Assembly (NCBI GenBank): GCA_040773245.1
Contig: JAXGWO010000003.1
Coordinates: 6,629 to 70,628, forward strand
Direction: 5' to 3'
Source of the DNA: PVC group bacterium
Lineage (GTDB): Bacteria > Auribacterota > Erginobacteria > Erginobacterales > Erginobacteraceae
DNA length: 64,000 nt
Under the pieces are notes generated by a model that worked only from the letters and a program-made list of their open reading frames with translations, searched no databases and was not told the DNA's origin. The position numbers and the translations under genes were made by a program. How positions within the stretch are numbered: position 1 is the stretch's first letter; each line of letters opens with the position of its first letter. This document shows positions 1 through 64,000 of this stretch, one piece after another.

Positions 1-5
1 TGTAG

Positions 6-3000
6 ATGACCGAAGCTGCAAATGGGATTCCGCTGCCTCCATCGGACATTCGCAAACTGCGAGAGTGCCAACGACTGGCACTGCAGAAGATCGCATCTTG
101 GCATGGACCGAAGGCGCACGAGACCTTTCTTGCTTGTATGCCGACGGGGACCGGTAAAACGGGCGTCATTGCCCTTAGCGGGTTGTATTTCGCCAAGAAG
201 GATGTGCTGATTGTCACGCCTTGGGACAACCTTCGAACCCAGATGGTAGATGCTCTCGAAGCAAAATTCTGGGAGAACTCAGGAATCACCAAGCCCGAAG
301 GATTCCGAGCAAAGGCCTTCTCCGGCAAAGACCTCGCTGACGAGTTCAAGAAGATAAAACCAGACACGCCGCGAACGTTCTGGGTTACGACGTTCCAAGG
401 CCTCTGGACGACCAGCAAAAGCAAGGAAACCTTCTCTGAACTGCGATCACGTCTCGACCTGGTCGTAATCGATGAAGGACACTACGAACCCGCTATGTGG
501 TGGGGGCACGCCGCCAAAGAGCTCAAGACTCCTACAATCCTGTTTACCGCGACGCCCTACCGCAATGATCTGAAGTACTTCCGCATTCGGGAAAAGGATG
601 TGTCGCACTATAAATACAAGGATGCCGTAACTGAAGATGTCATTCGGCGCGTTGCGCCGACGCCACTCGGAGAAGCTGGAGGGTCCACTGAAGAAATTGC
701 GGCTGCCATCGCCGAGAAATGGAGTAGCGCCAAGAAGCGCACCTTGGCGAACCCGCATCCCAAGATGATTGTTTGCTGCCGCAATTTCCAAGCGGTAAAG
801 GCGTACACCCTCCAACTGGCGAAGCTTGACCTTCCGGTTATCGGCATTCACATCCGCGCGACTAAGAAGCATCTGTCGGCCAAGCAGCTGAAGCTCTTCA
901 GAAGCAAAGTACCGAAAGACCCTTCGGATGAGTCAGCAGAGATATGGGTTCACGAGAAGATGCTCACCGAGGGACTCGACCATCCGCCCTTCTGTTCGCT
1001 CGCAATCACCTACAATATGAGAAATGACCGCAAGTTGATTCAGCAAATCGGCAGGGTTGTGCGGCGAGCTAATGATGATCGGCATAACAACGCCGTTGTT
1101 TACTCGGTTGGCGACGCCTGCGTCGATGCCAGTTGGGAATCGTTTCAGGATTTCGAGGATGACTTTCGTGTGGTCACCACCGAGTACTACAGAGACTTCA
1201 TTGACAACCACCTGAGCAATCAACCTGCGGTGGAGTACTTCGGCAAGCGATTCAGGCGACAACTTGTACCCAAAGAGCTTTCCGCAGAGGTGGCGGGGCG
1301 CGAACTGCTTTCTCTTCCGAGCGTCATAGCGCGTCGCATTGGTGACAACTTTGATATCGACAAGTTCGTCTACGACGTAACCGATAATATCCAACTGCAA
1401 GAGGATTTCGTTGCTCTCGGCCCGATCAGGGACTCGCCGGTGTTATCGCCAGAGGACACTGCGCCCGTGAAGGGAGCGGTGTGGTTATATTGTAGGTTTT
1501 CCAACTCGCGTGCGTTACTTGCGCATTCTGCTTATGAGGTGAAGCTCTCGGCTCTTTGTGTTGTCCTGATCAATCCCTTTCTGTTTGTTTCCGATACGGA
1601 TGCGTTTGTGCCCGCGGAATCTCTTGAGAAACACACCTTCCCATTGCGTCTATCTGACCTGCGCCGAGCGTTCGCAAGTGGGTACCTGCCCACGCAAGTG
1701 CAACTGAAGAACTCCCTACCACACCAAAGCGTGGTACGTGGGACGACACGGTCAGGCAAGAACCTTGCGGAGGTACCCAACTCGCTCACCGAATCAAAGT
1801 ACATCTGTAGTTCGATTCGCGGGAGAAACCCGACCGAAGGGCGTAGGTATGTAGGCTTCACTACTGGACGTCTAAGCGATGATCGAAATGGTATGCGGCG
1901 CTACGAAATGTGCTTCACTGACTTAATCAGGTGGTGTGAAGAGGTTGCTAGGGTGCTGCGGACCTCTGCTGCCACTCACACCTTCTTCCTGCGATTCGCA
2001 CGCCTTGTAGACCCACCTGCGGCGATTGAGCCACACTATGGTTTCTTGGACTTCTGGTCTGGTGCCTTCACGCTCGTGGATCAGGACGGCAACACCAGGG
2101 AACCGATGGATGCCGTGTTTCAGTTTATTCCTGAGGATGCCGATGGAGACGATAAGACGACCAAGGCTTACAGGTTCCACATCCGCGGTGAACTCGACGG
2201 CAAGGAGGAAACAGCGGAGTTGAGAACCTTCTGGCGGGATGGACGATTTCACTTCAAAGCGGTCGAAACCAACGGCCTGGTCATCCGAGAGGCCATAACA
2301 AGCTCTAGCGGTGAGCAAGAATCTACCAGGGACGTTGAGATTGCCTCCTTCTGCAGCCGGAAGCAAGGCGACCTGTTCATTTCACTTGCCTCAAGTAACG
2401 TGATCTTCAATAGCGGAAGCTTCTTCGAGGTCGATCCTACGAGCAATTATTCAGACCTTGGCGGCATGTTCATCGGTTGCGATGAACTCAATCGGGAAGG
2501 ACTTTCCGAGAAGAACCCCAAAGGCAAGAAAAGGATGAAGAGCTGGTGCAAGCAGTCAATCTTCGGAATTGCCAGTTCAGACTCCTTTTTAGCCCGAGAG
2601 TTCGGTGGCAAGCCGGATCTGATTGTGTGTGACGACGGCTCCGACGAGATTGCCGACTTCGTCCTCGTCCAGTTCGATCCACCGAAGTTCGTGCTCGTCC
2701 ACTGCAAGTCTAAACCGCGTAAGGACGACGACAAGGAGCTGCGCGCTGTCTGCGAGCTCCAAGAGGTGGTGTCACAGGCATCAAAGAACCTGGTGTATAT
2801 GTCTGGGCGAAGTCAGATTCCGCCCCACATTGACGAGTGGACGAAGACCAAGAACGTGTACGGTTTCCAGGTGCCGCGGCTACTGCGCAAGGTTGGCACG
2901 AAGCTCTCGGGAACAGCTCTCTGGAATCATATCAGCGACAATGTCCTGCTCAGCAGAAACACAGAGAAGGAAGTGTGGATCATAGTCGGGGGCGCACTCA

Positions 3001-3149
3001 CAAAGTCATGGATCGACCGCGAACTTGCGAAGTGCAAACGAGCGCAGTCGAACCTGGCGTGTCTGTTTCATATGGTTGACGGCCTGAGCGCCTCTTGTAC
3101 GGAAGCCAACGCCAGGCTTAAGGTATTCTGCAACTCCGGAGATAGCTGA
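6..3149 (+). CDS. SF2 (ResIII/DEAD-like) helicase fused to a C-terminal Mrr-like PD-(D/E)xK-type nuclease-like domain; 1047 aa
   Basis: Complete SF2 motif set in the N-terminal ~360 aa: motif I MPTGTGKTG (nt ~139-165), Ia IVTPWDNL, II VVIDEGHY (DExH, nt ~463-486), III TATPYRN, VI QQIGRVVRR. C-terminal region has CDDGSDEIADFVLV ... VLVHCKSK (nt ~2614-2715), resembling the Mrr_cat DGxxD ... QCK core. Lower GC than downstream host genes. Stop overlaps next start (TGATG). Confidence 0.6.
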   Translation: MTEAANGIPLPPSDIRKLRECQRLALQKIASWHGPKAHETFLACMPTGTGKTGVIALSGLYFAKKDVLIVTPWDNLRTQMVDALEAKFWENSGITKPEGFRAKAFSGKDLADEFKKIKPDTPRTFWVTTFQGLWTTSKSKETFSELRSRLDLVVIDEGHYEPAMWWGHAAKELKTPTILFTATPYRNDLKYFRIREKDVSHYKYKDAVTEDVIRRVAPTPLGEAGGSTEEIAAAIAEKWSSAKKRTLANPHPKMIVCCRNFQAVKAYTLQLAKLDLPVIGIHIRATKKHLSAKQLKLFRSKVPKDPSDESAEIWVHEKMLTEGLDHPPFCSLAITYNMRNDRKLIQQIGRVVRRANDDRHNNAVVYSVGDACVDASWESFQDFEDDFRVVTTEYYRDFIDNHLSNQPAVEYFGKRFRRQLVPKELSAEVAGRELLSLPSVIARRIGDNFDIDKFVYDVTDNIQLQEDFVALGPIRDSPVLSPEDTAPVKGAVWLYCRFSNSRALLAHSAYEVKLSALCVVLINPFLFVSDTDAFVPAESLEKHTFPLRLSDLRRAFASGYLPTQVQLKNSLPHQSVVRGTTRSGKNLAEVPNSLTESKYICSSIRGRNPTEGRRYVGFTTGRLSDDRNGMRRYEMCFTDLIRWCEEVARVLRTSAATHTFFLRFARLVDPPAAIEPHYGFLDFWSGAFTLVDQDGNTREPMDAVFQFIPEDADGDDKTTKAYRFHIRGELDGKEETAELRTFWRDGRFHFKAVETNGLVIREAITSSSGEQESTRDVEIASFCSRKQGDLFISLASSNVIFNSGSFFEVDPTSNYSDLGGMFIGCDELNREGLSEKNPKGKKRMKSWCKQSIFGIASSDSFLAREFGGKPDLIVCDDGSDEIADFVLVQFDPPKFVLVHCKSKPRKDDDKELRAVCELQEVVSQASKNLVYMSGRSQIPPHIDEWTKTKNVYGFQVPRLLRKVGTKLSGTALWNHISDNVLLSRNTEKEVWIIVGGALTKSWIDRELAKCKRAQSNLACLFHMVDGLSASCTEANARLKVFCNSGDS

Positions 3150-4282
3150 TGGCTCGATCGAGCAAACTAAGGGTGATGATCTCGAGCAGATGTAATGACG
3201 TGTTTCCTCACGGCAGCGGCTCAGGAAGGACACTCTCGGATATCCGCCGTGATCTGAAGAAAGACATCGAAGCCGAGAAGGTACTTGGTAAGAAGACCTT
3301 TGATGTGTGGATCAATGAGGAGTCTCCGCCAAAGGGTGGCACCTGGGATAGCTGGGACACGTGCATTAAGGCTGCAAAAGATTGCGACATACTCCTGGTT
3401 CTGACGAATGGCAATGCTGGATGGGCTGGCGCGGCAGGAGATATCGGAATATGCCACGCGGAATTGTCGACAGGGCTTTCGTCCGCTCCTGGGAAGGTGT
3501 GGCTGATTTCTTTGGGGGACATCCCGTGTCCAGCCACTGCGGAAGGGAATCGCAACAAACGATTCCAAAATTTCGTGAACACCCAGAGCCTCTTCCGTGG
3601 AGGAGTCGTCAAGACAGAGGCTGACCTCAAGAATCGTGTAAAGGAGGCCCTGCAAAATGCTGTCGTTGACCTCGTGCAGAAGGGCGTTGCCGAGGCGAGC
3701 CGCGGGAAGTTCCACAGCGGCGCAGCGCTCGACTGGGATCGCCTAGATTTCGAAAATCGGCGGAGCAAGATGAAGTCGATAGTCCGCGATACCCTTCAGG
3801 GGCGATTAGGCACTAAGTCAGATGGGGATCATGAGGTTGTGAGTATTGGAGGAAAGGAAATCCTGCTTGTTTCCGATGCTATCCCTGCCGCCATGTCGAT
3901 ATCGGCAGCGCGGGAAAAGGTTGGACAGCCATTTCTTCATGACCACCTGTTAGTCGCTTCACTCAAGGGGGCTCGCGGAGGACCTGTTCACATCATTGCC
4001 TGTCACAAGGGCGTGACTGAGGCGCAAGCGCTTCGAATGCTTGGCTTCCCAGATGCAACCGTTGTGAACACGCCATTTGGAATCTATCTTGCGGACGGCA
4101 TACAGCGCATCCAGCTTGTGTTGATCTCCGGGTGCAGAGATGAGTCGACCACACGACATGGCATCCAAAGGTTCTTCGATTGGCTCCAGCAGACAGGCGA
4201 GGATAGACTGCTTGCACAAAGAGCTGTGTCACGAGCGAAGATTGTGGCCGTCATCTCAAAGGAGTTAGCGGTCGCCAAATGA
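3149..4282 (+). CDS. Hypothetical protein with DUF4062-like N-terminal domain (VMISSRCNDVF ... DIRRDLKKDIE); 377 aa
   Basis: ATG overlaps upstream stop by 1 nt (translational coupling). N-terminal pattern hISSxxxD ... DLKxxxE recalls the DUF4062 domain found at N-termini of many defence-island proteins. Remainder has no motif I can name. Confidence 0.45.
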   Translation: MARSSKLRVMISSRCNDVFPHGSGSGRTLSDIRRDLKKDIEAEKVLGKKTFDVWINEESPPKGGTWDSWDTCIKAAKDCDILLVLTNGNAGWAGAAGDIGICHAELSTGLSSAPGKVWLISLGDIPCPATAEGNRNKRFQNFVNTQSLFRGGVVKTEADLKNRVKEALQNAVVDLVQKGVAEASRGKFHSGAALDWDRLDFENRRSKMKSIVRDTLQGRLGTKSDGDHEVVSIGGKEILLVSDAIPAAMSISAAREKVGQPFLHDHLLVASLKGARGGPVHIIACHKGVTEAQALRMLGFPDATVVNTPFGIYLADGIQRIQLVLISGCRDESTTRHGIQRFFDWLQQTGEDRLLAQRAVSRAKIVAVISKELAVAK

Positions 4283-4291
4283 GGGCGGCGT

Positions 4292-4513
4292 ATGAAACAC
4301 CTCACTCAAACAGACCACGTATGGTCGCAGTTGGGTGACAATGCACTACTAAAGAATGCTTGGCCCCGGCTTTTTGTCGAAGAAATGGAATATGCAGGAG
4401 CAATTGCGCGAACAACAGCATACAGCGGACGGCGCTTCGCGCCGCCGCTGATGCTGAGCGTTCGGCAAAAAGAAATAGGAATCACCTATCGCAAATCGTC
4501 AATAGGAGATTAG
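4292..4513 (+). CDS. Small hypothetical ORF (73 aa) in the 232-nt gap between the DUF4062-like and HerA-like genes
   Basis: ORF exactly fills the intergenic gap and has a weak GAGGG upstream. No recognisable motif. May simply be a spacer or internal promoter region. Confidence 0.15.
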
Positions 4514-4514
4514 G

Positions 4515-6656
4515 ATGACTGACATCGTATCGAATCTGGCCGGAAGGTTAAGCGAACCGGAGTTGAGCGAGCCCCTGCAAGCGGCCAGCCGGGCGCTGAC
4601 AGCCCTAGTTGAGGACACCGCCTACGTCGGCGAAGTCTACTCGCTCGGATACGACGAAGCCCTTGTCCAGATACACGACTTCCACCGCCAACGGGTCGGC
4701 GGCATTCCTGCGCTCTCCTTCTTGATCGCTACCCGTGTCGGCACTGGCGCCTTGGCAGACGTGCGACAGGAGGACGCCTCCATCGTGCTCCTACGTGTTC
4801 TTGATAAAGCCGACCTACCCAATGCGGACGAAGCCCTGCGCGTCCGAGTCGAAACGGCACAGCGGGTAAGCGGTGAAGTAACTCGGCACTGGGACGACCG
4901 GACCGTTATGGACCCGACGACGCACAATCTGCTCAGCTACGCTGGCGTCCGATGCCGAGTGCTGGGAACCTATTATATGGTCAACGCCGGCTCCGACAAC
5001 GCCCCCGTGTTCCGCCTCTTCTTCGGCTCGGACCTCAGTAACTACTACCCCAACCGTGGCCTGAAGGTCTTCAAGCCGCGCGGCAGCGTGCTGGAGGACA
5101 TCGTCAACTTCCGTGACCCCCGGCTGCCTGTTGCCGCACACGACGGCGATGTCTCCATCGGACAGGTTCGCTACGCTTCGAGCCACCGGCCCTTCCAAGG
5201 CATCGACGGTGTGCCAGTGCAGATCACGCCGACGGACCTTCTCGGCCAGAAGACCGCACTCTTCGGGATGACACGTACCGGCAAGTCGAACACTACGAAG
5301 ATCATTCTCAAGTCCATCTTCGCCCTCAGGTGGGGCCACAACCCGATTCGTATCGGCCAGATCGTCTTCGACCCGAACGGCGAGTATGCAAACGAGAACG
5401 AGCAGGACTCCGGAGGCAAAGGACTCAACGCCGAAGCAATTAAGAACGTCTGGAAGTGCGGCCCGGCCGCTCAGCACCAGCGATTGCAGGCGGATGTCAT
5501 TACCTACGGCATCATGGCACACCCAAACGATCCCCACCGGAGGCTGATGCTGCTGAACTTCTACCTCGACGCCAATCTCCAGATCGGCAAGGAGATCATC
5601 AACGATGCGCTGTCGGACCAGACCTCCACCTACCTAAGCAACTTCCGGAACGTCACGTTTGACCCGCCCGACGCGAATGATCGTTCGGCCGTGACCAGAT
5701 ACAACCGTCGCGTTCTCGCCTACCGAGCGTTGCTATTCAAAGCCGGGCTGCAAGTGCCAAGCAGCCTGAGGCCAAACACCCGCAACCTGTTCAATGCGAA
5801 TCTGTTGGCGACCCTGCATACGGACGCACAGAATGGTACTGGCAAGTCGCCCGCCGACTACGGCGTCTGCGCAACCATTCTCGCCAAGCAAACGCCGACG
5901 TGGGCTGAGCTTGCCCAAGCGTTTGAGATACTCCGCGACTACATCGCCGATAGTGGCTCCGGCTGGGGTGCGTTCAACGCGGCTTACGTTCAGACAAGCA
6001 GTTCTGGCTCATGGGCAGACGACGACCTCAAGAAGATTCTGGAGATGTTCGCCTATCCCAACGGCTCCCGCCTGATCGGGCGAGTGAAGGAGCAGCACAC
6101 ACCGGACACAAGCTCCGACTATGCCGCTGACATCTACGAACACCTCAAGCAAGGCCGGCTGGTAATTGTCGATCAGTCGAGCGGCAATCCCGAAATCAAC
6201 AAGGCGGCGGCGGATCGGGTGATGCGGCTAATCTTCGAAGGGCATCAGCAGCAGTTCCGCACGGCACAGACACCGCCCGAGGTGCTGGTGTATGTCGAGG
6301 AGGCCCACAATATCCTACCGTCCTCGCGGGAGCTTGACTTCCAGGACATCTGGGTCCGCTCCGCGAAGGAAGGGGCGAAGTATCACATCGGCTTAGTCTA
6401 CGCGACGCAGGAGGTGAGTTCGATCCAGCAGAACATCCTGCGAAACACGGTCAACTGGTTCATCGGCCATCTAAATAACACCGACGAGACACGCGAAATC
6501 CGCAAGTTCTACGACTTCGCCGACTTCGAGGGTAGCATTCTCCGTGCCCAGGACAAGGGCTTCGTCCGTGTGAAGACACTATCAAACCCGTATGTCATCC
6601 CGGTGCAGGTGGACCGCTTCCTTATCGAAGACACCTCGAACCCTCAGGGGGCGTGA
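4515..6656 (+). CDS. HerA/FtsK-like (DUF87-type) P-loop ATPase; 713 aa
   Basis: Strong SD (AGGAG, 9 nt upstream of ATG). Walker [15 protein letters not shown] (nt ~5261-5300). Walker B with HerA-typical hhhhDEAH-like [14 protein letters not shown]-terminal region consistent with a HAS-barrel-like segment. Size typical of HerA-family ATPases. Confidence 0.55.
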
Positions 6657-6657
6657 C

Positions 6658-8022
6658 GTGCCATACGACGGTGAATACGCGACATACCGCCCTCTGCATC
6701 GGATCTCCGAGTGCCAAAGGGTGACGAGCCTTCTTGCCCGATCCAAGCTCTTGGAGGTAGCACGGGCCACCTACGCCCCGAAGCCCGTCGAAGCTCCTCC
6801 GCAGGCGCCAGCCTTGCCGCGGTTCATACTCGCGATAGACGGCAGCTACGCTGAAGTGGACGTGAAGAACGGCTATCCGGGCGCCAAGGTCGGCTACTGC
6901 ACTGCGGCGAGTGTGCTCCTTGACCTACACCTCATCGGCGAACTGGATGAAGAGCGTCCGGTTGATCCCGTCGAGTTCCGCAAGACAGAGCAAGCCGCAA
7001 GCGTCGACGCCGCGCTGCCGGGCAGCAACGTGGTCACGCGAAGGCAGAACTCCGCGCGGGCGTCGTTCCGCGAGGAACTCTACGACCTCTTCACCGACAT
7101 CGTCGTTGACGAAGACGACCGTATGAACTTGCTCTCGACCTACGAAGCACTGCTGGTGCTGAAACCGACGGCCAATCCTCAGAGTTGCCCATACAAGGAG
7201 TCGCACGGTTGCACGGCGGCATTCGCGGTTGGCTCCGGTTGCACGATGTGTCCGACCTGCGGTCGTCCCGTATACTCCACCGACGCCCTTCGCATCCATG
7301 AGCGGTTCAGGGACATCGGAACAAACGGCGAGGCGTTCGGCCTGGTAATGCAGGTTATGGAACGGCTGCTCGCAATCCATTTCCTCCGATGCTTTGAGCG
7401 CCGCAATCTGCTGCAACGTCTCCCGTCGCTCGCATTCTTCATCGACGGTCCATTGGCGGCGTTCGGCCCGCCGGCTTGGCTGAGCGCCGCTATCAGCCGG
7501 GAACTCAAACGACTCAATCAGAAGGTGCAGGCCGCAACCGGCCAGGACCTCTTGATCTTAGGCATCGAAAAGACCGGGGTTTTCGTGCAGCACTTCGAAG
7601 AAATCGACCAAACGGAAACGCCGGGACAGCAGCTTTTCTCCGCGCGGCAATACATACTCCTGACGGACGGCTATATCAAGGATCGTATCCTGCACTCCGA
7701 CAGCCACAAGCGGTACGGGGAAGATACCTATTTCGGCCGAAAGTTCTTCTACAAGGCGCAGAGTGGGGCTCGGATCGTCGCCAGCATTCCGTTTCTATCC
7801 GATGCTCAAGACACCATAGCCAATGACGACATCTCTCTCTATCCACAGTTCGCTGCCGTCTGCACGCTCCTGGATCGCGTGGTGTCGTCACGTTACGCGA
7901 ACTCGGTGTCGCCGTTGATTGCGGCCAATGCCCAGGCCGCTATCCCGCTGCAACTCGGATCGAAGGTGTTGACGCAACTGGCGAGGGCGCTTCTAGGAAC
8001 TGCTGAGAATGGCAGGAAATAG
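6658..8022 (+). CDS. NurA-like nuclease-domain protein with inserted Cys4 zinc ribbon; ~455 aa from GTG 6658 (ORF track alternative start ATG 6592 would overlap upstream gene by 65 nt)
   Basis: GTG at 6658 lies 1 nt after the HerA-like stop. N-terminal RFILAIDGSYAEVD (nt ~6824-6860) matches NurA motif I (catalytic Asp in IDGS). A second FFIDGP occurs later. CPYKESHGC ... CTMCPTCG cluster at nt ~7190-7265. Gene order ATPase then nuclease mirrors HerA-NurA operons. Confidence 0.4.
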   Translation: MPYDGEYATYRPLHRISECQRVTSLLARSKLLEVARATYAPKPVEAPPQAPALPRFILAIDGSYAEVDVKNGYPGAKVGYCTAASVLLDLHLIGELDEERPVDPVEFRKTEQAASVDAALPGSNVVTRRQNSARASFREELYDLFTDIVVDEDDRMNLLSTYEALLVLKPTANPQSCPYKESHGCTAAFAVGSGCTMCPTCGRPVYSTDALRIHERFRDIGTNGEAFGLVMQVMERLLAIHFLRCFERRNLLQRLPSLAFFIDGPLAAFGPPAWLSAAISRELKRLNQKVQAATGQDLLILGIEKTGVFVQHFEEIDQTETPGQQLFSARQYILLTDGYIKDRILHSDSHKRYGEDTYFGRKFFYKAQSGARIVASIPFLSDAQDTIANDDISLYPQFAAVCTLLDRVVSSRYANSVSPLIAANAQAAIPLQLGSKVLTQLARALLGTAENGRK

Positions 8023-9121
8023 CAAAACCTTCGGCACCGCGGCGAAGAGGTGGGAGGGAATCGGCCCATACTACGCCATGTTCCCGATTCGATTTGCCGA
8101 CGCGGTTATCAAAGAGCATACGGCAGCGGGTGACACAGTGCTTGACCCGTTCGCCGGCCGCGGGACCGCGATCTTCAGCGCATCGGCACTGGGGAGGCGC
8201 GGGTTCGGCGTTGAGATAAGTCCTGTCGGATGGGTCTACGCGAAGGCCAAGCTGGGCCCCGCGCCTCCGGAGCAAGTCGAGCAACGGCTACAGGAGATTG
8301 CTAATGCGGGCAGAGTCTATGCCGAGCAAGCCCGGTCTCTGCCGGAGTTCTTCAAGAAGTGCTTCTCTCCGTCTGTTCGGCGCTTCCTGCTCGCCGCGCG
8401 AGATGGACTCGACTGGCGTAGATGCACTTGCGACAGGACACTTATGGCGATCCTACTCGTCTACCTGCACGGGAAGGAAGGCCAGGCACTATCGAACCAG
8501 ATGAGGCAAACAAAGGCTATGTCACCGCAGTACGCCATCCAATGGTGGATTGAACACGGATCGAATCCGCCTGACTTAGATGCGGTGGAGTTTCTGCAGC
8601 AGCGAATCCGCTGGCGATACGCGAAGGGCGTGATTGAGGCGGATGACAGCCGGATTTTCCTGGGCAACAGCATCACCGTCCTTCCGCAATTGGCGAAGCG
8701 AATGCGCGAAGAGAAAGCCCCAAAAGCGAAGCTCTTGCTCACATCACCGCCGTACTTTGGCGTTACGAATTACCATTACGACCAGTGGCTTAGGCTCTGG
8801 TTGCTAGGATTTGAGACCGACGCCTACGTGGCCCGAGGGCCATACCAAGGCCGGTTCACCCATCCTGTCCGCTATCGAAGCTTGCTCAATAAGGTCTTCT
8901 GCCGCGCGGCGAAACTGATCGCGGACAACGCAGTGGTCTACGTCCGCACTAGCAAGGACCCGTTTACCAAGAAGGCGACGCTTGATACCATGCTCAAAGC
9001 CTTCCCGAAGAAGCGGCTGATCGAGCGATGCCAGCCATTCCGAAAACCGACGCAGACATTCCTTTTCGGCGACAACACGCCGAAGGCTGGCGAGGTAGAC
9101 TTAATCTTGTTGCCATCATGA
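8009..9121 (+). CDS. DNA methyltransferase, N6-adenine/N4-cytosine family (N6_N4_Mtase-like); 370 aa
   Basis: AdoMet motif I VLDPFAGRGTAIFSA (nt ~8140-8180) and catalytic motif IV LLTSPPYFGV (nt ~8744-8770; SPPY typical of N4C/N6A MTases). Order I ... IV with ~200 aa between. Start overlaps the NurA-like gene end by 14 nt. Confidence 0.75.
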   Translation: MAGNSKTFGTAAKRWEGIGPYYAMFPIRFADAVIKEHTAAGDTVLDPFAGRGTAIFSASALGRRGFGVEISPVGWVYAKAKLGPAPPEQVEQRLQEIANAGRVYAEQARSLPEFFKKCFSPSVRRFLLAARDGLDWRRCTCDRTLMAILLVYLHGKEGQALSNQMRQTKAMSPQYAIQWWIEHGSNPPDLDAVEFLQQRIRWRYAKGVIEADDSRIFLGNSITVLPQLAKRMREEKAPKAKLLLTSPPYFGVTNYHYDQWLRLWLLGFETDAYVARGPYQGRFTHPVRYRSLLNKVFCRAAKLIADNAVVYVRTSKDPFTKKATLDTMLKAFPKKRLIERCQPFRKPTQTFLFGDNTPKAGEVDLILLPS

Positions 9122-9221
9122 GAAACGAAACACAGTATGGGTTCCTAATGGAAGCAGCGCAATAGCCGATTGTGGCGGGCGATCCACTTTGCGGTCAGCC
9201 TCTGAAACGGGCTAGGAGGAA

Positions 9222-10151
9222 ATGACTATGCCGAACTTGGAAATCGCGGCTAGAAATTTCATAGGAACCTACACCTCACTAAACGGCACCACTATTCAGC
9301 CTATCAGTCGATTCGCCCTTCTCCGGTCCATGATCACTGTCGGGTATAAGTGCGAGGCCGACGCGATCGGGTATGGCTGGCGGAGTATCGGTTGGCATCT
9401 TTCGACCTGCTTTCTCACCATCGCTACGACCGTATCGCGGAACGGCAACTTGGTCGTATCTAAGCTTTTCCACTCCCTGGATTCATCCGAAAAGAATATG
9501 GTCAGCTACCGCTTGGGGATGGGTCTAACCAAGTACACTGCGGAAGTCAAACTCAACGTCCCGTGGCTCGTACACCTGGACAAGATATTCAATGCTGGTG
9601 GACTAACCTTGCAGGACGGGACTCTCGAACGTGGAGACCTTGCTGGGCAAGACGGCGCTGGGGTATGGCATGTGGTAGAGGCAAAGGGCAGATCCAATCC
9701 GCCATCCGGCAAGCTCCTCACCAAAGCCAAGAATCAGGTCTCGCGCGTTACCTCCATTAATGGACAGCCCCCGGCCACCAAGTCGGCGTCTATCATCCAT
9801 TTGTACAGAGACCCCATCAGAGCCGAATTGGTTGACCCACAGAAGCCGGAGAAGAAGCCACTCAAGATCCAGATATCGCTCGGTAAGTATTTCCCAACAT
9901 ACTATGCCATTCTCCTTCAACTCCTCGATCTCTCCGAAATACAGTCTCACGTGGTTGGCGATGTACCCTTTAGCCTGACTCCCTTTGATTTTGGTGGCAA
10001 TGTGATCGGAATCGGCCTTGCTGACGCTGTTCGGAGGAATCCCACGGAAGCCCAGAGATTAACAAAGGAAATTCTGGCGATGGACCTGCGGCAGCGGGAG
10101 AATCCAAAGAAAAGCATTGGCCTTGATGGGGTGATTGTGGCGCAAATGTGA
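9222..10151 (+). CDS. Hypothetical protein, possible PD-(D/E)xK restriction-endonuclease-like partner of the methyltransferase (start more likely ATG 9228, which has AGGAGG 8 nt upstream)
   Basis: Segment RGDLAGQDGAGVWHVVEAKGRS (nt ~9640-9700) fits a D-x(n)-ExK core. Sits immediately downstream of a DNA MTase. No other recognisable motif, so the functional call is weak. Confidence 0.3.
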   Translation: MTMPNLEIAARNFIGTYTSLNGTTIQPISRFALLRSMITVGYKCEADAIGYGWRSIGWHLSTCFLTIATTVSRNGNLVVSKLFHSLDSSEKNMVSYRLGMGLTKYTAEVKLNVPWLVHLDKIFNAGGLTLQDGTLERGDLAGQDGAGVWHVVEAKGRSNPPSGKLLTKAKNQVSRVTSINGQPPATKSASIIHLYRDPIRAELVDPQKPEKKPLKIQISLGKYFPTYYAILLQLLDLSEIQSHVVGDVPFSLTPFDFGGNVIGIGLADAVRRNPTEAQRLTKEILAMDLRQRENPKKSIGLDGVIVAQM

Positions 10152-10992
10152 CGGCAGCCCCAACAAGAGCATCCAGCCCTACAAACGGGCCGCGCGGATG
10201 CGGCTCTTTTTAAGGCTGAAGCTCGCCGTTGATCTGAATAATAAGATGCGGCACCAAAAGAATATCATTGCCTTTAATGGCAAAGCACGCGGTCCGTCCG
10301 AAGAGAAGGCGCGAGTGGCGTTTATCAATAAAGCCTCGGGGTTATTATTCATCGCAGCAAAGGAGGCCGCAAAACGTGCACTAAGAGCATCAGGCACACT
10401 CGGGGAGCAAAATGAGGCAATGACCGCTGTGGTTCTGTGCGGAGTAGTCGCAGAGGCCAGCATCAATGAAATCAGCGCGTGGTATGAATCTCATCATCTT
10501 CATCCCCAGTTCAGCGTTTCGCATAATCTTCCATATGGCTTTGACCGCTTGGAACTCCGTGTCAAGTGGTCATTGTTCCCGATGATTGTCAGGCAACGTA
10601 GTTTCAACACTGGTGCCGAACTATGGCAGAGCTTCAATGCTCTAGTTGAACTCCGCAACTTCATTGTTCACCTTCGAGATCGCCCCCTATCAAAGTCAGT
10701 CAATGGATTACTAAGATCAAAAAAACTGATAGAGGAGCACCATAGTTTTCTTGGCTTTCCGGTTGCACAGTGGGCCTGCGAAACCGTTGCTTCAATGTTC
10801 GAAGAGCTTACCAAGTTGGTGGCACCACCTCAGGAATGGATACCAATCGTCTGGCATTGGACCCCAACTCATTCGTTCCCTTATGGCTTGTCGACACCAG
10901 GTGATTCGTTTGTTGAAACAGAAAGCAAGAAGCTACCAACAAGACGATCTAGGGGAAGGATCACTCGCAGTGGGTTCGCCACCCGTGAATGA
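10135..10992 (+). CDS. Hypothetical protein (285 aa; true start uncertain, internal ATGs at ~10197 and ~10246)
   Basis: Last ORF of the low-GC plus-strand array. Codon usage like the island genes. No motif recognised. Confidence 0.3.
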   Translation: MWRKCDGSPNKSIQPYKRAARMRLFLRLKLAVDLNNKMRHQKNIIAFNGKARGPSEEKARVAFINKASGLLFIAAKEAAKRALRASGTLGEQNEAMTAVVLCGVVAEASINEISAWYESHHLHPQFSVSHNLPYGFDRLELRVKWSLFPMIVRQRSFNTGAELWQSFNALVELRNFIVHLRDRPLSKSVNGLLRSKKLIEEHHSFLGFPVAQWACETVASMFEELTKLVAPPQEWIPIVWHWTPTHSFPYGLSTPGDSFVETESKKLPTRRSRGRITRSGFATRE

Positions 10993-11146
10993 TAGCGTTG
11001 GCCAACCAGAACAGGAGGCAAACTATAGGAAAAGCAAATGACAAGAAGGTTGTTCGCAATGCACTATACATCCTTAGAACGAACAGTTATTGGCCGAGGC
11101 AGAAAACATAAATCGAAAACTGGGGGCGAAGACGTTACTGAATCGC

Positions 11147-12553
11147 TTACCACCAGCCCGGATAGGGAGGGACAAGGAAGAGGCGGAGGTGGAGGTCGCG
11201 GACTACTCTCAGGAGGAACTTGATAGCCCGCCAGTTTAGGGCCTTGAGGTTTCGGCGGAGGAAATAGAGGATGGTTGCGGGGTCGCGCTGGATTATCCGC
11301 ACTATCTTTTTGGAGGCGGCGGTTAGGTCGGAGTAGAAACTGGTCCAGGGGAGCTTGATCCAGGGCCAGGGGCCCTGCAGGTTCCAGTCGCCCTGCAGGG
11401 TTCCGTTCTTTTTGGCCTCCTCGTAGACCTCGGTTCCGGGGAGGGGATAGAGGACGGGGACGAAGCCTACTATCGGTTTGGCCTGGCGGAGGAAGGCGAT
11501 GGTTTCTTCGACGGTCTCGGGGGTCTCGCCCGGGAAGCCGACCATTATCTCGCCGTAGCAGCCAATTCCGGCTTCCTTGGTCAACCGCGCGGCTTCCAGG
11601 TTTTGAGCCACCGTGGTCCCCTTCCCCATCGCCTCCAGCACCCGGTCCGACCCGGACTCGAAGCCATAGACGATCTGCTCCACCCCTGCCCTCTTCAATT
11701 TCTCCAGCAGTTCCCGATCGACGGCGTCAACCCGGGAGCGGATCTTAAGCCGAAAATGGTATCCGCCACGGACCAGTCCATCGGCGATCTCCAGGCAGCG
11801 GGAACGGGCGGCGGTGAAGGCGTCGTCCTGGATGTGGACCGACCTCACCCCGCGACGCCGCAGTTCCTCGAACTCCACCATCAGGTTCTCGACGGACCGG
11901 ACGCGGCACTTCTTCTCCACCTGGAAACAGAATCGGCAGTTATAAGGACAGCCCCGGGAGCTGATCATCATATCCAGTTTTCCCCGGGCGGCCAGGTTCC
12001 AGTACAGGCCAGCTTGGTAGTAGCGGTCGAGGTAGCTTCGGTCGAGCGGGGGCAGGAGGTCGAGGTCCTCGATCCGGTCGGGGGGGTTGGAGGCGATCCC
12101 GCCTTCCGTCCGGTGAACCAGGCCGGGGACTTCCCGGGCGGGGATCTTTCCTTCCAGCATCTTGACCAGGGCGGGGAAGGAGCGGTCGGCCTCCCCCCGG
12201 ATGGCGTAGTCGAGCTGGGTAATCTTCTCCAGGGTCCACTCCGGCCGGGCGGTGGGGTGGGGACCGCCGACGACCATCGCCGCGTCGGGGAGGTAGGTCT
12301 TCATCCGCCGGGTGATCCGGTCGAAGGGGATCAGGTAGGGGGTGTAGCAGGTCAGTCCGACCAAGTCCGGGCGGTAGTCCCGGATCTCGGCGAAGAAGGG
12401 GTCCATCCGGCGGAACTCGCCGGAGTAGTCGAAGATCCTCGCCTCCTCCCCCGTTTCCCCGAGCTGGGTGGCCAGCCGGCAGAGGTGGAGGGGGGGGTAG
12501 TAGCCGGTGGACCTACCCTGGAAGGCGTCGTAAGCAACAAGGGCGATCTTCAT
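11147..12553 (-). CDS. B12-binding domain radical SAM protein; 468 aa
   Basis: N-terminal cobalamin-binding-like region (MKIALVAYDAF ... DLVGLTCYTP). Radical SAM CxxxCxxC: SSRGCPYNCRFCF. High-GC host-type codon usage begins here. Confidence 0.8.
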   Translation of the reverse strand: MKIALVAYDAFQGRSTGYYPPLHLCRLATQLGETGEEARIFDYSGEFRRMDPFFAEIRDYRPDLVGLTCYTPYLIPFDRITRRMKTYLPDAAMVVGGPHPTARPEWTLEKITQLDYAIRGEADRSFPALVKMLEGKIPAREVPGLVHRTEGGIASNPPDRIEDLDLLPPLDRSYLDRYYQAGLYWNLAARGKLDMMISSRGCPYNCRFCFQVEKKCRVRSVENLMVEFEELRRRGVRSVHIQDDAFTAARSRCLEIADGLVRGGYHFRLKIRSRVDAVDRELLEKLKRAGVEQIVYGFESGSDRVLEAMGKGTTVAQNLEAARLTKEAGIGCYGEIMVGFPGETPETVEETIAFLRQAKPIVGFVPVLYPLPGTEVYEEAKKNGTLQGDWNLQGPWPWIKLPWTSFYSDLTAASKKIVRIIQRDPATILYFLRRNLKALNWRAIKFLLRVVRDLHLRLFLVPPYPGWW

Positions 12554-12601
12554 TGCGCTGGCAGACTTTCTGATGCCCCTCCCCCTCCCTCGACAGGCTC
12601 G

Positions 12602-12634
12602 GGACAGGTTGCCCCCTCCCCACGGGGAGGGGGT
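12602..12634 (+). terminator. Intrinsic-terminator-like hairpin: 9-10 bp GC stem (CCCCCTCCCC / GGGGAGGGG) followed by TGC + T8 on the plus strand
   Basis: Read directly. Perfect stem with 3-4 nt loop then TTTTTTTT at 12627-12634. Lies between two minus-strand genes, so the U-tract is on the strand with no obvious upstream gene. On the minus strand it reads A-tract then hairpin. Confidence 0.4.
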
Positions 12635-12655
12635 GCTTTTTTTTAGGGGCGGGAT

Positions 12656-13885
12656 TTAGCTTGTGAACTTTCGCTCCCCGGGGATAAACCCCGGGGGGGC
12701 GGCCGGGTCAATTTTGGCTGGACGGCGGGCGGGTCGGGCGAAGAAGAGGCCGAGGAGGGCGACCGCGCCGGCCAGGAAATAAATCAGCCGGTAGCCGCCG
12801 AACTGGGCGGCGGCGCCCCAGATCAGGGACCCGGCCCCGATCCCGATATCGAAACTGCTGGTGAAGATCCCGGTCGCCGTCCCCCGGGAACAGGAGTGGA
12901 CCCGCTCGATCACCAGGGCGTTGAGGACCGGGTAGAGGAAGCAGTGCCCCAGCCCGCAGAGAAAGGCGGAGAGGATGAAGACCGGCCAGGAGCCGCTGAA
13001 CGCGATCAGGGCGATCCCGGCCCCGAAGACGACCAGGGCGGGGCCGAGCACCCGGACCCGGCCCAGCCGGTCGGGGAGGTGCCCGGCGGTGAAGCGGAAG
13101 AAGATGGTGGTCCCGGAGTAGACGGCCGAGAAGATCCCGATCGAGACAATCGCCTGAAGCCGGGAGTACTCGGCGAAGAAGGAGACGAAGGAAGCCCGGC
13201 TGACCGAGAAGAGGAGCGTCACCAGGAGGACGGCCGCCACCCCGTTCCCCATCAGGTCGCGGTAGGAGGGGAAGAGGGGTCCGCATTCGGCGACCGGCCG
13301 GCTCTCCCGAAGCCGGAAGGAGAGGGCGAGCGACAGGAACGAGAGGAGGGCGGCGAGTATGAAGACCCCCTGGAAACCGGCCCGGATCCCGGCAAAGAGT
13401 CTCATAATCATCTCCCCGGACCCGGGTCCGACGGCAAGGGCGACCATCCCGGCGGTCCCGAAGATGCCCAGAGACTGGGCGAGCCGGGCCGGGGGGCTGA
13501 TGTCGGCGGTGATGGTCCAGACCGCGGTGATGTTCCCCCCGAGGGCGACCCCCTGGAGAAACCGCAGGAAGACCAGCCAGGGTCCGGCGGTCTTCACGGT
13601 CAGGAAAGCGAGGATGGCGGCGGTATTGAGCAGGGAAGAGAAGATCAGCACCTTCCTTCGCCCGCCGCGGTCGAGGGAACGGCCCCAGAAGAACCGGCTG
13701 AGCACCGAACCGATCGGGGCCGCCCCCATCGCCAGGCCGATCTGCAGCGCCCCCCCGCCCAGTTCGTCGATCAGGATCGGGAGGACCAGGAAGATGGTCT
13801 GGGTGGTCATCACCAGAAAGAAGATCAGGGTGACCAGGAAGAAGGCCGGGGTGAAGAGCGGCGGGTTGGAAGTTCGGGCGGACAT
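12656..13885 (-). CDS. MFS transporter; 409 aa
   Basis: ~12 predicted hydrophobic helices. MFS-like loop motif GRSLDRGGRRKVL between TM2 and TM3. Confidence 0.8.
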   Translation of the reverse strand: MSARTSNPPLFTPAFFLVTLIFFLVMTTQTIFLVLPILIDELGGGALQIGLAMGAAPIGSVLSRFFWGRSLDRGGRRKVLIFSSLLNTAAILAFLTVKTAGPWLVFLRFLQGVALGGNITAVWTITADISPPARLAQSLGIFGTAGMVALAVGPGSGEMIMRLFAGIRAGFQGVFILAALLSFLSLALSFRLRESRPVAECGPLFPSYRDLMGNGVAAVLLVTLLFSVSRASFVSFFAEYSRLQAIVSIGIFSAVYSGTTIFFRFTAGHLPDRLGRVRVLGPALVVFGAGIALIAFSGSWPVFILSAFLCGLGHCFLYPVLNALVIERVHSCSRGTATGIFTSSFDIGIGAGSLIWGAAAQFGGYRLIYFLAGAVALLGLFFARPARRPAKIDPAAPPGFIPGERKFTS

Positions 13886-13911
13886 ATCGGTTCAACCGGG
13901 AATTTCGCCGG

Positions 13912-14712
13912 CTAAAGCCCGCGGCGGCGGCCGGAGTGCCGGAGAAAGAGGTCCCGGGCGGTGGCGCCGGTAACCCGGACGACCTCGTCCTCCGGGACCT
14001 TCTTCAGTTCGGCCAGGGCCCGGAGGGAGATGCGGACGTCGGCCGGCTCGGTGGGGATCCGCTCCTCCCCGACCTTGCGGGGAACGGGACAGTCGGTCTC
14101 GAGGAGGATCCGCTCCAGGGGGGCGGCGACGAGCACTTCCCTCAGCTGGGGGCTGGCGGCGGCGGCCGGGGTGGCCGAGACGTAATGGCCGCCGGCCAGG
14201 ATCCCTTCCAGGACCTCGAGCGGTCCGGTGTACCAGTGAAAGACCGCCCTCTTTACCCCCTCCTCCTCAACCAGCCTCAGGGAGTCGGCCCAGGCCCCCC
14301 GAGTATGGATGACCGGGACCAGTGAGTATTCTTTGGCTTTTCTCAATTGCAGACGAAAGGCCTCCTGCTGAAGCGCCTTCACCAGCTCCCGGCCGGGGGT
14401 CTTCTTGCGCAATTCCGGGACCCAGTAATCGAGACCGATCTCGCCCAGCGCGGCAAGTTCGGAGTGAACCTCGTCGATCAGGGACAGAATGGCGGGTATC
14501 TCCTCTTCGGTCACCTCGGTGGGGTGAAGCCCGACGGCGGGGTAGACCGGGGGCGAATTGTCGCCGCGGGCGAGCTCGAGGATCCGGCGGCTGGTGCGTG
14601 TATCCATCCCGACGCCGAGGATCCCCTCCACGGAGGCCGCCGCCGCCCGCTCCAGGACCGGACCGGGATCGGCAAACTCGTCAAGATGAGCGTGACAGTC
14701 GATCAGAGGCAT
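13912..14712 (-). CDS. TatD-family metal-dependent hydrolase/DNase; 266 aa
   Basis: N-terminal MPLIDCHAHLD (TatD IDxHxHLD signature). Conserved His/Asp/Glu ligands spaced as in TatD. Confidence 0.8.
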   Translation of the reverse strand: MPLIDCHAHLDEFADPGPVLERAAAASVEGILGVGMDTRTSRRILELARGDNSPPVYPAVGLHPTEVTEEEIPAILSLIDEVHSELAALGEIGLDYWVPELRKKTPGRELVKALQQEAFRLQLRKAKEYSLVPVIHTRGAWADSLRLVEEEGVKRAVFHWYTGPLEVLEGILAGGHYVSATPAAAASPQLREVLVAAPLERILLETDCPVPRKVGEERIPTEPADVRISLRALAELKKVPEDEVVRVTGATARDLFLRHSGRRRGL

Positions 14713-14715
14713 ATT

Positions 14716-14816
14716 ATCAAGTGCCTAAAGTTGGAAGTTATTACCGGGCGCCGGCTGACAGATCAAGTGCCTAAAGTTGGAAGTGACTAAAGTTGAAAGT
14801 TATTCCCTGGCGCCGG
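14716..14816. repeat. Imperfect tandem duplication in the tatD upstream region: ATCAAGTGCCTAAAGTTGGAAGT at 14716-14738 and 14762-14784; AAGTTATTACCGGGCGCCGG / AAGTTATTCCCTGGCGCCGG at 14735-14754 and ~14797-14816
   Basis: Read directly. Second unit carries a 15-nt insertion (GACTAAAGTTGAAAG) that itself echoes CCTAAAGTTGGAAG. Confidence 0.6.
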
Positions 14817-14907
14817 TGGAACGACTTTAAGTTTAACATCTGCCCGGCGCCTGAAGCATCCCGAAGATTTAGTTCAGGACAGGCTGGCCTTCCCGGGCAA
14901 AAATATA

Positions 14908-16635
14908 TCACACTTCCGCAATTTCCGGCCCGCAACGCGGACCGGAAATTGCGGAATGGAAGTCTTCCAGGATCAGCTGGATCCTCCGGCGGTTGCGGAA
15001 GGTATCGGCTTCCAGCCGGAAGGCGAGGTCGATCGGCCCGGCGGACAGCTCACCCGCCCGTCCGGCCATCCCCCAGCCGACACAGTCACACTCTCCCGGT
15101 GAACCCGGCAGGCTGAACTTGAGGTGGCTGTCCGTCTTCCCCATCACCCGGGGCGGCGAGGTAAGCCGATCGACCGTGGTCGAAAAGACCGGAAGGGGGT
15201 TCCCCTCCCCGCAGGGTTCGAGACGGTCGAGCTCCTCCAGCAGCTGGAGGCTGATCTCGGCCGGGTCGAGGGTGCCGTTCACCTCCAGGCAGGGGACCAG
15301 GTCTTCTTCCCGCAGTCCATCGGCGGCGGCGGCGAAGGCCCGCCGGAAGTCGCCGATCCGGGAGGTCTCGATCCGCAGCCCGGCGGCGGCCCGGTGGCCG
15401 CCGAAGGTGATCAGGTGCTCCCGGCAGCGCGAGATCGCCCCGAAGAGGTTGAAGCCGGGGATCGAGCGGCCGGAACCGGAGCCCAACTCGCCTTCCCGGG
15501 CGATCACCACCGTCGGCCGCCAGTACTTCTCCAGGATCTTGGAGGCAACAAGCCCCACGACCCCCTTGTTCCAGCCCTCCCCGTCGACCACGATCCCCTT
15601 CCCCAGGTATTTCCCGCGGTCGGACTCGATCATCTCCTCGGCCTGGCTGACGATCGCCCGCTGCTCGGCTTGCCGCTCCCGGTTTAACCGGTCGAGGAGG
15701 CCGGCCAGACCGGCGATCTCCGCCCGGTCGGAGGAGGTGAGCAGCCTGAGGGCCAGCTCAGCCCGCCCCAGCCGACCGGCGGCGTTGAGGCGGGGAGCGA
15801 TCTGGAAGGAGAGGTTGACAGCGGTCACCGGCCCGGCCTTGACCCCGGCGGCGTCGAGGAGGGCCCGCAGGCCGGGGTGGGGCCGCCGGGCGAGAAACGA
15901 GAGCCCGGCGGCGGCCAGGACCCGGTTCTCGTCGACCAGGGGGGTGACGTCGGCCACCGTCCCCAATCCGGCCAGCTGGTAGAGCCTCTCCCAGTCCAGC
16001 CTCACACCCCACCGGTCCTTCCCACCGTGGAGGAACTTGAAGACCACCCCGGCCGCGGCCAAGCCCTTGAACGGGTAAGGACAGTCCTCCCGGCTGGGGT
16101 TGAGGATAGCGAGGGCTTCCGGGAGCGGACCGGAGGGACGGTGGTGGTCGATCACGATCACGTCCAGTCCCCGACTCCGGGCCAGTTCGATCGGTTCGAC
16201 GGCCTCGGTTCCGCAGTCGAGAACCAGCATCAGGCCGGCGCCGAAATCGAGCGCCCGCTCCACCCCCTTCCGGCTCAGGCCGTACCCTTCTTTCAGCCGG
16301 TTGGGCTGGTAGAGCTGGCGGTCCAGGCCGGCCGCCTCCAGAAGGTGGTCGATCTGGGCGATCGAGGTCAGGCCGTCGACATCGTAATCGCCGAAGACGA
16401 AGATCCTCTCCCCCCCGGAGATCGCCCGGCCCATCCGCTCCACCGCCCGGTCCATATCCTGGAGGAGAAAGGGATCGTGGAAATGGGAGGGGCGGGGGTT
16501 GAGGAACCGCGCGGCCGACTCCGAGTCCGGATATCCCCGGCTCACCAGAAGGCGGGCCAGGGGGAGCGAGATCTTGAGGGCGGAAGCCAGCGGCCCGGCC
16601 GCCCGTTCATCCGGGCTTGCGTATCGCCAGATCAT
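14908..16635 (-). CDS. recJ: Single-stranded-DNA-specific exonuclease RecJ; 575 aa
   Basis: DHH family motifs (IFVFGDYDVDGLTS, IVIDHH) and DHHA1-like C-terminal region. Overall length and order typical of RecJ. Confidence 0.85.
   Translation of the reverse strand: MIWRYASPDERAAGPLASALKISLPLARLLVSRGYPDSESAARFLNPRPSHFHDPFLLQDMDRAVERMGRAISGGERIFVFGDYDVDGLTSIAQIDHLLEAAGLDRQLYQPNRLKEGYGLSRKGVERALDFGAGLMLVLDCGTEAVEPIELARSRGLDVIVIDHHRPSGPLPEALAILNPSREDCPYPFKGLAAAGVVFKFLHGGKDRWGVRLDWERLYQLAGLGTVADVTPLVDENRVLAAAGLSFLARRPHPGLRALLDAAGVKAGPVTAVNLSFQIAPRLNAAGRLGRAELALRLLTSSDRAEIAGLAGLLDRLNRERQAEQRAIVSQAEEMIESDRGKYLGKGIVVDGEGWNKGVVGLVASKILEKYWRPTVVIAREGELGSGSGRSIPGFNLFGAISRCREHLITFGGHRAAAGLRIETSRIGDFRRAFAAAADGLREEDLVPCLEVNGTLDPAEISLQLLEELDRLEPCGEGNPLPVFSTTVDRLTSPPRVMGKTDSHLKFSLPGSPGECDCVGWGMAGRAGELSAGPIDLAFRLEADTFRNRRRIQLILEDFHSAISGPRCGPEIAEV
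14914..14956 (-). terminator. Perfect 15-bp inverted repeat (TTCCGCAATTTCCGG n13 CCGGAAATTGCGGAA) overlapping the last codons of recJ, followed on the minus strand by a U-rich stretch (GUGUGAUAUAUUUUUG)
   Basis: Read directly. Candidate intrinsic terminator for recJ whose stem encodes the C-terminal residues. The stop codon lies just 3' of the stem. Confidence 0.3.
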
Positions 16636-16648
16636 ACCGCCGGCCGCC

Positions 16649-17326
16649 TCAAACCAGGAACCCGATCTGGATCCGGAGCACCGCCTGCCGCACCGCGAAG
16701 GTGGGAGAGAAAAGGAGGGAGAAGAGGCCGCCCGGGATGGGAAGGAGGTCGCCGAGCAGGATAACCCCGATCAGGACCATAAAACCGTAGCGGGAGAGGC
16801 TCAGGTAAGCGCGCTTGGCCTCGCCCTTGAGAAAGAAAGCCAGGATGTGGGAGCCGTCGAGCGGGGGGATGGGGAGGAGGTTGAAGTTGGCCAGGAGCAG
16901 GTTGATGAAGATCGCCAGGTTGAGCAGTTCCAGCAGCCGGACCGCCGCCGCTGTTCCGGTCGCCCGGTAGATCCCGATCATCACCAGGGAGAGGAGGAAG
17001 GCGGCCAGGGCCAGGAGGAGATTGGCCCCGGCGCCGGCGGCGGAGACCAGGACGTTGTCCCGTTCCCCCCTCCGGAAGAGGTAGGGGTTGACCGGGACCG
17101 GTTTCGCCCCCCCGATCACGATCCCGGCGCGGGTGACGATCAAGAGCAGGGGAAGCATAATGGTCATAAAGGGGTCGATATGGGGGATCGGGTTGAGGGT
17201 CAGCCTCCCGGCATCCCGGGCGGTGGGGTCGCCGCATTTGAGCGCGATCCAGCCGTGAGCGATCTCGTGAACGATCACCGAGAAGAGGAGAATCGGCAGG
17301 ACAATAATGATCTGGGAGAGGTCCAT
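16649..17326 (-). CDS. Site-2 protease family (peptidase M50) membrane metalloprotease; 225 aa
   Basis: HExxH in TM helix (VHEIAHGW). Multiple TM segments. Conserved NPIPHIDP-type region typical of small M50B proteases. Confidence 0.8.
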   Translation of the reverse strand: MDLSQIIIVLPILLFSVIVHEIAHGWIALKCGDPTARDAGRLTLNPIPHIDPFMTIMLPLLLIVTRAGIVIGGAKPVPVNPYLFRRGERDNVLVSAAGAGANLLLALAAFLLSLVMIGIYRATGTAAAVRLLELLNLAIFINLLLANFNLLPIPPLDGSHILAFFLKGEAKRAYLSLSRYGFMVLIGVILLGDLLPIPGGLFSLLFSPTFAVRQAVLRIQIGFLV

Positions 17327-18774
17327 CAGAAAGTCTGGTCGGGCTTGCCGATGGTCAGGACCCGGATGACGTTGGTGTGTCCGGGGTGGTTGATCGGGAC
17401 CCCGGCGGTGACCACCACCCGGTCGCCCTTCTTCAGCCGGCCGGATTTCAGCCCGGCGGCGGTGGCGCGGGATATCATCTCCTCGAAGTTCTTCGGGGGT
17501 GCGATCATAATCGCCTCCGCCCCCCAGGTCAGGGCCAGCGAGCGGCAGGTCTCCTCGCTCGAGGTCACGGCCAGGACCGGAACCGCCGGGCGGTACTTGG
17601 CCACCCTCCGGGCCGCCGAACCGCTGGCGGTGTGGACGATGATCCTCTCGGCCCCGATCCCGCCGGCCAGGAAACAGGCCGAACGGGCCACCGACTCCTC
17701 GACCGGGAGCCGCTCCTCTTCCTCGATCATCCGGGCGATCCAGTCCCGGATCGACTTCCGGTAGACCGGGTCGTTCTCCACCTGGCGGGCGACCGCGGCC
17801 ATCGCCTCCACCGCCCGGACCGGGTACTTCCCGGCGGCGGTCTCCTCGGAGAGCATCACGGCGTCGGTCCCGTCGAAGATCGCCCCGGCCACGTCGGAGA
17901 CCTCGGCCCGGGTCGGGCGGGGACTGGAGACCATCGACTCCATCATCTGGGTGGCGGTGATCACCGGCTTTCCCGCCCGGTGGGCGAGGTAGATGATCTT
18001 CTTCTGGATGATCGGGACCTCGGCGAAGGGGATCTCCACCCCCAGGTCGCCCCGGGCCACCATAATCCCGTCGGCGGCGGCGACGATCTCCCCGATGTTC
18101 TCCACGGCCTGGGGCTTCTCGATCTTGGCGATCAGGGGGGTCGAACAGCGGCGGCGCTGGAGCCAGGTGCGGACCTTCTCCACCTCGGCCCCGGTCCGGA
18201 CGAAGGAAAGACCGATGAAGTCCAGCCCCCGGCAGGCGATGAAACTCAGATCTCTCTTGTCCTTGGCCGTCAGGATCGGGATGCCCGACGACCGGGTGGG
18301 GAGGTTGATCCCCTTGCGGGAACTGAGCGTCCCCCCGATGGTCACCCGGCAGGTGATGTCGCGGCCCGAGGATGAGACGACCTCCAGTTCCAGCGAGCCG
18401 TCGCTGAGGAGGATGATGTCGCCCTTCTTCACCAGCCGGGGGAGCCCGGGGTAGCTGACCGAGACCTCTCCCGCGTCGCCGGGGACCTTCCGGTCGGTGA
18501 GGACAAAGGTCTGCCCGGTGGCCAGTTCCGCCGTCCCGGCGGCGATCTCACCGATCCGGATCTTGGGGCCGGCGATGTCGGCCAGGATCCCGACCGGCTT
18601 CGAGAGCTTCTTCGAGACCGCCCGGACCAGGCGGATCCGCTCGTTATGTTCCTCCTCGCTGCCGTGGGAGAAGTTGAGCCGGGCGACATCCATCCCGGCA
18701 AGCACCAGCCGCTCGATGACTTCCCGGGAGCTGGAGGCGGGGCCGAGCGTGCAGACAATCCTGGTCTTCTTCAT
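17326..18774 (-). CDS. pyk: Pyruvate kinase; 482 aa
   Basis: N-terminus TRIVCTLGPAS ... GMDVARLNFSHG is the canonical pyruvate kinase signature. Full length consistent with PK barrel plus C-terminal domain. Confidence 0.9.
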   Translation of the reverse strand: MKKTRIVCTLGPASSSREVIERLVLAGMDVARLNFSHGSEEEHNERIRLVRAVSKKLSKPVGILADIAGPKIRIGEIAAGTAELATGQTFVLTDRKVPGDAGEVSVSYPGLPRLVKKGDIILLSDGSLELEVVSSSGRDITCRVTIGGTLSSRKGINLPTRSSGIPILTAKDKRDLSFIACRGLDFIGLSFVRTGAEVEKVRTWLQRRRCSTPLIAKIEKPQAVENIGEIVAAADGIMVARGDLGVEIPFAEVPIIQKKIIYLAHRAGKPVITATQMMESMVSSPRPTRAEVSDVAGAIFDGTDAVMLSEETAAGKYPVRAVEAMAAVARQVENDPVYRKSIRDWIARMIEEEERLPVEESVARSACFLAGGIGAERIIVHTASGSAARRVAKYRPAVPVLAVTSSEETCRSLALTWGAEAIMIAPPKNFEEMISRATAAGLKSGRLKKGDRVVVTAGVPINHPGHTNVIRVLTIGKPDQTF

Positions 18775-18961
18775 AATTTAATCGCTATCCGCCTTGGCCC
18801 GCCGGAGCGGGCTACGGCGGAGAAAGTCGGGATCGGGATCGGGATCGGCTTTTCCGGGCTTCGATACCGATAGCGATCCCGATAGCGATAGCGAGCAGCT
18901 GACAATTATCTGGAATTCCCGTTATGATAGCGGTATATCTGATAAATCAAAGGAAAAAACG

Positions 18962-19765
18962 ATGAACCAGAATACCGCCAAGACCCGGTCCTACCTCGAA
19001 CTCCTGGTTGTTCTCCTGGCGGTGATGCTGATCCTTCCCGTCATTGAAGTCAAAAACGATCTCCTCAACAACATCATCCTCTCCCTCTTCTTCCTCCTCT
19101 TCCTCCTGGCCGGGCTGAAGGTGGCGATCACCAAGGGGGTGGCGCCCCACCGTCCCCTCTACAAGTGGACGATCAAGGGAACCATCCTGGTCTCCTTCTC
19201 CGCGGATGTCGCCCAGTCCGTGATCTACACCCTGAGGGGACAGAGAAAGGACTTCGCCTTCGACCTGGAGCCTCTCTCCCAGCTCACCGGGGGGACCTTC
19301 TGGCTCCAGCTGCTCAACCTGGCCGCCGTCGTCGGCTACGCCTTTCTCACCGTCTTCCTGATCATTATGATCATCCGGGACCTCTTCTCCGGGACCCGGG
19401 TCCGGATCAACAACATCTTCGGGGCGATCGTGGCTTACCTCCTCCTGGGGATCTTCTGGTCTTTTCTTTACGCCTCCCTGGAGCTGGTCGAACCCGGGGC
19501 GATCATCCGCGCGGACGGGACCGCCATCCTCAGTTACGCCGAAGCCAGCTACTACAGTTTTGTCACCCTCTGCACGGTCGGCTACGGCGACATCGTTCCC
19601 CGATCGCACCTGGCGATGGTCTTCTCCAACCTGGAGTCGGTCACCGGCCAGCTCTACCTGGCGATCCTGGTCGCCCGCCTGGTCTCGCTCTACACCGCCG
19701 CCGGCACCGGGAAGAACCCGGAAGTCGAAGCGGGTGAAGAGCACGCCGATGGGGAAGAAGCCTGA
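18962..19765 (+). CDS. Two-TM potassium channel family protein (Ion_trans_2-like); ~267 aa from ATG 18962 (ORF track starts earlier at 18794 in repeat-derived sequence)
   Basis: K+ selectivity filter TLCTVGYGDIVP (nt ~19565-19600) preceded by a pore helix and flanked by TM helices. Upstream part of the track ORF is low-complexity translation of GATCGG repeats. Confidence 0.7.
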   Translation: MNQNTAKTRSYLELLVVLLAVMLILPVIEVKNDLLNNIILSLFFLLFLLAGLKVAITKGVAPHRPLYKWTIKGTILVSFSADVAQSVIYTLRGQRKDFAFDLEPLSQLTGGTFWLQLLNLAAVVGYAFLTVFLIIMIIRDLFSGTRVRINNIFGAIVAYLLLGIFWSFLYASLELVEPGAIIRADGTAILSYAEASYYSFVTLCTVGYGDIVPRSHLAMVFSNLESVTGQLYLAILVARLVSLYTAAGTGKNPEVEAGEEHADGEEA

Positions 19766-19905
19766 TTACGGCCCGGCCCGATCGATTCCGATCCCGATCC
19801 CGATAGCGATAGCGATTAACCCCACCGTTGTTTAATCCATAAATTCTTGAAAAAAAGTTTGCCCCCGGCGGGGAGAAGTGGTATACCTACCGGTAGGTAT
19901 ATTAA

Positions 19906-20502
19906 ATGAAGGACTCCGATACCAAGCAGAAACTGCTCGAGGCGGCCCTGGAACTCTTTACCGAGAAGGGCTTTGCCGGCGCCTCCACCCGGGAGATCGT
20001 GGAACGGGCCGGGGTGACCAAGCCCGCCCTCTACTACCACTTCTCCTCCAAGGAGAACCTCTACCGGGTGTTGATCGAGGAAAATTTCGCCGGCTTTAAT
20101 CGGAATCTGGAACGGATCGCCGGGGAGAAGATTCCTTCCCGAAAGAAACTGCTGTGGATAGCGGATTACCATCTCGAGCACTGCCGCCAGAACCCCGAGG
20201 AGGTCAAGCTGGCCCTGATGGCATTTTACCGGGGCGACACCTTCGCCCCCGAGGTGGATATCGTCAACCTGGCCCGGAAGAGCATTGAGATCATCTCGGA
20301 TATCTTCCGGAAAGGCACCGCTGCCGGAGAGTTCCGGCCCGTGGATCCCCTCAAGCTGAGTCTGATCCTGTTGAGCATCCTCCACGGCCAGACCCTGGTG
20401 ATCCTGAAAAGTTCGGGATGGATGCCGCTGGCCACGCCGGAAGAGATAATCGAAATCTTTCTCAAGGGAATATCGGTTCAAGGAGCAGAGAACAATGAGT
20501 AA
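19906..20502 (+). CDS. TetR/AcrR-family transcriptional regulator; 198 aa
   Basis: N-terminal HTH LLEAALELFTEKGFAGASTREIVERAGVTKPALYYHFSSKENLY. Sits directly upstream of an efflux operon. Confidence 0.85.
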   Translation: MKDSDTKQKLLEAALELFTEKGFAGASTREIVERAGVTKPALYYHFSSKENLYRVLIEENFAGFNRNLERIAGEKIPSRKKLLWIADYHLEHCRQNPEEVKLALMAFYRGDTFAPEVDIVNLARKSIEIISDIFRKGTAAGEFRPVDPLKLSLILLSILHGQTLVILKSSGWMPLATPEEIIEIFLKGISVQGAENNE

Positions 20503-22072
20503 TTCTTCTGATCCGGCAGCCGGGCGCGCGGACCGGGGGGCGCCGGAGGAAGTCACGCGGACAAGAAAGCTGAAACCGGCCGTCATCCTGTTGCTGGGGG
20601 CGGGGCTGCTCGCCGCCTGCGCCAGTCAGAGGTCGATGTACCGGGGGATCGAGGAGAACCGGACCCGGGCCTACGATGCCTGGCTGGAGGCGCACCGGGG
20701 GGAGGAGGCCACCCGGCCCCGAGCCGAGGGGGCGCTCTCCCTCGCCGATGCCCTGAAGCTGGCCCTCACCTACAACAAGTCGCTCCAGGCGGTCAGCCGC
20801 GAACGGGAGATCGCCCGGGGCGGGGTGATCGAGGCCTACTCCGGCATACTCCCCGCCGTCACCGGGGAGGCGGAGTACGTCCGCCTGGACGAAGCGTCGG
20901 CCTTCGACGTCGGCGGGCAGATGATCTCGATGGGCGATGAGAACAACTACTCGGCGGGCCTCCAGGTCACCCAGCCGCTCTTCCGCGGCGGGGAGAGCGC
21001 GGCCAACTGGCGGGCGGCCCGCTGGAGCGCCCTGCTGGCGGACGACCGGATCCGGGAAGCCGTCCAGGACACCATCCATCAGACGGCCGTGGCCTACTAC
21101 GATACCCTCCTGGCCGGGCATCTCTTCGAGGTGAACCGGGCGGCGGTTGATTCGGCCCGGGATTACTTAAACGACGTCCGGATCAAGTACGACCAGGGGA
21201 TCGCCTCCAAGTTTGACATCCTCCGGGCCGAGGTCGATGTCTCGCTCTTCGAGGCCCAGATGATCCAGCAGCAGAACCAGGTCAACATCTCCCGGACCAA
21301 GCTGCTGCTGGCGATGGGGGCCTCCCAGGAGAGCGAGATCACGCTCAGCGATCGCCTGGAATTCATCCCCCTGGAACCGGAGATCGAGGAAGCGGTCCGG
21401 ATCGCCTACCTCAACCGGCCCGATCTCCACCAGGCCGAGCTGAACCTGAAATTGCAGGAGGAGTCCTGGCGGGCCGCCCGGAGCGGATACTGGCCGGACA
21501 TCAGCGCCTTCTTCGAGCAGGTCTGGGCCAACCCCGATCCCCACTCATCGACCAGGGTCGAGTGGGGCGACGCCTGGACGGCCGGGCTGGCCGCCCAATG
21601 GCCCCTCTTCGACGGGCTCGGACGCGAGGGCCGGGTGGCCCGGGAGAAGGCCCGAATCCGCCAGAGGGAACTCCAGCTGGCCTCGGCCGAGGAACGGGCC
21701 CTGCTCGAAGTCAAACAGGTCATCCTGAGTCTCCGCGACGCCGCGGAGTTCGTCGAGTCGCAGTCGCTCAACCTGGAACGGGCGAGAGAAGCGCTGCGGC
21801 TGGCCGAGATCGAGTACCGCGAGGGCATCCAGGACGCGGTGACGGTGACGGAGTCGAGGTCCGCCCTGACCCGGGCCGAGGGTCTCTACTACGAAGCCGT
21901 CTACTACCATACCGTGGCCCGGCTGGAGCTGCAGCGGGCGCTGGGCGTCCTCGGCCCGCGGGCCGGCCCTTCCGACTCCCCCACCCCGCCTCCCGCGCAG
22001 CCGGGGGTGATTGAAGAGTTCGTGGGAACTATCCCGGATTCGTCCGGGTCCCCTGAAGGAGATAAGCGATGA
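20495..22072 (+). CDS. TolC-family outer-membrane efflux protein (OMF); 525 aa
   Basis: Signal peptide with lipobox-like LLAACAS. Two repeated alpha/beta OEP repeats with characteristic LxxAL ... YxxG patterns. Confidence 0.8.
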   Translation: MSNSSDPAAGRADRGAPEEVTRTRKLKPAVILLLGAGLLAACASQRSMYRGIEENRTRAYDAWLEAHRGEEATRPRAEGALSLADALKLALTYNKSLQAVSREREIARGGVIEAYSGILPAVTGEAEYVRLDEASAFDVGGQMISMGDENNYSAGLQVTQPLFRGGESAANWRAARWSALLADDRIREAVQDTIHQTAVAYYDTLLAGHLFEVNRAAVDSARDYLNDVRIKYDQGIASKFDILRAEVDVSLFEAQMIQQQNQVNISRTKLLLAMGASQESEITLSDRLEFIPLEPEIEEAVRIAYLNRPDLHQAELNLKLQEESWRAARSGYWPDISAFFEQVWANPDPHSSTRVEWGDAWTAGLAAQWPLFDGLGREGRVAREKARIRQRELQLASAEERALLEVKQVILSLRDAAEFVESQSLNLERAREALRLAEIEYREGIQDAVTVTESRSALTRAEGLYYEAVYYHTVARLELQRALGVLGPRAGPSDSPTPPPAQPGVIEEFVGTIPDSSGSPEGDKR

Positions 22073-23238
22073 ATAGGAAGAAGAAATATCTCATCGGCCT
22101 GGGGATTCTGGTTATCCTCGGCTTGCTGGTCCTGCTCCGCGGATCGGGCGGCAAGAATCAGCCGGAATCGGCGGAGGCCGCCGGCCCGCTCAAGGCAATG
22201 GCGGCAACGGTCCAAAAGGGATCGATCAGCGAGAGCGTCTGGGTGACCGGGGAGGTGAACGCGCTCCAATCGGTGGACATCACCCCGAAGATCAGCGGGA
22301 GACTGCGGCAGATGCGCCGGCCGGACGGCGCTCCGATCGAGGAGGGGGTCGAAGTGGAAGAAGGACAGACCGTGGCCTGGATTGAGGACGACCAGTACCA
22401 GGCGGCGGTCCGTTCCGCCGAAGCGGCGCTGGCGGTCGCCCGAGCCGGGCGGGGACTGGCCGAGGTCAACCTCGCCGAGGCCATCCGGGAGAAGGAACGC
22501 TGGGATAAATTGCGCCAGGGGGGATCGGGCTCGGAGCAGCAACTCGACCGGGCCGTGACCGACCTGGAAAGGGCCCGGGCGGAACTGACGGCGGCCGAGG
22601 CCCGGATCGTCCAGGCCGAGGCCGCCCTCGCCCAGGCCCGGGTGGATCTGGCCGAGACCGTGATCCGGGCTCCCTTCTCCGGGGTGGTCAGCATCAAGCA
22701 CGTGGACGAGGGCTCCTTCGTCGGTCCGGCCACCCCCCTCTTCCAGCTCTCCGACATCAGCCGGGTCGAGATTACCGGGGGGGTCGCCGACCGGCATTAC
22801 CCGTTACTGCAAATCGGCCGGACCCGGGCCGCGATCGAGGTTGACGCCTACCCGGAAGAGGTGTTTTCCGGGGAGATCAGCCGGGTGCGCCCGGAACTGG
22901 ACCGGGTGACCCGGACCGTCGCCGTGACCATCCTGGCGGATAACCCCGACCGGAAGCTGAAGCCGGGGATGTACGCCCGGATCCGGCTGGTGCTGCGGGA
23001 GAAGAACGATATCCCGGTGATTGCCGACGAGGCCGTCCTTACCGGCGGCGGGGAAACCCGCGTCTACGTGGTCGAGGAGGGGATCGCCCGGTCCCGGAAG
23101 ATCCGGATCGGCCTGGAGGAAGGCAACCTCAACGAGGTGCTGGATGGACTTGAAGACGGCGAGAAGGTGGTCGTCCGGGGCCACCGGCGGCTGCGGGACG
23201 GGATGGCCGTGAAGGTTGAGGATTCGGAGGGACGATGA
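22069..23238 (+). CDS. Efflux RND periplasmic adaptor (membrane fusion protein, HlyD-like); 389 aa
   Basis: N-terminal TM/signal, coiled-coil hairpin (AEAALAQARVDLAETVIRAPFSGVV), beta-barrel/lipoyl-like segments. 4-nt overlaps with neighbours on both sides. Confidence 0.85.
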   Translation: MNRKKKYLIGLGILVILGLLVLLRGSGGKNQPESAEAAGPLKAMAATVQKGSISESVWVTGEVNALQSVDITPKISGRLRQMRRPDGAPIEEGVEVEEGQTVAWIEDDQYQAAVRSAEAALAVARAGRGLAEVNLAEAIREKERWDKLRQGGSGSEQQLDRAVTDLERARAELTAAEARIVQAEAALAQARVDLAETVIRAPFSGVVSIKHVDEGSFVGPATPLFQLSDISRVEITGGVADRHYPLLQIGRTRAAIEVDAYPEEVFSGEISRVRPELDRVTRTVAVTILADNPDRKLKPGMYARIRLVLREKNDIPVIADEAVLTGGGETRVYVVEEGIARSRKIRIGLEEGNLNEVLDGLEDGEKVVVRGHRRLRDGMAVKVEDSEGR

Positions 23239-26200
23239 GACTGTCGAAGACTTCCGTCAACAAACCCGTCACCACCCTGATGATCTTCCTCGGGGTGATT
23301 ATGGTGGGGCTGTTCTGCATCCGGCAGATGCCGATCGACCTCTACCCGGAGATGGACATCCCCGCCGTCACGGTCATCACCGCCTACGAGGGGGCCGGGC
23401 CGGAGGAGATCGAGGAGAAGGTCACCCAGGTCCTGGAGGAGCGGCTGGCCACGGTGGAGGACCTGAAGCACATCTACTCGTCTTCCCGGGAGGGACTCTC
23501 CACCATCCGGATGATGTTCGACTGGGGGACCAACCTGGAGAGCCGGGCCAACGACGTGAGGGACGCCATCGACCTGGCCCAGCGGGACATCCCCGACGAG
23601 GCCGACCGTTCCTGGATCTTCAAGCTCGACGTCAACCAGTTCCCGATTATGGTCTTCGGCGTGCGGGCCCGGGAGTCTTACGAGCAACTGGAGGAGATGC
23701 TGGAGGACGAGGTGGCCGACGGCCTGGAGACCATCCCGGGGGTGGGTTCGGTGCGGATTATCGTCCCCCTCCAGCGGCAGGTGAACATCGACCTCGACCG
23801 GGAGCGGATGGCCTCCTACCACCTGACCCCCCAGGACGTGGCCCGGGCGGTGATCGGCGAGAACCAGGAGGTCTCCGCCGGCAGCATCAAGATGGGCGAG
23901 ACCGACTACCTCCCCCGGGTCCCGGCCCAGTACCGGACCGTGGAACCGATGAACGAGATCGTGGTCCGCACCCGCGAGGGGACGATCGTCCGCCTGAAGG
24001 ATCTGGGGAAGGCCACCGACGGCTTCAAGGACATCAGCCTCGACGTCAAGATCAACGGGGAGCCGGGGGGGATCATCCTGGTCCAGAAGCAGTCCGACGC
24101 CAACACGGTCGAGGTCGCCCGGCGAGTCCGGGCGACCCTCCCCCGGCTGATGGAGAGGCTGCCGGAAGACGTCAGCCTGATCAACGTGATGGACTCCTCG
24201 GAGGACATCGAGCGGATGGTCCGCGACCTCTTCCAGACCCTGGTCATCGGGGGAGCCCTGGCGATGCTCGTGGTCCTGGTCTTCCTGCGACAGTGGCGGG
24301 GGACGGTGGTGATCGGGCTGGCCATCCCCTTCTCCCTGATCGCGGCCGGGATCGTGATGTACTTCCTCGACTACTCGATCAATATGATCACCCTCTTCGC
24401 CCTGATCGTGGCCATCGGGATGGTGGTCGACAACGCGGTGGTCGTCCTGGAGAACATCGCCCGCCACCGCGAGGACGGCGAGGGCCCCTTCCAGGGGGCG
24501 GTCTTCGGCGCCGGGGAGGTGGGGATGGCGGTGGTCGCCTCGACCCTGACCACGCTCTGCATCTTTTTCCCCCTCTTCTTCATCCAGGGGATCGCCCGCA
24601 TCCTCTTCACCCCCTTCGCCGTGGTGGCGGCCGCGATTATGCTCGCTTCCCTCTTCACCGCGCTGACGATGACCCCGATGCTCTCCTCCCGCCTCCTGGC
24701 CCGGGCCTACGGCTCCGGCCCGGCCCCCGGCCGATTCTTCCGGACCACGGAAAAGTGGTTTGACGGGCTCGCTGACGCCTACTCCAACCTGCTCGGCTGG
24801 TGTCTCGGCCACCGGAAACTGGTACTGATCGGCGTGACCCTCTTCTCCCTGCTCAGCCTCCTCTGGATCCCCCGGATCGGGTCGGAGTTTATGCCCAAGC
24901 AGGACCGGGCGATGATCAGCGGGACGCTGGAACTGCCGATCGGCACCCGGGTGGAACGGACGGCCGAGGTGGCGGAGGAGTTTATCCGGATCATCGCCGA
25001 GGAGATCCCGCCCGGAGACGCCGTCTCCTCCTTCGTCCGGGCCGGGGTCACCGACCGGGGGTTCGGCGGAGACGAGGGGAGCCACATCGCCGCCTTCGGT
25101 TTCAAGCTGGTTCCCCAGGACGACCGCGGTTATCACGTCACCGAGGTCGCCGACCGGATCCGGAAGCGGATCGGGAAGATCGCCAGCGTCCGCGACATCG
25201 AGACCTTCCGGATCGACCTCCAGGACCCGATGTCCAGTATGATGACGGGGGGCGAGATGCCGCTCTCCGTTAATATCCTGAGCAAGGACCTGGACGCCGC
25301 CGACGGCTTCGCCGACCGGGTCCGGGCCGTGATGGCGGAGATCCCCGGGACGGTGGACATCGCCAAGTCGCTGAAGAAGGGAGCCCCGGAGGTCTGGGTC
25401 GACGTGGACCGGCAGAAGGCCGCGGCGCTGGGGATTAACGTCTCCGACGTGGCCGGGACCGTCCGTGCCGCCATCTACGGTTACCCGGCCGGCAAGTTCC
25501 GGCCGGCGGGGGACGAGTACGACATTATGGTCCGCTTCCGGGAGGAAGACCGCGACGACCTCGACGCCCTCCGGCACGTCCCGGTGCGGCTGCCTTCCGG
25601 CGAGCTGATCCGGACCGGGGACGTGGCGGAAATCTCCCGCAAATTCGGCCCCCTGGAGATCCAGCGCAAGGACCAGCAACGGGTGGTCCGGGTGGAGGGC
25701 GACGTCTCCGGACGGTCGCTGGGCGAGGTCACCTCCGAGGTGGAGAGAACCATCGCCGGGATCGGGATTCCGGAGGGGGTGACCGTCGACCTGGGCGGCC
25801 AGACCGAGGATATGCGCGAGGCCTTCCTCTGGCTGACCGTCTCCCTGGTGATCGGGATCATCCTGGTCTATATGGTGATGGCCTCCCAGTTCGAGTCCCT
25901 CCTCGACCCCTTCGTGGTGATGTTCTCGGTGCCGGTGGCCTTTGTCGGTGTGCTCTGGTCCCTCGGCCTGGGCGGCCATACCCTGAACATCGTGGTCTTC
26001 CTCGGGATGCTGCTCCTGATCGGGATCGTGGTCAACAACGCCATCGTCCTGGTCGACTACATCAACATCCTGCGGGCGCGGGGGAAGAAGATGGAGGAGG
26101 CGGTCCGGGAGGCGGGACGGACCCGGCTGCGGCCGGTGCTGATGACCGCGATCACCACCATCGTGGCCCTGCTCCCGATGGCCTTCCGGGGGGGGCAGGG

Positions 26201-26330
26201 AGCGGAGACCTGGAACCCGCTGGGGCTGACGATCCTGGGCGGGCTGCTGGTCTCCACCCTGGTCACCCTGGTCCTGGTCCCGACCATCTACAGCGTCTTC
26301 GAGAGCCACATCAGGCGGAGAAGGGATTGA
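23235..26330 (+). CDS. Efflux RND permease (AcrB/CzcA superfamily); 1031 aa
   Basis: Typical N-terminus MRLSKTSVNKPVTTLMIFLGVIMVGL ... LYPEMDIPAVTVIT. Two pseudo-repeated 6-TM bundles with large periplasmic loops. Confidence 0.9.
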   Translation: MRLSKTSVNKPVTTLMIFLGVIMVGLFCIRQMPIDLYPEMDIPAVTVITAYEGAGPEEIEEKVTQVLEERLATVEDLKHIYSSSREGLSTIRMMFDWGTNLESRANDVRDAIDLAQRDIPDEADRSWIFKLDVNQFPIMVFGVRARESYEQLEEMLEDEVADGLETIPGVGSVRIIVPLQRQVNIDLDRERMASYHLTPQDVARAVIGENQEVSAGSIKMGETDYLPRVPAQYRTVEPMNEIVVRTREGTIVRLKDLGKATDGFKDISLDVKINGEPGGIILVQKQSDANTVEVARRVRATLPRLMERLPEDVSLINVMDSSEDIERMVRDLFQTLVIGGALAMLVVLVFLRQWRGTVVIGLAIPFSLIAAGIVMYFLDYSINMITLFALIVAIGMVVDNAVVVLENIARHREDGEGPFQGAVFGAGEVGMAVVASTLTTLCIFFPLFFIQGIARILFTPFAVVAAAIMLASLFTALTMTPMLSSRLLARAYGSGPAPGRFFRTTEKWFDGLADAYSNLLGWCLGHRKLVLIGVTLFSLLSLLWIPRIGSEFMPKQDRAMISGTLELPIGTRVERTAEVAEEFIRIIAEEIPPGDAVSSFVRAGVTDRGFGGDEGSHIAAFGFKLVPQDDRGYHVTEVADRIRKRIGKIASVRDIETFRIDLQDPMSSMMTGGEMPLSVNILSKDLDAADGFADRVRAVMAEIPGTVDIAKSLKKGAPEVWVDVDRQKAAALGINVSDVAGTVRAAIYGYPAGKFRPAGDEYDIMVRFREEDRDDLDALRHVPVRLPSGELIRTGDVAEISRKFGPLEIQRKDQQRVVRVEGDVSGRSLGEVTSEVERTIAGIGIPEGVTVDLGGQTEDMREAFLWLTVSLVIGIILVYMVMASQFESLLDPFVVMFSVPVAFVGVLWSLGLGGHTLNIVVFLGMLLLIGIVVNNAIVLVDYINILRARGKKMEEAVREAGRTRLRPVLMTAITTIVALLPMAFRGGQGAETWNPLGLTILGGLLVSTLVTLVLVPTIYSVFESHIRRRRD

Positions 26331-26635
26331 GCGAGGAACGTTCGATGAAAATGGTGATAATCGTCTACAACGGGGCCCTGGACCGGGAAGTCGGGGAGAT
26401 CACCAGCTCCGCCGGGGTCGAAGGCTACACCAAGTGGGTCGAGGTTTACGGCCGGGGCCGGACCAGCGACCCCCACCTGGGGACCCACGTCTGGCCGCAG
26501 GTGAACTACCTGATGCTGATCGGCGCCGGGGACGAGCAGGCGAAGCAGCTGCTGGACGGGGTCCGCGAGCTGAGAAAACGGCTGGGGAAGGAGGGGGTGA
26601 AAGCCTTCCTGCTCCCCTGCGAGGATGTGACCTGA
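26327..26635 (+). CDS. Small PII-like (GlnB/DUF3240-like fold) protein coupled to the RND permease; 102 aa
   Basis: Overlaps RND stop by 4 nt. MKMVIIVY ... GVEGYTKWVEVYGRG ... LIGAGDEQ pattern resembles the PII fold. Weak by-eye similarity only. Confidence 0.4.
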   Translation: MSEERSMKMVIIVYNGALDREVGEITSSAGVEGYTKWVEVYGRGRTSDPHLGTHVWPQVNYLMLIGAGDEQAKQLLDGVRELRKRLGKEGVKAFLLPCEDVT

Positions 26636-26659
26636 ACCACTCGGGTACTCCCGGCGGAT

Positions 26660-27103
26660 CTACCGGGGAGGAGAATTCAGGACCGCTTCCATCTCGTCCA
26701 GGGCCTGGCGGATGACGGGGTCACCGCCGTACTCCTCTTCGATCCTTCGCCAGGCGGCAATGAATCCCGGGGTGGCCTCCTCAATCCGCTCGAGGGCGGC
26801 CCGCACGTCTTCGGGGAGGCCATCCTTTTCCAGGCGGGGCAGGCCGGGATGTTCCCCGGCCAGCTTCGCCATCAACTCCCGGCCCGCCACTGCCTCGTTC
26901 CGGAATTTCTCCAGGGCGCCGGAGATCTCTTCCGGGCCGGAAGCCCCGGCCACCGCGACCGTGAACTCGTCCATCATCCGGTGCTGGTGGCGGAGGGCCT
27001 TCCGGAAATCGCCGTACTCGTCCCCGCCGCAGGAGAGCAGGGACAGGGATAGAACCGCCGACAGGAACAGATAGTATCTCTTCATAATTTTGTTCCTCTC
27101 CAT
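26660..27103 (-). CDS. Hypothetical lipoprotein; 147 aa
   Basis: Signal peptide with lipobox (LSLLSCGG). Otherwise a helical soluble domain. Confidence 0.5.
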
Positions 27104-27113
27104 CCAGAGCAGG

Positions 27114-28010
27114 TCAGGCCCGGGGATGGGTCTGATCGTAGACCTTCTTCAGCCGCTCCTTGGAGACGTGGGTGTAGATCTGGGTGGTGCTGAGCGATTC
27201 GTGGCCGAGCAGTTCCTGGACGGCGCGGAGGTCGGCGCCGGCGTTGAGGAGATGGGTGGCGAAGGAGTGCCGCAGCGCGTGGGGGGTGATCTTCTTCCCG
27301 ATCGCCGCCTGCTTGATGTACTTATCCAGGAGTTTGCGGACCGAAGCGGCGCCGAGGCGCCGGCCCGAGCGGTTGACGAAGAACGGGTCGCCGGAACCGC
27401 CCTCCGGGAAGGCCTTCAGGTAATCCCGCAGCGCCCGGACCGCCCAGGAACCCAGGGGGCAGAGACGCTCTTTCTTCCCCTTCTCCCGGACCCGGACCAG
27501 GTCGCCGATCAGGTCGACGTCTCCCCGGTTCATCGCCACCAGCGCCCCGACCCGGATCCCGGTGGAGTAGAGAGTCTCGAGGATGGCCCGGTCCCGCAGC
27601 CCGAGCAGGGTCGAGGAGGAGGGGGCGGCCAGGAGGGACTCGACCTCCTCCCGGGTCAGGAAAGACGGCAGCCGCTTCTCCACCCGGGGGAGCCAGACCT
27701 GGCGGGCCGGGTTGTCGTCGAGCAGGCCTTCCCGCCGCAGGAACCGGAAGAAGGAACGGAGCGCCGAGATCTTCCGGGAGAGCGAGCGCTTGCCCACCCC
27801 CCGCTCCTGGAGCGCGGCCATATAACCCCGGATGACCAGCCGGTCGATCCCCTTCAGCCGGGCCGGCGACCCGCTGGCGGGGTCGCGGAGAAAACCGAGA
27901 AACTGGACCAGGTCCGACCGGTAGTTGCGCAGGGTGTGGGGCGAGGCGTTCCGCTCCAGGCGGAGGTAGCGGATATAGGCGTCGATGTACTGTTCGAATT
28001 TCTCGACCAC
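27114..28010 (-). CDS. Tyrosine site-specific recombinase, XerC/XerD type; 298 aa
   Basis: Catalytic R ... HxLRH ... Y motifs ([28 protein letters not shown]). N-terminal SAM-like core-binding domain. Typical Xer length. Confidence 0.85.
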
Positions 28011-28027
28011 TGCCTCTAACCTCTTGG

Positions 28028-28115
28028 ACGGGATTTACGGGATGATTTTTTAGACAGGATAACAGGATCTACAGGATAGTGTTTGGGGAATGGGGAATGG
28101 AGAATGGGGAATGGG
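28028..28115. repeat. Short tandem repeats in the xer upstream region: ACGGGAT x2 (28028-28046), ACAGGAT(A) x3 (28054-28078), GGGGAATG-type heptamers x4 (28085-28115)
   Basis: Read directly from sequence. Confidence 0.6.
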
Positions 28116-28123
28116 ACAATTCA

Positions 28124-29044
28124 TTAGTTATCATCTCCGGCGGCGAAGCGGGCGGTGTAATCGCGGAAGAGCTCCATTAATTTTTTCGTCCGCTCGCCGG
28201 GGAGACCGGAGGAGATCGGGGTCCCGTCGATCTGGACCACCGGGACCACCTCCTTGTTGGTGGCGGTCAGGAAAACCTCGGAGGCGGCGAGCATTTCCTC
28301 GAGGGTGAACTCCCGGACCTCGACCGGGAAGACGTCAGCCGCCAGTTTCAGGACCAGGGACCGGGTCACGCCGGGAAGGACCCCCTCCCGGTTAGTCACC
28401 AGCCGGTCCCCGATCCAGGCGAAGACCGTCACCGTCTGCCCCTCGCGGACCCGGCCGGCGCGGTCAACCAGGATCGCCTCCACCGCCTCTCTCTCGGCGG
28501 CCTGCTGGAGGGCGACGATCGTCGCGAGGTAGTTGAGGGTCTTGGCGGCGGGGATCGGCCTCCGGCCCCGGTTGGTGATCACCTTCACCCCGCGGTCGTA
28601 CCACCAGCCGGGGAAGGGCTTCAGGGGGGTAACCAGGACCAGGAGCCGGGGCCGGCCGGCCGGCATCAGGGAATCCGGGCTGGGACCCCCGGTCACGATC
28701 ACCCGGATATTCGATTCCACCCGGGGGTTCTGCTCCAGGGTCCGGCGGACGATGGCGGCTATCTCCAGATCCGGCCAGGGGCAGGGAAGCCGGATCAGGC
28801 GGGCCGACTCCCGGAGCCGGGCCAGATGGTCTTCCAGCAGGAAGGGTCTCCCCCCGTAAGTCCGGATGAAGTCGAAGACGCCGTAGCCCCGCAGGAGGGC
28901 GAGATCGTCTACCGGGATCGCCGCCCGGTCAGCCGGAAGATACCGGCCGTCGATATAATAGATGTTGGCTCCCTTCACGCCGACAGCATAACAATCCGGA
29001 TGGGGAAGGACAATCATATTGCCGTACCGGGCGGGCGGGAACAC
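28124..29044 (-). CDS. Class IV aminotransferase (branched-chain / D-amino-acid aminotransferase family); 306 aa
   Basis: Fold-type IV signatures: GYGVFDFIRTY, EVFLTATNKEVVPVVQIDG, LPGVTRSLVLKLA. Confidence 0.8.
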   Translation of the reverse strand: MFPPARYGNMIVLPHPDCYAVGVKGANIYYIDGRYLPADRAAIPVDDLALLRGYGVFDFIRTYGGRPFLLEDHLARLRESARLIRLPCPWPDLEIAAIVRRTLEQNPRVESNIRVIVTGGPSPDSLMPAGRPRLLVLVTPLKPFPGWWYDRGVKVITNRGRRPIPAAKTLNYLATIVALQQAAEREAVEAILVDRAGRVREGQTVTVFAWIGDRLVTNREGVLPGVTRSLVLKLAADVFPVEVREFTLEEMLAASEVFLTATNKEVVPVVQIDGTPISSGLPGERTKKLMELFRDYTARFAAGDDN

Positions 29045-29120
29045 TTTCCCTTGTACCCCGCCCGGAATTCTGCTATAAGGGAAGTCTAACGATCAACCCA
29101 ATCATACCTGGGGGAAGAAG

Positions 29121-30365
29121 ATGGTCAGAATCCGAGAGTTCAAGGCCCTCCGGCCGCGGGAGGACGAGGCCGCCGCGGTCGCCTCGCCGCCCTACGACGT
29201 GCTCGATTCCCGGGAGGCGCGAGTGCTCGCCCGGGGAAAGCCCTACAGTTTCCTCCACGTGGTCAAGCCGGAGATCGACCTGCCGGAGGAGACCGACCCC
29301 TACGACGAAACGGTCTACCTCAAGGGCCGGGAGAACCTGGACCGGCTGGCCGCCGACGGGGTATTGATCGATGATGAAGAACCGGCCCTTTACTTCTACC
29401 GCCAGGTAATGGGGAAGCACTCCCAGACCGGGCTGGTGGTCTGCGCCTCGATCGAGGATTACGAGAACGACCGGATCAAGAAGCACGAGCATACCCGGGC
29501 CGAGAAGGAAGCCGACCGGATCCGCCACGTCGAGACCCTGAACGCCAACACCGGCCCCGTCTTTCTCACCTACCGCGCTGACCGGGAGATGGACCGGCTG
29601 GCGGGCGAACTTACCTCCGCCGAACCGCTCTATGACTTCACCGCCGGTGACGGGGTCAGGCACACGGTCTGGAAGGTAACCGGCGCGGAGACGGTGAGGA
29701 AGATCAAGGGATTCTTCAGCCGCCTCGACAGTCTCTACGTGGCCGACGGCCACCACCGCTCGGCTTCCGCCGTCCGGGTCGGCCAGAAACGGCGGGAGGC
29801 CAACCCGGCCCATACCGGGGAGGAAGAGTACAACTTCTTTCTCGCCGTCCTCTTCCCCCACGATCAGCTCCAGATTATGGACTACAACCGGGTGGTGAAG
29901 GACCTGAACGGTTTCTCCCCGGAGGAGTTCCTCGGGAGGGTGGCCGAAAAGTTCGAAGTTGAAGCCTCCCGGAACAACCGGCCCGGCCGGCCCGCCGGCC
30001 TCCACGAGTTCGGGATGTACCTGGGCGGGCACTGGTACCGGCTGCGGGCCCGGCCGGGAAGTTTCCCGGCCCAGGACCCGGTTAAGTCCCTCGACGTCTC
30101 CATCCTCCAGGATAACCTCCTCGCCCCGATCCTGAAGATCGGCGACCCCCGAAAGGACAAGAGGATCGACTTCGTGGGGGGGATCCGGGGACTGGAGGAG
30201 CTGGCCCGGCGGGTGGACGGCGGGGAGGCGGTGGCCTTCGCCCTCCACCCCACCTCGATCGAGCAGCTGATGGCGATCGCCGACCGCGGCCTGGTTATGC
30301 CCCCGAAGTCGACCTGGTTCGAGCCCAAGCTCCGTTCCGGCCTCCTCGTCCACCGCCTGGACTGA
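29121..30365 (+). CDS. DUF1015-family protein; 414 aa
   Basis: N-terminal FKALRP ... SPPYDVLDSREAR pattern that I associate with DUF1015 proteins. Assignment is by recall and tentative. Confidence 0.5.
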   Translation: MVRIREFKALRPREDEAAAVASPPYDVLDSREARVLARGKPYSFLHVVKPEIDLPEETDPYDETVYLKGRENLDRLAADGVLIDDEEPALYFYRQVMGKHSQTGLVVCASIEDYENDRIKKHEHTRAEKEADRIRHVETLNANTGPVFLTYRADREMDRLAGELTSAEPLYDFTAGDGVRHTVWKVTGAETVRKIKGFFSRLDSLYVADGHHRSASAVRVGQKRREANPAHTGEEEYNFFLAVLFPHDQLQIMDYNRVVKDLNGFSPEEFLGRVAEKFEVEASRNNRPGRPAGLHEFGMYLGGHWYRLRARPGSFPAQDPVKSLDVSILQDNLLAPILKIGDPRKDKRIDFVGGIRGLEELARRVDGGEAVAFALHPTSIEQLMAIADRGLVMPPKSTWFEPKLRSGLLVHRLD

Positions 30366-30370
30366 AAAAA

Positions 30371-30577
30371 ATGAAGAAAGCTTTCATCCTGCTCCTCCTG
30401 GTTACTTTCATCTTCGTCTTTGTCGACAGCGGGACGCTCGAAGTCCGGATGGTGACCACGCCTCGAATCCAAGGCGGGGTCCAGATCGCGGAGGATCATC
30501 ACCGGGAATACACACTCCACTGGGACCGGTTCTTCAACTACCTGAAAAACATCCCGCACCGTCTGGGATGGCGATGA
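30371..30577 (+). CDS. Small hypothetical secreted/membrane protein; 68 aa
   Basis: Signal-peptide-like N-terminus MKKAFILLLLVTFIFVFV. Fills gap between DUF1015 and DUF503 genes. Confidence 0.3.
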   Translation: MKKAFILLLLVTFIFVFVDSGTLEVRMVTTPRIQGGVQIAEDHHREYTLHWDRFFNYLKNIPHRLGWR

Positions 30578-30855
30578 AGATCCGCTTGCTGGTGGTTGAT
30601 TTCCATCTGCCCGGCTGCCGTTCCCTGAAGGAGAAGCGTCACCGGACCCGGGGGATCCGGGACCGGTTCGGGAAGCAGTCCAACCTGGCGGTGGCCGAGT
30701 GCGATTTCCAGGACGACCACCAGCGCGCCCGCTGGGCTTTTGTCCTCCTCGCCTCCGACGCCGGGTCCCTCGACCGGGCGGCCTCCGACCTGGAGAACCG
30801 GCTGGAGCTCTCGGTGGACGGGGTGATCACCGGCATCGAGACCAACCACCTCTGA
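30568..30855 (+). CDS. DUF503 (YlxP-like) family protein; 95 aa
   Basis: Matches the DUF503 pattern: L-x-LPG-x-RSLKEKR ... NLAVAECDFQDDHQRARWAFVLLASD. Confidence 0.65.
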   Translation: MAMKIRLLVVDFHLPGCRSLKEKRHRTRGIRDRFGKQSNLAVAECDFQDDHQRARWAFVLLASDAGSLDRAASDLENRLELSVDGVITGIETNHL

Positions 30856-30877
30856 ACCCCTTATTTTACAAATCAAG

Positions 30878-31681
30878 TCATACCTGTTTTGTAAAATAAG
30901 GATCGAGCAGGCGGGCGATCCGGGCTTCCATCGCCCGGTGGTGGGACCCGGACCAGTAGACCTTGCCGCAGGCTGTGCAGAGCCGGAAGAGGTGATGTTC
31001 CTCGCGGGTCCGGGGGGGAAGGCGGTCGAGGACTTCCTCCCGGGGGACGTCCTCGAGAAGACCGTTGCAGGTCAGGCAGCGGCTGAAGGGCCGGCTCTTA
31101 TCCCGAAGCCCGAACCTCTCCAGCACTTCCCGGACCTGATCTTCCGGGTTCTGCGCCCGGACCCAGCAGCCGCGGCGGACCAGGGAGTTCTTCAGCAGCC
31201 CCTGGTCCCGGGTCAGGATAATCCGCTCCTCGCGGAGGGCGACCCGGATGATCTCCTCGTCCGGATAGTCGTTGCGGTAGAGACTGTCGAAGCCGAGCAT
31301 CCTCAGCCACCGGGCCGGCTTGCCGAGGTGGACATCGAGGATGAAGGCGGACCTTTCCGGCGGGGGCGGCTGGAGACGCTTCAGGGGGGCGAGATCGAGA
31401 GCGGTAAAAGCCGGATAGACGGCGATCCGCTCCCCCGGCGAGAGCCGGTGTTCGAACCCCACCGACCGGCCGGAAGCAACAATGAGATCGACTTCCGGAT
31501 GGGGAACTCCGATGGCCTCGATGGCGTCCTTGACCGCGGGCGTGCCCGAGAAATCATATCGGACCGTCCGCTGCCTTAATTCCGGGGGGAGAAAGTCGTT
31601 CAAGTTCCCGTAAAACCGAAAATCGGCACTCCCCTCCCCCACTCCGACCGGAGCCGTCTCGGGCCTCTCACCAGTGTTCAT
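30878..31681 (-). CDS. Mut7-C RNase-domain protein with N-terminal Ub-Mut7C (MoaD/ThiS-like) domain and C-terminal zinc ribbon; 267 aa
   Basis: FYGNLNDFLPPELRQRTVRYDFSGTPAVKDAIEAIGVPHPEVDLIVASGRSVGFEHRLSPGERIAVYP is the Ub-Mut7C signature. CLTCNG ... CTACG Zn ribbon at the C-terminus. Confidence 0.7.
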   Translation of the reverse strand: MNTGERPETAPVGVGEGSADFRFYGNLNDFLPPELRQRTVRYDFSGTPAVKDAIEAIGVPHPEVDLIVASGRSVGFEHRLSPGERIAVYPAFTALDLAPLKRLQPPPPERSAFILDVHLGKPARWLRMLGFDSLYRNDYPDEEIIRVALREERIILTRDQGLLKNSLVRRGCWVRAQNPEDQVREVLERFGLRDKSRPFSRCLTCNGLLEDVPREEVLDRLPPRTREEHHLFRLCTACGKVYWSGSHHRAMEARIARLLDPYFTKQV

Positions 31682-32180
31682 AACGGACGATCGCTTCCCT
31701 TGGCAGCCGGGCTTTCTCCGCCGGGGGGGAGTCCTTTGGATATCCGACCGGGAGGAGGGCGACCACCCGGATCTCTTCGGGGATGGCGAGAATCTCCTTC
31801 ACCCGGTCCTCGAAGAAGGCCCCGATCCAGCAGGTTCCCAGACCCTCGGCCGCCGCCGCCAGGGTGATGTGGTCGACCGCGATCGCCAGATCGATCGGGT
31901 AGCAGAGCTGGCCGCAGGTCATCACGTGGTGGTCGGTCTCGGCGCAGCAGGCCAGGACCACCGGAGCCTGGCCGACGAACCGCTGGCCCCGGGCCGCCTC
32001 CGCCAGCTTCCGGCGGGTTTCGGGATCGCGGACGACGATGAACCGCCACTCCTGAAAATTCTTGGCCGAAGGCGCCAGGCGGCCGGCTTCCAGCAGGCGG
32101 TTCAACACTTCATCGGCGATCTCCCGTTCGGCAAAAGCCCGGACACTCCGGCGGCGACGAATTGCTTCGTAGATATCCAT
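31668..32180 (-). CDS. Nitroreductase-family protein; 170 aa
   Basis: RRSVRAF ... LLEAGRLAPSAKNFQEWRFIVV nitroreductase signature. Confidence 0.8.
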   Translation of the reverse strand: MDIYEAIRRRRSVRAFAEREIADEVLNRLLEAGRLAPSAKNFQEWRFIVVRDPETRRKLAEAARGQRFVGQAPVVLACCAETDHHVMTCGQLCYPIDLAIAVDHITLAAAAEGLGTCWIGAFFEDRVKEILAIPEEIRVVALLPVGYPKDSPPAEKARLPREAIVRYEHW

Positions 32181-32189
32181 AATCTCCTC

Positions 32190-33053
32190 CTAACTTGATT
32201 CGAGGTATCGACGGAATAAACGGTAAAATCCTTTCCCCCCGGTCACCCCTCTCTCCCCTTCCGGTCCGGCGGCCAGGGCCGTGACATCGTACCAGTGTTT
32301 CAGCCGGAAGAACCGGAAGAGCCGGGGGGAGATCGCCCCCCGGGGACAGATATAGATACAGCGCATACAGATGATACAGCGGTCGGAGAAGACGATCTTC
32401 CCGCCGCTCTCCCGGATGTTGCCCACCGGGCAGCTCCGGGCGCAGAGGCCGCAGAGGTCGCAGGCGGAAGAGGCCTGGAGGTCGCGGCCGAAATACTTCC
32501 CGCCCCTCCGCTCCAGCCGGCTCAGGTGCCGGGTGAGAAAGCGGGCGACCCGGCCGGGATTCTCCAAGCGGGAGATTCCGGCGGCCACCTCGGCGGCGAT
32601 GGTCTCCGTCCGGCTCTCCGCCGCTGCCAGCAGCCGGCGGATGAAGGCATCGGGGTAGCGGACAAAGACGTTGGAGGGCATCACCACCATACTCTCGTGG
32701 AAGACCTCCCAGCCCCGGTTCCTGAAAGCCCGGATCACCAGGTGGGAGGAGCCGCCGTTGAATAAGGGGTCGGCCGGACCCTTGACGATGAAGACCCTCC
32801 GGCCCTCCCCGTCCGGGAGGGCGGCGATGAAGTCGAAGACCGGAGCGGGGGCGTTGAGAGCGTGGATAGGATAGGCCAGACCGAGCACCCCGCCGGCCGG
32901 CGGGGCAAAGTCAGTCCGGGTGTCTTCAATCCGGACCAGGCGGACCGGCCTATCCCGGCGGGCGAATTTTTCCGCCAGCCGCCCGACCAGGTGCTCGGTA
33001 TTACCGGTCCCGGAGAAATAGGCCAGCTCGATGGAATCCGGTTTAAAGCTCAT
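32190..33053 (-). CDS. Flavodoxin-like domain fused to 4Fe-4S dicluster ferredoxin domain; 287 aa
   Basis: N-terminal AYFSGTGNTEHLV (flavodoxin-like FMN site). C-terminal CDLCGLCARSCP and CIICMRCIYICP ferredoxin motifs. Confidence 0.65.
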   Translation of the reverse strand: MSFKPDSIELAYFSGTGNTEHLVGRLAEKFARRDRPVRLVRIEDTRTDFAPPAGGVLGLAYPIHALNAPAPVFDFIAALPDGEGRRVFIVKGPADPLFNGGSSHLVIRAFRNRGWEVFHESMVVMPSNVFVRYPDAFIRRLLAAAESRTETIAAEVAAGISRLENPGRVARFLTRHLSRLERRGGKYFGRDLQASSACDLCGLCARSCPVGNIRESGGKIVFSDRCIICMRCIYICPRGAISPRLFRFFRLKHWYDVTALAAGPEGERGVTGGKGFYRLFRRYLESS

Positions 33054-33110
33054 ACCGGGCTTATCTTACCATCTCAAGCGTTCCCGGGCGAGATTGAAGC
33101 CTCTTCTGCG

Positions 33111-33147
33111 AAAAAAAATGCGCGCCCCGGCGTTAGCCGGGGCGCGC
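33111..33147 (-). terminator. Intrinsic terminator for the Hsp20 operon: 12-bp GC stem (GCGCGCCCCGGC / GCCGGGGCGCGC, loop GTTA) followed on the minus strand by U8
   Basis: Read directly. A8 at 33111-33118 on the plus strand equals U-tract on the minus strand immediately 3' of the stem. 36 nt downstream of the Hsp20 stop. Confidence 0.65.
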
Positions 33148-33183
33148 GGCGGGGCGCCGGCCAGGGGGGTGGCCGGGTGTTGA

Positions 33184-33543
33184 TTACCCCGCCTTGATCT
33201 CGATCTTCCGGGCCTTCGGCTTGGCCACCTTGCCCAGGATCAGTTCGAGAACACCGTCCTTGAGGGTGGCGTTGACCTTCTCCCGGTCGATCACGTTGCC
33301 GAGGACGAAGGTCCGGCGGAAGTCATAGGGATACCTTTCACCGTAAACCATACTGATCCCCTGGGCTTCCGGAGACCGTCTCCCGGTGATGGTCAGCCGG
33401 TCCCCGTCGATGTCGATATCGAGGTTCTCCCGGTTCACCCCGGGAAGTTCGGCCTGGAGAACGATCCGCTCCTCCTCCTCATAGATGTTAACCCGGGGCT
33501 CGATGAACCGGGATTCTCTATCTCTCTCCGTTTTCATCTTCAC
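33184..33543 (-). CDS. Hsp20/alpha-crystallin family small heat-shock protein; 119 aa
   Basis: Alpha-crystallin domain ERIVLQAELPGVNRENLDIDIDGDRLTITG. Confidence 0.85.
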   Translation of the reverse strand: MKMKTERDRESRFIEPRVNIYEEEERIVLQAELPGVNRENLDIDIDGDRLTITGRRSPEAQGISMVYGERYPYDFRRTFVLGNVIDREKVNATLKDGVLELILGKVAKPKARKIEIKAG

Positions 33544-34091
33544 TCACCCCCTTTGCCCTTCTTCCCCGGTTTCTCCCCGGCCTTGATCGCGATCTTCTTC
33601 CCCTTGACCGCCTCTTTCTTGGGGAGCTTCACCTCGAGGACCCCGTCCTTGTAGGAAGCCTCGACCTTGGCCTCATCGACTTCGGAAGGCAGCGCCACCG
33701 ATCTCTGGAAGAGGCCGTAACTCCTCTCCACCCGGTGGAAATTTTCCTCCTTGACCTCGGTCTCGCTCTTCTTCTCCCCCTTGATGGTCAGGGTGTTGCC
33801 GAGAATCGAGAGATCGATGTCCTCCTTCTTCAGGCCGGGAAGATCCGCCCGGACCAAAACGCTGTCCTTGTCCTCGCAGACATCGACCAGGGGGCTCCAG
33901 GCGCCTTCCAGCAGGTCGCCTTCCGAGGCCTGCCAGGGGGCGAGCTTCCTCTCAAAGAACTGGTCGAGATCGTCGCGGAACCCGCTCAGCCAGGAGAAGG
34001 GGTCCAGCTCCGCTCTCGGACGGTACCGGATCAGTTTCATCACCTTCACCTCCTTTGGTTTGAGGGTTTCCTTCTCGGGGTTAAACCTCAC
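33540..34091 (-). CDS. Hsp20/alpha-crystallin family small heat-shock protein; 183 aa
   Basis: Alpha-crystallin domain DSVLVRADLPGLKKEDIDLSILGNTLTIKGEKK. 4-nt overlap with downstream Hsp20 paralogue. Confidence 0.85.
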   Translation of the reverse strand: MRFNPEKETLKPKEVKVMKLIRYRPRAELDPFSWLSGFRDDLDQFFERKLAPWQASEGDLLEGAWSPLVDVCEDKDSVLVRADLPGLKKEDIDLSILGNTLTIKGEKKSETEVKEENFHRVERSYGLFQRSVALPSEVDEAKVEASYKDGVLEVKLPKKEAVKGKKIAIKAGEKPGKKGKGGE

Positions 34092-34201
34092 CCTTCGCCT
34101 TAATTAAAAGCATAACCCGTGCCATAAGAATGAGAAGATGATGTTTTTTGTTATCTTATTACTTATCAACCGATTAGATCATTAATCCCGGAAATAACAA
34201 C

Positions 34202-34238
34202 GCCCCGCCGATGTAACATTATGTTACATCGGCGGGGC
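34202..34238 (-). terminator. Perfect 17-bp inverted repeat (GCCCCGCCGATGTAACA tta TGTTACATCGGCGGGGC). Likely terminator of the AraC-family gene (U-rich tail on the minus strand). Located in the AT-rich Hsp20 promoter region.
   Basis: Read directly. On the minus strand the stem is followed by GUUGUUAUUUCC. Lies 50 nt 3' of the AraC-family stop and ~110 nt upstream of the Hsp20 operon start. Confidence 0.5.
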
Positions 34239-34287
34239 TAAAAATACAAATGTGTCAGATAGGAACACTTATCCTGATCCGGGGAAT

Positions 34288-35190
34288 CTACTCGAGCGGG
34301 ACGTAAATCTCGGTCCGGAGCTGGGCGGGCGGGGTCCGGTGGGGATCGTTAAGATAGATCTCCAAGCAGGGGTCGGAGCTGATCACCCGCCCGTTCCGGG
34401 GCGCCCACTCCCCGGAGATCCGGCCGTAGGTTTCGGCCAGCTTTTCGTAAGGACCATTATGGACCGTCATCGCGTAATCCCCGCCCTTGAGAGTCTGCAC
34501 CCCGATCTCCCCTTCCGGCTCGACCGTCTCGTCGACCGTGACGCAGGCGTCATAGCGGATCTTCTCCGGGGGGGTGACCTCGGGGTCATCGTAGGAGATC
34601 CCGATGACCGTGGTCCGGGGGCCGAGCAGTCCCCGGCGGCCGGCCCAGGCGCAGAGCTTGCCCCAGGCTTCTCCGCACTCCGCGTAGGGTCCGATATGCC
34701 GGACGAAAGCGACCCGGGTCGGTTGACGTTTGACTATTTTCATCTTCATCTCCATCTCCGCACCTCCTTGGGTTAGCGGTTGGAACTTCGGGATTTCACC
34801 CCGGGGCTGGTAGTGGACCCCGGAGCGGGGGCCGTCCGCCCCCGCCGGACCGGCCCCCCGGCGCGCGCGGGAAGGAGCCAGGCCGAACTGGGAACGGAAG
34901 GCCCGGGTGAAAGATTCGTGGGTTTCGTACCCCGCCTCGAGGGCGATGTCGAGGATGGAGCGTCTGGTGGACCGGAGCCGGAGAAGCGACCGCTCCAGGC
35001 GGAGACGCCGGATATGCTCCATCACCGACTCGCCGACCAGGCCGCGAAAGATCCGGTGGAAATGAAAGGGCGAAAAGTAAGCGATCGCCGCCAGCTCGTT
35101 CAGCTCCAGGGGTTCGTCGAGGTGGCGCTGGATATGAATCAGGACCCGCAGGATCCGCTCCTGGTAAACTTGTCTGGTTTCGCTTCTCAT
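34288..35190 (-). CDS. AraC-family transcriptional regulator with GyrI-like effector-binding C-terminal domain; 300 aa
   Basis: N-terminal AraC HTH (LNELAAIAYFSPFHFHRIFRGLVGESVMEHIRRLRLERS ... ETHESFTRAFR). C-terminal alpha/beta GyrI-like region. Confidence 0.8.
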   Translation of the reverse strand: MRSETRQVYQERILRVLIHIQRHLDEPLELNELAAIAYFSPFHFHRIFRGLVGESVMEHIRRLRLERSLLRLRSTRRSILDIALEAGYETHESFTRAFRSQFGLAPSRARRGAGPAGADGPRSGVHYQPRGEIPKFQPLTQGGAEMEMKMKIVKRQPTRVAFVRHIGPYAECGEAWGKLCAWAGRRGLLGPRTTVIGISYDDPEVTPPEKIRYDACVTVDETVEPEGEIGVQTLKGGDYAMTVHNGPYEKLAETYGRISGEWAPRNGRVISSDPCLEIYLNDPHRTPPAQLRTEIYVPLE

Positions 35191-35271
35191 CTGCCATCAT
35201 CTCCTGCCCGACCGGGGACAACTGATTGCGGCCCACCATACCACCGCCACTGGCGGTTTGCTTGACCATTC

Positions 35272-36327
35272 TTGCGGATTACGTATAATGAACTTATGGA
35301 CGACCTCAAGGAACAGCTCGCCTACTGCCACCGGGTTCTACCCCGGGTCAGCCGGACCTTCGCCCTCGGCATCAAACTGCTCCGCCAGCCCCTGCGGGAC
35401 CGGGTCGCGGTCGCCTACCTGATCTGCCGGATTCTCGACACCATCGAGGATACCGCTTCGATCCCCGCTCCGGACCGGGCGGAACTTCTGGAACGGGCCG
35501 GGAGCGAACTGGCCGACCCCGAGCGCTGGCGGGGTTGCTGCCGGGCGATCGGCGCCGTCTTCACCGCGGAGGAATTCCCCGGCGATGAAGCCGGTCTCTG
35601 CCGGAGGGCCGGCGCGGTGCTGGAGGTCTATCACCGTTTCGATCCGGCGGTCCGGGCGGCGATCGCCGGTCCGGCGGGGGAGATGGCGTCCGGGATGGCC
35701 GGGACCGTGCGGCGGGAAGCCGCGACGGGCGGCCTGCGCCTGGAGACGGTTGCGGACCTGGAGGAGTACTGCTACTATGTCGCCGGGACGGTCGGGGCGA
35801 TGCTCACCGATCTTTTCCGCCTCGACCGGCCGGCCCTCCGCACCCCGGCGGAAGCGAAACTCCGCGCGGCCGGGGTGGACTTCGGACTGGGGCTCCAGCT
35901 GACCAACATCATCAAGGGGATCACCGACGACATCTCCCGGGGGGTCAGCTACCTCCCCCGGCGGATCCTGGAAGAAATCGGGGCCACCCTGGAGGAGTTG
36001 ATCAGGGAGCCCGCCGATCCCCGGGCCCGGGCAGTGGCGGAGAGTCTGGTCCGCCTCGCCCTCCCCCGCCTGGACCGGGGGCTGGAGTATACCCTGGCCA
36101 TCCCCGCCGGCGAGAGCGACCTCCGGCTCTTCTGCGCCCTGCCGCTCTTCTTCGCCGTCCGCACCCTGGGCCGGGCGGCGGATGTCAGCCGGGTCTTCGG
36201 GCGGGAACCGCTGAAGATCGGCCGGGAGGAGGTGGCGGAGATCCACCGACGGCTTGAGAAGATCGCCGGCGACGACGACAACCTGCGGGAAGAATACGAC
36301 CGGGAGAAGGACCGGCAGGGATTCTAA
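35272..36327 (+). CDS. Phytoene/squalene synthase family protein; 351 aa (TTG 35272 in track; ATG 35296 MDDLKEQ is an alternative start)
   Basis: YCHRVLPRVSRTFALGI ... YLICRILDTIED (first Asp-rich motif) and YCYYVAGTVGAML, typical of trans-isoprenyl diphosphate synthase head-to-head family. Confidence 0.75.
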   Translation: MRITYNELMDDLKEQLAYCHRVLPRVSRTFALGIKLLRQPLRDRVAVAYLICRILDTIEDTASIPAPDRAELLERAGSELADPERWRGCCRAIGAVFTAEEFPGDEAGLCRRAGAVLEVYHRFDPAVRAAIAGPAGEMASGMAGTVRREAATGGLRLETVADLEEYCYYVAGTVGAMLTDLFRLDRPALRTPAEAKLRAAGVDFGLGLQLTNIIKGITDDISRGVSYLPRRILEEIGATLEELIREPADPRARAVAESLVRLALPRLDRGLEYTLAIPAGESDLRLFCALPLFFAVRTLGRAADVSRVFGREPLKIGREEVAEIHRRLEKIAGDDDNLREEYDREKDRQGF

Positions 36328-36343
36328 ATTTGGGAGACCGGGA

Positions 36344-37180
36344 ATGGAGAAGGATATCGACAAGATCATCAATTGCGCGGTGGTCCAGATGAACTCCGGA
36401 GAGGCGCTGGCCGAAAACCTCCGGCGGGCGGGGGAACTGGTGGCCGAGGCGTCCGCGGCCGGGGCCGAACTGGTAGCCCTGCCGGAGAACTTCGCCCGTA
36501 TGCGCAAGAACGACCGGGAACCGATCGTCGGCGAACCGGAAGAAGGACCGGTCCAGGCCTGGGCGAGGAAGACGGCGGCCGCCGAGGGGATCTACCTCCT
36601 GGCGGGGAGCTTTGCGGAAGCTGCCCCGCATCGGAGCAAGGTCTACAACACCTCGCTCCTAATCGATCCTCAGGGCCGCCTGGTCGCCGCCTACCGGAAG
36701 ATCCATCTCTTCGACGTCGCCGTCCCCGGCGGGGAGACCCACCGGGAATCGGACCGGGTGCTGGCGGGGAAGGAGGCGGTGACGGCGGAGATCCCCTGGG
36801 GGAAGGCGGGGTTCTCGATCTGTTACGACCTGAGGTTCCCCGAACTCTACCGGAGGCTGGCCGAGCAGGGGGCGCTGATCATCTTCGCCCCCGCCGCCTT
36901 CACCGAGCGAACCGGCCAGGCCCACTGGGAAATCCTGGTCCGGGCACGGGCGATCGAGAACCAGGTCTTTATGGTCGCCCCGGCCCAGGAAGGCGGCCAC
37001 CCCGGCGGGCGGCGGACTTACGGCCACAGCCTGATCGTCGATCCCTGGGGCGAGGTCCTGGCCGAGATCCCTCAAGGCGAGGGGATCGCCCTCGCCCGGC
37101 TGGACCTGGAACGCCAGGCCGAGATCCGCCAGGCGATGCCCTGCCTGGAACACCGGGTAATTCCGGGGCCGCCCACTTAA
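36344..37180 (+). CDS. Carbon-nitrogen hydrolase (nitrilase superfamily) protein; ~278 aa from ATG 36344 (track ORF begins earlier at 36254)
   Basis: INCAVVQMNSG ... ELVALPENF (Glu), K, and GFSICYDLRFPE (catalytic Cys) triad. Confidence 0.8.
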   Translation: MEKDIDKIINCAVVQMNSGEALAENLRRAGELVAEASAAGAELVALPENFARMRKNDREPIVGEPEEGPVQAWARKTAAAEGIYLLAGSFAEAAPHRSKVYNTSLLIDPQGRLVAAYRKIHLFDVAVPGGETHRESDRVLAGKEAVTAEIPWGKAGFSICYDLRFPELYRRLAEQGALIIFAPAAFTERTGQAHWEILVRARAIENQVFMVAPAQEGGHPGGRRTYGHSLIVDPWGEVLAEIPQGEGIALARLDLERQAEIRQAMPCLEHRVIPGPPT

Positions 37181-37254
37181 TTTCCCCGAGCCAGGTTGCC
37201 GGTCTTGACGTCTTCAGGAAGACTAAGGGGGCGGCCCCGGAATTATTTCTAACT

Positions 37255-37761
37255 TCAGGCGGCCTCGATCGCCTCGATGGCGGAGGCGACCAGGGCCTGG
37301 TCGAGGCAGCCGATGATCTGCTCGTCCCGCTCCGCCCCGACTTTCTCCTGGAGGAAGCCCCTCACCTTCTCCCGCCGCCAGCCCTTGTTCAGGGCCTTGG
37401 CCCAGAGAGCCCGCATCTGGGCGGCGGTGGCCTTCCCCGGGACCTCCGGGGCGTAAACCCCGTTGATCAGGCGGGAGAACTCCTTCCGGTCCGCCACCCC
37501 GACGATCTCGTCGGCCCGCGAGGTCCCCAGGTTCTTCTCCAGGTACTCCCGGACCTGCTCCTTGGACCAGCCGGCCGAGGAAGCCCGGGCGTAAAGGGCC
37601 CGGAGCTGTCCGGCCGTAACCTTGCCGGGCTCCCCCACGGCCTCGACCTCCCCCAGGAGCCGGCTGACGGCGGCGGCGACGTCCTCCGCCGGCTCCAGAT
37701 CCTGTTTCAGGGTCACCATCTTCTCCCCGATCTCGAACGACAGGCTGACCGTCTTCATCAT
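37255..37761 (-). CDS. Hypothetical protein with an internally duplicated ~35-aa module; 168 aa
   Basis: GKVTAGQLRALYARASSAGWSKEQVREYLEKNLG and GKATAAQMRALWAKALNKGWRREKVRGFLQEKVG are clear tandem repeats. No catalytic motif. Confidence 0.5.
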   Translation of the reverse strand: MMKTVSLSFEIGEKMVTLKQDLEPAEDVAAAVSRLLGEVEAVGEPGKVTAGQLRALYARASSAGWSKEQVREYLEKNLGTSRADEIVGVADRKEFSRLINGVYAPEVPGKATAAQMRALWAKALNKGWRREKVRGFLQEKVGAERDEQIIGCLDQALVASAIEAIEAA

Positions 37762-37847
37762 CCTCCCTCCTTGGTTCTCCGGCGGGAAGCCGGAAGTTCG
37801 CCTTTACCTGACAGTCGGTGGAGGGGAAGGATTTATTCCATTTTTTT

Positions 37848-37875
37848 TCATTTCCCGATGGGAATCGGGAAATGA
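37848..37875. promoter_or_regulatory. Perfect 12-bp inverted repeat TCATTTCCCGAT ggga ATCGGGAAATGA in the intergenic region upstream of the repeat-module gene, preceded by T8
   Basis: Read directly. Not a canonical terminator in either orientation. Candidate operator. Confidence 0.3.
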
Positions 37876-38004
37876 ACAAGTGAAGTCATTTCGAGGCGGG
37901 GGGATAAAGATAATCCGCGGCGAAGGCGGGTTCTCCACGGGGCAGGGCACTCCGGAGGACGGCCGGAGCCCGGCAAATTGGGCGCCGAACGAACCGGGCG
38001 GCGG

Positions 38005-39018
38005 TCAGACTTCCGGGGAGGCATTTTCCCCGGCCAGGAGTTTCTTCACCATCCTCGACTCCCAGGCGTAAAGCTGCTTGGCCTCCCGCAACGGGCGGGC
38101 GGGGGCGCCGAGGAGGATCTGGTCGGAAGCGACCTTCTTCTTGGCGGCCAGCCCGGACTTCCCGGCCATCATCACCCGGTCTCCGATCACGACGTGGTCG
38201 GCGATCCCGACCTGCCCGGCCATCATCACGTTCCTCCCCACCTTGACCGATCCGCTGATCCCGACCTGGGCGCAGAGCACCGAGTCCTCGCCGATCTCGT
38301 CGTTATGGGCGATCTGGACCAGGTTGTCGATCTTCACCCCCCGCCGAATGACCGTGTCGCCGAAGGTTCCCCGGTCGATGGTGGTGTTGCAGCCGATCTC
38401 GACGTCGTCCTCGATCACCACCCGGCCGACCTGGGGGATCTTCACGTTTCTCCCCTCCGGATCGGCGACATAACCGAAGCCGTCGCCCCCGATCACCGCG
38501 CCGGCGTGAATGATGCAGCGGTCGCCGATGACGTTGTTGTCGTTGACCACCGCGTGGGGGAAGAGCCGGGTATCGGCGCCGACCCGGGAGTTCATCCCGA
38601 CCAAGGCTCCCGCCCCGATCACCGCCCGGTCGCCGATGACCGCCCCCTCCTCGATCACCGCCCCGGGCTGGATGGATACCCCCTCCCCGATCCGGGCCGC
38701 CGGGCTGACCACGGCGGTGGGCGCGATCCCGGGGGCGTATTTCCGCGGCGGGAAGAAGATTTGGGCCAGCCGGGCGAAGGCCAGCCGGGGATTCTTCACC
38801 CGAACCAGAGGTTTGGAGGAGGTCTCGATATCCGCCGGCACGATCACCGCGGCCGCCGGGGATTCCTCGGCCGCCTTCATAAACCTCCGTTTCTCGATCC
38901 AGGCCAGGGACCCCTCCCCCGCGTTCTCCAGGCCGGAAATGGTCCGAACGGCCACCGCCGGATCTCCGATCACTTCCCCGCCGATCCGCTCGGCGACTTC
39001 CTGCAGCGTCATTTCCAT
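38005..39018 (-). CDS. lpxD: UDP-3-O-(3-hydroxyacyl)glucosamine N-acyltransferase LpxD; 337 aa
   Basis: N-terminal LpxD domain ([35 protein letters not shown]) followed by long left-handed beta-helix hexapeptide repeats and a C-terminal helix. Confidence 0.85.
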
Positions 39019-39063
39019 AATTTCCTCCCTCTGACTGGAATTTCCGTTTCGATGGCTCCGAGG

Positions 39064-39978
39064 TCAGGTTAACGCCGGACCGGGCCTGACCGCAATCACA
39101 ATATCCTGCCCGCTCACCCCGTCGGGACGGCCGCTCCAGAAACCGTAATGGATCGGTTCGACGATCTCGAGCCCGGCCCGGCAGTAGAGTTCCCGGACAT
39201 AGGGTTCCTCGAAGGCGATCGCCTTCTCCGGTTCCGAACGGCTGACGGCCAAGCCGTGTAAAACCGGATAGCAGAAATCAAACTGGCTGAGCCCGGCGGC
39301 CAGGCCGACCCGGGATTCCTCGTTGAGCAGGAAGAAGGTATGGAGAGACCGGCCGCCCGGCTTCAGCACCCGGCGGGTCTCCCGGAGATACTGTTCCACG
39401 ACTTGCGATTGCAGGTGGGTGAAGACCGACTTGGTGAAGACCAGGTCGAACCGGTTGTCGGCATAGGGAAAACTGAACCGGCGGGCGCTTTCCCGTCCCC
39501 CGGGATGGTAGGTCGGGTTGGCCAGGTCGATATGGCGGAAGTGGAAGTTGGGATAACGGGAGGAAATATTCTCCCGGCACCATCTGATTCCATCCCGGCG
39601 GATATCGAATCCGCAGTACTCCCCGTCAGCGTTGAGGTACCGCGCCAGGGGGGTGGCGCACCGCCCGATCCCGCACCCGATGTCGAGGACACTCCCATCC
39701 GGAGGCAGCCCGCCGAAGCGGGCAAAATAACCGACAAACTCCTCTCCCACCCGGGCGAAATCCGGGTCAAAGCCGTAGACGAAGGAGAGATGACGCGGAG
39801 GCTTCTCGCCGCTGTCCCGGTGACGACGGAAGAGCCGGTAATATCCCCGTCCGAGCGCGTGATAGGCCGGGCTGGGAAGATGACGCACGGTCCACCGGTG
39901 CAGGATCCGGCCGGCCTTCTTGATGACCATAGATCTTCTCACTCCGTCCGCTCCGGTCAGGTCGGTACCATCAGGCAA
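39064..39978 (-). CDS. Class I SAM-dependent methyltransferase; 304 aa
   Basis: Motif I VLDIGCGIGRCATPLA and downstream acidic loop DLVFTKSVFTHL. Confidence 0.7.
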   Translation of the reverse strand: MPDGTDLTGADGVRRSMVIKKAGRILHRWTVRHLPSPAYHALGRGYYRLFRRHRDSGEKPPRHLSFVYGFDPDFARVGEEFVGYFARFGGLPPDGSVLDIGCGIGRCATPLARYLNADGEYCGFDIRRDGIRWCRENISSRYPNFHFRHIDLANPTYHPGGRESARRFSFPYADNRFDLVFTKSVFTHLQSQVVEQYLRETRRVLKPGGRSLHTFFLLNEESRVGLAAGLSQFDFCYPVLHGLAVSRSEPEKAIAFEEPYVRELYCRAGLEIVEPIHYGFWSGRPDGVSGQDIVIAVRPGPALT

Positions 39979-41008
39979 ACCGGGCGTAGATCCTCTCGTG
40001 TTCGGCCAGAAAACGGTCGAGCGAGAAATATCGGGCCGCTCCGGCCGGCGGGCCGCTCAGTTCCGCCAGATTATCCCTCAATTCGGCAATCGCCCCGGCG
40101 AGGCTCCCGGAACTCCAGCCGCGGACCACGACCCCGCACCGCTGCTCGCGGACGAAATCCGCCATCGCGATCCGGTCGTTGAGAATCAGGGGCCGGCCGA
40201 CCTGGAGCGCCTCGATCAGGGAATGGGGATAAGACTTGACCAGGCCGGCGTCTTGGGCCAGGAGGATGGCCGCGTGACCCGCCGCCATCAACCCGCGGAC
40301 GTCGACCCGGCCGGTGACCAGGCTGACTTGAGCCTCCAGCCGGCAGCGCCGGATCAGGGCGCGCAGGTCGCCGTCGCCAACGCCCCTCCCGACCAGCTGC
40401 AATCGGAGATCCGGCAGCTTCCGGACCGTCTCCAGCAGGAGAACGAACCCCTTGGTCCGCAGCTGGCGCCTGGTCCAGGGCCCGGACGCGCAGGTAATTA
40501 TCAAAGGCGGCGGACCGGGGGCAGGTCCGTAATCCCGGGCGGGGGGAGGGAGGCCCGGGAGAATGCGGCTCGCGCCGATCCCCCATTTCCTTTTCACCTC
40601 GGCGACGACCCGGGGATCGGCGGAGATGACGTGCTTAAGCCACCCCGGACCTTTTCGGCCCCGGACCGTCCGGGAAGCGGAGATGGTGCAGACCACTGGC
40701 AACTCAAGCCGCCGCAAAAACGGGAAATCCAGGAAACGGGCGCAATAAAGGTGCACACAGTCATATTGTCGCCGGATCCGGGTGGCGTCTCCCGCCAGAG
40801 TACGCCCATACCAACTCCGGGGAATAAACGCGCGGGGTCTCTTTAATGGATAAGCCGTAACCAGGTCGCCCCCGAAGTTGTCCTTGAGCAGAGAGGCTTC
40901 CTGGAATACGGCGTCCGTTCCCCCGATTTCGGGAAAGGGCGCGGTCATCACATAAAGAATGTTTATGGCGCCTCCTCGGGGATGAACAACCCGTTGCGAT
41001 CCCCCCAT
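39971..41008 (-). CDS. Glycosyltransferase family 1 (GT4-like); 345 aa
   Basis: C-terminal GT-B domain with EGFGLPLIEA-like SYPHSLIEALQVGRPLI. Confidence 0.65.
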   Translation of the reverse strand: MGGSQRVVHPRGGAINILYVMTAPFPEIGGTDAVFQEASLLKDNFGGDLVTAYPLKRPRAFIPRSWYGRTLAGDATRIRRQYDCVHLYCARFLDFPFLRRLELPVVCTISASRTVRGRKGPGWLKHVISADPRVVAEVKRKWGIGASRILPGLPPPARDYGPAPGPPPLIITCASGPWTRRQLRTKGFVLLLETVRKLPDLRLQLVGRGVGDGDLRALIRRCRLEAQVSLVTGRVDVRGLMAAGHAAILLAQDAGLVKSYPHSLIEALQVGRPLILNDRIAMADFVREQRCGVVVRGWSSGSLAGAIAELRDNLAELSGPPAGAARYFSLDRFLAEHERIYARFA

Positions 41009-41940
41009 CTCCCCAGCAGGCCGTCCCGCCCGGCCAGGAGAAGGGCGCGGGCCTGGAGCCGGTTGCCGGAGAGGCCCGCCCGCCCGGCCGCCGCCGCGGT
41101 GAGCCCGGACCAGTAAACAACCATCCCCAGCGATTTCAGTCCCCGGTAATGCTTGCGGACGAACAGGAACCGGTTGCGGAACGAATAGTAGGGATAGAGA
41201 TCATTGCGGCGGCCGGATTTTTCCACGTCGTGGTTGACGGCCACCTCCCGGTTGACGGCGCACTTCCAGCCCCGGTCCCGGATCCGGCGGCAGTAATCGG
41301 CCACCTCGCCGCTGAAGAAGTAATCCTCGTCGAGGAGACCGCATTGCTCGAACACCGAGCGGCGGATCACGATCAGGGTTCCCGGAACATAATCCACGAT
41401 GACCGGGGGCCCCGGTTCCTCCGAGGGCGACAGGGACCTTCTCGTTTCCAGAAAACGCCCGATGTCCCGGCCCCCCGCAAACCGCCTCTCCCCCTCCCGG
41501 AGGACCGGTCCGACAGCGCCGATCTCCGGATACCGGGCCAGGGTATCGATCAGGCGGATCAGGGTCTCCTCGGCAAAGTCCGCGTCGTAATTGCAGAGGG
41601 CGACCTGTCCGACGTCCTTCTCCAGCGCCTTCTCTATCCCGCGGTTACTTCCCCCGGCGAAACCTCCATTTTCCTGGTTGAATACCAGTTCCGCTCTTCC
41701 GGCCAGCGCCCCGGCCAGCAAATCCCGATCGGCCGGTTCGGAAGCGTTGTCCACGATCAGGACATCGGGCCGGAGTTCGCGCCACCGGAGCACCCGATTG
41801 ACGCAGCGGATGGTCTCCCCGGCGTGGTTCCAGTTGATGAAGACCACGGCTGTCGAATGTTCGGCGCTCCAGGAAATCCCGCCCTCGGGAGCCGGCTGAT
41901 CACAATTTTCTTGCATCTGAACCGGAGTGTGATATAGCAA
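40963..41940 (-). CDS. Glycosyltransferase family 2; 325 aa
   Basis: GT-A fold N-terminus VVFINWNHAGETIRCVNRVL ... VLIVDNASEP and DxD region. Confidence 0.7.
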   Translation of the reverse strand: MLYHTPVQMQENCDQPAPEGGISWSAEHSTAVVFINWNHAGETIRCVNRVLRWRELRPDVLIVDNASEPADRDLLAGALAGRAELVFNQENGGFAGGSNRGIEKALEKDVGQVALCNYDADFAEETLIRLIDTLARYPEIGAVGPVLREGERRFAGGRDIGRFLETRRSLSPSEEPGPPVIVDYVPGTLIVIRRSVFEQCGLLDEDYFFSGEVADYCRRIRDRGWKCAVNREVAVNHDVEKSGRRNDLYPYYSFRNRFLFVRKHYRGLKSLGMVVYWSGLTAAAAGRAGLSGNRLQARALLLAGRDGLLGRWGDRNGLFIPEEAP

Positions 41941-41950
41941 ATCCTGCTGC

Positions 41951-42024
41951 GGCGGAGTAGCTCAGCTGGTTAGAGCAGCGGAATCATAATCCGCGTGTCG
42001 GGGGTTCGAGTCCCTCCTCCGCTA
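41951..42024 (+). tRNA. tRNA with anticodon CAT (elongator tRNA-Met or tRNA-Ile2/lysidine type); 74 nt, CCA not encoded
   Basis: Cloverleaf read by eye. Acceptor GGCGGAG/CTCCGCT (one G-U). D-arm GCTC-AGCTGGTTA-GAGC. Anticodon stem GCGGA/TCCGC with loop ATCATAA. Variable loop GTGTC. T-arm GGGGG-TTCGAGT-CCCTC. Discriminator A. Anticodon stem lacks the three G:C pairs of an initiator tRNA. Confidence 0.85.
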
Positions 42025-42170
42025 TTCCCGATTTCCCCGGCCGCCGGCCGGGGCAATCGGGAAGTGAAGTTTTCTCTCTCCAAACGGGCTGAAGAATTCT
42101 CCGACGACGGCTCGATCGGCAGACTTCCCTCCCTTCTCCGTTCAGCTTGACCATCTTCTGCGCCCCCGGT

Positions 42171-42899
42171 TCAGGGGGCCGGATGGCCGACGGGGATGAG
42201 GTAGAGCGGGGTCTCCCGCTCCAGCCCCAGGACCTCCTGCACCGCCTCGTCCCGGAAAGCCCCCACGATCACCGAACCGAGGCCGAGCGCCCGGGCCTGG
42301 AGGGAGACGTTCTGGCCGGAGTGGCCGGCGTCCATCGGGACGTAGCGGTTCTCCCCCCTTTCCCCGTAGCGGGCCGCGGTCCGGGGGATATCCCCGGCGA
42401 TAACGATCACGGCCGGCGCACCCCCGACACACCCCTGGCCGTACGAGGCCCGGGCCAGGGCATCCCGATGATCGCCCGGACGGAGGGGGTGAAGGGAATT
42501 TCCTTCCCAGCCGTAACGGTAGATCCCCGGGGGAAGCCCCTCGACCCCGCCGGCAGCCAGGAGGATGGAAAGGGGATAGATCCCCCCGGCCGAAGGGTAG
42601 GAACGGGTCGGTCCGGTAATCCCGTCAATTGTTTTGCCCCCCGCGGCCCAGAGAAGCTGGGAGACCTGGGTCAGGGTCAGGGGCCGGGGGGAGAAGGAGC
42701 GGACCGAGCGGCGGGTCTGGATCGCCTCCTCGAGCGTGGTCTCACCGCGGGTGGACGGGGGGGGAAGAGTGATGGCGGACGGGGGCGGGCCGGCCGGGAT
42801 GCCGGGTTCATCGCCGTGACAGGCCGGAACAGCCAGCAAGCCAAAGAGAAGAAGGAGAAAACTGCGGACGGCAGCTATTTCCCGCGCCCCGATCTTCAT
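42171..42899 (-). CDS. Secreted nitroreductase-superfamily (SagB-type dehydrogenase-like) protein; 242 aa
   Basis: Signal peptide. EAIQTRRSVRSFSPRPLTLTQVSQLLWAAGG and YPSAGGIYP motifs typical of SagB/ThcOx-type nitroreductase domains. Confidence 0.55.
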   Translation of the reverse strand: MKIGAREIAAVRSFLLLLFGLLAVPACHGDEPGIPAGPPPSAITLPPPSTRGETTLEEAIQTRRSVRSFSPRPLTLTQVSQLLWAAGGKTIDGITGPTRSYPSAGGIYPLSILLAAGGVEGLPPGIYRYGWEGNSLHPLRPGDHRDALARASYGQGCVGGAPAVIVIAGDIPRTAARYGERGENRYVPMDAGHSGQNVSLQARALGLGSVIVGAFRDEAVQEVLGLERETPLYLIPVGHPAP

Positions 42900-44779
42900 T
42901 TTCCCGAGCTTTTCCCCGCCTGCTCCTTCGCCCGGACATCGTCGATGGCCGACTTTGCCGCCTGAATCCTCTCCATCGGGACGTCGACCGCCGCCTTCAG
43001 GTTCGGGCCGTCCACGGTCAGGTAGGCGACCAGGGGGAGGTCGAGCCGGCCCAGGGCCCGGATGACCTCGCCCGCCGGCGGCGCGGCCGGGGGCGGAGGC
43101 GGTGGGCTGGCCAGATCGATCATCGGCGCCAGGAAGTCGTTCAGGTAGCGGCTGAGGGAGAAATATATCACCCCGTTGGCGTCCGACCAGGACGCTCCCA
43201 GACGGTCGGTGTCGAAGGAACTTTTTCCGGCCGCGATCCGTTCCAGCCGGTCCTTGAGGTTGGGCTCTCCCCCCCAGGACATCTCGGTCACGGCCACGGC
43301 CAGGTCCTCGGAGGCGGCCATCTGGACCACCAGGGGAGCTTCCATCAGGGTGAAGATCTTCTTCTGATCCCCGGGGATCTCCTGCCCCTGGGAGAGCTTC
43401 TTGAAGTCGAAAGTCATCCGCAGGGTGTAGATCTCGACCTTCCCGAAGATCTCCGGTTTCTCCACCCCCGAATCATCGACGCTGATGCCCAGCCCGGCGT
43501 AGAACGGGGCCAGGATTTCCCGGTTGGAAAGTACACTCTTCCGGATGTATTCCCGAAAGGCCTTAACTGACCGGATCCTCTGGATGGTGACCCCGGTCAT
43601 AAAGCATCCCGGAGAGGAGGAGACCGAGAAGGCCAGCTCGTCGCCGGCGCATTCTTTCAGGTAATCCTCCATCAGGGGAAGATAGGAGCTCCAGACCGCG
43701 GCCAGCGGCCGGGAGGCCTCCCGGCCGCCATCGTCCTCGCCGGTTTCCGGCAGAGCCTGCTGGAAGACAGCGAAGAGCCGCGCGTAAACATCCGCCAGCA
43801 TCTCCGGCTCGTCGATCCGGCCGGAGAAGGCCAGCCAGGGCGAAGGCTCGAGGAAACGGGCCAGGGACAGTTTGCCCTTCTTCTGGGCGGAGAGGAACCT
43901 GGCCAGGCCGGTCCCCGGACGCGCCTGGATCATCTCCTCCAGCTTGACCCCGGAGCCGTCCAGGGTCAACCCGCCGAGGTAATTGTCAACCTGCCGGGCA
44001 TAGTGGAGGTAGAGATCGAGGTAGGCCTGGGCCTGGGCCTGGAAGTTTCCCGTTGGCAGGCTGGCACCTTCCGGAGAGACCGGAATCCTGCCCAGCACCT
44101 CGCGCAGCGATTCTTCCGCGATCTCCAGAAGGGGCTCGACCCGCACCTTGGCCACCAGGGCCCCGGAGATTGGAACCGGAAAGTCGGCGGGAACCAGGGA
44201 AGCCACATCCTTCAGGAGCTCCGGCCGGGGGGAGATCCAGGCCCGCTTCTCCTGCCAGGCCACCGCCAGGATCTTCTCCCGGGTTCGATAGAAGGAATCC
44301 ATATCCTTCCGCTCCTCCGGGTCGGCGGCCCCGAAGGCCTCGCTGTCCAATTCCCTGATCTCCCGGCGGTAAAGGCTGATCCCGGTCTTCTCGTCGGAGG
44401 ACTGCAGTTCCCAGCTCTTGACCAGGGCCCGCCGGTAAGCTTCGGGCGAGGAGAGGGACAGGGAGACCGCCCAGGCCTCAGCCTGATCCGGCTGGAAACT
44501 GGCCAGGACGGCCGGCCCCGACAGATCGACCCCGAGCAGGTCGGGGTTCTCGATCATCCGCCCCAACTGCCGCGTCACGGAGCCGGCGACCGGAGGGGGG
44601 ACTTCCAGCTTCAGAAGCCCCTGGAGAAAGCCCTCCAGCCCCTTGAGCATCCCGTCGGGGTTTTCCACCCGCAGGTAACCAAGCAGGGCGGGGGGCAATT
44701 CCGCCGCCGGCGCGGGAGCAAATGCCGCCCCCAGAAAAGCCGAAACCACGACCAGCACAGCAAAATTCATCTTCGACAT
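42896..44779 (-). CDS. Hypothetical secreted protein; 627 aa
   Basis: N-terminal signal peptide (MSKMNFAVLVVVSAFLGAAFAPAPAAE). No recognisable motif. 4-nt overlap with the SagB-like gene. Confidence 0.5.
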   Translation of the reverse strand: MSKMNFAVLVVVSAFLGAAFAPAPAAELPPALLGYLRVENPDGMLKGLEGFLQGLLKLEVPPPVAGSVTRQLGRMIENPDLLGVDLSGPAVLASFQPDQAEAWAVSLSLSSPEAYRRALVKSWELQSSDEKTGISLYRREIRELDSEAFGAADPEERKDMDSFYRTREKILAVAWQEKRAWISPRPELLKDVASLVPADFPVPISGALVAKVRVEPLLEIAEESLREVLGRIPVSPEGASLPTGNFQAQAQAYLDLYLHYARQVDNYLGGLTLDGSGVKLEEMIQARPGTGLARFLSAQKKGKLSLARFLEPSPWLAFSGRIDEPEMLADVYARLFAVFQQALPETGEDDGGREASRPLAAVWSSYLPLMEDYLKECAGDELAFSVSSSPGCFMTGVTIQRIRSVKAFREYIRKSVLSNREILAPFYAGLGISVDDSGVEKPEIFGKVEIYTLRMTFDFKKLSQGQEIPGDQKKIFTLMEAPLVVQMAASEDLAVAVTEMSWGGEPNLKDRLERIAAGKSSFDTDRLGASWSDANGVIYFSLSRYLNDFLAPMIDLASPPPPPPAAPPAGEVIRALGRLDLPLVAYLTVDGPNLKAAVDVPMERIQAAKSAIDDVRAKEQAGKSSGK

Positions 44780-44803
44780 CTGAGACCTCCTGTAAGGAAA
44801 AAA

Positions 44804-44831
44804 TTGGAATTTGTTGATTCCATATTATACT
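44804..44831 (+). promoter_or_regulatory. Candidate sigma70-type promoter TTGGAA-16 nt-TATACT in the AT-rich divergent intergenic region upstream of the ParB-like gene
   Basis: Read directly. -35 at 44804-44809, -10 at 44826-44831, 62 nt upstream of the ATG at 44893. Confidence 0.25.
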
Positions 44832-44892
44832 ATGAGAGCGAAGAAACGCTAAGGACAAATTCACCAGACCGGCACCGGCGAGGAGTTTCCTG

Positions 44893-45417
44893 ATGAAGAT
44901 ACCGATCGGTAGTATCACCCTGGACGAAGAATCGAGGATCCGGCAGGATCCGGGGGATATCGCTTCCCTGGAGAACTCGATCCGCAAGGTGGGACTGTTG
45001 AACCCGATCCTGGTCGACGAGAGCAACCGGCTGGTCGCCGGCTACCGGCGGCTGGCGGCCTGCCGCAACATCGGCTGGACGGAGATCGATGTTTCCGTCG
45101 TCCGGTTCGAGGGCGACCTGTTGAAGCTGCTCGAGGCCGAGGCGGATGAAAACCTCCTGCGGAAGGACTTCACCCCGGAGGAGATCGAATCGATCGAGCA
45201 GCGCCGCGAGGAGATCCTCCGGAAACTGAGGGGCGGCATCTGGCGGAGGCTCTGGCGGTGGCTGAAGAAAATCTTCCGGCGCGGATCAGGAGAAGGTGGG
45301 AAGGATAGAAAAACCGATCGAGGCGGCGGCGAAGAGGAAAAAAACCGTCACCAGCCCGTAACCGACCGGGCGTTCCCACCGGACCGGGAAGAGAGAACTC
45401 CAGCCCAGGGGAAATAA
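44893..45417 (+). CDS. ParB-like nuclease (ParB/Srx N-terminal) domain protein; 174 aa, C-terminal tail possibly over-extended
   Basis: GLLNPILVDESNRLVAGYRRLAACRNIGWTEIDVSVV matches the ParB N-terminal domain. The last ~45 aa are low-complexity and overlap the convergent membrane-protein gene. Confidence 0.6.
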   Translation: MKIPIGSITLDEESRIRQDPGDIASLENSIRKVGLLNPILVDESNRLVAGYRRLAACRNIGWTEIDVSVVRFEGDLLKLLEAEADENLLRKDFTPEEIESIEQRREEILRKLRGGIWRRLWRWLKKIFRRGSGEGGKDRKTDRGGGEEEKNRHQPVTDRAFPPDREERTPAQGK

Positions 45418-46683
45418 CACCCCCCAGGCAGGCGACATCAGGAAAAAATGTCTGCCCTGGGTGGTGGTGACGGACCCCTTCAGGCCCCAGAATATGTAAT
45501 ACGAGGCCAGTGCCGTCCCGGCCAGGAAGAGCAGGGTTACAATCGCTTCCCCCCCCCATCCGCGCGGTATCTTTCGCTTCCAGAGCCAGCGGGCCAGAAA
45601 CAACCCCGTCCCCGTCAGCGCAATCACCGTGGCCATTGCCAGGATCCGGTAGGCGGCCGCCGGCAGCTCAAACTGCAGCCAGCCGTACTTGAGCCAGAAG
45701 CTTTTAAACAGTTCGCTGTTGAACCAGGACCAGTAACCGGGGGGGAAATAGGTCCGGCCCCGGATGAACGAGCCCACGATCGAACAGAGCAGACCGATCC
45801 GGACGATAAAGATACGCGCCACCTCCGGAGAGTACCAGACCAGCACGGAATAAGCCCCCGACAGAATCAACAGAAGCAGACCGGCCCCGGCCGCCAGCTT
45901 CCCCGGCGCCGGGAATCTTCGGCCCGGAGATACGAAGCGGATAATCGCCACTCCCGGCAAGGCGGCCAGGAGGATCAAGGCTTTATAATTGATCAGGAGA
46001 CTCAGCCCGAGGCAGAGCAACAGCATTAGAATCCGGAAGGGAGTGAACCCCGCCTTCTGGAACCGGAGGACCAGGTAAATCACGGCCGCGCCGCAAAAAT
46101 TAATCGCGGGATCCGGGCTGGCCGAGACGCCGATCACCAGAAACTGGGGAAGAAAAGCCACCGCCGCCGCCGCCGCCGGCACCAGGGGAGAAGATCTCCC
46201 GAAGACCTCGCCGGCGCAGGCGCCGACCAGGGCGATGGTCAGCAGGGTGAAAAACAGCGAAAGCAGACGGAGGCGGTAGAGCTCGGCTTCCAGCGACCGG
46301 GCGGGGGATAATCGCAAGACCAGGGAAGCCAGGAAGTAATACAGGGGTGGGTTCTTCCCGATCTGGGACGGCGCGGCGGCCAAGAAAGGCGTCTCCCGGA
46401 AAGTCACCGGGAGAGGCGACGGCCTCTCCACCCCGACATACCGCCAGTAATCGTACCGGTCGAGGGAGCTGATGATCTCCCCCTGGGCCGCAAGATCAGG
46501 GCGGGGAGCCCAGGGGGAAACCCCCCGGGCCAACACCCTGGCGTACTCCAGATGAGTCGGCTCGTCCGGCAATTGCCAGGGCGGAATGATGACCGCACAG
46601 GCCAGCCCCAGGATGGCGGCCGCCGCCAGCACCAGGATCAGCATCAGCCTGTTGCCGGGGTCGTGTCCCGGGCAGTCGGCCAT
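45286..46683 (-). CDS. Polytopic membrane protein, DUF2142-like/GT-C-like putative glycosyltransferase; 465 aa
   Basis: ~11 TM segments. Periplasmic loop motif PWQLPDEPTHLEYARVLARG after TM1. Sits next to the Wzt/Wzm genes. Confidence 0.5.
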   Translation of the reverse strand: MADCPGHDPGNRLMLILVLAAAAILGLACAVIIPPWQLPDEPTHLEYARVLARGVSPWAPRPDLAAQGEIISSLDRYDYWRYVGVERPSPLPVTFRETPFLAAAPSQIGKNPPLYYFLASLVLRLSPARSLEAELYRLRLLSLFFTLLTIALVGACAGEVFGRSSPLVPAAAAAVAFLPQFLVIGVSASPDPAINFCGAAVIYLVLRFQKAGFTPFRILMLLLCLGLSLLINYKALILLAALPGVAIIRFVSPGRRFPAPGKLAAGAGLLLLILSGAYSVLVWYSPEVARIFIVRIGLLCSIVGSFIRGRTYFPPGYWSWFNSELFKSFWLKYGWLQFELPAAAYRILAMATVIALTGTGLFLARWLWKRKIPRGWGGEAIVTLLFLAGTALASYYIFWGLKGSVTTTQGRHFFLMSPAWGVLFPLGWSSLFPVRWERPVGYGLVTVFFLFAAASIGFSILPTFS

Positions 46684-46686
46684 CGC

Positions 46687-48000
46687 TCAACCTCTCTCCC
46701 GGTCTGTTTCTCGATACTCCGGTTCCCCGGACATTTTCTGCGGGATATTTTCGGAACCGGAATCGGCAATTTCCATATCGATCCGCGTCGGGATGCTGAC
46801 GTAGCCCTCCATCGGGATGGAATTTTGAATCTCGATTACGGCCGCGTTATTTATCCAGTCGAGGGTGCGATAGGTTCGCCTCCCGGTAACGGCCGAAACG
46901 GCGGGGTTGATGGAATAGGAACCCGCGGCGAGGTTGGCCCGATGGTGAAAAGTCACCAGGCACTCCTGGCCTTTCTTCAAGCTCCCCGGCGGCAGGCCGA
47001 GCCAGTCCGCGTTGGTGCCGTAGACGTTGAACCCATAGCGGTTACGGAATATGTTGCCGAGGACGAACCGGTCGATGTCGGCGTTGGATTTCACCCGGAA
47101 CCGAAGATGGAAATTTTCCCCGTAGTTGAAAACGTTCCGGCGCCGGCCGTTGTCATCGAGGACTTCAATCGCGATAATCTCGGCCTCCCTGGTGCCGTAA
47201 CGGCTGTAATCGGCCGGAGCCCGGTCCGCCCGGGGCGACCTCTCTTGGGCGGACCGTTCCCTTTCCCGGCTGTCAATCAAGGCCAGGTACTGCGCGGCGA
47301 TCGGCCCCGGTTCCCCCCGGGCCAGGAGGCGGGAATAATCCAGGATCATCGCCTGGTGGCAGATATTTCGGACCGCCTCGGCATCGTGGGTCACGTAAAC
47401 CAGGGTCTTCCCCTCCTCCTGGAAGTCCCGGATCTTCCGGACGCATTTATGCTGGAAATAACTGTCACCGACCGCCAGGATCTCGTCGATCAGGAGGATA
47501 TCGGGGTCGAGGGTAACGGCAACCGCGAAGGCCAGCCGTACGTACATCCCGTTGGAGTAGGTCTTTACGGGTTGGTCGATAAATTCGCCGATCTCGGCGA
47601 AAGCGATGATCTCGTCCAGCTTGCCCCGGATCTCCCCCGGGGACATACCATAGATCAATCCGCTCAAGAAAACGTTGTTCCGGCCGGTGAACTCAGGATT
47701 GAAACCGGCGCCCAGTTCCAGTATGGTCGCCACCCGGCCGCAGATCTCGATCTCTCCCCGGGTGGGCGCCATAATCCCGGCCATCAACTGGAGGAGGGTG
47801 GTCTTGCCGGAGCCGTTCTGCCCCAGGACCCCGAGGGTCGTCCCGGCCTCCAGATCGAGAGTGATATCCCGCAGGGCCCAGAACTCCCGGTGGAACTTCT
47901 TCCGCTTCCAGTGCGCCACTTCCCGCAACCGCTGCAAGGGACTGTCGTAGATCGGGAACTTCTTCGAAATATTTTTCAGGGCTAGGACGATATCGCTCAT
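46687..48000 (-). CDS. ABC transporter ATP-binding protein, Wzt/TagH type, with C-terminal carbohydrate-binding-like extension; 437 aa
   Basis: Walker A GQNGSGKTTLL, ABC signature, Walker B ILLIDEILAVGD. ~180-aa C-terminal beta-rich domain as in Wzt. Confidence 0.85.
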   Translation of the reverse strand: MSDIVLALKNISKKFPIYDSPLQRLREVAHWKRKKFHREFWALRDITLDLEAGTTLGVLGQNGSGKTTLLQLMAGIMAPTRGEIEICGRVATILELGAGFNPEFTGRNNVFLSGLIYGMSPGEIRGKLDEIIAFAEIGEFIDQPVKTYSNGMYVRLAFAVAVTLDPDILLIDEILAVGDSYFQHKCVRKIRDFQEEGKTLVYVTHDAEAVRNICHQAMILDYSRLLARGEPGPIAAQYLALIDSRERERSAQERSPRADRAPADYSRYGTREAEIIAIEVLDDNGRRRNVFNYGENFHLRFRVKSNADIDRFVLGNIFRNRYGFNVYGTNADWLGLPPGSLKKGQECLVTFHHRANLAAGSYSINPAVSAVTGRRTYRTLDWINNAAVIEIQNSIPMEGYVSIPTRIDMEIADSGSENIPQKMSGEPEYRETDRERG

Positions 48001-48040
48001 CTTGAATCAGGCTCGGACGGCTGACCCCGCCGGCGGCGCT

Positions 48041-48874
48041 TCAGATCAAGTCCACGAAGGTCTTCTTCGATTTCTTAAACCACTTCCAACCGGCGACAAA
48101 CAACCCGATCCCCAATCCCATCAGGTAGAGAAACATCATCCAGTCGGGAGGCATCCCCAGGAGAAAGACGCGCCGGTAATTATGGAGAAGGGCGGCGGCG
48201 GGGTTAAGGGTGAGCCAGAAGTGGAACCTGCCCCCCAGGGCGGTCCGGAGGAGGTCCTCGGGATAAAAGATCGGGGTGACGAACATCCAGCAGATTGTCC
48301 CCAGGGAGACGGCCTGGCGGATATCCCGGATAAAGACGGCGATACTGGCGACCAGCCAGCCCAGCCCCGCCGTGATCAGGAACTGCGGCAGGAGGAGCAG
48401 GGGGAAGAACAGCCAGGTCCAGAAGACGCCCTTCCCCAGCAGGACCAGGCCGGCCGCCAGCACCGCCAGGCCGATCAACTGGTGGATGAGCGCGGCCAGA
48501 ACCACCTGGAGGGGGAGAACCTCCACCGGGAAGATGACTTTTTTCACCATACTGACGTGCTCGATGATAACGGTCGTGCAGCGGTTGATCCCCTCGCTGA
48601 TCGCCATCCAGACCACGATCCCGCAGAATACATAGAGCGCGAAAGCGCTGATGGAGGCATCGTAGGGAAGCCGCAACCGGAACAATCCCCCGAAGACCAG
48701 GGTGTAGATGCCGAGCAGGATCACCGGTTCGACCAGCGACCAGACCAGGCCGAAGACGGAACCCTTGTACTTTCCCGTCACGTCCCGCCGGACGAGGGCG
48801 AAGAGGAGATAATGATTTTTGCGCAGAAATTTCAGCGCGGAGAGACTCATAATCACAATATAGATGTTCCCCAT
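48041..48874 (-). CDS. ABC-2 type transporter permease (Wzm-like); start more likely at MSLSALKF (~48850)
   Basis: Six hydrophobic helices. ABC-2 signature region. 40 nt downstream of the Wzt start on the same strand. Confidence 0.8.
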   Translation of the reverse strand: MGNIYIVIMSLSALKFLRKNHYLLFALVRRDVTGKYKGSVFGLVWSLVEPVILLGIYTLVFGGLFRLRLPYDASISAFALYVFCGIVVWMAISEGINRCTTVIIEHVSMVKKVIFPVEVLPLQVVLAALIHQLIGLAVLAAGLVLLGKGVFWTWLFFPLLLLPQFLITAGLGWLVASIAVFIRDIRQAVSLGTICWMFVTPIFYPEDLLRTALGGRFHFWLTLNPAAALLHNYRRVFLLGMPPDWMMFLYLMGLGIGLFVAGWKWFKKSKKTFVDLI

Positions 48875-48984
48875 TCCCCCGGCAAGCCTTTTGCCGGGAA
48901 GTTCGATATTGCGGGCGCGACCGAAGACCCATATATTATGAACTTGTTGTCAACTGCGGGGTTGCTGACTTTGCCGCCACCGAC

Positions 48985-51900
48985 GTGACGGGCACCGGCG
49001 AACGCGGGCCTTTCCCGGACCCGGCGTTTGACGCAGCCGGAAATTGTTCTCCAGTAAAAATGACAAAGTTCGGATTAAAAAGGCTGGCGGCCGGTGGCCT
49101 GAGGTGGGCCAACCGCTTTCCTCCCTCCCGGCGGGTGCTGGCCACCGCCTCCCGGCACTACCGGGCTTTTTTAGGCGCTTATTACTGGGGACTGGCCGAC
49201 GGGATTCTCCGATTCCGGAAGCGGCATCTTCCCGAGACGGGCAATGAGCCGGGACCGCTCTCCTTCCTGGGCGATTTAAGGTCATTAAGCGGCCGGCCGG
49301 CGCCCGAGCCTTATTCGGCCTGGGAGGAAGTGAACCGCCTCCACCCCAACAAGCGCAGCCTCCTGGCCGGCCGGCTCCAGGGGGAAGAAGCCGCTGCTGA
49401 AGACGGGCACCAGATATCCGTCCCGGCGGGAGGGGGCAGCGCCCGCCTCACCGCGGTTGACCATTTCGTCTCGCTCCTGATCGACCGGCAGGTGGAGGCG
49501 GTTTCTTTCGACCTGTTCGACACGCTGGTCGGCCGGCGGCTGGAGCGGCCCCGCGATTTATTTTTGGTCATCGACCGGAAACTGGCCGGACGCTGGCCTC
49601 TCCCGAGGCCCTACTCCAGTTACCGGATCTCCGCGGAGGAGGCGGTCCGGAAGTCCTCTCCCCGGGAGGAGGTAACGCTGGCGGAGATCTACGATGAACT
49701 GGCGCGGGCGGCCGGATTGGACGAAGGCGCCAGAACGGAGCTGCTCAACCTGGAGATCGAGACCGAGCTTAAATTCATTCGACCCCGGCCGGCCGGGGTC
49801 GAGCTCCTGAACCAGGCCCGGGAACAACGGCGCCGGATTTATCTGGTCTCCGATATGTACCTGGGGCGGGAAGAGATCGAACGGATACTGGATTCCTGCG
49901 GAATGGGAAAATTTTCCGGGATCTACCTTTCCTCGGAGGAAGGGAAGACCAAGCATTCCGGGGGACTCTTCGAGCTGTTCCTCCGGCGGGAGCAGCTGGC
50001 GGCGGGAAGGGTTCTCCACGTCGGGGACAACCGCCACAGCGACCGGGACGTCCCCTCCCGCCTGGGACTGGAGACCTTCCTCGTCCGGCCCCCCGCACCC
50101 CCGGCCGGCGGACCGGACGGGAAAGACGGCGACCGGCTGGCGGATGGTATCTTTTCCGCCCTGGAGCGGACGGTCCTCTCGGAGACCCGGCGAGTCCACG
50201 GAGAATTCGGGCCCCGGTACGGGGGAGATCCTTTCCTTCTGGGCTACTGCGCCCTCGGCCCCCTGCTGCTCGGGTTCACCTCCCGCATCTGCCAGGCGGT
50301 CAGGAACGGAGACTTCCCGCGGCTGTATTTCGTCTCCCGGGACGCCTATTATTTCCAGGCCTGTTACGAACTGATCCGGAGACACGACCCCGCCCTTCCC
50401 CCTTCAACCTATCTTTACTCCTCCCGCAAGCTGATCTACCGCGCTTCAATGGCCGACGGGGCGGCGATCGCCGAGGCCGCGGACCGCGACTATTTCCCTG
50501 CCCGGCTCCGCGACCTCTTGACCGGCCGCTTCTGCTTCAGCGACGGGGAATGCTCCGCCCTCCCCGCCGGGCTGCTGGAAAAGCACGGTTTCTCATCTCT
50601 CGACGACCGGGTCGAGAAGACGGCCAACCACCGGCAGCTGCTGGGACTGGTGCTCGCCTGCCGGGAGGAGATCTGCCGGCAAGCCCGGCGATACCGCGAA
50701 CGTTACGTCTCCTACCTGCGGGAGACGGTCGCGGACGGGCCGGGGCTGCTGGTGGATATCGGCTACAGCGGGACCCTGCAGAGGTTCATCCGGGACCACG
50801 CCGGCCGGGAGCTGGAGGGCCTTTACCTGATCGTCCTGGATCGCATATCCGCCCTGAAGCGGGAGGGCTCGAGATTCCAGGCCTATATCCGGCCGGGCGA
50901 CCCGGAGCACCCCCGGTTTTTCCGCCACGTCCAGATGTTCGAACTGCTGTTATCCGCCCGCCATCCCTCGGTCATCGACGTGGGCCAGGACCCGGCGGGC
51001 CGGTGGGCGCCCGTGTACGACCGCCACCGGGTGCCCCCCGGGAGCGCGGACGCGCTCGAACGTCTCCACCGGGGCGCCCTGCAGGCCGCGGAAGACTTCC
51101 TGGAGCTGACCCGGGAGTCCGTCACCGCCGGGACCTGGGGGGCCGGGCGGGCGATGAGGCGCCTGCTCGACTACCTTGACGCTCCCGATTACGCCGACTG
51201 CCTTCACTGGGAAGATCTGTTCTTCGAGGACTCCTTCGCCGGGCGCAGCCGGCAATACGCCTTCTCTCGAGGCTCCGGACCCGGACCGGTCTGGAAGGAG
51301 GGGGAGGCGGCCCGCCGGACCCCGATCGAACCCCGACTGATTCCATCCGGACGAGCCGCCGGCGAGGACCGGCCGGATCACCTGCACGACCCGCTCCCCC
51401 TTCCCGGCAACGCAGATCACCTGACCCTGTGGGCTTTCTTCCGGGAAGGGGAGGAGGAAGAGCTCCGGAGGCTGCTCTTCTCGCTCCGGCACCAGATGTA
51501 TTCCGCCTGGACCCTGATCATCGGACTGGAGGCGGGACTGAAAACCGCCTTCGATCGCTGGCGGGAGATCCTGCCGCCGGGAGGCGGCCGGATCCGGACC
51601 TCCTTCTTCCCGCCGGGGGAGGAATCCTTTCGGCGGTTCATCGAAATGGGCGTCGCGGGAGAAAGGTTCGGCTGGGGATTTTTCTGCCTCCCCGGGGTCA
51701 AGCTGAAGCCGGAGGCGCTGGCCGAAGTGGCAGCGGCGCTGAAAGAAAACCCGGATTCTGACGGATTTTATTGCGACGAGATCAGGGTTCCCGCCGGAGG
51801 CGAGCCGCGGACTTTTTTCAAACCCGACTGGTCGCCGGAACTCCTGCTCTCCGGCCCCTACCCCGGCCCGTTCTGGGGGGGGAGAAAAGACTTCTGGAAT

Positions 51901-54171
51901 TTTTCCCCCGGAGGGGCTCCGTCCCGCCGGGGGTGGCTTTTCGGGCAGTTCCTGCGGTGGGCGGAAGACAACCGCCGCGTTTTCCACCTCCCCCGGGCGC
52001 TTTACGAGTACTCTCCTCCCGATCCGGACCCCGACTTCACCTCGGTTATCCAGGATTCACTGGACCGGCGGAAGATCCCGGGCCAAGCCTACAACTTTTT
52101 CTCCTCCCTCGGCCAGAAGGGCGGGGTTTACTCGGTGGAATTCCCCGATCGGGGACCGGAGGTGGCGGTGATCATTCCCACCCGGAACCAGTCGGCTATC
52201 CTGAAGAGATGCCTCGATTCCCTCCGCCTCACGACCTACCAGAACTACCGCGTTTATATAGTGGACAACGGGAGCGACGACCCGGAAACCCTGGAATTTC
52301 TCGGGACCTGCGGGCACCGCGTCTTCCGGATCGAATCCCCCCCCGGCGGGTTCAATTATTCCTACCTCAATAATCAGGCGGCCGGAAGGGTCGGGGAGGA
52401 TTATCTCCTTTTCCTCAACAACGACACCGAAGTCATCAACCCGCGCTGGCTCAGCCAGCTCGTGGGGTGGCTCCAGTTCCCGGGAGTGGGGGCGGCGGGC
52501 GGCCGCCTCGTCTTTGCCGATGGACGGGTGCAGCACGCGGGTATCGTCAACCGGCTCCTCTACCGGATCCTGCCGGCGCCGGCCTTCAAGCTTCTGGCCG
52601 GGAACGATCCCGGCTACAACAACCTGGCCCTCCGCCCCCGGAACTGCTCGGCCCTGACCGCCGCCTGCCTGCTCACCCCGCGCCGGCTTTTCCTGGAGAA
52701 CTCCGGCTTCGACGAAAAAAATTTCGGGGTGGCCTATAACGACTGCGATTACGGCTTCCGGCTCACCCGTTCGGGCTATCGGAACGTCTACTGCCCGGAA
52801 GCCCTGCTCTATCACCACGAGGGTTCCTCCCGGGGAACCGGGGCCGGCAACGACAACCCGGCGGAAGAAGCGGCCTGCATCCGGCGATACAGCAGCTGGG
52901 CCGACCCCTGCTACAATCCCAACCTCTCCCTGGAGAACACGGGCTTCGCGCTCTCCTCCCGCCACCCTTACGTTTACCGGAAGAAGAAGAAGCTCCGACT
53001 CCTGCTCTTCTCCCATAACTACAACCTTGAAGGCGCCCCCCTGGTCCTTTACGAAGTCGCCCGGGGCCTGAAAGGGCGGGGCCATTTCCCAGTGGTGCTT
53101 TCCCCGATGCCCGGTCCCCTCAACCGCAAATACCGGGACCTGGACATCCCCGCCGGCGTGCTGACCGGCCTGGATAGTTCCGCCGCCTTCCGGCCGAAAA
53201 CCTATATCAGGGAGATGAAGCGGATCACGCAGGATATCGGCCGGCTGGGGGTGGACGCGGCCGCCGGCAATACCATCCTGACCTGGTGGGAACTGGCGGC
53301 GGCCGGACTGCTGGAAATCCCCTATCTGTGGATCATCCACGAGAGCGAACCGCCTTTTCGCCATCGCGATCTTCTACTCTACGGAACCCTGGCCCGGAAA
53401 CAGGCGGAGGCGGTGTTTTACCGGTCCTACCAGAATGTCTTCGTGGCCGATTCGACCCGGGCGCTTTACCGGGCGTACAGCCGGAACCATAACCTGGCGG
53501 TTATCCATAACAGTTTCGATCCCGGAGCCGAAGGGGAGGAATGGGAAGGGACACGGCGAGAACAAGCGAGAAGACAGCTGGGCCTCCGTGATGACGAACT
53601 ATGCGTCCTCACCCCGGGGACCATCTGCGAGCGGAAGTCCCAGCTCGACGTGATCTCAATGATCGACCGGTTGCCGGAAAGACTTTTAGCCAACGTCAAA
53701 TTCCTTATTGTCGGCGACCGTCCTTCTCCCTACAGTGATCAACTTCATAAGGCGGTAAATATGCTTCCCGGGCGGAAAAGCGAAAAAGTCGAGATTATCC
53801 CCATAACCGAACGGATCAGCCGGTATTATCTCGCTTCGGATATCCTGGCTTTCCCCTCCCGAATGGAATCCTTCCCCCGGGTGATTATGGAAGCGATGCA
53901 AACGGCACTGGCCATAGTTACCACCCCCGTCTTCGGGATTCGGGAGATGGTCTCGGACGAAGTCAGCGCGCTTTTCTTCCCCCCGGGGGAGATCGGCGCG
54001 TTCGCCGACCGGATGCAGAGGGTGCTGGAGTCGAAACCGTTGCGGGAGAGGTTGGGGCGCAACGCGAAAATCTCCCTCGGGAAGCTGCCCACCCCGAAGG
54101 AGATGATCGATCAATACGAAGACCTGTTCCTGGAAGCCTGGCTGAGCGGGACTCCGCGAAGAATACGTTAG
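48985..54171 (+). CDS. Giant multidomain glycan-biosynthesis protein (1728 aa in track; ATG at 49060 is a likelier start): HAD-like hydrolase region + GT2 domain + C-terminal GT1 domain
   Basis: HAD motif I VSFDLFDTLVGR (nt ~49500). GT2 core VAVIIPTRNQSAILKRCLDSL ... YRVYIVDNGSDD (nt ~52160-52290). C-terminal GT1/GT4 domain (LLLFSHNYNLEGAPLVLYEVARGL ... FPSRMESFPRVIMEAM). Track start codon is GTG. Confidence 0.7.
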   Translation: MTGTGERGPFPDPAFDAAGNCSPVKMTKFGLKRLAAGGLRWANRFPPSRRVLATASRHYRAFLGAYYWGLADGILRFRKRHLPETGNEPGPLSFLGDLRSLSGRPAPEPYSAWEEVNRLHPNKRSLLAGRLQGEEAAAEDGHQISVPAGGGSARLTAVDHFVSLLIDRQVEAVSFDLFDTLVGRRLERPRDLFLVIDRKLAGRWPLPRPYSSYRISAEEAVRKSSPREEVTLAEIYDELARAAGLDEGARTELLNLEIETELKFIRPRPAGVELLNQAREQRRRIYLVSDMYLGREEIERILDSCGMGKFSGIYLSSEEGKTKHSGGLFELFLRREQLAAGRVLHVGDNRHSDRDVPSRLGLETFLVRPPAPPAGGPDGKDGDRLADGIFSALERTVLSETRRVHGEFGPRYGGDPFLLGYCALGPLLLGFTSRICQAVRNGDFPRLYFVSRDAYYFQACYELIRRHDPALPPSTYLYSSRKLIYRASMADGAAIAEAADRDYFPARLRDLLTGRFCFSDGECSALPAGLLEKHGFSSLDDRVEKTANHRQLLGLVLACREEICRQARRYRERYVSYLRETVADGPGLLVDIGYSGTLQRFIRDHAGRELEGLYLIVLDRISALKREGSRFQAYIRPGDPEHPRFFRHVQMFELLLSARHPSVIDVGQDPAGRWAPVYDRHRVPPGSADALERLHRGALQAAEDFLELTRESVTAGTWGAGRAMRRLLDYLDAPDYADCLHWEDLFFEDSFAGRSRQYAFSRGSGPGPVWKEGEAARRTPIEPRLIPSGRAAGEDRPDHLHDPLPLPGNADHLTLWAFFREGEEEELRRLLFSLRHQMYSAWTLIIGLEAGLKTAFDRWREILPPGGGRIRTSFFPPGEESFRRFIEMGVAGERFGWGFFCLPGVKLKPEALAEVAAALKENPDSDGFYCDEIRVPAGGEPRTFFKPDWSPELLLSGPYPGPFWGGRKDFWNFSPGGAPSRRGWLFGQFLRWAEDNRRVFHLPRALYEYSPPDPDPDFTSVIQDSLDRRKIPGQAYNFFSSLGQKGGVYSVEFPDRGPEVAVIIPTRNQSAILKRCLDSLRLTTYQNYRVYIVDNGSDDPETLEFLGTCGHRVFRIESPPGGFNYSYLNNQAAGRVGEDYLLFLNNDTEVINPRWLSQLVGWLQFPGVGAAGGRLVFADGRVQHAGIVNRLLYRILPAPAFKLLAGNDPGYNNLALRPRNCSALTAACLLTPRRLFLENSGFDEKNFGVAYNDCDYGFRLTRSGYRNVYCPEALLYHHEGSSRGTGAGNDNPAEEAACIRRYSSWADPCYNPNLSLENTGFALSSRHPYVYRKKKKLRLLLFSHNYNLEGAPLVLYEVARGLKGRGHFPVVLSPMPGPLNRKYRDLDIPAGVLTGLDSSAAFRPKTYIREMKRITQDIGRLGVDAAAGNTILTWWELAAAGLLEIPYLWIIHESEPPFRHRDLLLYGTLARKQAEAVFYRSYQNVFVADSTRALYRAYSRNHNLAVIHNSFDPGAEGEEWEGTRREQARRQLGLRDDELCVLTPGTICERKSQLDVISMIDRLPERLLANVKFLIVGDRPSPYSDQLHKAVNMLPGRKSEKVEIIPITERISRYYLASDILAFPSRMESFPRVIMEAMQTALAIVTTPVFGIREMVSDEVSALFFPPGEIGAFADRMQRVLESKPLRERLGRNAKISLGKLPTPKEMIDQYEDLFLEAWLSGTPRRIR

Positions 54172-54213
54172 CCCGATTGATCGGGTCGGGCGGATCGGCC
54201 GAAGGGGGAAAAA

Positions 54214-55242
54214 ATGAAATTATCCCGGGAAAGAATGACCTTCGATCTCCGGCAGCGCTACCGGATGACCTCGGAGCTGGTGGAAGCCGTCCGGATCCGG
54301 AAGCCGCTGCGGATTCTGGACGCCGGAAGCCGGGAGGGGTTTTTGCGGCACTACCTCCCCGAGGATGTGATCATCAACCTCGATCTGGAGTTTTTCCCCG
54401 GCGACTCATTCCTGGTTGGCAACCTGCTGCATCTCCCCTTCGCCTCCGGGGCTTTCGATCTGAGCTTATCCCTCGATGTCCTGGAGCATATCGAGCCCGG
54501 CCGGCGCCTGGACTTTCTCGACGAAATGGCCCGGGTAAGCCGGGATTACTTCATCATCGGGGCGCCTTTTCACGATGAGAAGGTGGCGGAGGCGGAAAAA
54601 CTGGCCAATGACTTCTACCTCCAGGCGACCGGCCGGGAGAACCAGTTCCTGGCCGAGCATTTCCGCTTCGGGCTGCCGGCCCTGGAGGAGGTCACCTCCT
54701 GGATCGCCCGGCGGGATTACCGGGCCGTCATCCTGCCCAATAACTACCTGCCTTTCTGGCTGGTGATGATGGGACTGAGCGCTTATCTCTCCGGCATTCC
54801 CCGCTCGGGGGACCTGATGGCGACCGTGACCGATCTCTACGAACGCAATCTGGCCGATTATGACTACCGCTCCCCTTCTTATCGGAAGATTGTACTGGTG
54901 GCCAAGTCCGCTCCTCTCGACGAGGCGGCGATCCGCCGGCGGCTCGTCCCGGCTCACCAGCCGGCGGATCTCCAGGACCGGGCCTGGGATTTCGCCGAGC
55001 GGACCTTGAGCGAACTCAACCCGCATCTGGAGCGGACGATCTTTGAACTTCAGGAGGAGAACTCCCGGCTCCGGGAGGAGATCTCCCGACTCCGGGAGGA
55101 ACTGGCCCTCTTGCGGGCGGGGCTCGAGGAAGAGAAGGCCCGGCACCGGGCGACGCGGGCGGAGCTGGAAGGAATCAAGAACACCGCGGCCTATCGGTTA
55201 TTCAAACAGACCTGGGGCAGGCTCCGGGACGCATTAAGGTAA
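54214..55242 (+). CDS. Class I SAM-dependent methyltransferase with C-terminal coiled coil (WbdD-like chain terminator candidate); 342 aa
   Basis: MTase motifs LRILDAGSREG, FDLSLSLDVLEHI. C-terminal heptad-rich segment with duplicated ENSRLREEISRLREELALLRAGLEEE (nt ~55050-55200). Confidence 0.65.
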   Translation: MKLSRERMTFDLRQRYRMTSELVEAVRIRKPLRILDAGSREGFLRHYLPEDVIINLDLEFFPGDSFLVGNLLHLPFASGAFDLSLSLDVLEHIEPGRRLDFLDEMARVSRDYFIIGAPFHDEKVAEAEKLANDFYLQATGRENQFLAEHFRFGLPALEEVTSWIARRDYRAVILPNNYLPFWLVMMGLSAYLSGIPRSGDLMATVTDLYERNLADYDYRSPSYRKIVLVAKSAPLDEAAIRRRLVPAHQPADLQDRAWDFAERTLSELNPHLERTIFELQEENSRLREEISRLREELALLRAGLEEEKARHRATRAELEGIKNTAAYRLFKQTWGRLRDALR

Positions 55243-55279
55243 CCCCGTCACCCTGCGGAAAATCGCCGCCGCCGAGAGT

Positions 55280-56461
55280 ATGACCGAGGGAGTCTCCATC
55301 ATCATCCCCACCCTGAACGGCGGGGCGAGATTCAAGCAGTGCCTGGAAGCGGTCAAGGCGCAGCGTTGCTCCCGGTCCCAGCAGTTGATCGTGGTCGACT
55401 CGGGCTCGTCCGACGGTACGATCGAAACTGCCCAAGGAGCGGGGGCCCTGGTCATCAGGATCGAACGGAAGGATTTTCACCATAGCCGGACCAGGAATTA
55501 TGCTCTCCAGCACGCCATTCACGACCGAGTGATCTTTATGACCCAGGACGCGGTCCCGACTTCGGCGGACTGGCTGGAGATTATCTCCGGCGGACTGGAA
55601 CCGGAGGGGGTCGCCGCCGCCTACGGCCGGCATCTTCCCCACGATGACGCCGATCTCTTCGCCTGGTTTGAAACCACCGCCGGCGGCGAGTTTCTGGGAG
55701 ATCGGGTGCTCGTCCAGGAACTGGGCGCGAACGATGATTTCCGCCGGATGCCCTACGGCCGGGCGGTCAGGTTGGCCCGCTGCGACAATGTCTGCGCCAT
55801 CTACCGGCGCGCCGGGCTGCTGAAGGTCCCCTTTCCCGATCTGGTCTTCGGTGAAGATATGGCCTGGGCCAAGGCGGCCTTGTCCCGGGGAATGAAAATC
55901 AAGTACGACCCGGCAATTCAAGTCCGCCATTCCCACAACCGGGGGCCGGATTACCGGTTCCGGCGGGCGCTGATCGCCAACTTCGTTACCGCCGAGATCC
56001 TGGGCCGGGTCAGGGAAGACCTGTCCTTTCTCACCGGCCGGGACCTGGAACGAGCGTCGGAAATACTGGAGGCCCAGCAGGCACGGATCGCCGGCGGGCT
56101 CGCGGGAAGGGAAGGCGCCGAACGGCGGCGGATCTCGCCGCTCTGGTCGATTCTCGATCGCCGGCCCGGCTTGCTGTCCGCCCTGACGCTGGCGCAGAGG
56201 CGGCTGGCCGTCCTCGGGGGGCGGAGGCGGTGGCTGCATAGTTTCCCCGGCGTGGCGGCCGCCAAGATCAACCTGGTGCTGAGCCGGGTGTCCCGGGCGT
56301 TCCCCCAGGCGGACGATCAATCATTGCTGGCCTGCGCGGAGCAGATGATCGGCTCGATTAAAGGGACCCTGTACGGGGAAGTGGCGGCCAGTCACCGGAT
56401 CAAGGGCCGCCTTCCTCCCGATCTGGACAGCATCGTCCGACCGTTTTTAAACGGCGTGTAA
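55280..56461 (+). CDS. Glycosyltransferase family 2; 393 aa
   Basis: VSIIIPTLNGGARFKQCLEAVKAQ ... LIVVDSGSSDGT GT-A signature. Confidence 0.75.
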   Translation: MTEGVSIIIPTLNGGARFKQCLEAVKAQRCSRSQQLIVVDSGSSDGTIETAQGAGALVIRIERKDFHHSRTRNYALQHAIHDRVIFMTQDAVPTSADWLEIISGGLEPEGVAAAYGRHLPHDDADLFAWFETTAGGEFLGDRVLVQELGANDDFRRMPYGRAVRLARCDNVCAIYRRAGLLKVPFPDLVFGEDMAWAKAALSRGMKIKYDPAIQVRHSHNRGPDYRFRRALIANFVTAEILGRVREDLSFLTGRDLERASEILEAQQARIAGGLAGREGAERRRISPLWSILDRRPGLLSALTLAQRRLAVLGGRRRWLHSFPGVAAAKINLVLSRVSRAFPQADDQSLLACAEQMIGSIKGTLYGEVAASHRIKGRLPPDLDSIVRPFLNGV

Positions 56462-56537
56462 ACAATCCTTTACGCTCATAAGCCTGCCACCAGCTGCCCG
56501 GCAGTGAAGCCGGTTGGCGCATCTTATCCCCACTCTT

Positions 56538-57776
56538 ATGCGGATCCTGCTGATAACCTCCCGGCTCCCCGCCCCCCCAGCCGGCCCCGGCGCGGGTCAA
56601 TTGACCTGCCGCTGGGCGCGGGAACTCTCGGGAACCCATTCCTACTCCCTCCTCTCCTTCGCCCGGAAGGAAGAGGAATCCCGGCTGCCCGCCCTGAGGG
56701 AACAATTCTCAACAGTCCGGATCGTCCCCGCCGAACGGGGAACGTTCAGCCGGCTGACCCGGATGCCGCTGGCCCTGAACAGGCCCTGGCCCGTCGCCGC
56801 CGCCGCCTCGCGGAGGCTGCCGGCCGCCCTGGGGGAGTTGCTGGCGGAGGGCGGGTACGACTGCGTGCAGCTGGAGAATTTCCCGATGGGACAGTTTGCC
56901 CGTTCCATCCCCGGGGATATACCGCGAATCCTGGTCTATCAGGACCTGGCCTCCGATCTCCTCCGGCAGCAGGTCCGGCTGACGCGGGGCCTGAAGAAAT
57001 ACCACTGCTTCCGCCAGTGGAGACTGAGCCGTTACTGGGAGAAGTGGTACGCGATCTGGTCGGGGAACGTCTTCGTGATGTCGCTCAAGGACCGGCGGGA
57101 GGTCGATTCCTGGGATATCGGAGTCAAGACTTTCATTATGCCTCCCCTGCCCGACCCCGGCCTCCTCTCCCGGCCGGAAGGGGATCGCGACGGGAAGACG
57201 GTGCTCTTCACCGGCGCCCTCCAGCATCCGGGTAACATCGACGCGGTCATCCGCCTGAAAGAGGAGATTATGCCCCGGGTCCGCCGGGAGTGTCCGGAGG
57301 CGAGATGCGTCATCGCGGGGGCCGGGGCGCCGGAACGGATCCGCCGGCTGGCGGCCGCTGATTTTCTGGTGACCGGGGAGGCGGAGCGGATCGAACCCTA
57401 TCTTTCCTCGGCTTCTTTGCTGGCGTTACCGCTCCGGGTGGCGGGGGGGATCAGCCTCGAGATCGTCGAGGCGATGTCCGCCGCCGGCCCGGTGGTGGCC
57501 ACCCGGGCGGCCAACGCCGGGGTCGGGGCCCGGGACGGGAGGGAGATCCTGCTCGCCGACCGGACGGAGGACTTCGCCGCCGCCGTGGTCCACTTGCTCC
57601 GGTCTCCCGGGGAGCGGCGGCGGCTGGGCCGGGCCGGACGGGATTGGGTGAAGGAACGATACGACCGGGAAGAGTCCCGCCGGAAGATGGAGGAGATCTA
57701 CCGGAAGATCGCCGAGGGCGGCGGACCCCCGGCCGGAGGTCGGATCCCGACCTTCCCGCCCTCCGGACAACATTAG
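56538..57776 (+). CDS. Glycosyltransferase family 1 (GT4); start taken at MRILLITS (track ORF starts at 56514)
   Basis: Typical GT4 N-terminus MRILLITSRLP and C-terminal GT-B domain (LEIVEAMSAAGPVVAT). Confidence 0.75.
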   Translation: MRILLITSRLPAPPAGPGAGQLTCRWARELSGTHSYSLLSFARKEEESRLPALREQFSTVRIVPAERGTFSRLTRMPLALNRPWPVAAAASRRLPAALGELLAEGGYDCVQLENFPMGQFARSIPGDIPRILVYQDLASDLLRQQVRLTRGLKKYHCFRQWRLSRYWEKWYAIWSGNVFVMSLKDRREVDSWDIGVKTFIMPPLPDPGLLSRPEGDRDGKTVLFTGALQHPGNIDAVIRLKEEIMPRVRRECPEARCVIAGAGAPERIRRLAAADFLVTGEAERIEPYLSSASLLALPLRVAGGISLEIVEAMSAAGPVVATRAANAGVGARDGREILLADRTEDFAAAVVHLLRSPGERRRLGRAGRDWVKERYDREESRRKMEEIYRKIAEGGGPPAGGRIPTFPPSGQH

Positions 57777-57895
57777 TATTGCATCGCCGCCGCTTACCGG
57801 ATATGGTGGCGGAACTCGCCGGCTCCGTTTTCACCCCGGTCGGCCGGTGATCCGGATTCAGTTCAACCCTTCAAAGACGGAAGAAATTCATAACG

Positions 57896-58882
57896 ATGAA
57901 GATACTGGTAACCGGCGGAACGGGATTCACGGGCAAGGCCCTGGTTCTCAAGCTCCTGCGCGACGGACACGAGGTCACCGCCTTGGACTACCAGGAAGGC
58001 CTGAAGAATGAGGAGATCCGCCGGTCCGGCGGGCGGGTGGTGATCGGGTCGGTAACCGATCCGGAGGTGGTGAAGTCCTGCCTGAACGGCGTCGAGGTCG
58101 TCCACCACCTGGCGGCCGCCTTCCGCGAACTGAACGTACCCAACAGCCACTACGAGAAGGTCAACATCGAGGGAACCCGGACGGTGCTCGACGCGGCGGT
58201 CCGGGCCGGGGCCTCCCGCTTCATCTACTGCAGCACCTGCGGGGTCCACGGCAACGTCGAAAACCCCCCCGGCGACGAGAACGCCCCCATCCATCCGGCC
58301 GACTACTACCAGCGGACCAAGTACGAGGCTGAACCGCTGGTCCTGCGTTATCACTCTGAAGGCAAGATTCCGGGGGTGATTCTCCGCCCCGCCGCCATCT
58401 ACGGCCCGGGCGATCCGGAGCGCTTCCTGATGATCTTCAAGCGGGTGGCCCGGGGCCGGTTCCCGATGTTCGGCAGCGGCCAGACCCTCTACCACCCACT
58501 CTACATCGACAACCTGGTGGACGCCTTCCTGCTGGCGATGGAGCCGGGCAAAGGCGACGGCAGCGCCTACCTGATCGCCGACCGCGAGTACCTCTCGATC
58601 GAGGAGCTGGTCCGGAAGACCGCCCGGGCCCTGGGGGTCGAGGTCCGGATCCCCCACTACCCGGTCTGGCCGGTGGTGGCGGCGGGACACCTCTGCGAGA
58701 AGGTCTGCCAGCCGTTCGGCCTCACCCCCCCGATCTTTCCCCGCCGGGTGGACTGGTACCGGCAGAACCGGGCCTTCGACATCGGCAAGGCCTGCCGGGA
58801 GCTGGGCTACGATCCGAAGGTCGGGATCGACGAGGGCCTGCGGAAAACGGCCGCCTGGTACCGGGAGAACGGGTACCTGTAG
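57896..58882 (+). CDS. NAD-dependent epimerase/dehydratase (SDR extended family); 328 aa
   Basis: MKILVTGGTGFTGKAL Rossmann motif. YxxxK (YQRTKYEAE). Confidence 0.85.
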   Translation: MKILVTGGTGFTGKALVLKLLRDGHEVTALDYQEGLKNEEIRRSGGRVVIGSVTDPEVVKSCLNGVEVVHHLAAAFRELNVPNSHYEKVNIEGTRTVLDAAVRAGASRFIYCSTCGVHGNVENPPGDENAPIHPADYYQRTKYEAEPLVLRYHSEGKIPGVILRPAAIYGPGDPERFLMIFKRVARGRFPMFGSGQTLYHPLYIDNLVDAFLLAMEPGKGDGSAYLIADREYLSIEELVRKTARALGVEVRIPHYPVWPVVAAGHLCEKVCQPFGLTPPIFPRRVDWYRQNRAFDIGKACRELGYDPKVGIDEGLRKTAAWYRENGYL

Positions 58883-58884
58883 AT

Positions 58885-60747
58885 ATGTGCGGCATCTGCG
58901 GCATCAACTGGCGCGACCCCGGGCTGGTCGCCGCGATGACCCGGGAGATCACCCACCGCGGACCCGACCAGGACGGGCTCTTCGGCGACGATCACGTCTC
59001 CCTCGGCCACCGCCGGCTCAGCATCATCGACCTCAGCGAGAACGGCCGGCAGCCCCTGCACAACGAGGACAACACGGTCCACCTGGTCTTCAAGGGCGAG
59101 ATCTATAACTTCCAGGAACTCCGCCCGCAGCTGGAGGCCCGGGGCCACCGCTTCTCCAGCCGCACCGACTCGGAAGTCATCATCCACGCCAACGAGGAGT
59201 ACGGGGTCGGCTGCCTGGAGAAGCTGCGGGGGATGTTCGCCTTCGCCATCTGGGACGCCCCCCGACAGAGGCTCTTCCTGGCCCGCGACCGGATCGGGAT
59301 CAAGCCCCTCTACTATCATTACTCCGGCGGCCGGCTGACCTTCGCCTCGGAGATCAAGGCCATCCTGGCCAACCCCGCCGTGCCCCGGAAGCTCAACCGG
59401 CAGGCACTCTTCGACTACCTCGGTTTCGAGTTCGTCCCCGCCCCGGAGACGATGTTCGCCGGGATCAGCAAGCTCCCGGCCGGCCACTACCTGTTGCTGG
59501 AAAACGGCAAACTGACCGTCGAACCATACTGGGACCTCCATTTCACCCCCCCCACCCAACTCACTTACCGGGAGGCCGCCGAACGGCAGATGGAGCTGCT
59601 CGACGACGCCGTCCGTTCCCACCTGATCAGCGATGTCCCCCTGGGCGTCTTCCTCTCCGGGGGGCTGGACTCCAGCTCGCTGGTGGCGATGATGCGCCGC
59701 CACATCCCCGGTTCCCTGAAGACCTTCACCATCGGATACCGGGACCGGACCTTCAGCGAACTCGAATACGCCCAGCAGGTGGCCGACTTCTTCGGCACCG
59801 AGCACACGGTGCTCTACATCGACGGGATGAAGCCGGAGTATGTCGAACGGGCGCTCTGGCACCTGGACGAGCCGATGACCGATCTCTCGGCCGTGCCGCT
59901 CTTCCTGGTCTGCCGGGAGGCGCGGAAGCACGTCACCGTCTGCCTGAGCGGCGAAGGCGGCGACGAGAGCTACGCCGGTTACGACCGCTTCAAGGCCAGC
60001 CGGCTGAACCGTTATTACTCCAGCCTGCCCGGTTTTCTTCGGCAAGGACTGATCCAGCGGCTGGCCGCCCGCTTGCCCGACCGTCCGCAGAAGAAGGGCG
60101 CGGTCAACGTCCTCAAGCGCTTCCTCGAGGGCTCCGCGCTGGACCCCGGGGGCGGGCACCTGCGCTGGCAGTATTTCCTCGGGCCGGCCCTGCGGGCCTC
60201 CCTCTTCCGGGACGCCTTCTGGGAGGGTGTCGACGACCACCCCTTCCGACAGCTCTCGGAAATGGCGGAAAAGTGCGACGCCGCCGACACCGTGAACCGG
60301 GAGATCTACCTGGATATGCGCTTTATGATGGCGGACAGCGTGTTGATGAAGGTGGACAAGATGAGTATGGCCAGCGCCCTCGAAGTCCGCGTGCCGCTGC
60401 TCGACCACGTCCTGGTCGAGTTCATCGCCTCGCTCCCCGGCAACTGGAAGCTGCGGGGATTGCAGACCAAGGCGATCCTCCGCACCGGTCTGAAGGGGGT
60501 GCTGCCGGAGAACATCGTCCACCGGGGCAAGCAGGGATACAGCCTCCCGGTCAAGCAGCTGCTCCGCAACGAACTGAAGGGCTATATGGTCGAGCTGCTC
60601 AACGATTCCCCCATCCTCCGGGAGCACCTCGATCTGGCCTACGTCAACCGGTTGATCGAGGAACACGCCGCGCTGGTCCACAACCACAACCACATCCTCT
60701 GGGCGCTGATCAACGTCGCGATCTGGCACAACCGTTTTTTCCGGTAA
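58885..60747 (+). CDS. asnB: Asparagine synthase (glutamine-hydrolysing); 620 aa
   Basis: N-terminal Ntn amidotransferase MCGICGI. PP-loop SGGLDSS in the synthetase domain. Confidence 0.9.
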   Translation: MCGICGINWRDPGLVAAMTREITHRGPDQDGLFGDDHVSLGHRRLSIIDLSENGRQPLHNEDNTVHLVFKGEIYNFQELRPQLEARGHRFSSRTDSEVIIHANEEYGVGCLEKLRGMFAFAIWDAPRQRLFLARDRIGIKPLYYHYSGGRLTFASEIKAILANPAVPRKLNRQALFDYLGFEFVPAPETMFAGISKLPAGHYLLLENGKLTVEPYWDLHFTPPTQLTYREAAERQMELLDDAVRSHLISDVPLGVFLSGGLDSSSLVAMMRRHIPGSLKTFTIGYRDRTFSELEYAQQVADFFGTEHTVLYIDGMKPEYVERALWHLDEPMTDLSAVPLFLVCREARKHVTVCLSGEGGDESYAGYDRFKASRLNRYYSSLPGFLRQGLIQRLAARLPDRPQKKGAVNVLKRFLEGSALDPGGGHLRWQYFLGPALRASLFRDAFWEGVDDHPFRQLSEMAEKCDAADTVNREIYLDMRFMMADSVLMKVDKMSMASALEVRVPLLDHVLVEFIASLPGNWKLRGLQTKAILRTGLKGVLPENIVHRGKQGYSLPVKQLLRNELKGYMVELLNDSPILREHLDLAYVNRLIEEHAALVHNHNHILWALINVAIWHNRFFR

Positions 60748-60754
60748 GGCAGGT

Positions 60755-63334
60755 ATGAAAAAACGGCAACTCCTGCCGGTCTCGCTGGGCGTATCCCTGC
60801 TTATCTGGTCCATCTGGAGCTGGCCCCTCCCCCGCTGGGCCGGGCGCGGAATCCCCTTCACTTACTGGGGCGGACCCGGGGCCGCCATCCGGCAGATGGA
60901 GGCCGGCGACCACCTCCAGCTGCTCTATCACTTCTGGATCTTCAGCGATATGCTCTCCGGCCGCACGCCCTGGATGTCCAACCCCTACGAGTTCCACACC
61001 GGCGACGAGGCGGCGCGGCGGGAGCCCGGACCCTACTACGCCCCGTTCTCCTGGCTGTACGCCCTGCTCGCCGTCTTCGGCAGCCGGGCGCTGGCCTACA
61101 ATCTCTCCGGATTGGCCGCCCTCTGGCTCACCTACCTCTTCACCTGGCTGCTGGTCCGCCGCTACGTCCCCTCGGGCTGGCTGGCCGGGATCTCGTCGGT
61201 GATCGCCATCATCCTCCCCTACCGGTGGATCAACCTGCTGGGGGGCAGCCCGACCGGGTTCGGGATGGCCGTCACCCCCTTTCTCCTCTGGGGCCTTGAC
61301 CGCGCCGTCCGCGACGGTTCCCTGGCCGGCGGCCTCTGGGCCGGCCTGGCGATCGTCTTCAGCTATACCAGCGATCTCCATATCTTCCTCTTCAACGTCC
61401 TGCTCGTCCTCCCCTGGTGCGCGGTCGCCCTGGCCGCCCGCGGCGGGTTCGAGTGGCGGTCGGCGGCGGCTTACCGGCGGCTGGGAGCGGCGCTGCTGCC
61501 GGTGGCGGCCGGCCTGGCCGCCGCGGTGATCGTCAGCCTGGGGACGAGGCGCGGCCTGGCCGGGAGCGTGATGGCGGAGGGCCGCACCCTGGAGGAGGTG
61601 GGGCTCTTCTCCCCCCACCTCAGCGGCCTCCTGGGCCGGTTTGACGATCACGTCTCCGGGCATATCTTCCTGGGCTACACGCTGCCGCTCCTCTTCCTGG
61701 CCGGGGCCGCGGCCACGGGAATCCGGCTCTGGCGCGACCGGCCCCGCCCCTGGCGGGACGGCCTGATTTACCTGCTTCTGTTCGGGGGGGCGGCGGTGAT
61801 CGTGATGCTGGCGACCGGGCCCTTCGGGCCGCACGGAGGCGTGTTCTGGAGGAAAGCCCGGGACTTTATCCCGCATTACAATATGATCCGTCAAACGGCC
61901 AAGGCCTACGGCATCCTGCCGCCGCTTTTGGCGCTCCTGGTTGCCCTCGCCGGCGCTTCCCTCGCCCGCCTGATCCGGTTCCCTCCGGCGGCCGGCCTCG
62001 CCGCCGGGGCGGCGGTGCTCCTGGCGGGATGGGAGTACCGGGCCCGCATCGATCCGGCCGTCTGCCTGCTGGCCGGGGAGGAACCCGTCTACGCGGCGGT
62101 CGCCGCCGACGCCGCCGGCCGGGGGATCGAACCCCATATCCTGGCGATCCCTCTCTGGCCGGGGAACTCCCACTACTCCTCACTCTACCAGTACTACTGC
62201 TCGCTCTACCGGATCCGGATGGTCAACGGCTACCGGCCGGCGGTGGACAGCGGTTACTTCAACGATATCTTCCTGGCCTACCAGGGCCTCAACCAGGGCT
62301 GCCTGACCGGCGAGCAGGCCGACAGCCTTCAGGCCCGGGGAGTGTCCCACCTGGTCCTGCACGAAGACATCTTCCCCGGCCAGGTCAGTCCCTTCCCCCA
62401 CGGCTACACGTTAGCTTCCCTGCTGGCCAACCCCCGCCTGGAGTTGCTGGCCCGCGAGGGGCCGGTCTGGTCATTCCGCATCGTCGCCGGGTCCGCGGAG
62501 GACCCCCGCTACCTCCCCGGCTCCGATATCTTCCCCGCGGCCCGGCACTGGATCTTCCGGAAAGAGGAAGAGGATCCCGACCGGCCGGATGAGAGGTCCG
62601 CGATCGGTTACGACGCGGACGCCAGCAACGGAAGTTATCTCGCCCTGCTGGAGAGCGGAGCCTCAACCGAGATCCCCGGCCAACCCGCGCCGCCGGCCCC
62701 GGACCTGCGCTGGATGGTGAGGCTGCGCGGCCAGGGGGCGCTGGAAGCGGAGGTCACGATGGATGGCCGGACCGTCGCGGGGGAGGTCGTCACCGTAGAG
62801 GCGCCGGAGTGGACCTGGATCACCCTCCCTGTACCCCGGGACGAGCACGCCGGGGTGGGACTGAGGCTCACGTTGCGCTCGGGGAGAGTCGACCTCTGCT
62901 CCGCGCTGCTCACCGCCGGACGGCCCTTCTGGCCGGAGGAGGCGGAGGCCGTCGAGGTCCCCGCCGGCAACTTCTTCCACCGGGGGGCGTCGGATCCGGA
63001 GAGCCGGTCCGTCGAGTTCCGGCCCGACCGGGACCGCCGGGGCCCGGCGCTTTACGGCCCCCGGCTCCCGCTCCCGGAGGGCCGTTACGAGATCGGCCTT
63101 GACTTCGACAGCCCCGCTCCGCCCGGCACCATCCTCGGCGGCCTCCAGGCGGAGCAGCTCTTTTCCGGGGGGAAGCGTCCCGTGGTCCACGTCATCGCCG
63201 GCCGGCCGGCCGGGCTGAAGTTCAACGTCCTGGGCAACCTGCCCTTCAACATCATCTTTCACTTTGACGGTAACGCGCCGGTCACCGTTCGCGAACTGAC
63301 GGTCCGGCGGCGCCCCCGGCGCGGGGAGGAGTGA
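60755..63334 (+). CDS. Large polytopic membrane protein (about 13 TM + ~350-aa C-terminal soluble domain), possible GT-C-type glycosyltransferase/polymerase; 859 aa
   Basis: Hydrophobic N-terminal two-thirds with periplasmic-loop acidic motifs. No catalytic signature I can name. Last gene before the acetyltransferase. Confidence 0.55.
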   Translation: MKKRQLLPVSLGVSLLIWSIWSWPLPRWAGRGIPFTYWGGPGAAIRQMEAGDHLQLLYHFWIFSDMLSGRTPWMSNPYEFHTGDEAARREPGPYYAPFSWLYALLAVFGSRALAYNLSGLAALWLTYLFTWLLVRRYVPSGWLAGISSVIAIILPYRWINLLGGSPTGFGMAVTPFLLWGLDRAVRDGSLAGGLWAGLAIVFSYTSDLHIFLFNVLLVLPWCAVALAARGGFEWRSAAAYRRLGAALLPVAAGLAAAVIVSLGTRRGLAGSVMAEGRTLEEVGLFSPHLSGLLGRFDDHVSGHIFLGYTLPLLFLAGAAATGIRLWRDRPRPWRDGLIYLLLFGGAAVIVMLATGPFGPHGGVFWRKARDFIPHYNMIRQTAKAYGILPPLLALLVALAGASLARLIRFPPAAGLAAGAAVLLAGWEYRARIDPAVCLLAGEEPVYAAVAADAAGRGIEPHILAIPLWPGNSHYSSLYQYYCSLYRIRMVNGYRPAVDSGYFNDIFLAYQGLNQGCLTGEQADSLQARGVSHLVLHEDIFPGQVSPFPHGYTLASLLANPRLELLAREGPVWSFRIVAGSAEDPRYLPGSDIFPAARHWIFRKEEEDPDRPDERSAIGYDADASNGSYLALLESGASTEIPGQPAPPAPDLRWMVRLRGQGALEAEVTMDGRTVAGEVVTVEAPEWTWITLPVPRDEHAGVGLRLTLRSGRVDLCSALLTAGRPFWPEEAEAVEVPAGNFFHRGASDPESRSVEFRPDRDRRGPALYGPRLPLPEGRYEIGLDFDSPAPPGTILGGLQAEQLFSGGKRPVVHVIAGRPAGLKFNVLGNLPFNIIFHFDGNAPVTVRELTVRRRPRRGEE

Positions 63335-63341
63335 ACCGGTT

Positions 63342-64000
63342 ATGAACGACGGCCAACGGTATAAATTCAAGGACACCCTCGGGGAAGTCCGGAAGTCGTC
63401 TTTCCGGAGATACCGGGATCTCTATTACGGCGATGCTTCTCTCTGGTACGTCATCAAATCCGAGCTGATCACCACCCTGACGGCCGGGGTCGCCGGGGCG
63501 CTCGGCCTGGCCTTGCGCCGGCGGCTCTATCCGGGTCTCTTCCGCTCCTGCGGACGCGGGGCGGTCTTCGGCCGGGGTCTCACCCTGCGCCACGCCCGGA
63601 AGATCTCCCTGGGGGACAACGTGATCCTCGACGACAACGCGGTGGTTGACGCCAAGGGCGGGTCCAACCGGGGGATCGAGATCGGGGACAACGTTTACGT
63701 GGGCCGCAACACCATCATCAACTGCAAGAACGGGGACGTGGCGCTGGAAACCGGGGTCAATATCTCGTCCAACTGCCAGATCTTCTCCTCCAACCGGGTC
63801 ACGGTCGGCGCCGGGACCGTGATCGCCGCCTTCACCTACATCCTCAGCGGGGGACAGTACGACCCCAACGACCGGACCAGGACTTTCGCCGGGCAGGACG
63901 GGACGATCACCCGGGGACCGACGGTCGTGGGCCCCAACTGCTGGCTGGCGGCCCAGGTGGTGGTCGCCGATGGCGTGAGCATCGGCGAGCACTGCGTGAT
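63342..64000 (+). CDS. Hexapeptide-repeat acyl/acetyltransferase (left-handed beta-helix), partial: runs off the window end
   Basis: ATG at 63342 after AGGAG-like GGGGAGGAG. Repeated [LIV]GxxxxI hexapeptides (IGDNVYVGRNTIINCKNGDVALETGVNISSNCQI). No stop before 64000. Confidence 0.6.
   Translation, partial: MNDGQRYKFKDTLGEVRKSSFRRYRDLYYGDASLWYVIKSELITTLTAGVAGALGLALRRRLYPGLFRSCGRGAVFGRGLTLRHARKISLGDNVILDDNAVVDAKGGSNRGIEIGDNVYVGRNTIINCKNGDVALETGVNISSNCQIFSSNRVTVGAGTVIAAFTYILSGGQYDPNDRTRTFAGQDGTITRGPTVVGPNCWLAAQVVVADGVSIGEHCV

What the first reader, a model, noticed from the sequence alone, without database searches (positions are those of the whole stretch)
4515..8022. HerA-NurA-like pair with a zinc-ribbon insertion in the NurA-like partner
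Walker A GMTRTGKS and HerA-style Walker B VYVEEAH lie in the 713-aa protein. The adjacent 455-476-aa protein opens with the NurA catalytic motif ILAIDGSY and carries a CxxxxxxC ... CxxCxxC cluster (nt ~7190-7265) not typical of archaeal NurA. Start is ambiguous: GTG 6658 abuts the upstream stop, while ATG 6592 overlaps it by 65 nt.
Basis: partly seen in the sequence, partly recalled or inferred. Interest (0 to 1): 0.7.

Follow-up and report, generated by a model that had tools for sequence, protein, structure and literature searches.

The report
HerA–NurA nuclease machine with methylase
The two genes are a genuine HerA DNA pump and NurA nuclease pair (the nuclease carries a conserved zinc-binding insert), and they always travel with a third gene, a DNA methylase, as a mobile three-gene cassette that looks like an unnamed kind of restriction-modification defence.

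Summary

The cysteine cluster is real but needs refining. Four Cys (C177, C185, C198, C201) are conserved down to 28% identity; C195 is not. They sit in a ~60-residue insertion that TdpB lacks (it has no Cys), and the NurA structure papers I searched do not mention zinc.

A circularly permuted PF01555 methyltransferase (8009-9121, invariant TSPPY) overlaps the NurA stop. HerA-NurA-MTase recurs in about 80 of 82 loci from many phyla. The genes are tightly spaced, co-diverge, and have no other recurrent neighbour.

The closest known system is TdpABC, a phosphorothioate-based HerA/NurA-like restriction system. The closest gene-content analogue is the Thermus ICETh1 NurA-TdtA-methylase operon.

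Best reading (about 0.6): a methylation-coupled HerA-NurA restriction cassette. It is absent from PADLOC 2023 and from the literature I could search. PGAP labels the nuclease as a DSB-repair NurA. I rate it a new variant of a known kind. No experiment supports the function yet.

The parts
4515..6656 (+). herA-like gene, 713 aa (FtsK-HerA clade hexameric dsDNA translocase)
   Evidence: PF01935 E 7.7e-11, above its gathering score. PADLOC HerA model E 3e-22. Best PDB match is TdpA 8wet_A, E 2.4e-18. hhalign against a TdpA-like protein gives 98.9% probability. Homologues are 713 aa at 100% coverage, which confirms ATG 4515.
5265..5288 (+). HerA Walker A, GMTRTGKS (aa 251-258)
   Evidence: G251, M252, T253, R254, G256, K257 and S258 are invariant and T255 is nearly invariant (at least 90%) in alignments A3 and A4. 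The motif aligns to the TdpA P-loop.
5652..6059 (+). HerA helical-bundle insertion between Walker A and Walker B (aa ~380-515)
   Evidence: This is the only well-predicted part of the HerA model (pLDDT 80-94, six helices). It corresponds to the helix-bundle domain described for D. radiodurans HerA.
6288..6308 (+). HerA Walker B, VYVEEAH (aa 592-598)
   Evidence: E595, E596 and A597 are invariant in A3 and A4, and H598 is invariant in A4. The motif aligns to the TdpA sequence VVLEEAHN.
6645..6660 (+). herA/nurA junction: G-rich SD-like AGGGGG, herA stop TGA 6654-6656, nurA start GTG 6658
   Evidence: Sequence read. The HerA-to-NurA gap is mostly -1 to +5 nt in 55 cassettes.
6658..8022 (+). nurA-like gene, 454 aa ('Zn-NurA'), RNase-H-fold nuclease
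6658..6678 (+). Conserved N-terminal motif (V/M)PYDGEY
   Evidence: M1 and E6 are present in at least 90% of 98 sequences. The motif is shared with TdpB (MPYAGE) and the TdpB-like protein (MPYPGE). The first seven residues of D. radiodurans NurA were studied as a dimerisation strand.
6826..6849 (+). ILAIDGSY motif with catalytic D61 (nt 6838-6840)
   Evidence: Asp is present in 97 of 97 sequences. It aligns to the Asp of VDGG in the TdpB-like protein and is equivalent to Sso NurA D58.
7099..7275 (+). Family-specific insertion (aa ~148-206) carrying the 4-Cys element
   Evidence: The TdpB-like protein is gapped here in the MAFFT and hhalign alignments. The model predicts a helix at 158-166, a short helix at 180-183 and a beta-hairpin at 195-197/204-206.
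7186..7260 (+). Putative zinc knuckle or ribbon: C177-x7-C185-x12-C198-x2-C201 (C195 is not conserved)
   Evidence: Conservation among 97 aligned sequences: C177 90/97, C185 87/97, C198 94/97, C201 86/97. All four are present in the haloarchaeal, Nostoc and Deferribacter members and absent from the TdpB-like protein. C198 and C201 lie in the turn of the predicted hairpin. There is a weak profile match to the RPA70 zinc ribbon, E 0.36.
7282..7284 (+). D209, an invariant family-specific Asp directly after the zinc element (S-T-D)
   Evidence: Asp in 97 of 97 sequences. The TdpB-like protein has Thr here.
7360..7362 (+). E235, catalytic Glu
   Evidence: Glu in 95 of 97 sequences. It aligns to a Glu in the TdpB-like protein. 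By order and spacing it corresponds to Sso E116.
7444..7446 (+). D263 in FFIDGPL, catalytic Asp
   Evidence: Asp in 96 of 97 sequences. It aligns to KDGRL in TdpB. By order and spacing it corresponds to Sso D133.
7570..7572 (+). K305 in GIEKTG
   Evidence: Lys in 97 of 97 sequences. It aligns to a Lys in the TdpB-like protein. It corresponds to the conserved active-site K202 of Sso NurA.
7927..7929 (+). N424: the position before the last helix of the fold; His in most family members, Asn here
   Evidence: His in 90 of 97 sequences and Asn in 7 of 97. Asn is found in the window's subclade and in several independent lineages.
8009..9121 (+). DNA methyltransferase, 370 aa, circularly permuted PF01555 (motif I before motif IV). 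Its ATG lies 14 nt inside nurA.
   Evidence: PF01555 E 3.4e-11. PADLOC MTase_II E 1.3e-17. The permutation is shown by the alignment to 2zie. Present in 80 of 82 loci; the two without it are cut at contig ends. The NurA-to-MTase gap is mostly -11 to +7 nt.
8144..8167 (+). MTase motif I, DPFAGRGT (SAM binding)
   Evidence: D, P, G and R are invariant in 56 of 56 sequences.
8741..8755 (+). MTase motif IV, TSPPY (catalytic)
   Evidence: TSPPY is invariant in 56 of 56 sequences. SPPY is also present in the Halorarius and Deferribacter cassette methyltransferases.

Best explanation
Window 4515-9121 is a single three-gene operon, herA - nurA - DNA methyltransferase. It behaves as an autonomous, horizontally mobile cassette.

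The most likely function is a restriction-modification-like defence. The methyltransferase marks the host's own DNA; the TSPPY motif suggests N4-methylcytosine. A HerA hexamer loads on double-stranded DNA, uses ATP to pump it into a NurA dimer, and the dimer degrades DNA that lacks the mark. This is the same logic as TdpABC, where a phosphorothioate mark protects self DNA from the homologous TdpA/TdpB machine. Here a base methylase replaces the phosphorothioation enzyme.

What is shown: the identity and fold of the three proteins; intact ATPase, nuclease and methyltransferase motifs; the strict linkage, tight spacing and co-divergence of the three genes; homology of both HerA and NurA to TdpA and TdpB; and a four-cysteine element in a family-specific NurA insertion that sits directly before an invariant, family-specific Asp.

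What is inferred: complex formation (HerA6-NurA2), zinc binding, protection by methylation, and anti-phage or anti-plasmid activity. How a base methyl group would gate the machine is unknown. Candidates are the zinc insertion, the HerA helix bundle, or the methylase acting as a targeting subunit.
For: Protein identities:
- Pfam hits above gathering scores for DUF87/HerA, NurA and N6_N4_Mtase, plus PADLOC HerA and MTase_II hits.
- Best PDB sequence hits are TdpA (E 2.4e-18) and TdpB, both chains of the same entry. hhalign gives 98.9% for HerA against the TdpA-like protein and 89% for NurA against the TdpB-like protein, near full length.
- Catalytic residues are conserved in 95-97 of 97 sequences and map onto the published Sso NurA residues D58/E116/D133/K202.

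Cassette behaviour:
- HerA is in 81 of 82 loci and the MTase in 80 of 82, in the same order except for one locus where the MTase lies 4 kb downstream. The helicase, DUF4062 protein, orf309 and orf285 are in 0 of 82.
- Relatives occur in 190 species genomes from many phyla.
- Intergenic gaps are about -11 to +7 nt.
- No other neighbour family recurs in 77 loci, and there is no conserved upstream small ORF.
- Pairwise distances co-vary: r = 0.80-0.89, Mantel 0 of 999 permutations, no discordant pairs.
- The linkage persists at 23-28% identity and with a changed gene order, on a haloarchaeal plasmid and on a Deferribacter megaplasmid.

Defence context:
- The cassette sits in a low-GC mosaic island next to another defence-candidate helicase.
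- In Nostoc the gene after Zn-NurA encodes an AbiTii domain.
- Large disruptions mostly hit HerA or NurA while the MTase stays intact.
- The literature describes tdpABC as a PT-based R-M system and raises an antiviral role for HerA-NurA.
Against: - There is no experimental evidence for this family, and nothing was found on viral contigs or in phage-assay literature.
- PADLOC 2023 has no model that hits this NurA, so the defence role rests on context.
- The only experimentally studied operon with the same gene content (Thermus ICETh1: NurA-like, TdtA, PF01555 methylase) was implicated in DNA donation rather than defence, and its methylase had only minor effects.
- A cyanobacterial sub-branch has XRE-HTH, DUF87 and Zn-NurA with no adjacent methylase, so the nuclease module can exist without a linked MTase.
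- No hypervariable target-recognition region is visible in the MTase, which is unusual for R-M systems under diversifying selection.
- The asymmetry of gene decay is not statistically significant. Two loci show a frameshifted MTase with HerA and NurA intact; L038's contig name marks an ONT assembly, so at least that one could be a sequencing error.
- Position 424 is Asn rather than the usual His in this locus.
- The HerA model is of low confidence (pLDDT 61).
Confidence: 0.6

Rival explanations
1. DNA-donation or transfer machinery like the DNA secretion system of Thermus ICETh1. The HerA-like ATPase pumps DNA out of the cell, NurA trims or processes it, and the methylase is an accessory.
For: ICETh1 carries NurA-like (377 aa), TdtA (HerA/FtsK-like hexamer) and a PF01555 methylase in one operon. 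Knockouts of tdtA and the nurA-like gene abolish or greatly reduce transjugation (PMC5365140, PMC7767461). The cassette here is clearly mobile across phyla.
Against: Nothing that ICETh1 needs besides these genes travels with this cassette. No type IIG restriction enzyme, integrase, att repeats or conjugation genes recur in 77 loci, and no tRNA lies near the island. The gene order differs. By sequence and fold the proteins are closest to TdpAB, which the citing literature describes as part of a restriction system. No membrane-anchoring feature was noticed, though this was not tested specifically. Sequence similarity to TdtA and TTC1878 could not be tested.
Confidence: 0.1
2. Housekeeping double-strand-break end-resection complex, as the PGAP name 'DNA double-strand break repair nuclease NurA' implies.
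For: The fold and catalytic residues are those of NurA, and the partner is HerA. Archaeal and Deinococcus HerA-NurA have been studied as resection machinery.
Against: No Mre11 or Rad50 is nearby in any of 77 loci. The distribution is patchy, with 85-94% identity between different phyla, which indicates recent horizontal transfer. The cassette lies in a low-GC island and on plasmids. It is strictly coupled to a DNA methyltransferase. Even for archaeal HerA-NurA the resection role is now questioned.
Confidence: 0.07
3. A defence system, but with a Type I/III-like mechanism rather than a Tdp-like one. The methyltransferase is the sequence-recognition subunit of a MTase-HerA-NurA complex. It recruits or licenses the pump-nuclease at unmethylated sites, instead of the methyl marks passively blocking a freely translocating HerA-NurA.
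For: Type III Mod subunits belong to the same Pfam family, PF01555 (established knowledge). The MTase start overlaps the NurA stop, which suggests stoichiometric co-production. The MTase co-diverges with NurA (r = 0.86). Backbone-contacting translocases would not obviously sense major-groove methyl groups (inference). The zinc-bearing insertion could be a docking surface (inference).
Against: No fusion of the MTase to NurA or HerA was seen. Cyanobacterial Zn-NurA members lack the MTase yet keep the zinc insertion. In Deferribacter the MTase sits upstream of HerA, so the overlap is not universal. No interaction was tested.
Confidence: 0.2
4. A mark-independent nuclease that attacks free DNA ends (RecBCD-like degradation of linear invader DNA). 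On this reading the linked methylase serves another purpose, for example protection from other restriction systems or epigenetic regulation.
For: Characterised HerA-NurA complexes load at DNA ends and digest both strands. MTase-less Zn-NurA/HerA pairs exist.
Against: It does not explain the near-absolute linkage, tight spacing and co-divergence with one particular MTase family across bacteria and archaea.
Confidence: 0.08

Closest known systems
TdpABC phosphorothioate-based restriction system (TdpA/TdpB, PDB 8wet, 8wfd, 8y1k; An et al., Nat Chem Biol 2025, cited in PMC12914056)
   Different: The modification gene is a SAM-dependent PF01555 methyltransferase, not the PP-loop TdpC-like enzyme. 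Compared with TdpB (358-381 aa, no Cys), NurA is larger (454 aa) and has a ~60-aa insertion with four conserved Cys plus the extra invariant D209. HerA is 713 aa against 586-608 aa. In the recovered Tdp-type locus the gene order is C-B-A, whereas here it is A-B-MTase. This family is found in mesophilic MAGs of many phyla rather than in thermophiles. Sequence identity is only about 13-20%.
Thermus thermophilus ICETh1 'DNA secretion' operon (TthHB27I/Tth111II - NurA-like TTC1878 - TdtA TTC1879 - PF01555 methylase TTC1880)
   Same: It has the same three protein families in one operon: a NurA-like nuclease, a HerA/FtsK-like hexameric ATPase and an N4/N6 PF01555 methylase, on a mobile element.
   Different: ICETh1 adds a type IIG restriction-methylation enzyme, an integrase and att sites, and none of these travels with this cassette. 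The order there is NurA-TdtA-methylase. The NurA-like protein is 377 aa. The function was assigned experimentally to DNA donation (transjugation). Sequence relatedness to the window proteins was not tested.
Canonical archaeal and Deinococcus HerA-NurA end-resection complex (Sso 2ygk/4d2i, Pfu 3tai, Dra 7f6d, Tko 9x1l)
   Same: The folds and catalytic residues are the same, and the two genes are adjacent and probably co-translated.
   Different: There is no Mre11/Rad50 linkage. A methyltransferase is obligately linked. NurA carries a zinc-bearing insertion, whereas zinc is not mentioned in the three structure papers searched. The distribution is horizontally mobile and island- or plasmid-borne.
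HerA-Sir2 and HerA-DUF4297 two-gene anti-phage systems
   Same: A HerA-clade ATPase is paired with an effector in a defence context. PADLOC HerA models hit the window HerA, and PDB chains of these HerAs match at E 1e-7 to 1e-4.
   Different: The effector here is a NurA-fold nuclease, not Sir2 or a Cap4-like DUF4297 (no hits). Those systems carry no modification gene.
ATP-dependent restriction-modification (Type I / Type III)
   Same: A DNA methyltransferase of the family used by Type III Mod (PF01555) is in an operon with an NTP-driven DNA translocase and a nuclease.
   Different: The translocase is a ring-shaped FtsK-HerA pump rather than an SF2 helicase. The nuclease has an RNase-H/NurA fold rather than PD-(D/E)xK. 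The methylase is circularly permuted relative to beta-class enzymes.

Membership tests
NurA nuclease family (PF09376) | Matches the family profile above the curated threshold | tested here: met
   39.5 bits against a gathering score of 21, E 6e-10, residues 79-400 of the 476-aa ORF.
NurA nuclease family (PF09376) | RNase-H-like NurA fold | tested here: met
NurA nuclease family (PF09376) | Catalytic Asp-Glu-Asp plus the conserved active-site Lys (Sso D58, E116, D133, K202) | tested here: met
   D61 97/97, E235 95/97, D263 96/97, K305 97/97. The Sso residues come from PMC3326311. The mapping is by motif order, spacing and alignment to the TdpB-like protein, not by direct superposition.
NurA nuclease family (PF09376) | Adjacent, co-oriented herA gene | tested here: met
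   The herA stop is 2 nt before the nurA start. HerA is present in 81 of 82 loci.
NurA nuclease family (PF09376) | Dimeric, Mn2+-dependent nuclease activated by HerA | not testable with these tools
   Needs biochemistry.
Archaeal-type DSB-repair operon (mre11-rad50-herA-nurA) | Linkage to Mre11 and Rad50 | tested here: not met
   No recurrent neighbour family other than the three cassette genes in 77 loci, and none in the window.
HerA (FtsK-HerA superfamily ATPase) | Profile match plus Walker A and Walker B | tested here: met
   PF01935 42.9 bits against 23.2. PADLOC HerA E 3e-22. GMTRTGKS and VYVEEAH are invariant or nearly so.
HerA (FtsK-HerA superfamily ATPase) | N-terminal HAS barrel, and a helix-bundle inserted in the RecA-like core | tested here: inconclusive
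   The helix bundle is predicted with pLDDT 80-94 at aa ~380-515. The N-terminal 240 residues and the C-terminal core are below pLDDT 50-70.
TdpABC system | TdpA-like HerA ATPase and TdpB-like nuclease encoded together | tested here: met
TdpABC system | TdpC, a PP-loop enzyme that makes the phosphorothioate mark | tested here: not met
   The third gene is a PF01555 SAM-dependent methyltransferase. The Tdp-type locus L087 instead has a 364-aa SGGKDS PP-loop protein. The cassette is therefore not a Tdp system, although it probably works like one.
TdpABC system | The modification blocks translocation or nuclease action on self DNA | not testable with these tools
   Needs biochemistry. The Tdp mechanism itself is recalled from An et al. 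2025, which the library does not hold.
Restriction-modification system (generic) | An active-looking DNA methyltransferase (SAM motif I, catalytic motif IV) | tested here: met
   In DPFAGRGT, D, P, G and R are 56/56 and the other positions are nearly invariant. TSPPY is invariant in 56 of 56. PF01555 and PADLOC MTase_II hits.
Restriction-modification system (generic) | Nuclease and methylase inherited as one unit | tested here: met
   MTase in 80 of 82 loci, gaps of -11 to +7 nt, distance correlation r = 0.86 with Mantel 0 of 999.
Restriction-modification system (generic) | The nuclease is toxic without the cognate methylase; cleavage is sensitive to methylation | tested here: inconclusive
   Large disruptions hit HerA or NurA with the MTase intact (L018, L023, L065, Deferribacter), and one deletion (L015) removed parts of both NurA and the MTase. 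MTase-only damage is limited to two frameshifts, at least one from an ONT assembly. The numbers are too small; an experiment is needed.
ICETh1 DNA secretion operon | NurA-like, HerA/FtsK-like and PF01555 methylase genes in one operon | tested here: met
   The gene content is the same, but the order differs.
ICETh1 DNA secretion operon | Type IIG restriction enzyme, tyrosine recombinase and att repeats of an ICE | tested here: not met
   No recurrent neighbours and no tRNA near the island.
ICETh1 DNA secretion operon | Sequence orthology to TdtA and TTC1878 | not tested
HerA-DUF4297 / HerA-Sir2 defence | The effector is a DUF4297 (Cap4-like) nuclease or Sir2 | tested here: not met
   No Pfam or PADLOC hit of that kind for the 454-aa protein. 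Its fold is NurA.

The most novel reading that the evidence does not exclude
The cassette could be an undescribed class of ATP-dependent restriction-modification. In this class a ring-shaped HerA DNA pump and a zinc-bearing NurA nuclease take the place of the classical restriction endonuclease, and self DNA is protected by base methylation (probably m4C) rather than by the phosphorothioate mark of TdpABC. The family-specific zinc insertion with its adjacent invariant Asp (D209), or the enlarged HerA helix bundle, would be the adaptation that makes the machine sensitive to a base mark, or that docks the methylase. If true, this would give direct, testable support to the idea that HerA-NurA machines are ancestrally anti-invader nucleases rather than recombination-resection enzymes.
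Probability: 0.4. Interest if true: 0.75.

Novelty: new variant of a known kind. Interest (0 to 1): 0.6.

Why it matters
HerA-NurA has been treated for twenty years as an archaeal end-resection machine. Recent structural work questions that and proposes an antiviral role without genetic evidence (PMC12977600).

This is a HerA-NurA pair that is always welded to a DNA methyltransferase, spreads horizontally across many bacterial phyla and into haloarchaea, and has TdpAB as its nearest solved relative. That makes it a natural experiment for the question. It gives a compact three-gene cassette that can be cloned and tested for methylation-gated restriction.

It would also extend the Tdp principle (a pump-nuclease held in check by a DNA mark) from backbone sulfur to base methylation, and it would correct a widespread automatic annotation ('DSB repair nuclease NurA'). 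The Thermus ICETh1 operon with the same gene content might then deserve re-examination.

If the cassette is not a defence system, the finding reduces to a well-populated NurA subfamily with a structural zinc site, which is ordinary.

Tried and rejected
- DUF4297/Cap4-like identity for the nuclease: no Pfam or PADLOC hit, and the fold is NurA. Rejected.
- ATG 6592 as the start: homologues, gene callers and the conserved MPYxGE N-terminus all point to GTG 6658. Rejected.
- The upstream helicase (6-3149), the DUF4062-like gene (3149-4282), orf309 and orf285 as parts of the system: 0 of 82 co-occurrence. Rejected.
- The 73-aa ORF 4292-4513, or any small controller gene upstream of herA: not conserved. 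Rejected.
- A hypervariable specificity region in the MTase, HerA or NurA: sliding-window conservation showed none, apart from the loop between the Cys pairs.
- Gene-decay asymmetry as evidence of toxicity: the direction is as expected, but the numbers are too small and possibly confounded by ONT frameshifts.
The admissible alignment was shallow and gave pLDDT 61, so no fold search was run on it.
- Model coordinates are not exposed, so Cys-Cys distances and the position of the zinc element relative to the active site or channel could not be measured.
- The search for related loci with the deep alignment A2 failed for lack of a conserved stretch; A1 was used instead.
- The TdpB fragment against plasmids gave no match. 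A metagenome scan then recovered two Tdp-type loci.
- Viral contigs: no relative found.
- Papers not held: An et al. 2025 on Tdp and Iyer et al. 2004.
- Five literature searches for a HerA-NurA-methylase defence system found none. The Aravind-lab 'HerA/FtsK capture' paper does not mention NurA.

Full report
WHAT IS THERE

On the + strand, window 4515-6656 is a 713-aa ORF (ATG, preceded by AGGAG). A second ORF ends at 8022 and can start at ATG 6592 (476 aa) or GTG 6658 (454 aa).
- Walker A GMTRTGKS at aa 251-258 (nt 5265-5288).
- Walker B VYVEEAH at aa 592-598 (nt 6288-6308).
- ILAIDGSY at nt 6826-6849.
- A cysteine cluster at nt 7186-7260.

Pfam places the first protein in DUF87/HerA (42.9 bits; gathering score 23.2) and the second in NurA (39.5 bits; gathering score 21). 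PADLOC HerA models reach E 3e-22, and NCBIfam HerA models give sub-threshold hits. No DUF4297/Cap4-like or other nuclease family matches the second protein.

START CODON

More than 1200 homologues were found. Nearly all of the best 120 are 453 aa and begin MPY(E/D)GEYATYRP, aligned to VPYDGEYATYRP translated from GTG 6658. The GTG lies 2 nt after the herA stop, behind a G-rich SD-like stretch. Independent gene calls on the source contigs use it, and the exact 454-aa product is on record in NCBI-derived data. The N-terminal motif is itself conserved (M1 and E6 in at least 90% of 98 sequences) and is shared with TdpB. In D. radiodurans NurA the first seven residues were studied as a dimerisation strand. 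ATG 6592 can be dismissed.

THE NUCLEASE

An AlphaFold model built on a 98-sequence alignment reaching down to 26% identity is very confident (pLDDT 95.9, pTM 0.92).
- Foldseek gives the same picture.
- Across 97 full-length sequences (the query plus 96 representatives of 50%-identity clusters), D61 is in 97/97, E235 in 95/97, D263 in 96/97 and K305 in 97/97 (454-aa numbering).
- By order, spacing and alignment to a TdpB-like protein, these correspond to the published Sso NurA residues D58, E116, D133 and K202.

One oddity remains: the position before the last helix of the fold is His in 90/97 sequences but Asn in this locus, in its close relatives and in several independent lineages.

THE CYSTEINE CLUSTER

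The actual spacing is C177-x7-C185-x9-C195-x2-C198-x2-C201. C177, C185, C198 and C201 are conserved (90, 87, 94 and 86 of 97), and C195 is not. All four are present in members as distant as a haloarchaeal plasmid protein (28% identity) and the Nostoc and Deferribacter plasmid proteins. In the model, C198 and C201 sit at the turn of a beta-hairpin (strands 195-197 and 204-206), and C177 and C185 flank a short helix. That is the usual layout of a zinc knuckle or ribbon. A weak profile match to the RPA70 zinc ribbon (E 0.36) points the same way.

The element belongs to a ~60-residue insertion (aa ~148-206). This segment is absent from a TdpB-like protein recovered from a hot-spring metagenome, which contains no cysteine at all. 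It is followed directly by D209, which is invariant in this family (97/97) but Thr in the TdpB-like protein. The Sso, Dra and Tko NurA structure papers do not mention zinc.

However, it is the hallmark of a large clade, not a peculiarity of this locus.

THE ATPase

HerA homologues are 713 aa at full coverage, which fixes ATG 4515. TdpA is by far the best match among PDB chains (E 2.4e-18). The alignment covers the P-loop, Walker B and the C-terminal AKEGxKYxIG...TQ...HL region, and hhalign against a TdpA-like protein gives 98.9%. The HerA subunits of the Sir2-HerA and DUF4297-HerA systems, and the archaeal HerAs, match much more weakly.

The HerA model is poor overall (pLDDT 61). The exception is a six-helix bundle at aa ~380-515 between Walker A and B, consistent with the helix-bundle domain of characterised HerA. 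I ran no fold search on this model.

THE MISSING THIRD GENE

Motif I (DPFAGRGT, aa 46-53) precedes motif IV (TSPPY, aa 245-249). This is a circular permutation relative to beta-class enzymes such as TTHA0409, as the two-segment alignment shows. TSPPY is invariant in 56/56 cassettes. From general knowledge of MTase motifs, SPPY suggests N4-cytosine methylation; this is an inference only.

Evidence that the three genes form one unit:
- In 82 loci from public genomes (80 of the 190 species-representative hits, plus two look-ups that turned out to be loci already in that set), HerA is present in 81 and the MTase in 80. The order is the same except in one locus where the MTase lies 4 kb downstream, and the two loci without an MTase are cut by contig ends.
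- In 55 complete cassettes the HerA-to-NurA gap is mostly -1 to +5 nt and the NurA-to-MTase gap -11 to +7 nt.
- No other gene family recurs within 6 kb in 77 loci: no integrase, Mre11/Rad50 or conjugation genes. No small upstream ORF is conserved.
- Pairwise distances of the three proteins are strongly correlated (r = 0.80-0.89; Mantel 0/999; no discordant pairs), so the methylase is not swapped between cassettes.
- The linkage survives at 23-28% identity. A Halorarius plasmid has DUF87 - Zn-NurA - PF01555 MTase. Deferribacter pDF308 has MTase - DUF87 (split by IS200/IS605) - Zn-NurA, so the gene order has changed while the association is kept.
- A cyanobacterial sub-branch is different: XRE-HTH - DUF87 - Zn-NurA without a methylase, once followed by an AbiTii-domain gene.

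CONTEXT IN THE WINDOW

The first ~11 kb is a low-GC mosaic: helicase and DUF4062-like genes 0.54, the cassette 0.58-0.60, two unknown ORFs 0.50-0.53, and the host backbone above 0.62. The upstream 1047-aa SF2 helicase has a C-terminal domain that matches the PADLOC candidate PDC-S71. That helicase never accompanies the cassette elsewhere, so it is an independent neighbour in what looks like a defence island. No tRNA or viral-contig relative was found. Identities of 85-94% between cassettes in Planctomycetota, Chloroflexota, Acidobacteriota, Myxococcota, Desulfobacterota and Acidithiobacillus show recent horizontal spread.

COMPARISON WITH WHAT IS KNOWN

(a) TdpABC. The citing literature describes it as a third phosphorothioate-based R-M system in which TdpC alone makes the mark. 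From memory of An et al. 2025, which the library does not hold, the TdpA hexamer translocates on duplex DNA, the TdpB nuclease degrades it, and phosphorothioate blocks both on self DNA. Both window proteins are homologous to TdpA and TdpB, but the third gene is a methylase rather than a PP-loop enzyme. The cassette is therefore not a Tdp system, although it probably works like one.

(b) Thermus ICETh1 has the same gene content (NurA-like, TdtA, PF01555 methylase) plus a type IIG enzyme and an integrase. It is reported to drive DNA donation, with the methylase nearly dispensable. This is the main functional rival.

(c) Canonical HerA-NurA is linked to Mre11-Rad50 and to repair. Its authors now consider an antiviral role possible.

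(d) HerA-Sir2 and HerA-DUF4297 defence systems and the 'HerA/FtsK capture' systems show that HerA pumps are recurrent defence modules, but none of them uses NurA.

I found no description of a HerA-NurA-methylase defence system in five full-text searches, and PADLOC 2023 has no model for this nuclease. The library covers open-access papers only, so prior description elsewhere cannot be excluded.

MECHANISM AND CONFIDENCE

- That the pair is a HerA-NurA machine is near certain (above 0.95).
- That the unit is a three-gene operon with the methylase is equally firm.
- That it is a methylation-coupled restriction-like defence is my best reading (about 0.6). It rests on operon logic, mobility, island context, homology to TdpAB and the AbiTii-linked variant.
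- How a base methyl mark would gate a backbone-tracking pump is unexplained. The zinc insertion with D209, the HerA helix bundle, and the MTase as a targeting subunit are all candidates. The presence of the zinc element in methylase-less variants argues against a pure methyl-reader role.
- Large disruptions mostly hit herA or nurA with the MTase intact (L018, L023, L065, Deferribacter). The only MTase-only defects are small frameshifts, at least one in an ONT assembly. This fits R-M logic but is not significant.

VERDICT

It is best described as a new variant of a known kind (a Tdp-like pump-nuclease restriction system that uses base methylation). Databases currently annotate it as a DSB-repair nuclease, and it has not been tested experimentally.

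Noticed in passing
window 6-3149 and 3149-4282 (+): A 1047-aa SF2 helicase (ResIII/DEAD at the N-terminus) has a C-terminal half (aa 508-1043) that matches the PADLOC candidate PDC-S71 (E 1.3e-23). Its stop overlaps the start (ATGA) of a 377-aa protein with a weak, sub-threshold DUF4062 hit. This is probably a separate two-gene defence candidate; it never co-occurs with the cassette (0 of 82 loci).
   Followed up: partly
window 9222-10151 and 10135-10992 (+): Two ORFs (309 aa and 285 aa; the latter is called as 264 aa on the source contigs) lie directly downstream of the methylase. They have no family match apart from a marginal HEPN-like hit (E 0.0086), and they have the lowest GC of the island (0.50-0.53). 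They are not linked to the cassette elsewhere.
   Followed up: partly
window 1-~11000 versus the rest: The island is a GC mosaic (0.50-0.60) set in a 0.62-0.69 GC backbone. There is no tRNA within 20 kb (the only tRNA is at 41951-42024) and no integrase was seen. The left edge of the island may lie outside the window. A B12-binding radical SAM gene (11147-12553, minus strand, GC 0.64) marks the return to backbone composition.
   Followed up: partly
window 4292-4513 (+): A 73-aa ORF called on the source contigs ends 1 nt before the herA ATG, but it is not conserved upstream of other cassettes. The spacer contains a GC-rich hairpin (GGCGC-TTC-GCGCC, ~4428-4440) that could terminate the upstream operon.
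   Followed up: partly
window 7927-7929 (NurA N424): The active-site-adjacent position that is His in 90 of 97 family sequences and in the TdpB-like protein is Asn here. It is also Asn in all relatives of at least 83% identity and in several unrelated lineages. The recurrent His/Asn exchange has unknown consequences.
   Followed up: partly
protein P0087: A 696-aa protein carries both PF01935 (HerA) and PF09376 (NurA) domains, is 93% identical to the window NurA over 67% of its length, and is seen on 25 contigs. It is either a natural HerA-NurA fusion or a recurrent frameshift or gene-call artefact.
   Followed up: no
L018 5307-9981; L023 5121-9983; L085 2958-6756; L065: herA is interrupted by kilobase-sized insertions in two MAGs and by an IS200/IS605 (TnpA/TnpB) element on Deferribacter pDF308. 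It is deleted in L065. In all four the methyltransferase is intact.
   Followed up: partly
L084 4490-9298; L090 2470-6146; L091 2466-6146: Cyanobacterial plasmids carry a methylase-less variant: an XRE-type HTH regulator, DUF87 and Zn-NurA. In Nostoc this is followed by a 352-aa AbiTii-domain protein (E 2e-42).
   Followed up: partly
L087 1770-5774: A hot-spring metagenome contig carries a Tdp-type locus in the order PP-loop (SGGKDS) modification enzyme, TdpB-like (381 aa, no Cys), TdpA-like (608 aa), with overlapping genes. Immediately upstream is a 285-aa ORF that looks transposase-like by eye; this was not checked against any family library.
   Followed up: partly

Follow-up and report, generated by a model that had tools for sequence, protein, structure and literature searches.

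A HerA, NurA and Methylase Cassette in a Low-GC Island

The window, by which we mean the whole stretch of 64,000 nucleotides analyzed here, carries near its left end a self-contained trio of genes, 4.6 kb in total, for a HerA-type motor, a NurA-family nuclease and a methyltransferase (MTase) (Table 1). Three genes of this kind form a widespread cassette in which the MTase comes third. Its junctions are tight: 1 nt lies between the HerA stop and the NurA start, and the NurA and MTase genes overlap by 14 nt. The cassette sits in a low-GC island among other defense-type genes. The left edge of the island is beyond the window; in the part that we see there is no Type IIG enzyme and no integrase, and the only tRNA of the window is at 41951. 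Upstream is a helicase/DUF4062-like module with a GC content of 0.54. Downstream are p309 and, at a GC content of 0.49, a HEPN-like open reading frame with no match in Pfam, PDB or PHROG. For the latter, a TTG start at 10135 was rejected in favor of the ATG because the terminator-like hairpin lies between them. This hairpin begins 36 nt after the p309 stop; terminator-like sites are fewer in the region than in shuffled sequence.

Table 1. Genes and other features in and around the cassette (positions in the window)
Feature	Position	Strand	Basis
HerA-type hexameric ATPase/translocase, 713 aa	4515-6656	+	DUF87, Walker motifs, TdpA match, synteny
NurA-family nuclease, 454 aa	6658-8022	+	Pfam NurA, invariant blocks, start set by orthologs
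SAM-dependent amino-methyltransferase (MTase), 370 aa	8009-9121	+	PF01555, motifs I and IV, model, synteny
p309, PD-(D/E)xK-fold protein, 309 aa; outside the trio	9222-10151	+	Model, motif; no Pfam family
Terminator-like hairpin and T-run; 8-bp stem, 6 GC pairs	10187-10216	+	Consensus match only
SF2 helicase, C-terminal half PDC-S71-like; outside the trio	6-3149	+	Pfam and PADLOC
DUF4062-like protein; outside the trio	3149-4282	+	Forms a two-gene module (6-4282) with the helicase
248-aa ORF with Rx4H (RNFIVH) HEPN-like motif; outside the trio	10246-10992	+	Weak RTasHEPN match (E 0.009)

HerA matches Pfam DUF87 (7.7e-11), and its Walker A motif and Walker B motif, VYVEEAHN, are at least 95% conserved among 54 orthologs. 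Its best solved relative is TdpA (chain 8wet_A; phmmer E 2.4e-18), to which it aligns in two colinear stretches, the Walker A region and the Walker B/C-terminal region. Partial PADLOC matches to HerA/mad8 (E 3e-22 and 4.8e-12) fall on the C-terminal ATPase region, and all scores against the NCBIfam HerA_antiphage models are far under the cutoffs. The adjoining gene product scores 39.5 bits against Pfam NurA (cutoff 21) and contains the invariant blocks IDGS, STDALR, DGPLA and GIEKTG. Alignment of orthologs sets its start at GTG 6658; the ATG at 6592 given by a mechanical listing is probably too early. NurA has no PADLOC or NCBIfam match, and comparison with PDB chains returned nothing at E<=10, either by sequence or by profile.

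The Methylase Has a Canonical Fold with a Conserved Insertion

An earlier note on this DNA had described the MTase as having motif I some 200 residues ahead of motif IV, the reverse of the order in most PF01555 enzymes, and both points are borne out. Motif I, DPFAGRGT, occupies residues 46-53 (nt 8144-8167) and motif IV, SPPY, residues 246-249 (nt 8744-8755), a spacing of exactly 200 residues. Only residues 19-72 match PF01555 (43.9 bits; cutoff 26.7), and they do so at its C-terminal part, positions 160-213 of 221, so that, by comparison with the beta-class model, its motifs are permuted. The same is true relative to beta-class enzymes in the PDB: in 2zie, TSPPY aligns at residues 41-57 and motif I at 216-276, and the others align likewise. 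DPFAGRGT and TSPPY are invariant in 23 MTase homologs, which rules out a chance match.

An AF2 model of the MTase (pLDDT 82.6) has strands 1 to 7 in canonical order; motif I follows strand 1, and SPPY lies where strand 4 ends. These features, an intact SAM loop together with a catalytic SPPY at that modeled position, are what is expected of an exocyclic-amino MTase; motif IV is not N-terminal to motif I, as it is in the permuted beta class. Judged by this model, the order of the motifs is not exotic: the strands run in the canonical Rossmann order, into which a conserved helical insertion is set. The insertion, six helices between strands 2 and 3 (residues 87-205, about 120 aa), is highly conserved and specific to this family. 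When the enzyme is set against alpha/gamma-class exocyclic-amino DNA MTases and Trm11/TrmN-type RNA m2G MTases, its SAM-binding half is closer in sequence to beta-class PF01555, and the insertion is peculiar to the cassette family. There is no variable, diversifying target-recognition domain, which suggests either a single short target that does not vary or that the helical insertion serves for docking. SPPY motifs suggest m4C, and for that reason we consider the mark to be probably N4-methylcytosine and possibly N6-methyladenine.

HerA, NurA and MTase Are Conserved as One Unit

Scanning 185,579 species genomes with the MTase as anchor, we obtained 80 loci in more than 15 phyla; about 70 of these encode HerA, NurA and MTase as colinear, abutting genes; the exceptions are mostly contig ends. 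We also scanned metagenomes with NurA as the anchor. Among the best 80 of 361 relatives, the MTase lay downstream of NurA in all 74 testable loci and a HerA ortholog upstream in all 62 that were testable for it. Across 51 loci, identity rises and falls together in all three proteins (r = 0.86-0.94). HerA, NurA and MTase are one conserved unit, with catalytic motifs kept in all three. One proposal of the earlier note was that the methylase protects against a HerA/NurA/helicase module. The HerA and NurA part of this is supported by near-obligate colinearity, co-varying identities and tight junctions, but the helicase drops out, as does its DUF4062-like partner: neither occurs in any of the 154 related loci, and their GC content differs from that of the trio. 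Clustering of the flanking ORFs, about 2,000 from within 5 kb of the trio at about 78 loci, revealed no fourth conserved gene; the commonest flanking family, a short-chain dehydrogenase, reached a maximum of 8 loci.

The cassette is common in environmental bacteria, and its hosts are mesophiles from many phyla; it was not found in E. coli. Identities between phyla of more than 75-88% imply horizontal transfer. The same gene order is present on a haloarchaeal (Halorarius) plasmid, and the Deferribacter megaplasmid pDF308 carries the order MTase-HerA-NurA, both at 28-30% identity. In Deferribacter an IS element splits HerA and the MTase is intact. Within the close clade NurA is always accompanied by the MTase. 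The MTase does exist without HerA and NurA, and is then paired with FRG and GmrSD_N genes (two independent loci). Neighbors of the trio in other genomes include PIN_8, UvrD-PDDEXK, a Schlafen-type helicase, a C5 methylase and NYN proteins. Two observations count against an immune reading: several trios are surrounded by ordinary metabolic genes, and cyanobacterial plasmids carry more distant HerA-NurA pairs without the MTase. A phage origin was considered and rejected, since IMG/VR viral contigs contain no NurA relative, phage genomes gave a single, weak MTase match and NurA has no PHROG match.

The 309-Residue Nuclease-Fold Protein Is a Separate Gene

The earlier note had also seen a plausible PD-(D/E)xK core, GD...x14...EAK, in the product of the gene downstream of the MTase. 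An invariant signature, D139...E153-x-K155...Q172 (D139 at nt 9636-9638, E153-x-K155 at nt 9678-9686), confirms it, as does a confident structural model of p309, whose best matches are PD-(D/E)xK nucleases and in which the D...(D/E)xK triad sits on the second and third strands of an alpha-beta-beta-beta-alpha-beta core. By sequence, p309 matches nothing in Pfam, NCBIfam, PADLOC, PHROG or PDB, and its family, clustered at 50% identity (E<=1e-3), numbers 1,680 clusters or more.

The note had offered a classical Type II restriction-modification (R-M) pair, in which the MTase would guard against the p309 endonuclease. The two genes are indeed on the same strand, 100 nt apart, and the nuclease fold has its catalytic residues intact. 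Nevertheless, a search of the MTase-anchored and NurA-anchored loci found a p309 homolog in none of the 154 that carry this MTase clade, and most p309 loci lack this MTase, their p309 homologs sitting with unrelated MTases or with none. In addition, the GC3 of p309 is 0.62, compared with 0.70-0.76 for the trio, and it is NurA that the MTase gene overlaps. Co-occurrence thus largely refutes the Type II pair, to which we give almost no weight. p309 also has its own AGGAGG ribosome-binding site. It is a real nuclease-fold gene but an unrelated neighbor of the MTase.

Close relatives of p309 occur repeatedly beside R-M-type loci. Some are embedded in Type I R-M operons, where they abut hsdS on one side and hsdR on the other; others follow DUF1156/DUF499 systems, lie in an integrase-bearing element or, on Agrobacterium plasmids, come after RES toxin genes. 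A DNA methylase is within about 3 genes in 6 of 9 sampled contexts. p309 is best described, from its modeled fold, as a separate putative PD-(D/E)xK nuclease. It resembles Mrr/Hjc-like PD-(D/E)xK nucleases in core fold, D...ExK triad, length (about 300 aa) and placement beside hsd genes, and differs from them in lacking a sequence match to any entry of the five databases and in flanking N- and C-terminal domains to which no family is assigned. In the E. coli immigration control region, mrr adjoins the hsd genes. Most likely, p309 acts as a stand-alone or back-up nuclease, Mrr-like/Type IV-like or triggered, rather than as the cognate endonuclease of the MTase.

PrrC-type genes, which Type I R-M systems guard, offer a model in which p309, perhaps together with the HEPN-like ORF, might be a back-up effector functionally coupled to the trio at this locus. 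The embedded hsd relatives and the frequent methylase neighbors fit such an arrangement, and so does the terminator-like site that follows p309 but is absent between the MTase and p309. On the other hand, p309 is not conserved with any single partner system, and distant members of its family are found in non-defense contexts. We regard this coupling as unlikely, if conceivable.

Comparison with Known HerA Systems

Neither PADLOC nor NCBIfam was found to have a model of the trio, and the literature searched yielded no account of a defense trio of HerA, NurA and methylase; an earlier mention is possible, but the combination has apparently not been characterized before. One of its two closest counterparts is TdpABC, the phosphorothioate-based R-M system of thermophiles (structures 8wet, 8wfd and 8y1k). 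This likewise has three genes, one of them for modification and another for TdpA, a HerA-like hexameric ATPase and the relative identified above. The differences are that tdpC alone makes the phosphorothioate modification, whereas the third gene of the cassette encodes a SAM methyltransferase; that the cassette nuclease is a NurA, which no PDB chain, TdpB included if its structure is deposited, matches by sequence or profile; and that the cassette hosts are mesophiles. Phosphorothioate on self DNA reportedly inhibits both the translocation and the nuclease activity of TdpAB.

HerA-type ATPases are also the scaffold or motor of the SIR2-HerA, DUF4297-HerA and DndH/HerA "capture" immune complexes. 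The effectors there are SIR2, DUF4297 or a restriction endonuclease; the cassette has NurA instead, and PADLOC models for SIR2, DUF4297 and other mad proteins, those of the MADS system (mad1-7) included, matched neither NurA, p309 nor the HEPN-like protein, nor the MTase among the best 25 of its 59 matches. Because the cassette carries a self-marking methylase, it would be R-M-like rather than an abortive infection system.

The other close counterpart, and the one trio with comparable genes that has been studied, is the tdtA operon of the Thermus thermophilus element ICETh1, which encodes TthHB27I, a NurA-like protein, the HerA/FtsK-like TdtA and the PF01555 methylase TTC1880. In published gene content it shares all three protein types with the cassette, co-transcribed and on a mobile island. 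DNA donation, the role assigned to the operon, depends on NurA and TdtA; loss of the methylase has minor effects. The cassette, itself horizontally mobile, could by this precedent be a DNA-mobilization module ("transjugation"): NurA and a HerA-like pump would process DNA and export it, and the methylase would be accessory. However, the Thermus order is NurA-TdtA-MTase, with a Type IIG enzyme upstream and also an integrase and att repeats at a tRNA, and TdtA is membrane-associated, whereas we saw by eye no evident membrane segment in the cassette HerA. Moreover, nothing around the trio is conserved as a fourth gene, be it for an integrase, a relaxase or a Type IIG enzyme, and its flanks differ between all lineages. 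We consider a mobilization role quite unlikely.

The archaeal end-resection complex similarly combines a HerA bearing DUF87 and Walker A/B motifs with an adjacent NurA. In Deinococcus and Thermus its bacterial counterparts influence repair, and the cassette might accordingly be imagined as housekeeping double-strand-break repair machinery with a methylase for strand or origin marking. But occurrence is patchy, with 82 relatives in 185,579 species, identity between phyla is high (>80%) and the trio lies in a low-GC island. Unlike the archaeal complex, it also lacks Mre11/Rad50 partners: neither gene recurs within 5 kb of the trio (about 78 loci), and Pfam detects neither in the window. The cassette differs further in its obligate methylase, its sporadic, horizontally transferred occurrence in bacteria and its larger HerA of 713 aa, in which an insertion of about 245 aa separates the Walker A region from the Walker B region. 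A repair function is thus very improbable. In Sulfolobus, the HerA-NurA complex has been proposed to destroy blunt-ended foreign DNA.

A Proposed Methylation-Gated Restriction Model

We conclude, with a probability of roughly 60%, that the trio is a self-contained, horizontally mobile cassette conferring R-M-like, ATP-dependent immunity, with the MTase as its modification gene. Its most likely function is that of an ATP-dependent, methylation-gated restriction system; here we infer the defense role, the DNA substrate and the methylated base alike. In favor of R-M-like behavior we count the constant company of NurA and the MTase in the close clade, the occasional MTase that lacks HerA and NurA, horizontal transfer, the low-GC island, the defense-type neighbors, the lack of an IMG/VR relative, the TdpA-like HerA and the broken HerA beside an intact MTase in Deferribacter. 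Against it stand an MTase without a diversifying target-recognition domain, unlike typical R-M methylases, and the DNA donation role of the Thermus operon.

As in archaeal end resection, a HerA hexamer and a NurA dimer would load on DNA and degrade it processively, and the MTase would mark host DNA. The marks might stall or exclude the translocating nuclease, in the manner of phosphorothioate for TdpAB. Alternatively, the MTase might read the sites for the complex as one of its subunits, the arrangement of Type I/III enzymes.

A broader and more tentative proposal is that HerA-NurA-MTase represents a previously uncharacterized class of ATP-dependent, R-M-like immunity, spread over bacteria and haloarchaea, with an end-resection machine of archaeal type as its restriction effector. 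Here a non-permuted, PF01555-related methylase without a variable target-recognition domain would lay marks that serve as brakes or licenses for the nuclease, a methyl counterpart of phosphorothioate-gated TdpAB and akin to the Chi control of RecBCD; p309 would, in addition, define a new nuclease family that parasitizes or backs up R-M loci. Whatever its role, p309 marks a large PD-(D/E)xK family that has no Pfam model.

As an immune system, the trio would add a new effector type, a processive HerA-NurA translocase-nuclease, to modification-based self/non-self systems, and the old dispute over what HerA-NurA does, repair DNA or destroy foreign DNA, could be taken to a directly testable bacterial system. 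Being small, self-contained and common, the cassette should be easy to clone and test. It raises the mechanistic question of how a ring translocase-nuclease would read a base methyl mark, or whether the methylase is a specificity subunit. The strict conservation of the non-catalytic insertion of the MTase predicts one universal target motif or protein docking, either of which would be unusual for R-M methylases.

Setting of the trio: an island of low GC

The left end of the window (1 to ~11,146) has a GC content of 0.49-0.60, against 0.65 elsewhere in the window, and this island is made up of seven genes on one strand. GC at third codon positions is 0.70-0.76 in HerA, NurA and the methyltransferase (MTase), which we call the trio; it is 0.59-0.64 in the helicase and DUF4062-like pair, 0.62 in p309, the 309-aa protein encoded downstream of the MTase, and 0.48 in the HEPN-like ORF. 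Composition agrees with the grouping of HerA, NurA and MTase. The helicase and DUF4062-like pair (6-4282, GC 0.54) was found in none of the trio loci; these two genes probably make up a defence candidate of their own. The HEPN-like ORF has the lowest GC of the island (0.49) and a weak RTasHEPN match, with none in Pfam, PDB or PHROG; its mechanically listed start, TTG 10135, is probably a misassignment, since a terminator-like hairpin (10187-10206) comes after it. On the right the island borders on a B12-binding radical SAM gene (11147-12553, -; GC 0.64, host-like).

Genes of the low-GC island, in window coordinates
Gene	Coordinates	Remarks
SF2 helicase (ResIII/DEAD N-terminus)	6-3149	aa 508-1043 (C-terminal half) match PADLOC candidate PDC-S71, E 1e-23
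DUF4062-like protein	3149-4282	377 aa; start/stop-coupled to SF2 helicase
HerA	4515-6656 (+)	
NurA	6658-8022 (+)	GTG start 1 nt past HerA stop, from orthologue alignment; mechanically listed from 6592
MTase	8009-9121 (+)	14-nt overlap with NurA stop
p309	9222-10151 (+)	309 aa
HEPN-like ORF	10246-10992	248 aa; Rx4H motif (RNFIVH)

HerA, NurA and the methyltransferase are inherited as a unit

The contexts read first contained HerA (712-714 aa), NurA (453 aa) and MTase (369-370 aa) in that order, without p309 or helicase. An MTase-anchored scan, taking one genome per species, gave 80 loci from more than 15 phyla, which were queried by tblastn with all seven island proteins. The three genes were abutting and colinear in about 70 of these, the exceptions being mostly contig ends, and none of the 80 held a homologue of the helicase, the DUF4062-like protein, p309 or the HEPN-like ORF. 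In a metagenome scan anchored on NurA, and thus independent of the MTase, we read the best 80 of 361 relatives: among these, MTase was present wherever there was downstream room (74 of 74 loci) and HerA wherever there was upstream room (62 of 62). The three proteins co-vary in their identity to the window copies (r = 0.86-0.94), and clustering of about 2,000 flanking ORFs revealed no conserved fourth gene around the trio. An earlier suggestion that the methylase guards against a HerA/NurA/helicase module is thus upheld for HerA and NurA; the helicase, absent from the 80 loci, drops out of it.

Remote trios, at 23-30% identity, were found in two cases. A plasmid of the haloarchaeon Halorarius has the gene order of the window, and its MTase (DPFSGGGT...TSPPY) likewise has the same motif order. 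In Deferribacter pDF308 (L180, 2739-9212) the order is MTase-HerA-NurA; HerA is interrupted by IS200/IS605 tnpA-tnpB and the MTase is intact. The three genes stay linked although their order has changed, which points to a functional unit.

Partial sets also occur. In one Latescibacterota chromosome (L082, 7864-11020) HerA is directly followed by MTase and NurA is gone, while sister genomes (L078-L080, L086) retain it. Plasmids of Tolypothrix (L181, 3784-10173), Nostoc and Calothrix carry HerA-NurA pairs at ~25% identity without a methylase; next come a small ORF and a gene for an exonuclease-domain protein of 816 aa, so that this is another kind of HerA-NurA-based module.

Conserved motifs and a methyltransferase permuted relative to PF01555

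The Walker A, Walker B (VYVEEAHN) and AKEGxKY/ATQ blocks of HerA are at least 95% conserved across 54 orthologues, and the NurA blocks IDGS, STDALR, DGPLA and GIEKTG are invariant. K257 is the Walker A lysine of HerA, and D61, counted from GTG 6658, is the IDGS aspartate of NurA. NurA has no match to solved structures, by sequence or by profile. It contains a Cys-rich insert, CPY...C...C..C..C, at aa ~171-201 (window 7168-7260); because only two of the insert cysteines are invariant among orthologues, a zinc ribbon is uncertain.

In the MTase, DPFAGRGT (motif I, aa 46-53) precedes SPPY (motif IV, aa 246-249) by 200 residues, and both motifs are invariant among homologues. In solved beta-class enzymes the order is the opposite (2zie, for instance, has TSPPY close to residue 45 and motif I close to residue 240), and PF01555 aligns with aa 19-72 only, at the C-terminal end of the profile (positions 160-213 of 221). 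The MTase is thus genuinely permuted relative to PF01555, as the earlier note had read it. The helical insertion (aa 87-205) matches the catalytic core in conservation (column means of 0.68 and 0.65-0.70, respectively), the two best conserved blocks being aa 161-180 and 251-270, and column conservation among orthologues showed no hypervariable TRD. The conserved insertion is as compatible with one fixed target as with a surface for docking. The family is large, with 3,498 matches, the best 120 of which are all at least 57% identical and span phyla. On a Bradyrhizobium plasmid (L097, 2940-12324), a 31%-identical MTase with the window's motif order has an 'anti-phage dGTPase' gene on one side and, on the other, a gene for an AAA_11/AAA_12 helicase of 1,416 aa; DUF2971 and DUF262 genes lie upstream.

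The trio as a probable R-M-like system

The trio is best read as an ATP-dependent R-M-like system, in which HerA6-NurA2 would degrade foreign DNA and the MTase would mark self DNA, probably as m4C and possibly as m6A. Methyl marks might stall the translocase, by analogy with TdpAB, whose translocase is reportedly stalled by marks on DNA; or the MTase itself might read the DNA, as a subunit of the complex. Besides the linkage, this R-M-like reading is supported by the observation that MTase accompanies NurA in every case seen within the close clade, whereas MTase sometimes occurs without HerA-NurA, and by HerA being the disrupted gene in Deferribacter. In both HerA-NurA-less loci (L034, 7995-11113; L073, 9962-13076), MTase clade members (48-53% identity) adjoin FRG-domain and GmrSD_N (DUF262) genes in differing orders, as though the modification module had moved to a different restriction module; these neighbours may be an alternative restriction partner of the same methylase. 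Cross-phylum identity of 75-88% indicates horizontal transfer. Such transfer, defence-type neighbours elsewhere (PIN_8, UvrD-PDDEXK, Schlafen-type helicase, C5 methylase, NYN) and the absence of the trio from IMG/VR viral contigs further support the R-M-like reading, and the sporadic, transferred distribution makes housekeeping repair unlikely.

Two known systems bear on this reading. The closest solved relative of HerA is TdpA (E 2.4e-18), a component of TdpABC; this R-M system of three genes uses phosphorothioate as its mark, which a single one of the genes produces. Among operons studied by experiment, only that of Thermus ICETh1 combines all three protein types of the trio, compared at that level. 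It encodes a Type IIG enzyme, the NurA-like TTC1878, TdtA and the PF01555 methylase TTC1880, and promotes DNA donation, for which the methylase is largely dispensable. The main alternative is that the trio is a DNA-donation module like the tdtA operon, but it differs from ICETh1 in lacking the integrase and Type IIG context.

p309 is an independent gene

The earlier note had seen a plausible PD-(D/E)xK core in p309, and this is borne out: D139, E153, K155 and Q172 are invariant among 24 close and 38 distant relatives, and the AF2 model (pLDDT 90.8, pTM 0.91) has an alpha-beta-beta-beta-alpha-beta core. The D...ExK spacing is 13 residues, however, rather than the 14 given there. An Agrobacterium relative at 28% identity has "PD...ESK...Q" at equivalent positions. 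By sequence, p309 is unmatched in Pfam, PADLOC, NCBIfam, PHROGs and PDB. An exhaustive profile search gave 1,680 clusters (50% identity) at E<=1e-3 and 544 at E<=1e-30, and 38 sampled members showed no Pfam domain, bar one GNAT fusion.

Close relatives whose contexts were read (33-68% identity) lie between hsdS and hsdR of Type I systems, with abutting junctions; within another hsd operon; downstream of a DUF1156...DUF499 system; on an integrase-bearing element, adjoining UvrD-PDDEXK and a methylase; near HNH, SNase and Ymh genes; and 3' of a TIR gene and an ordinary beta-class Type II pair. Distant members on 110 Agrobacterium/Rhizobium plasmids (e.g. L096, pAt12D1, 4695-7500) appear to share an operon with a hypothetical gene and a gene for a RES-family NAD+ phosphorylase, both upstream, and two more members have non-defence contexts. 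These varied surroundings imply that p309 is an independent gene, one often met next to R-M-type loci. In the window a strong ribosome-binding site of its own precedes p309, and a terminator-like hairpin follows it. A classical Type II pair of MTase and p309, proposed earlier, is essentially excluded: trio loci lack p309, with no homologue in any of the 80 anchored on the MTase, and its relatives occur in other contexts.

Radical SAM genes also adjoin distant p309 relatives in Desulfoscipio and Chloroflexus (L182, 5531-7999; L009, 4313-5281), in Desulfoscipio directly upstream and within a flagellin-glycosylation cluster; this recurrence is possibly coincidence.

Place among known defence systems

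None of HerA, NurA and MTase scores above the cutoff of any NCBIfam family, and NurA has no match in PADLOC-DB 2.0. A HerA-NurA-methylase defence trio was not found described in the openly searchable literature, and subscription papers may contain an earlier computational mention. We rate the trio as putative modification-based restriction with a HerA-family motor; a by-product of its study is a sizeable uncharacterised PD-(D/E)xK family, represented here by p309.
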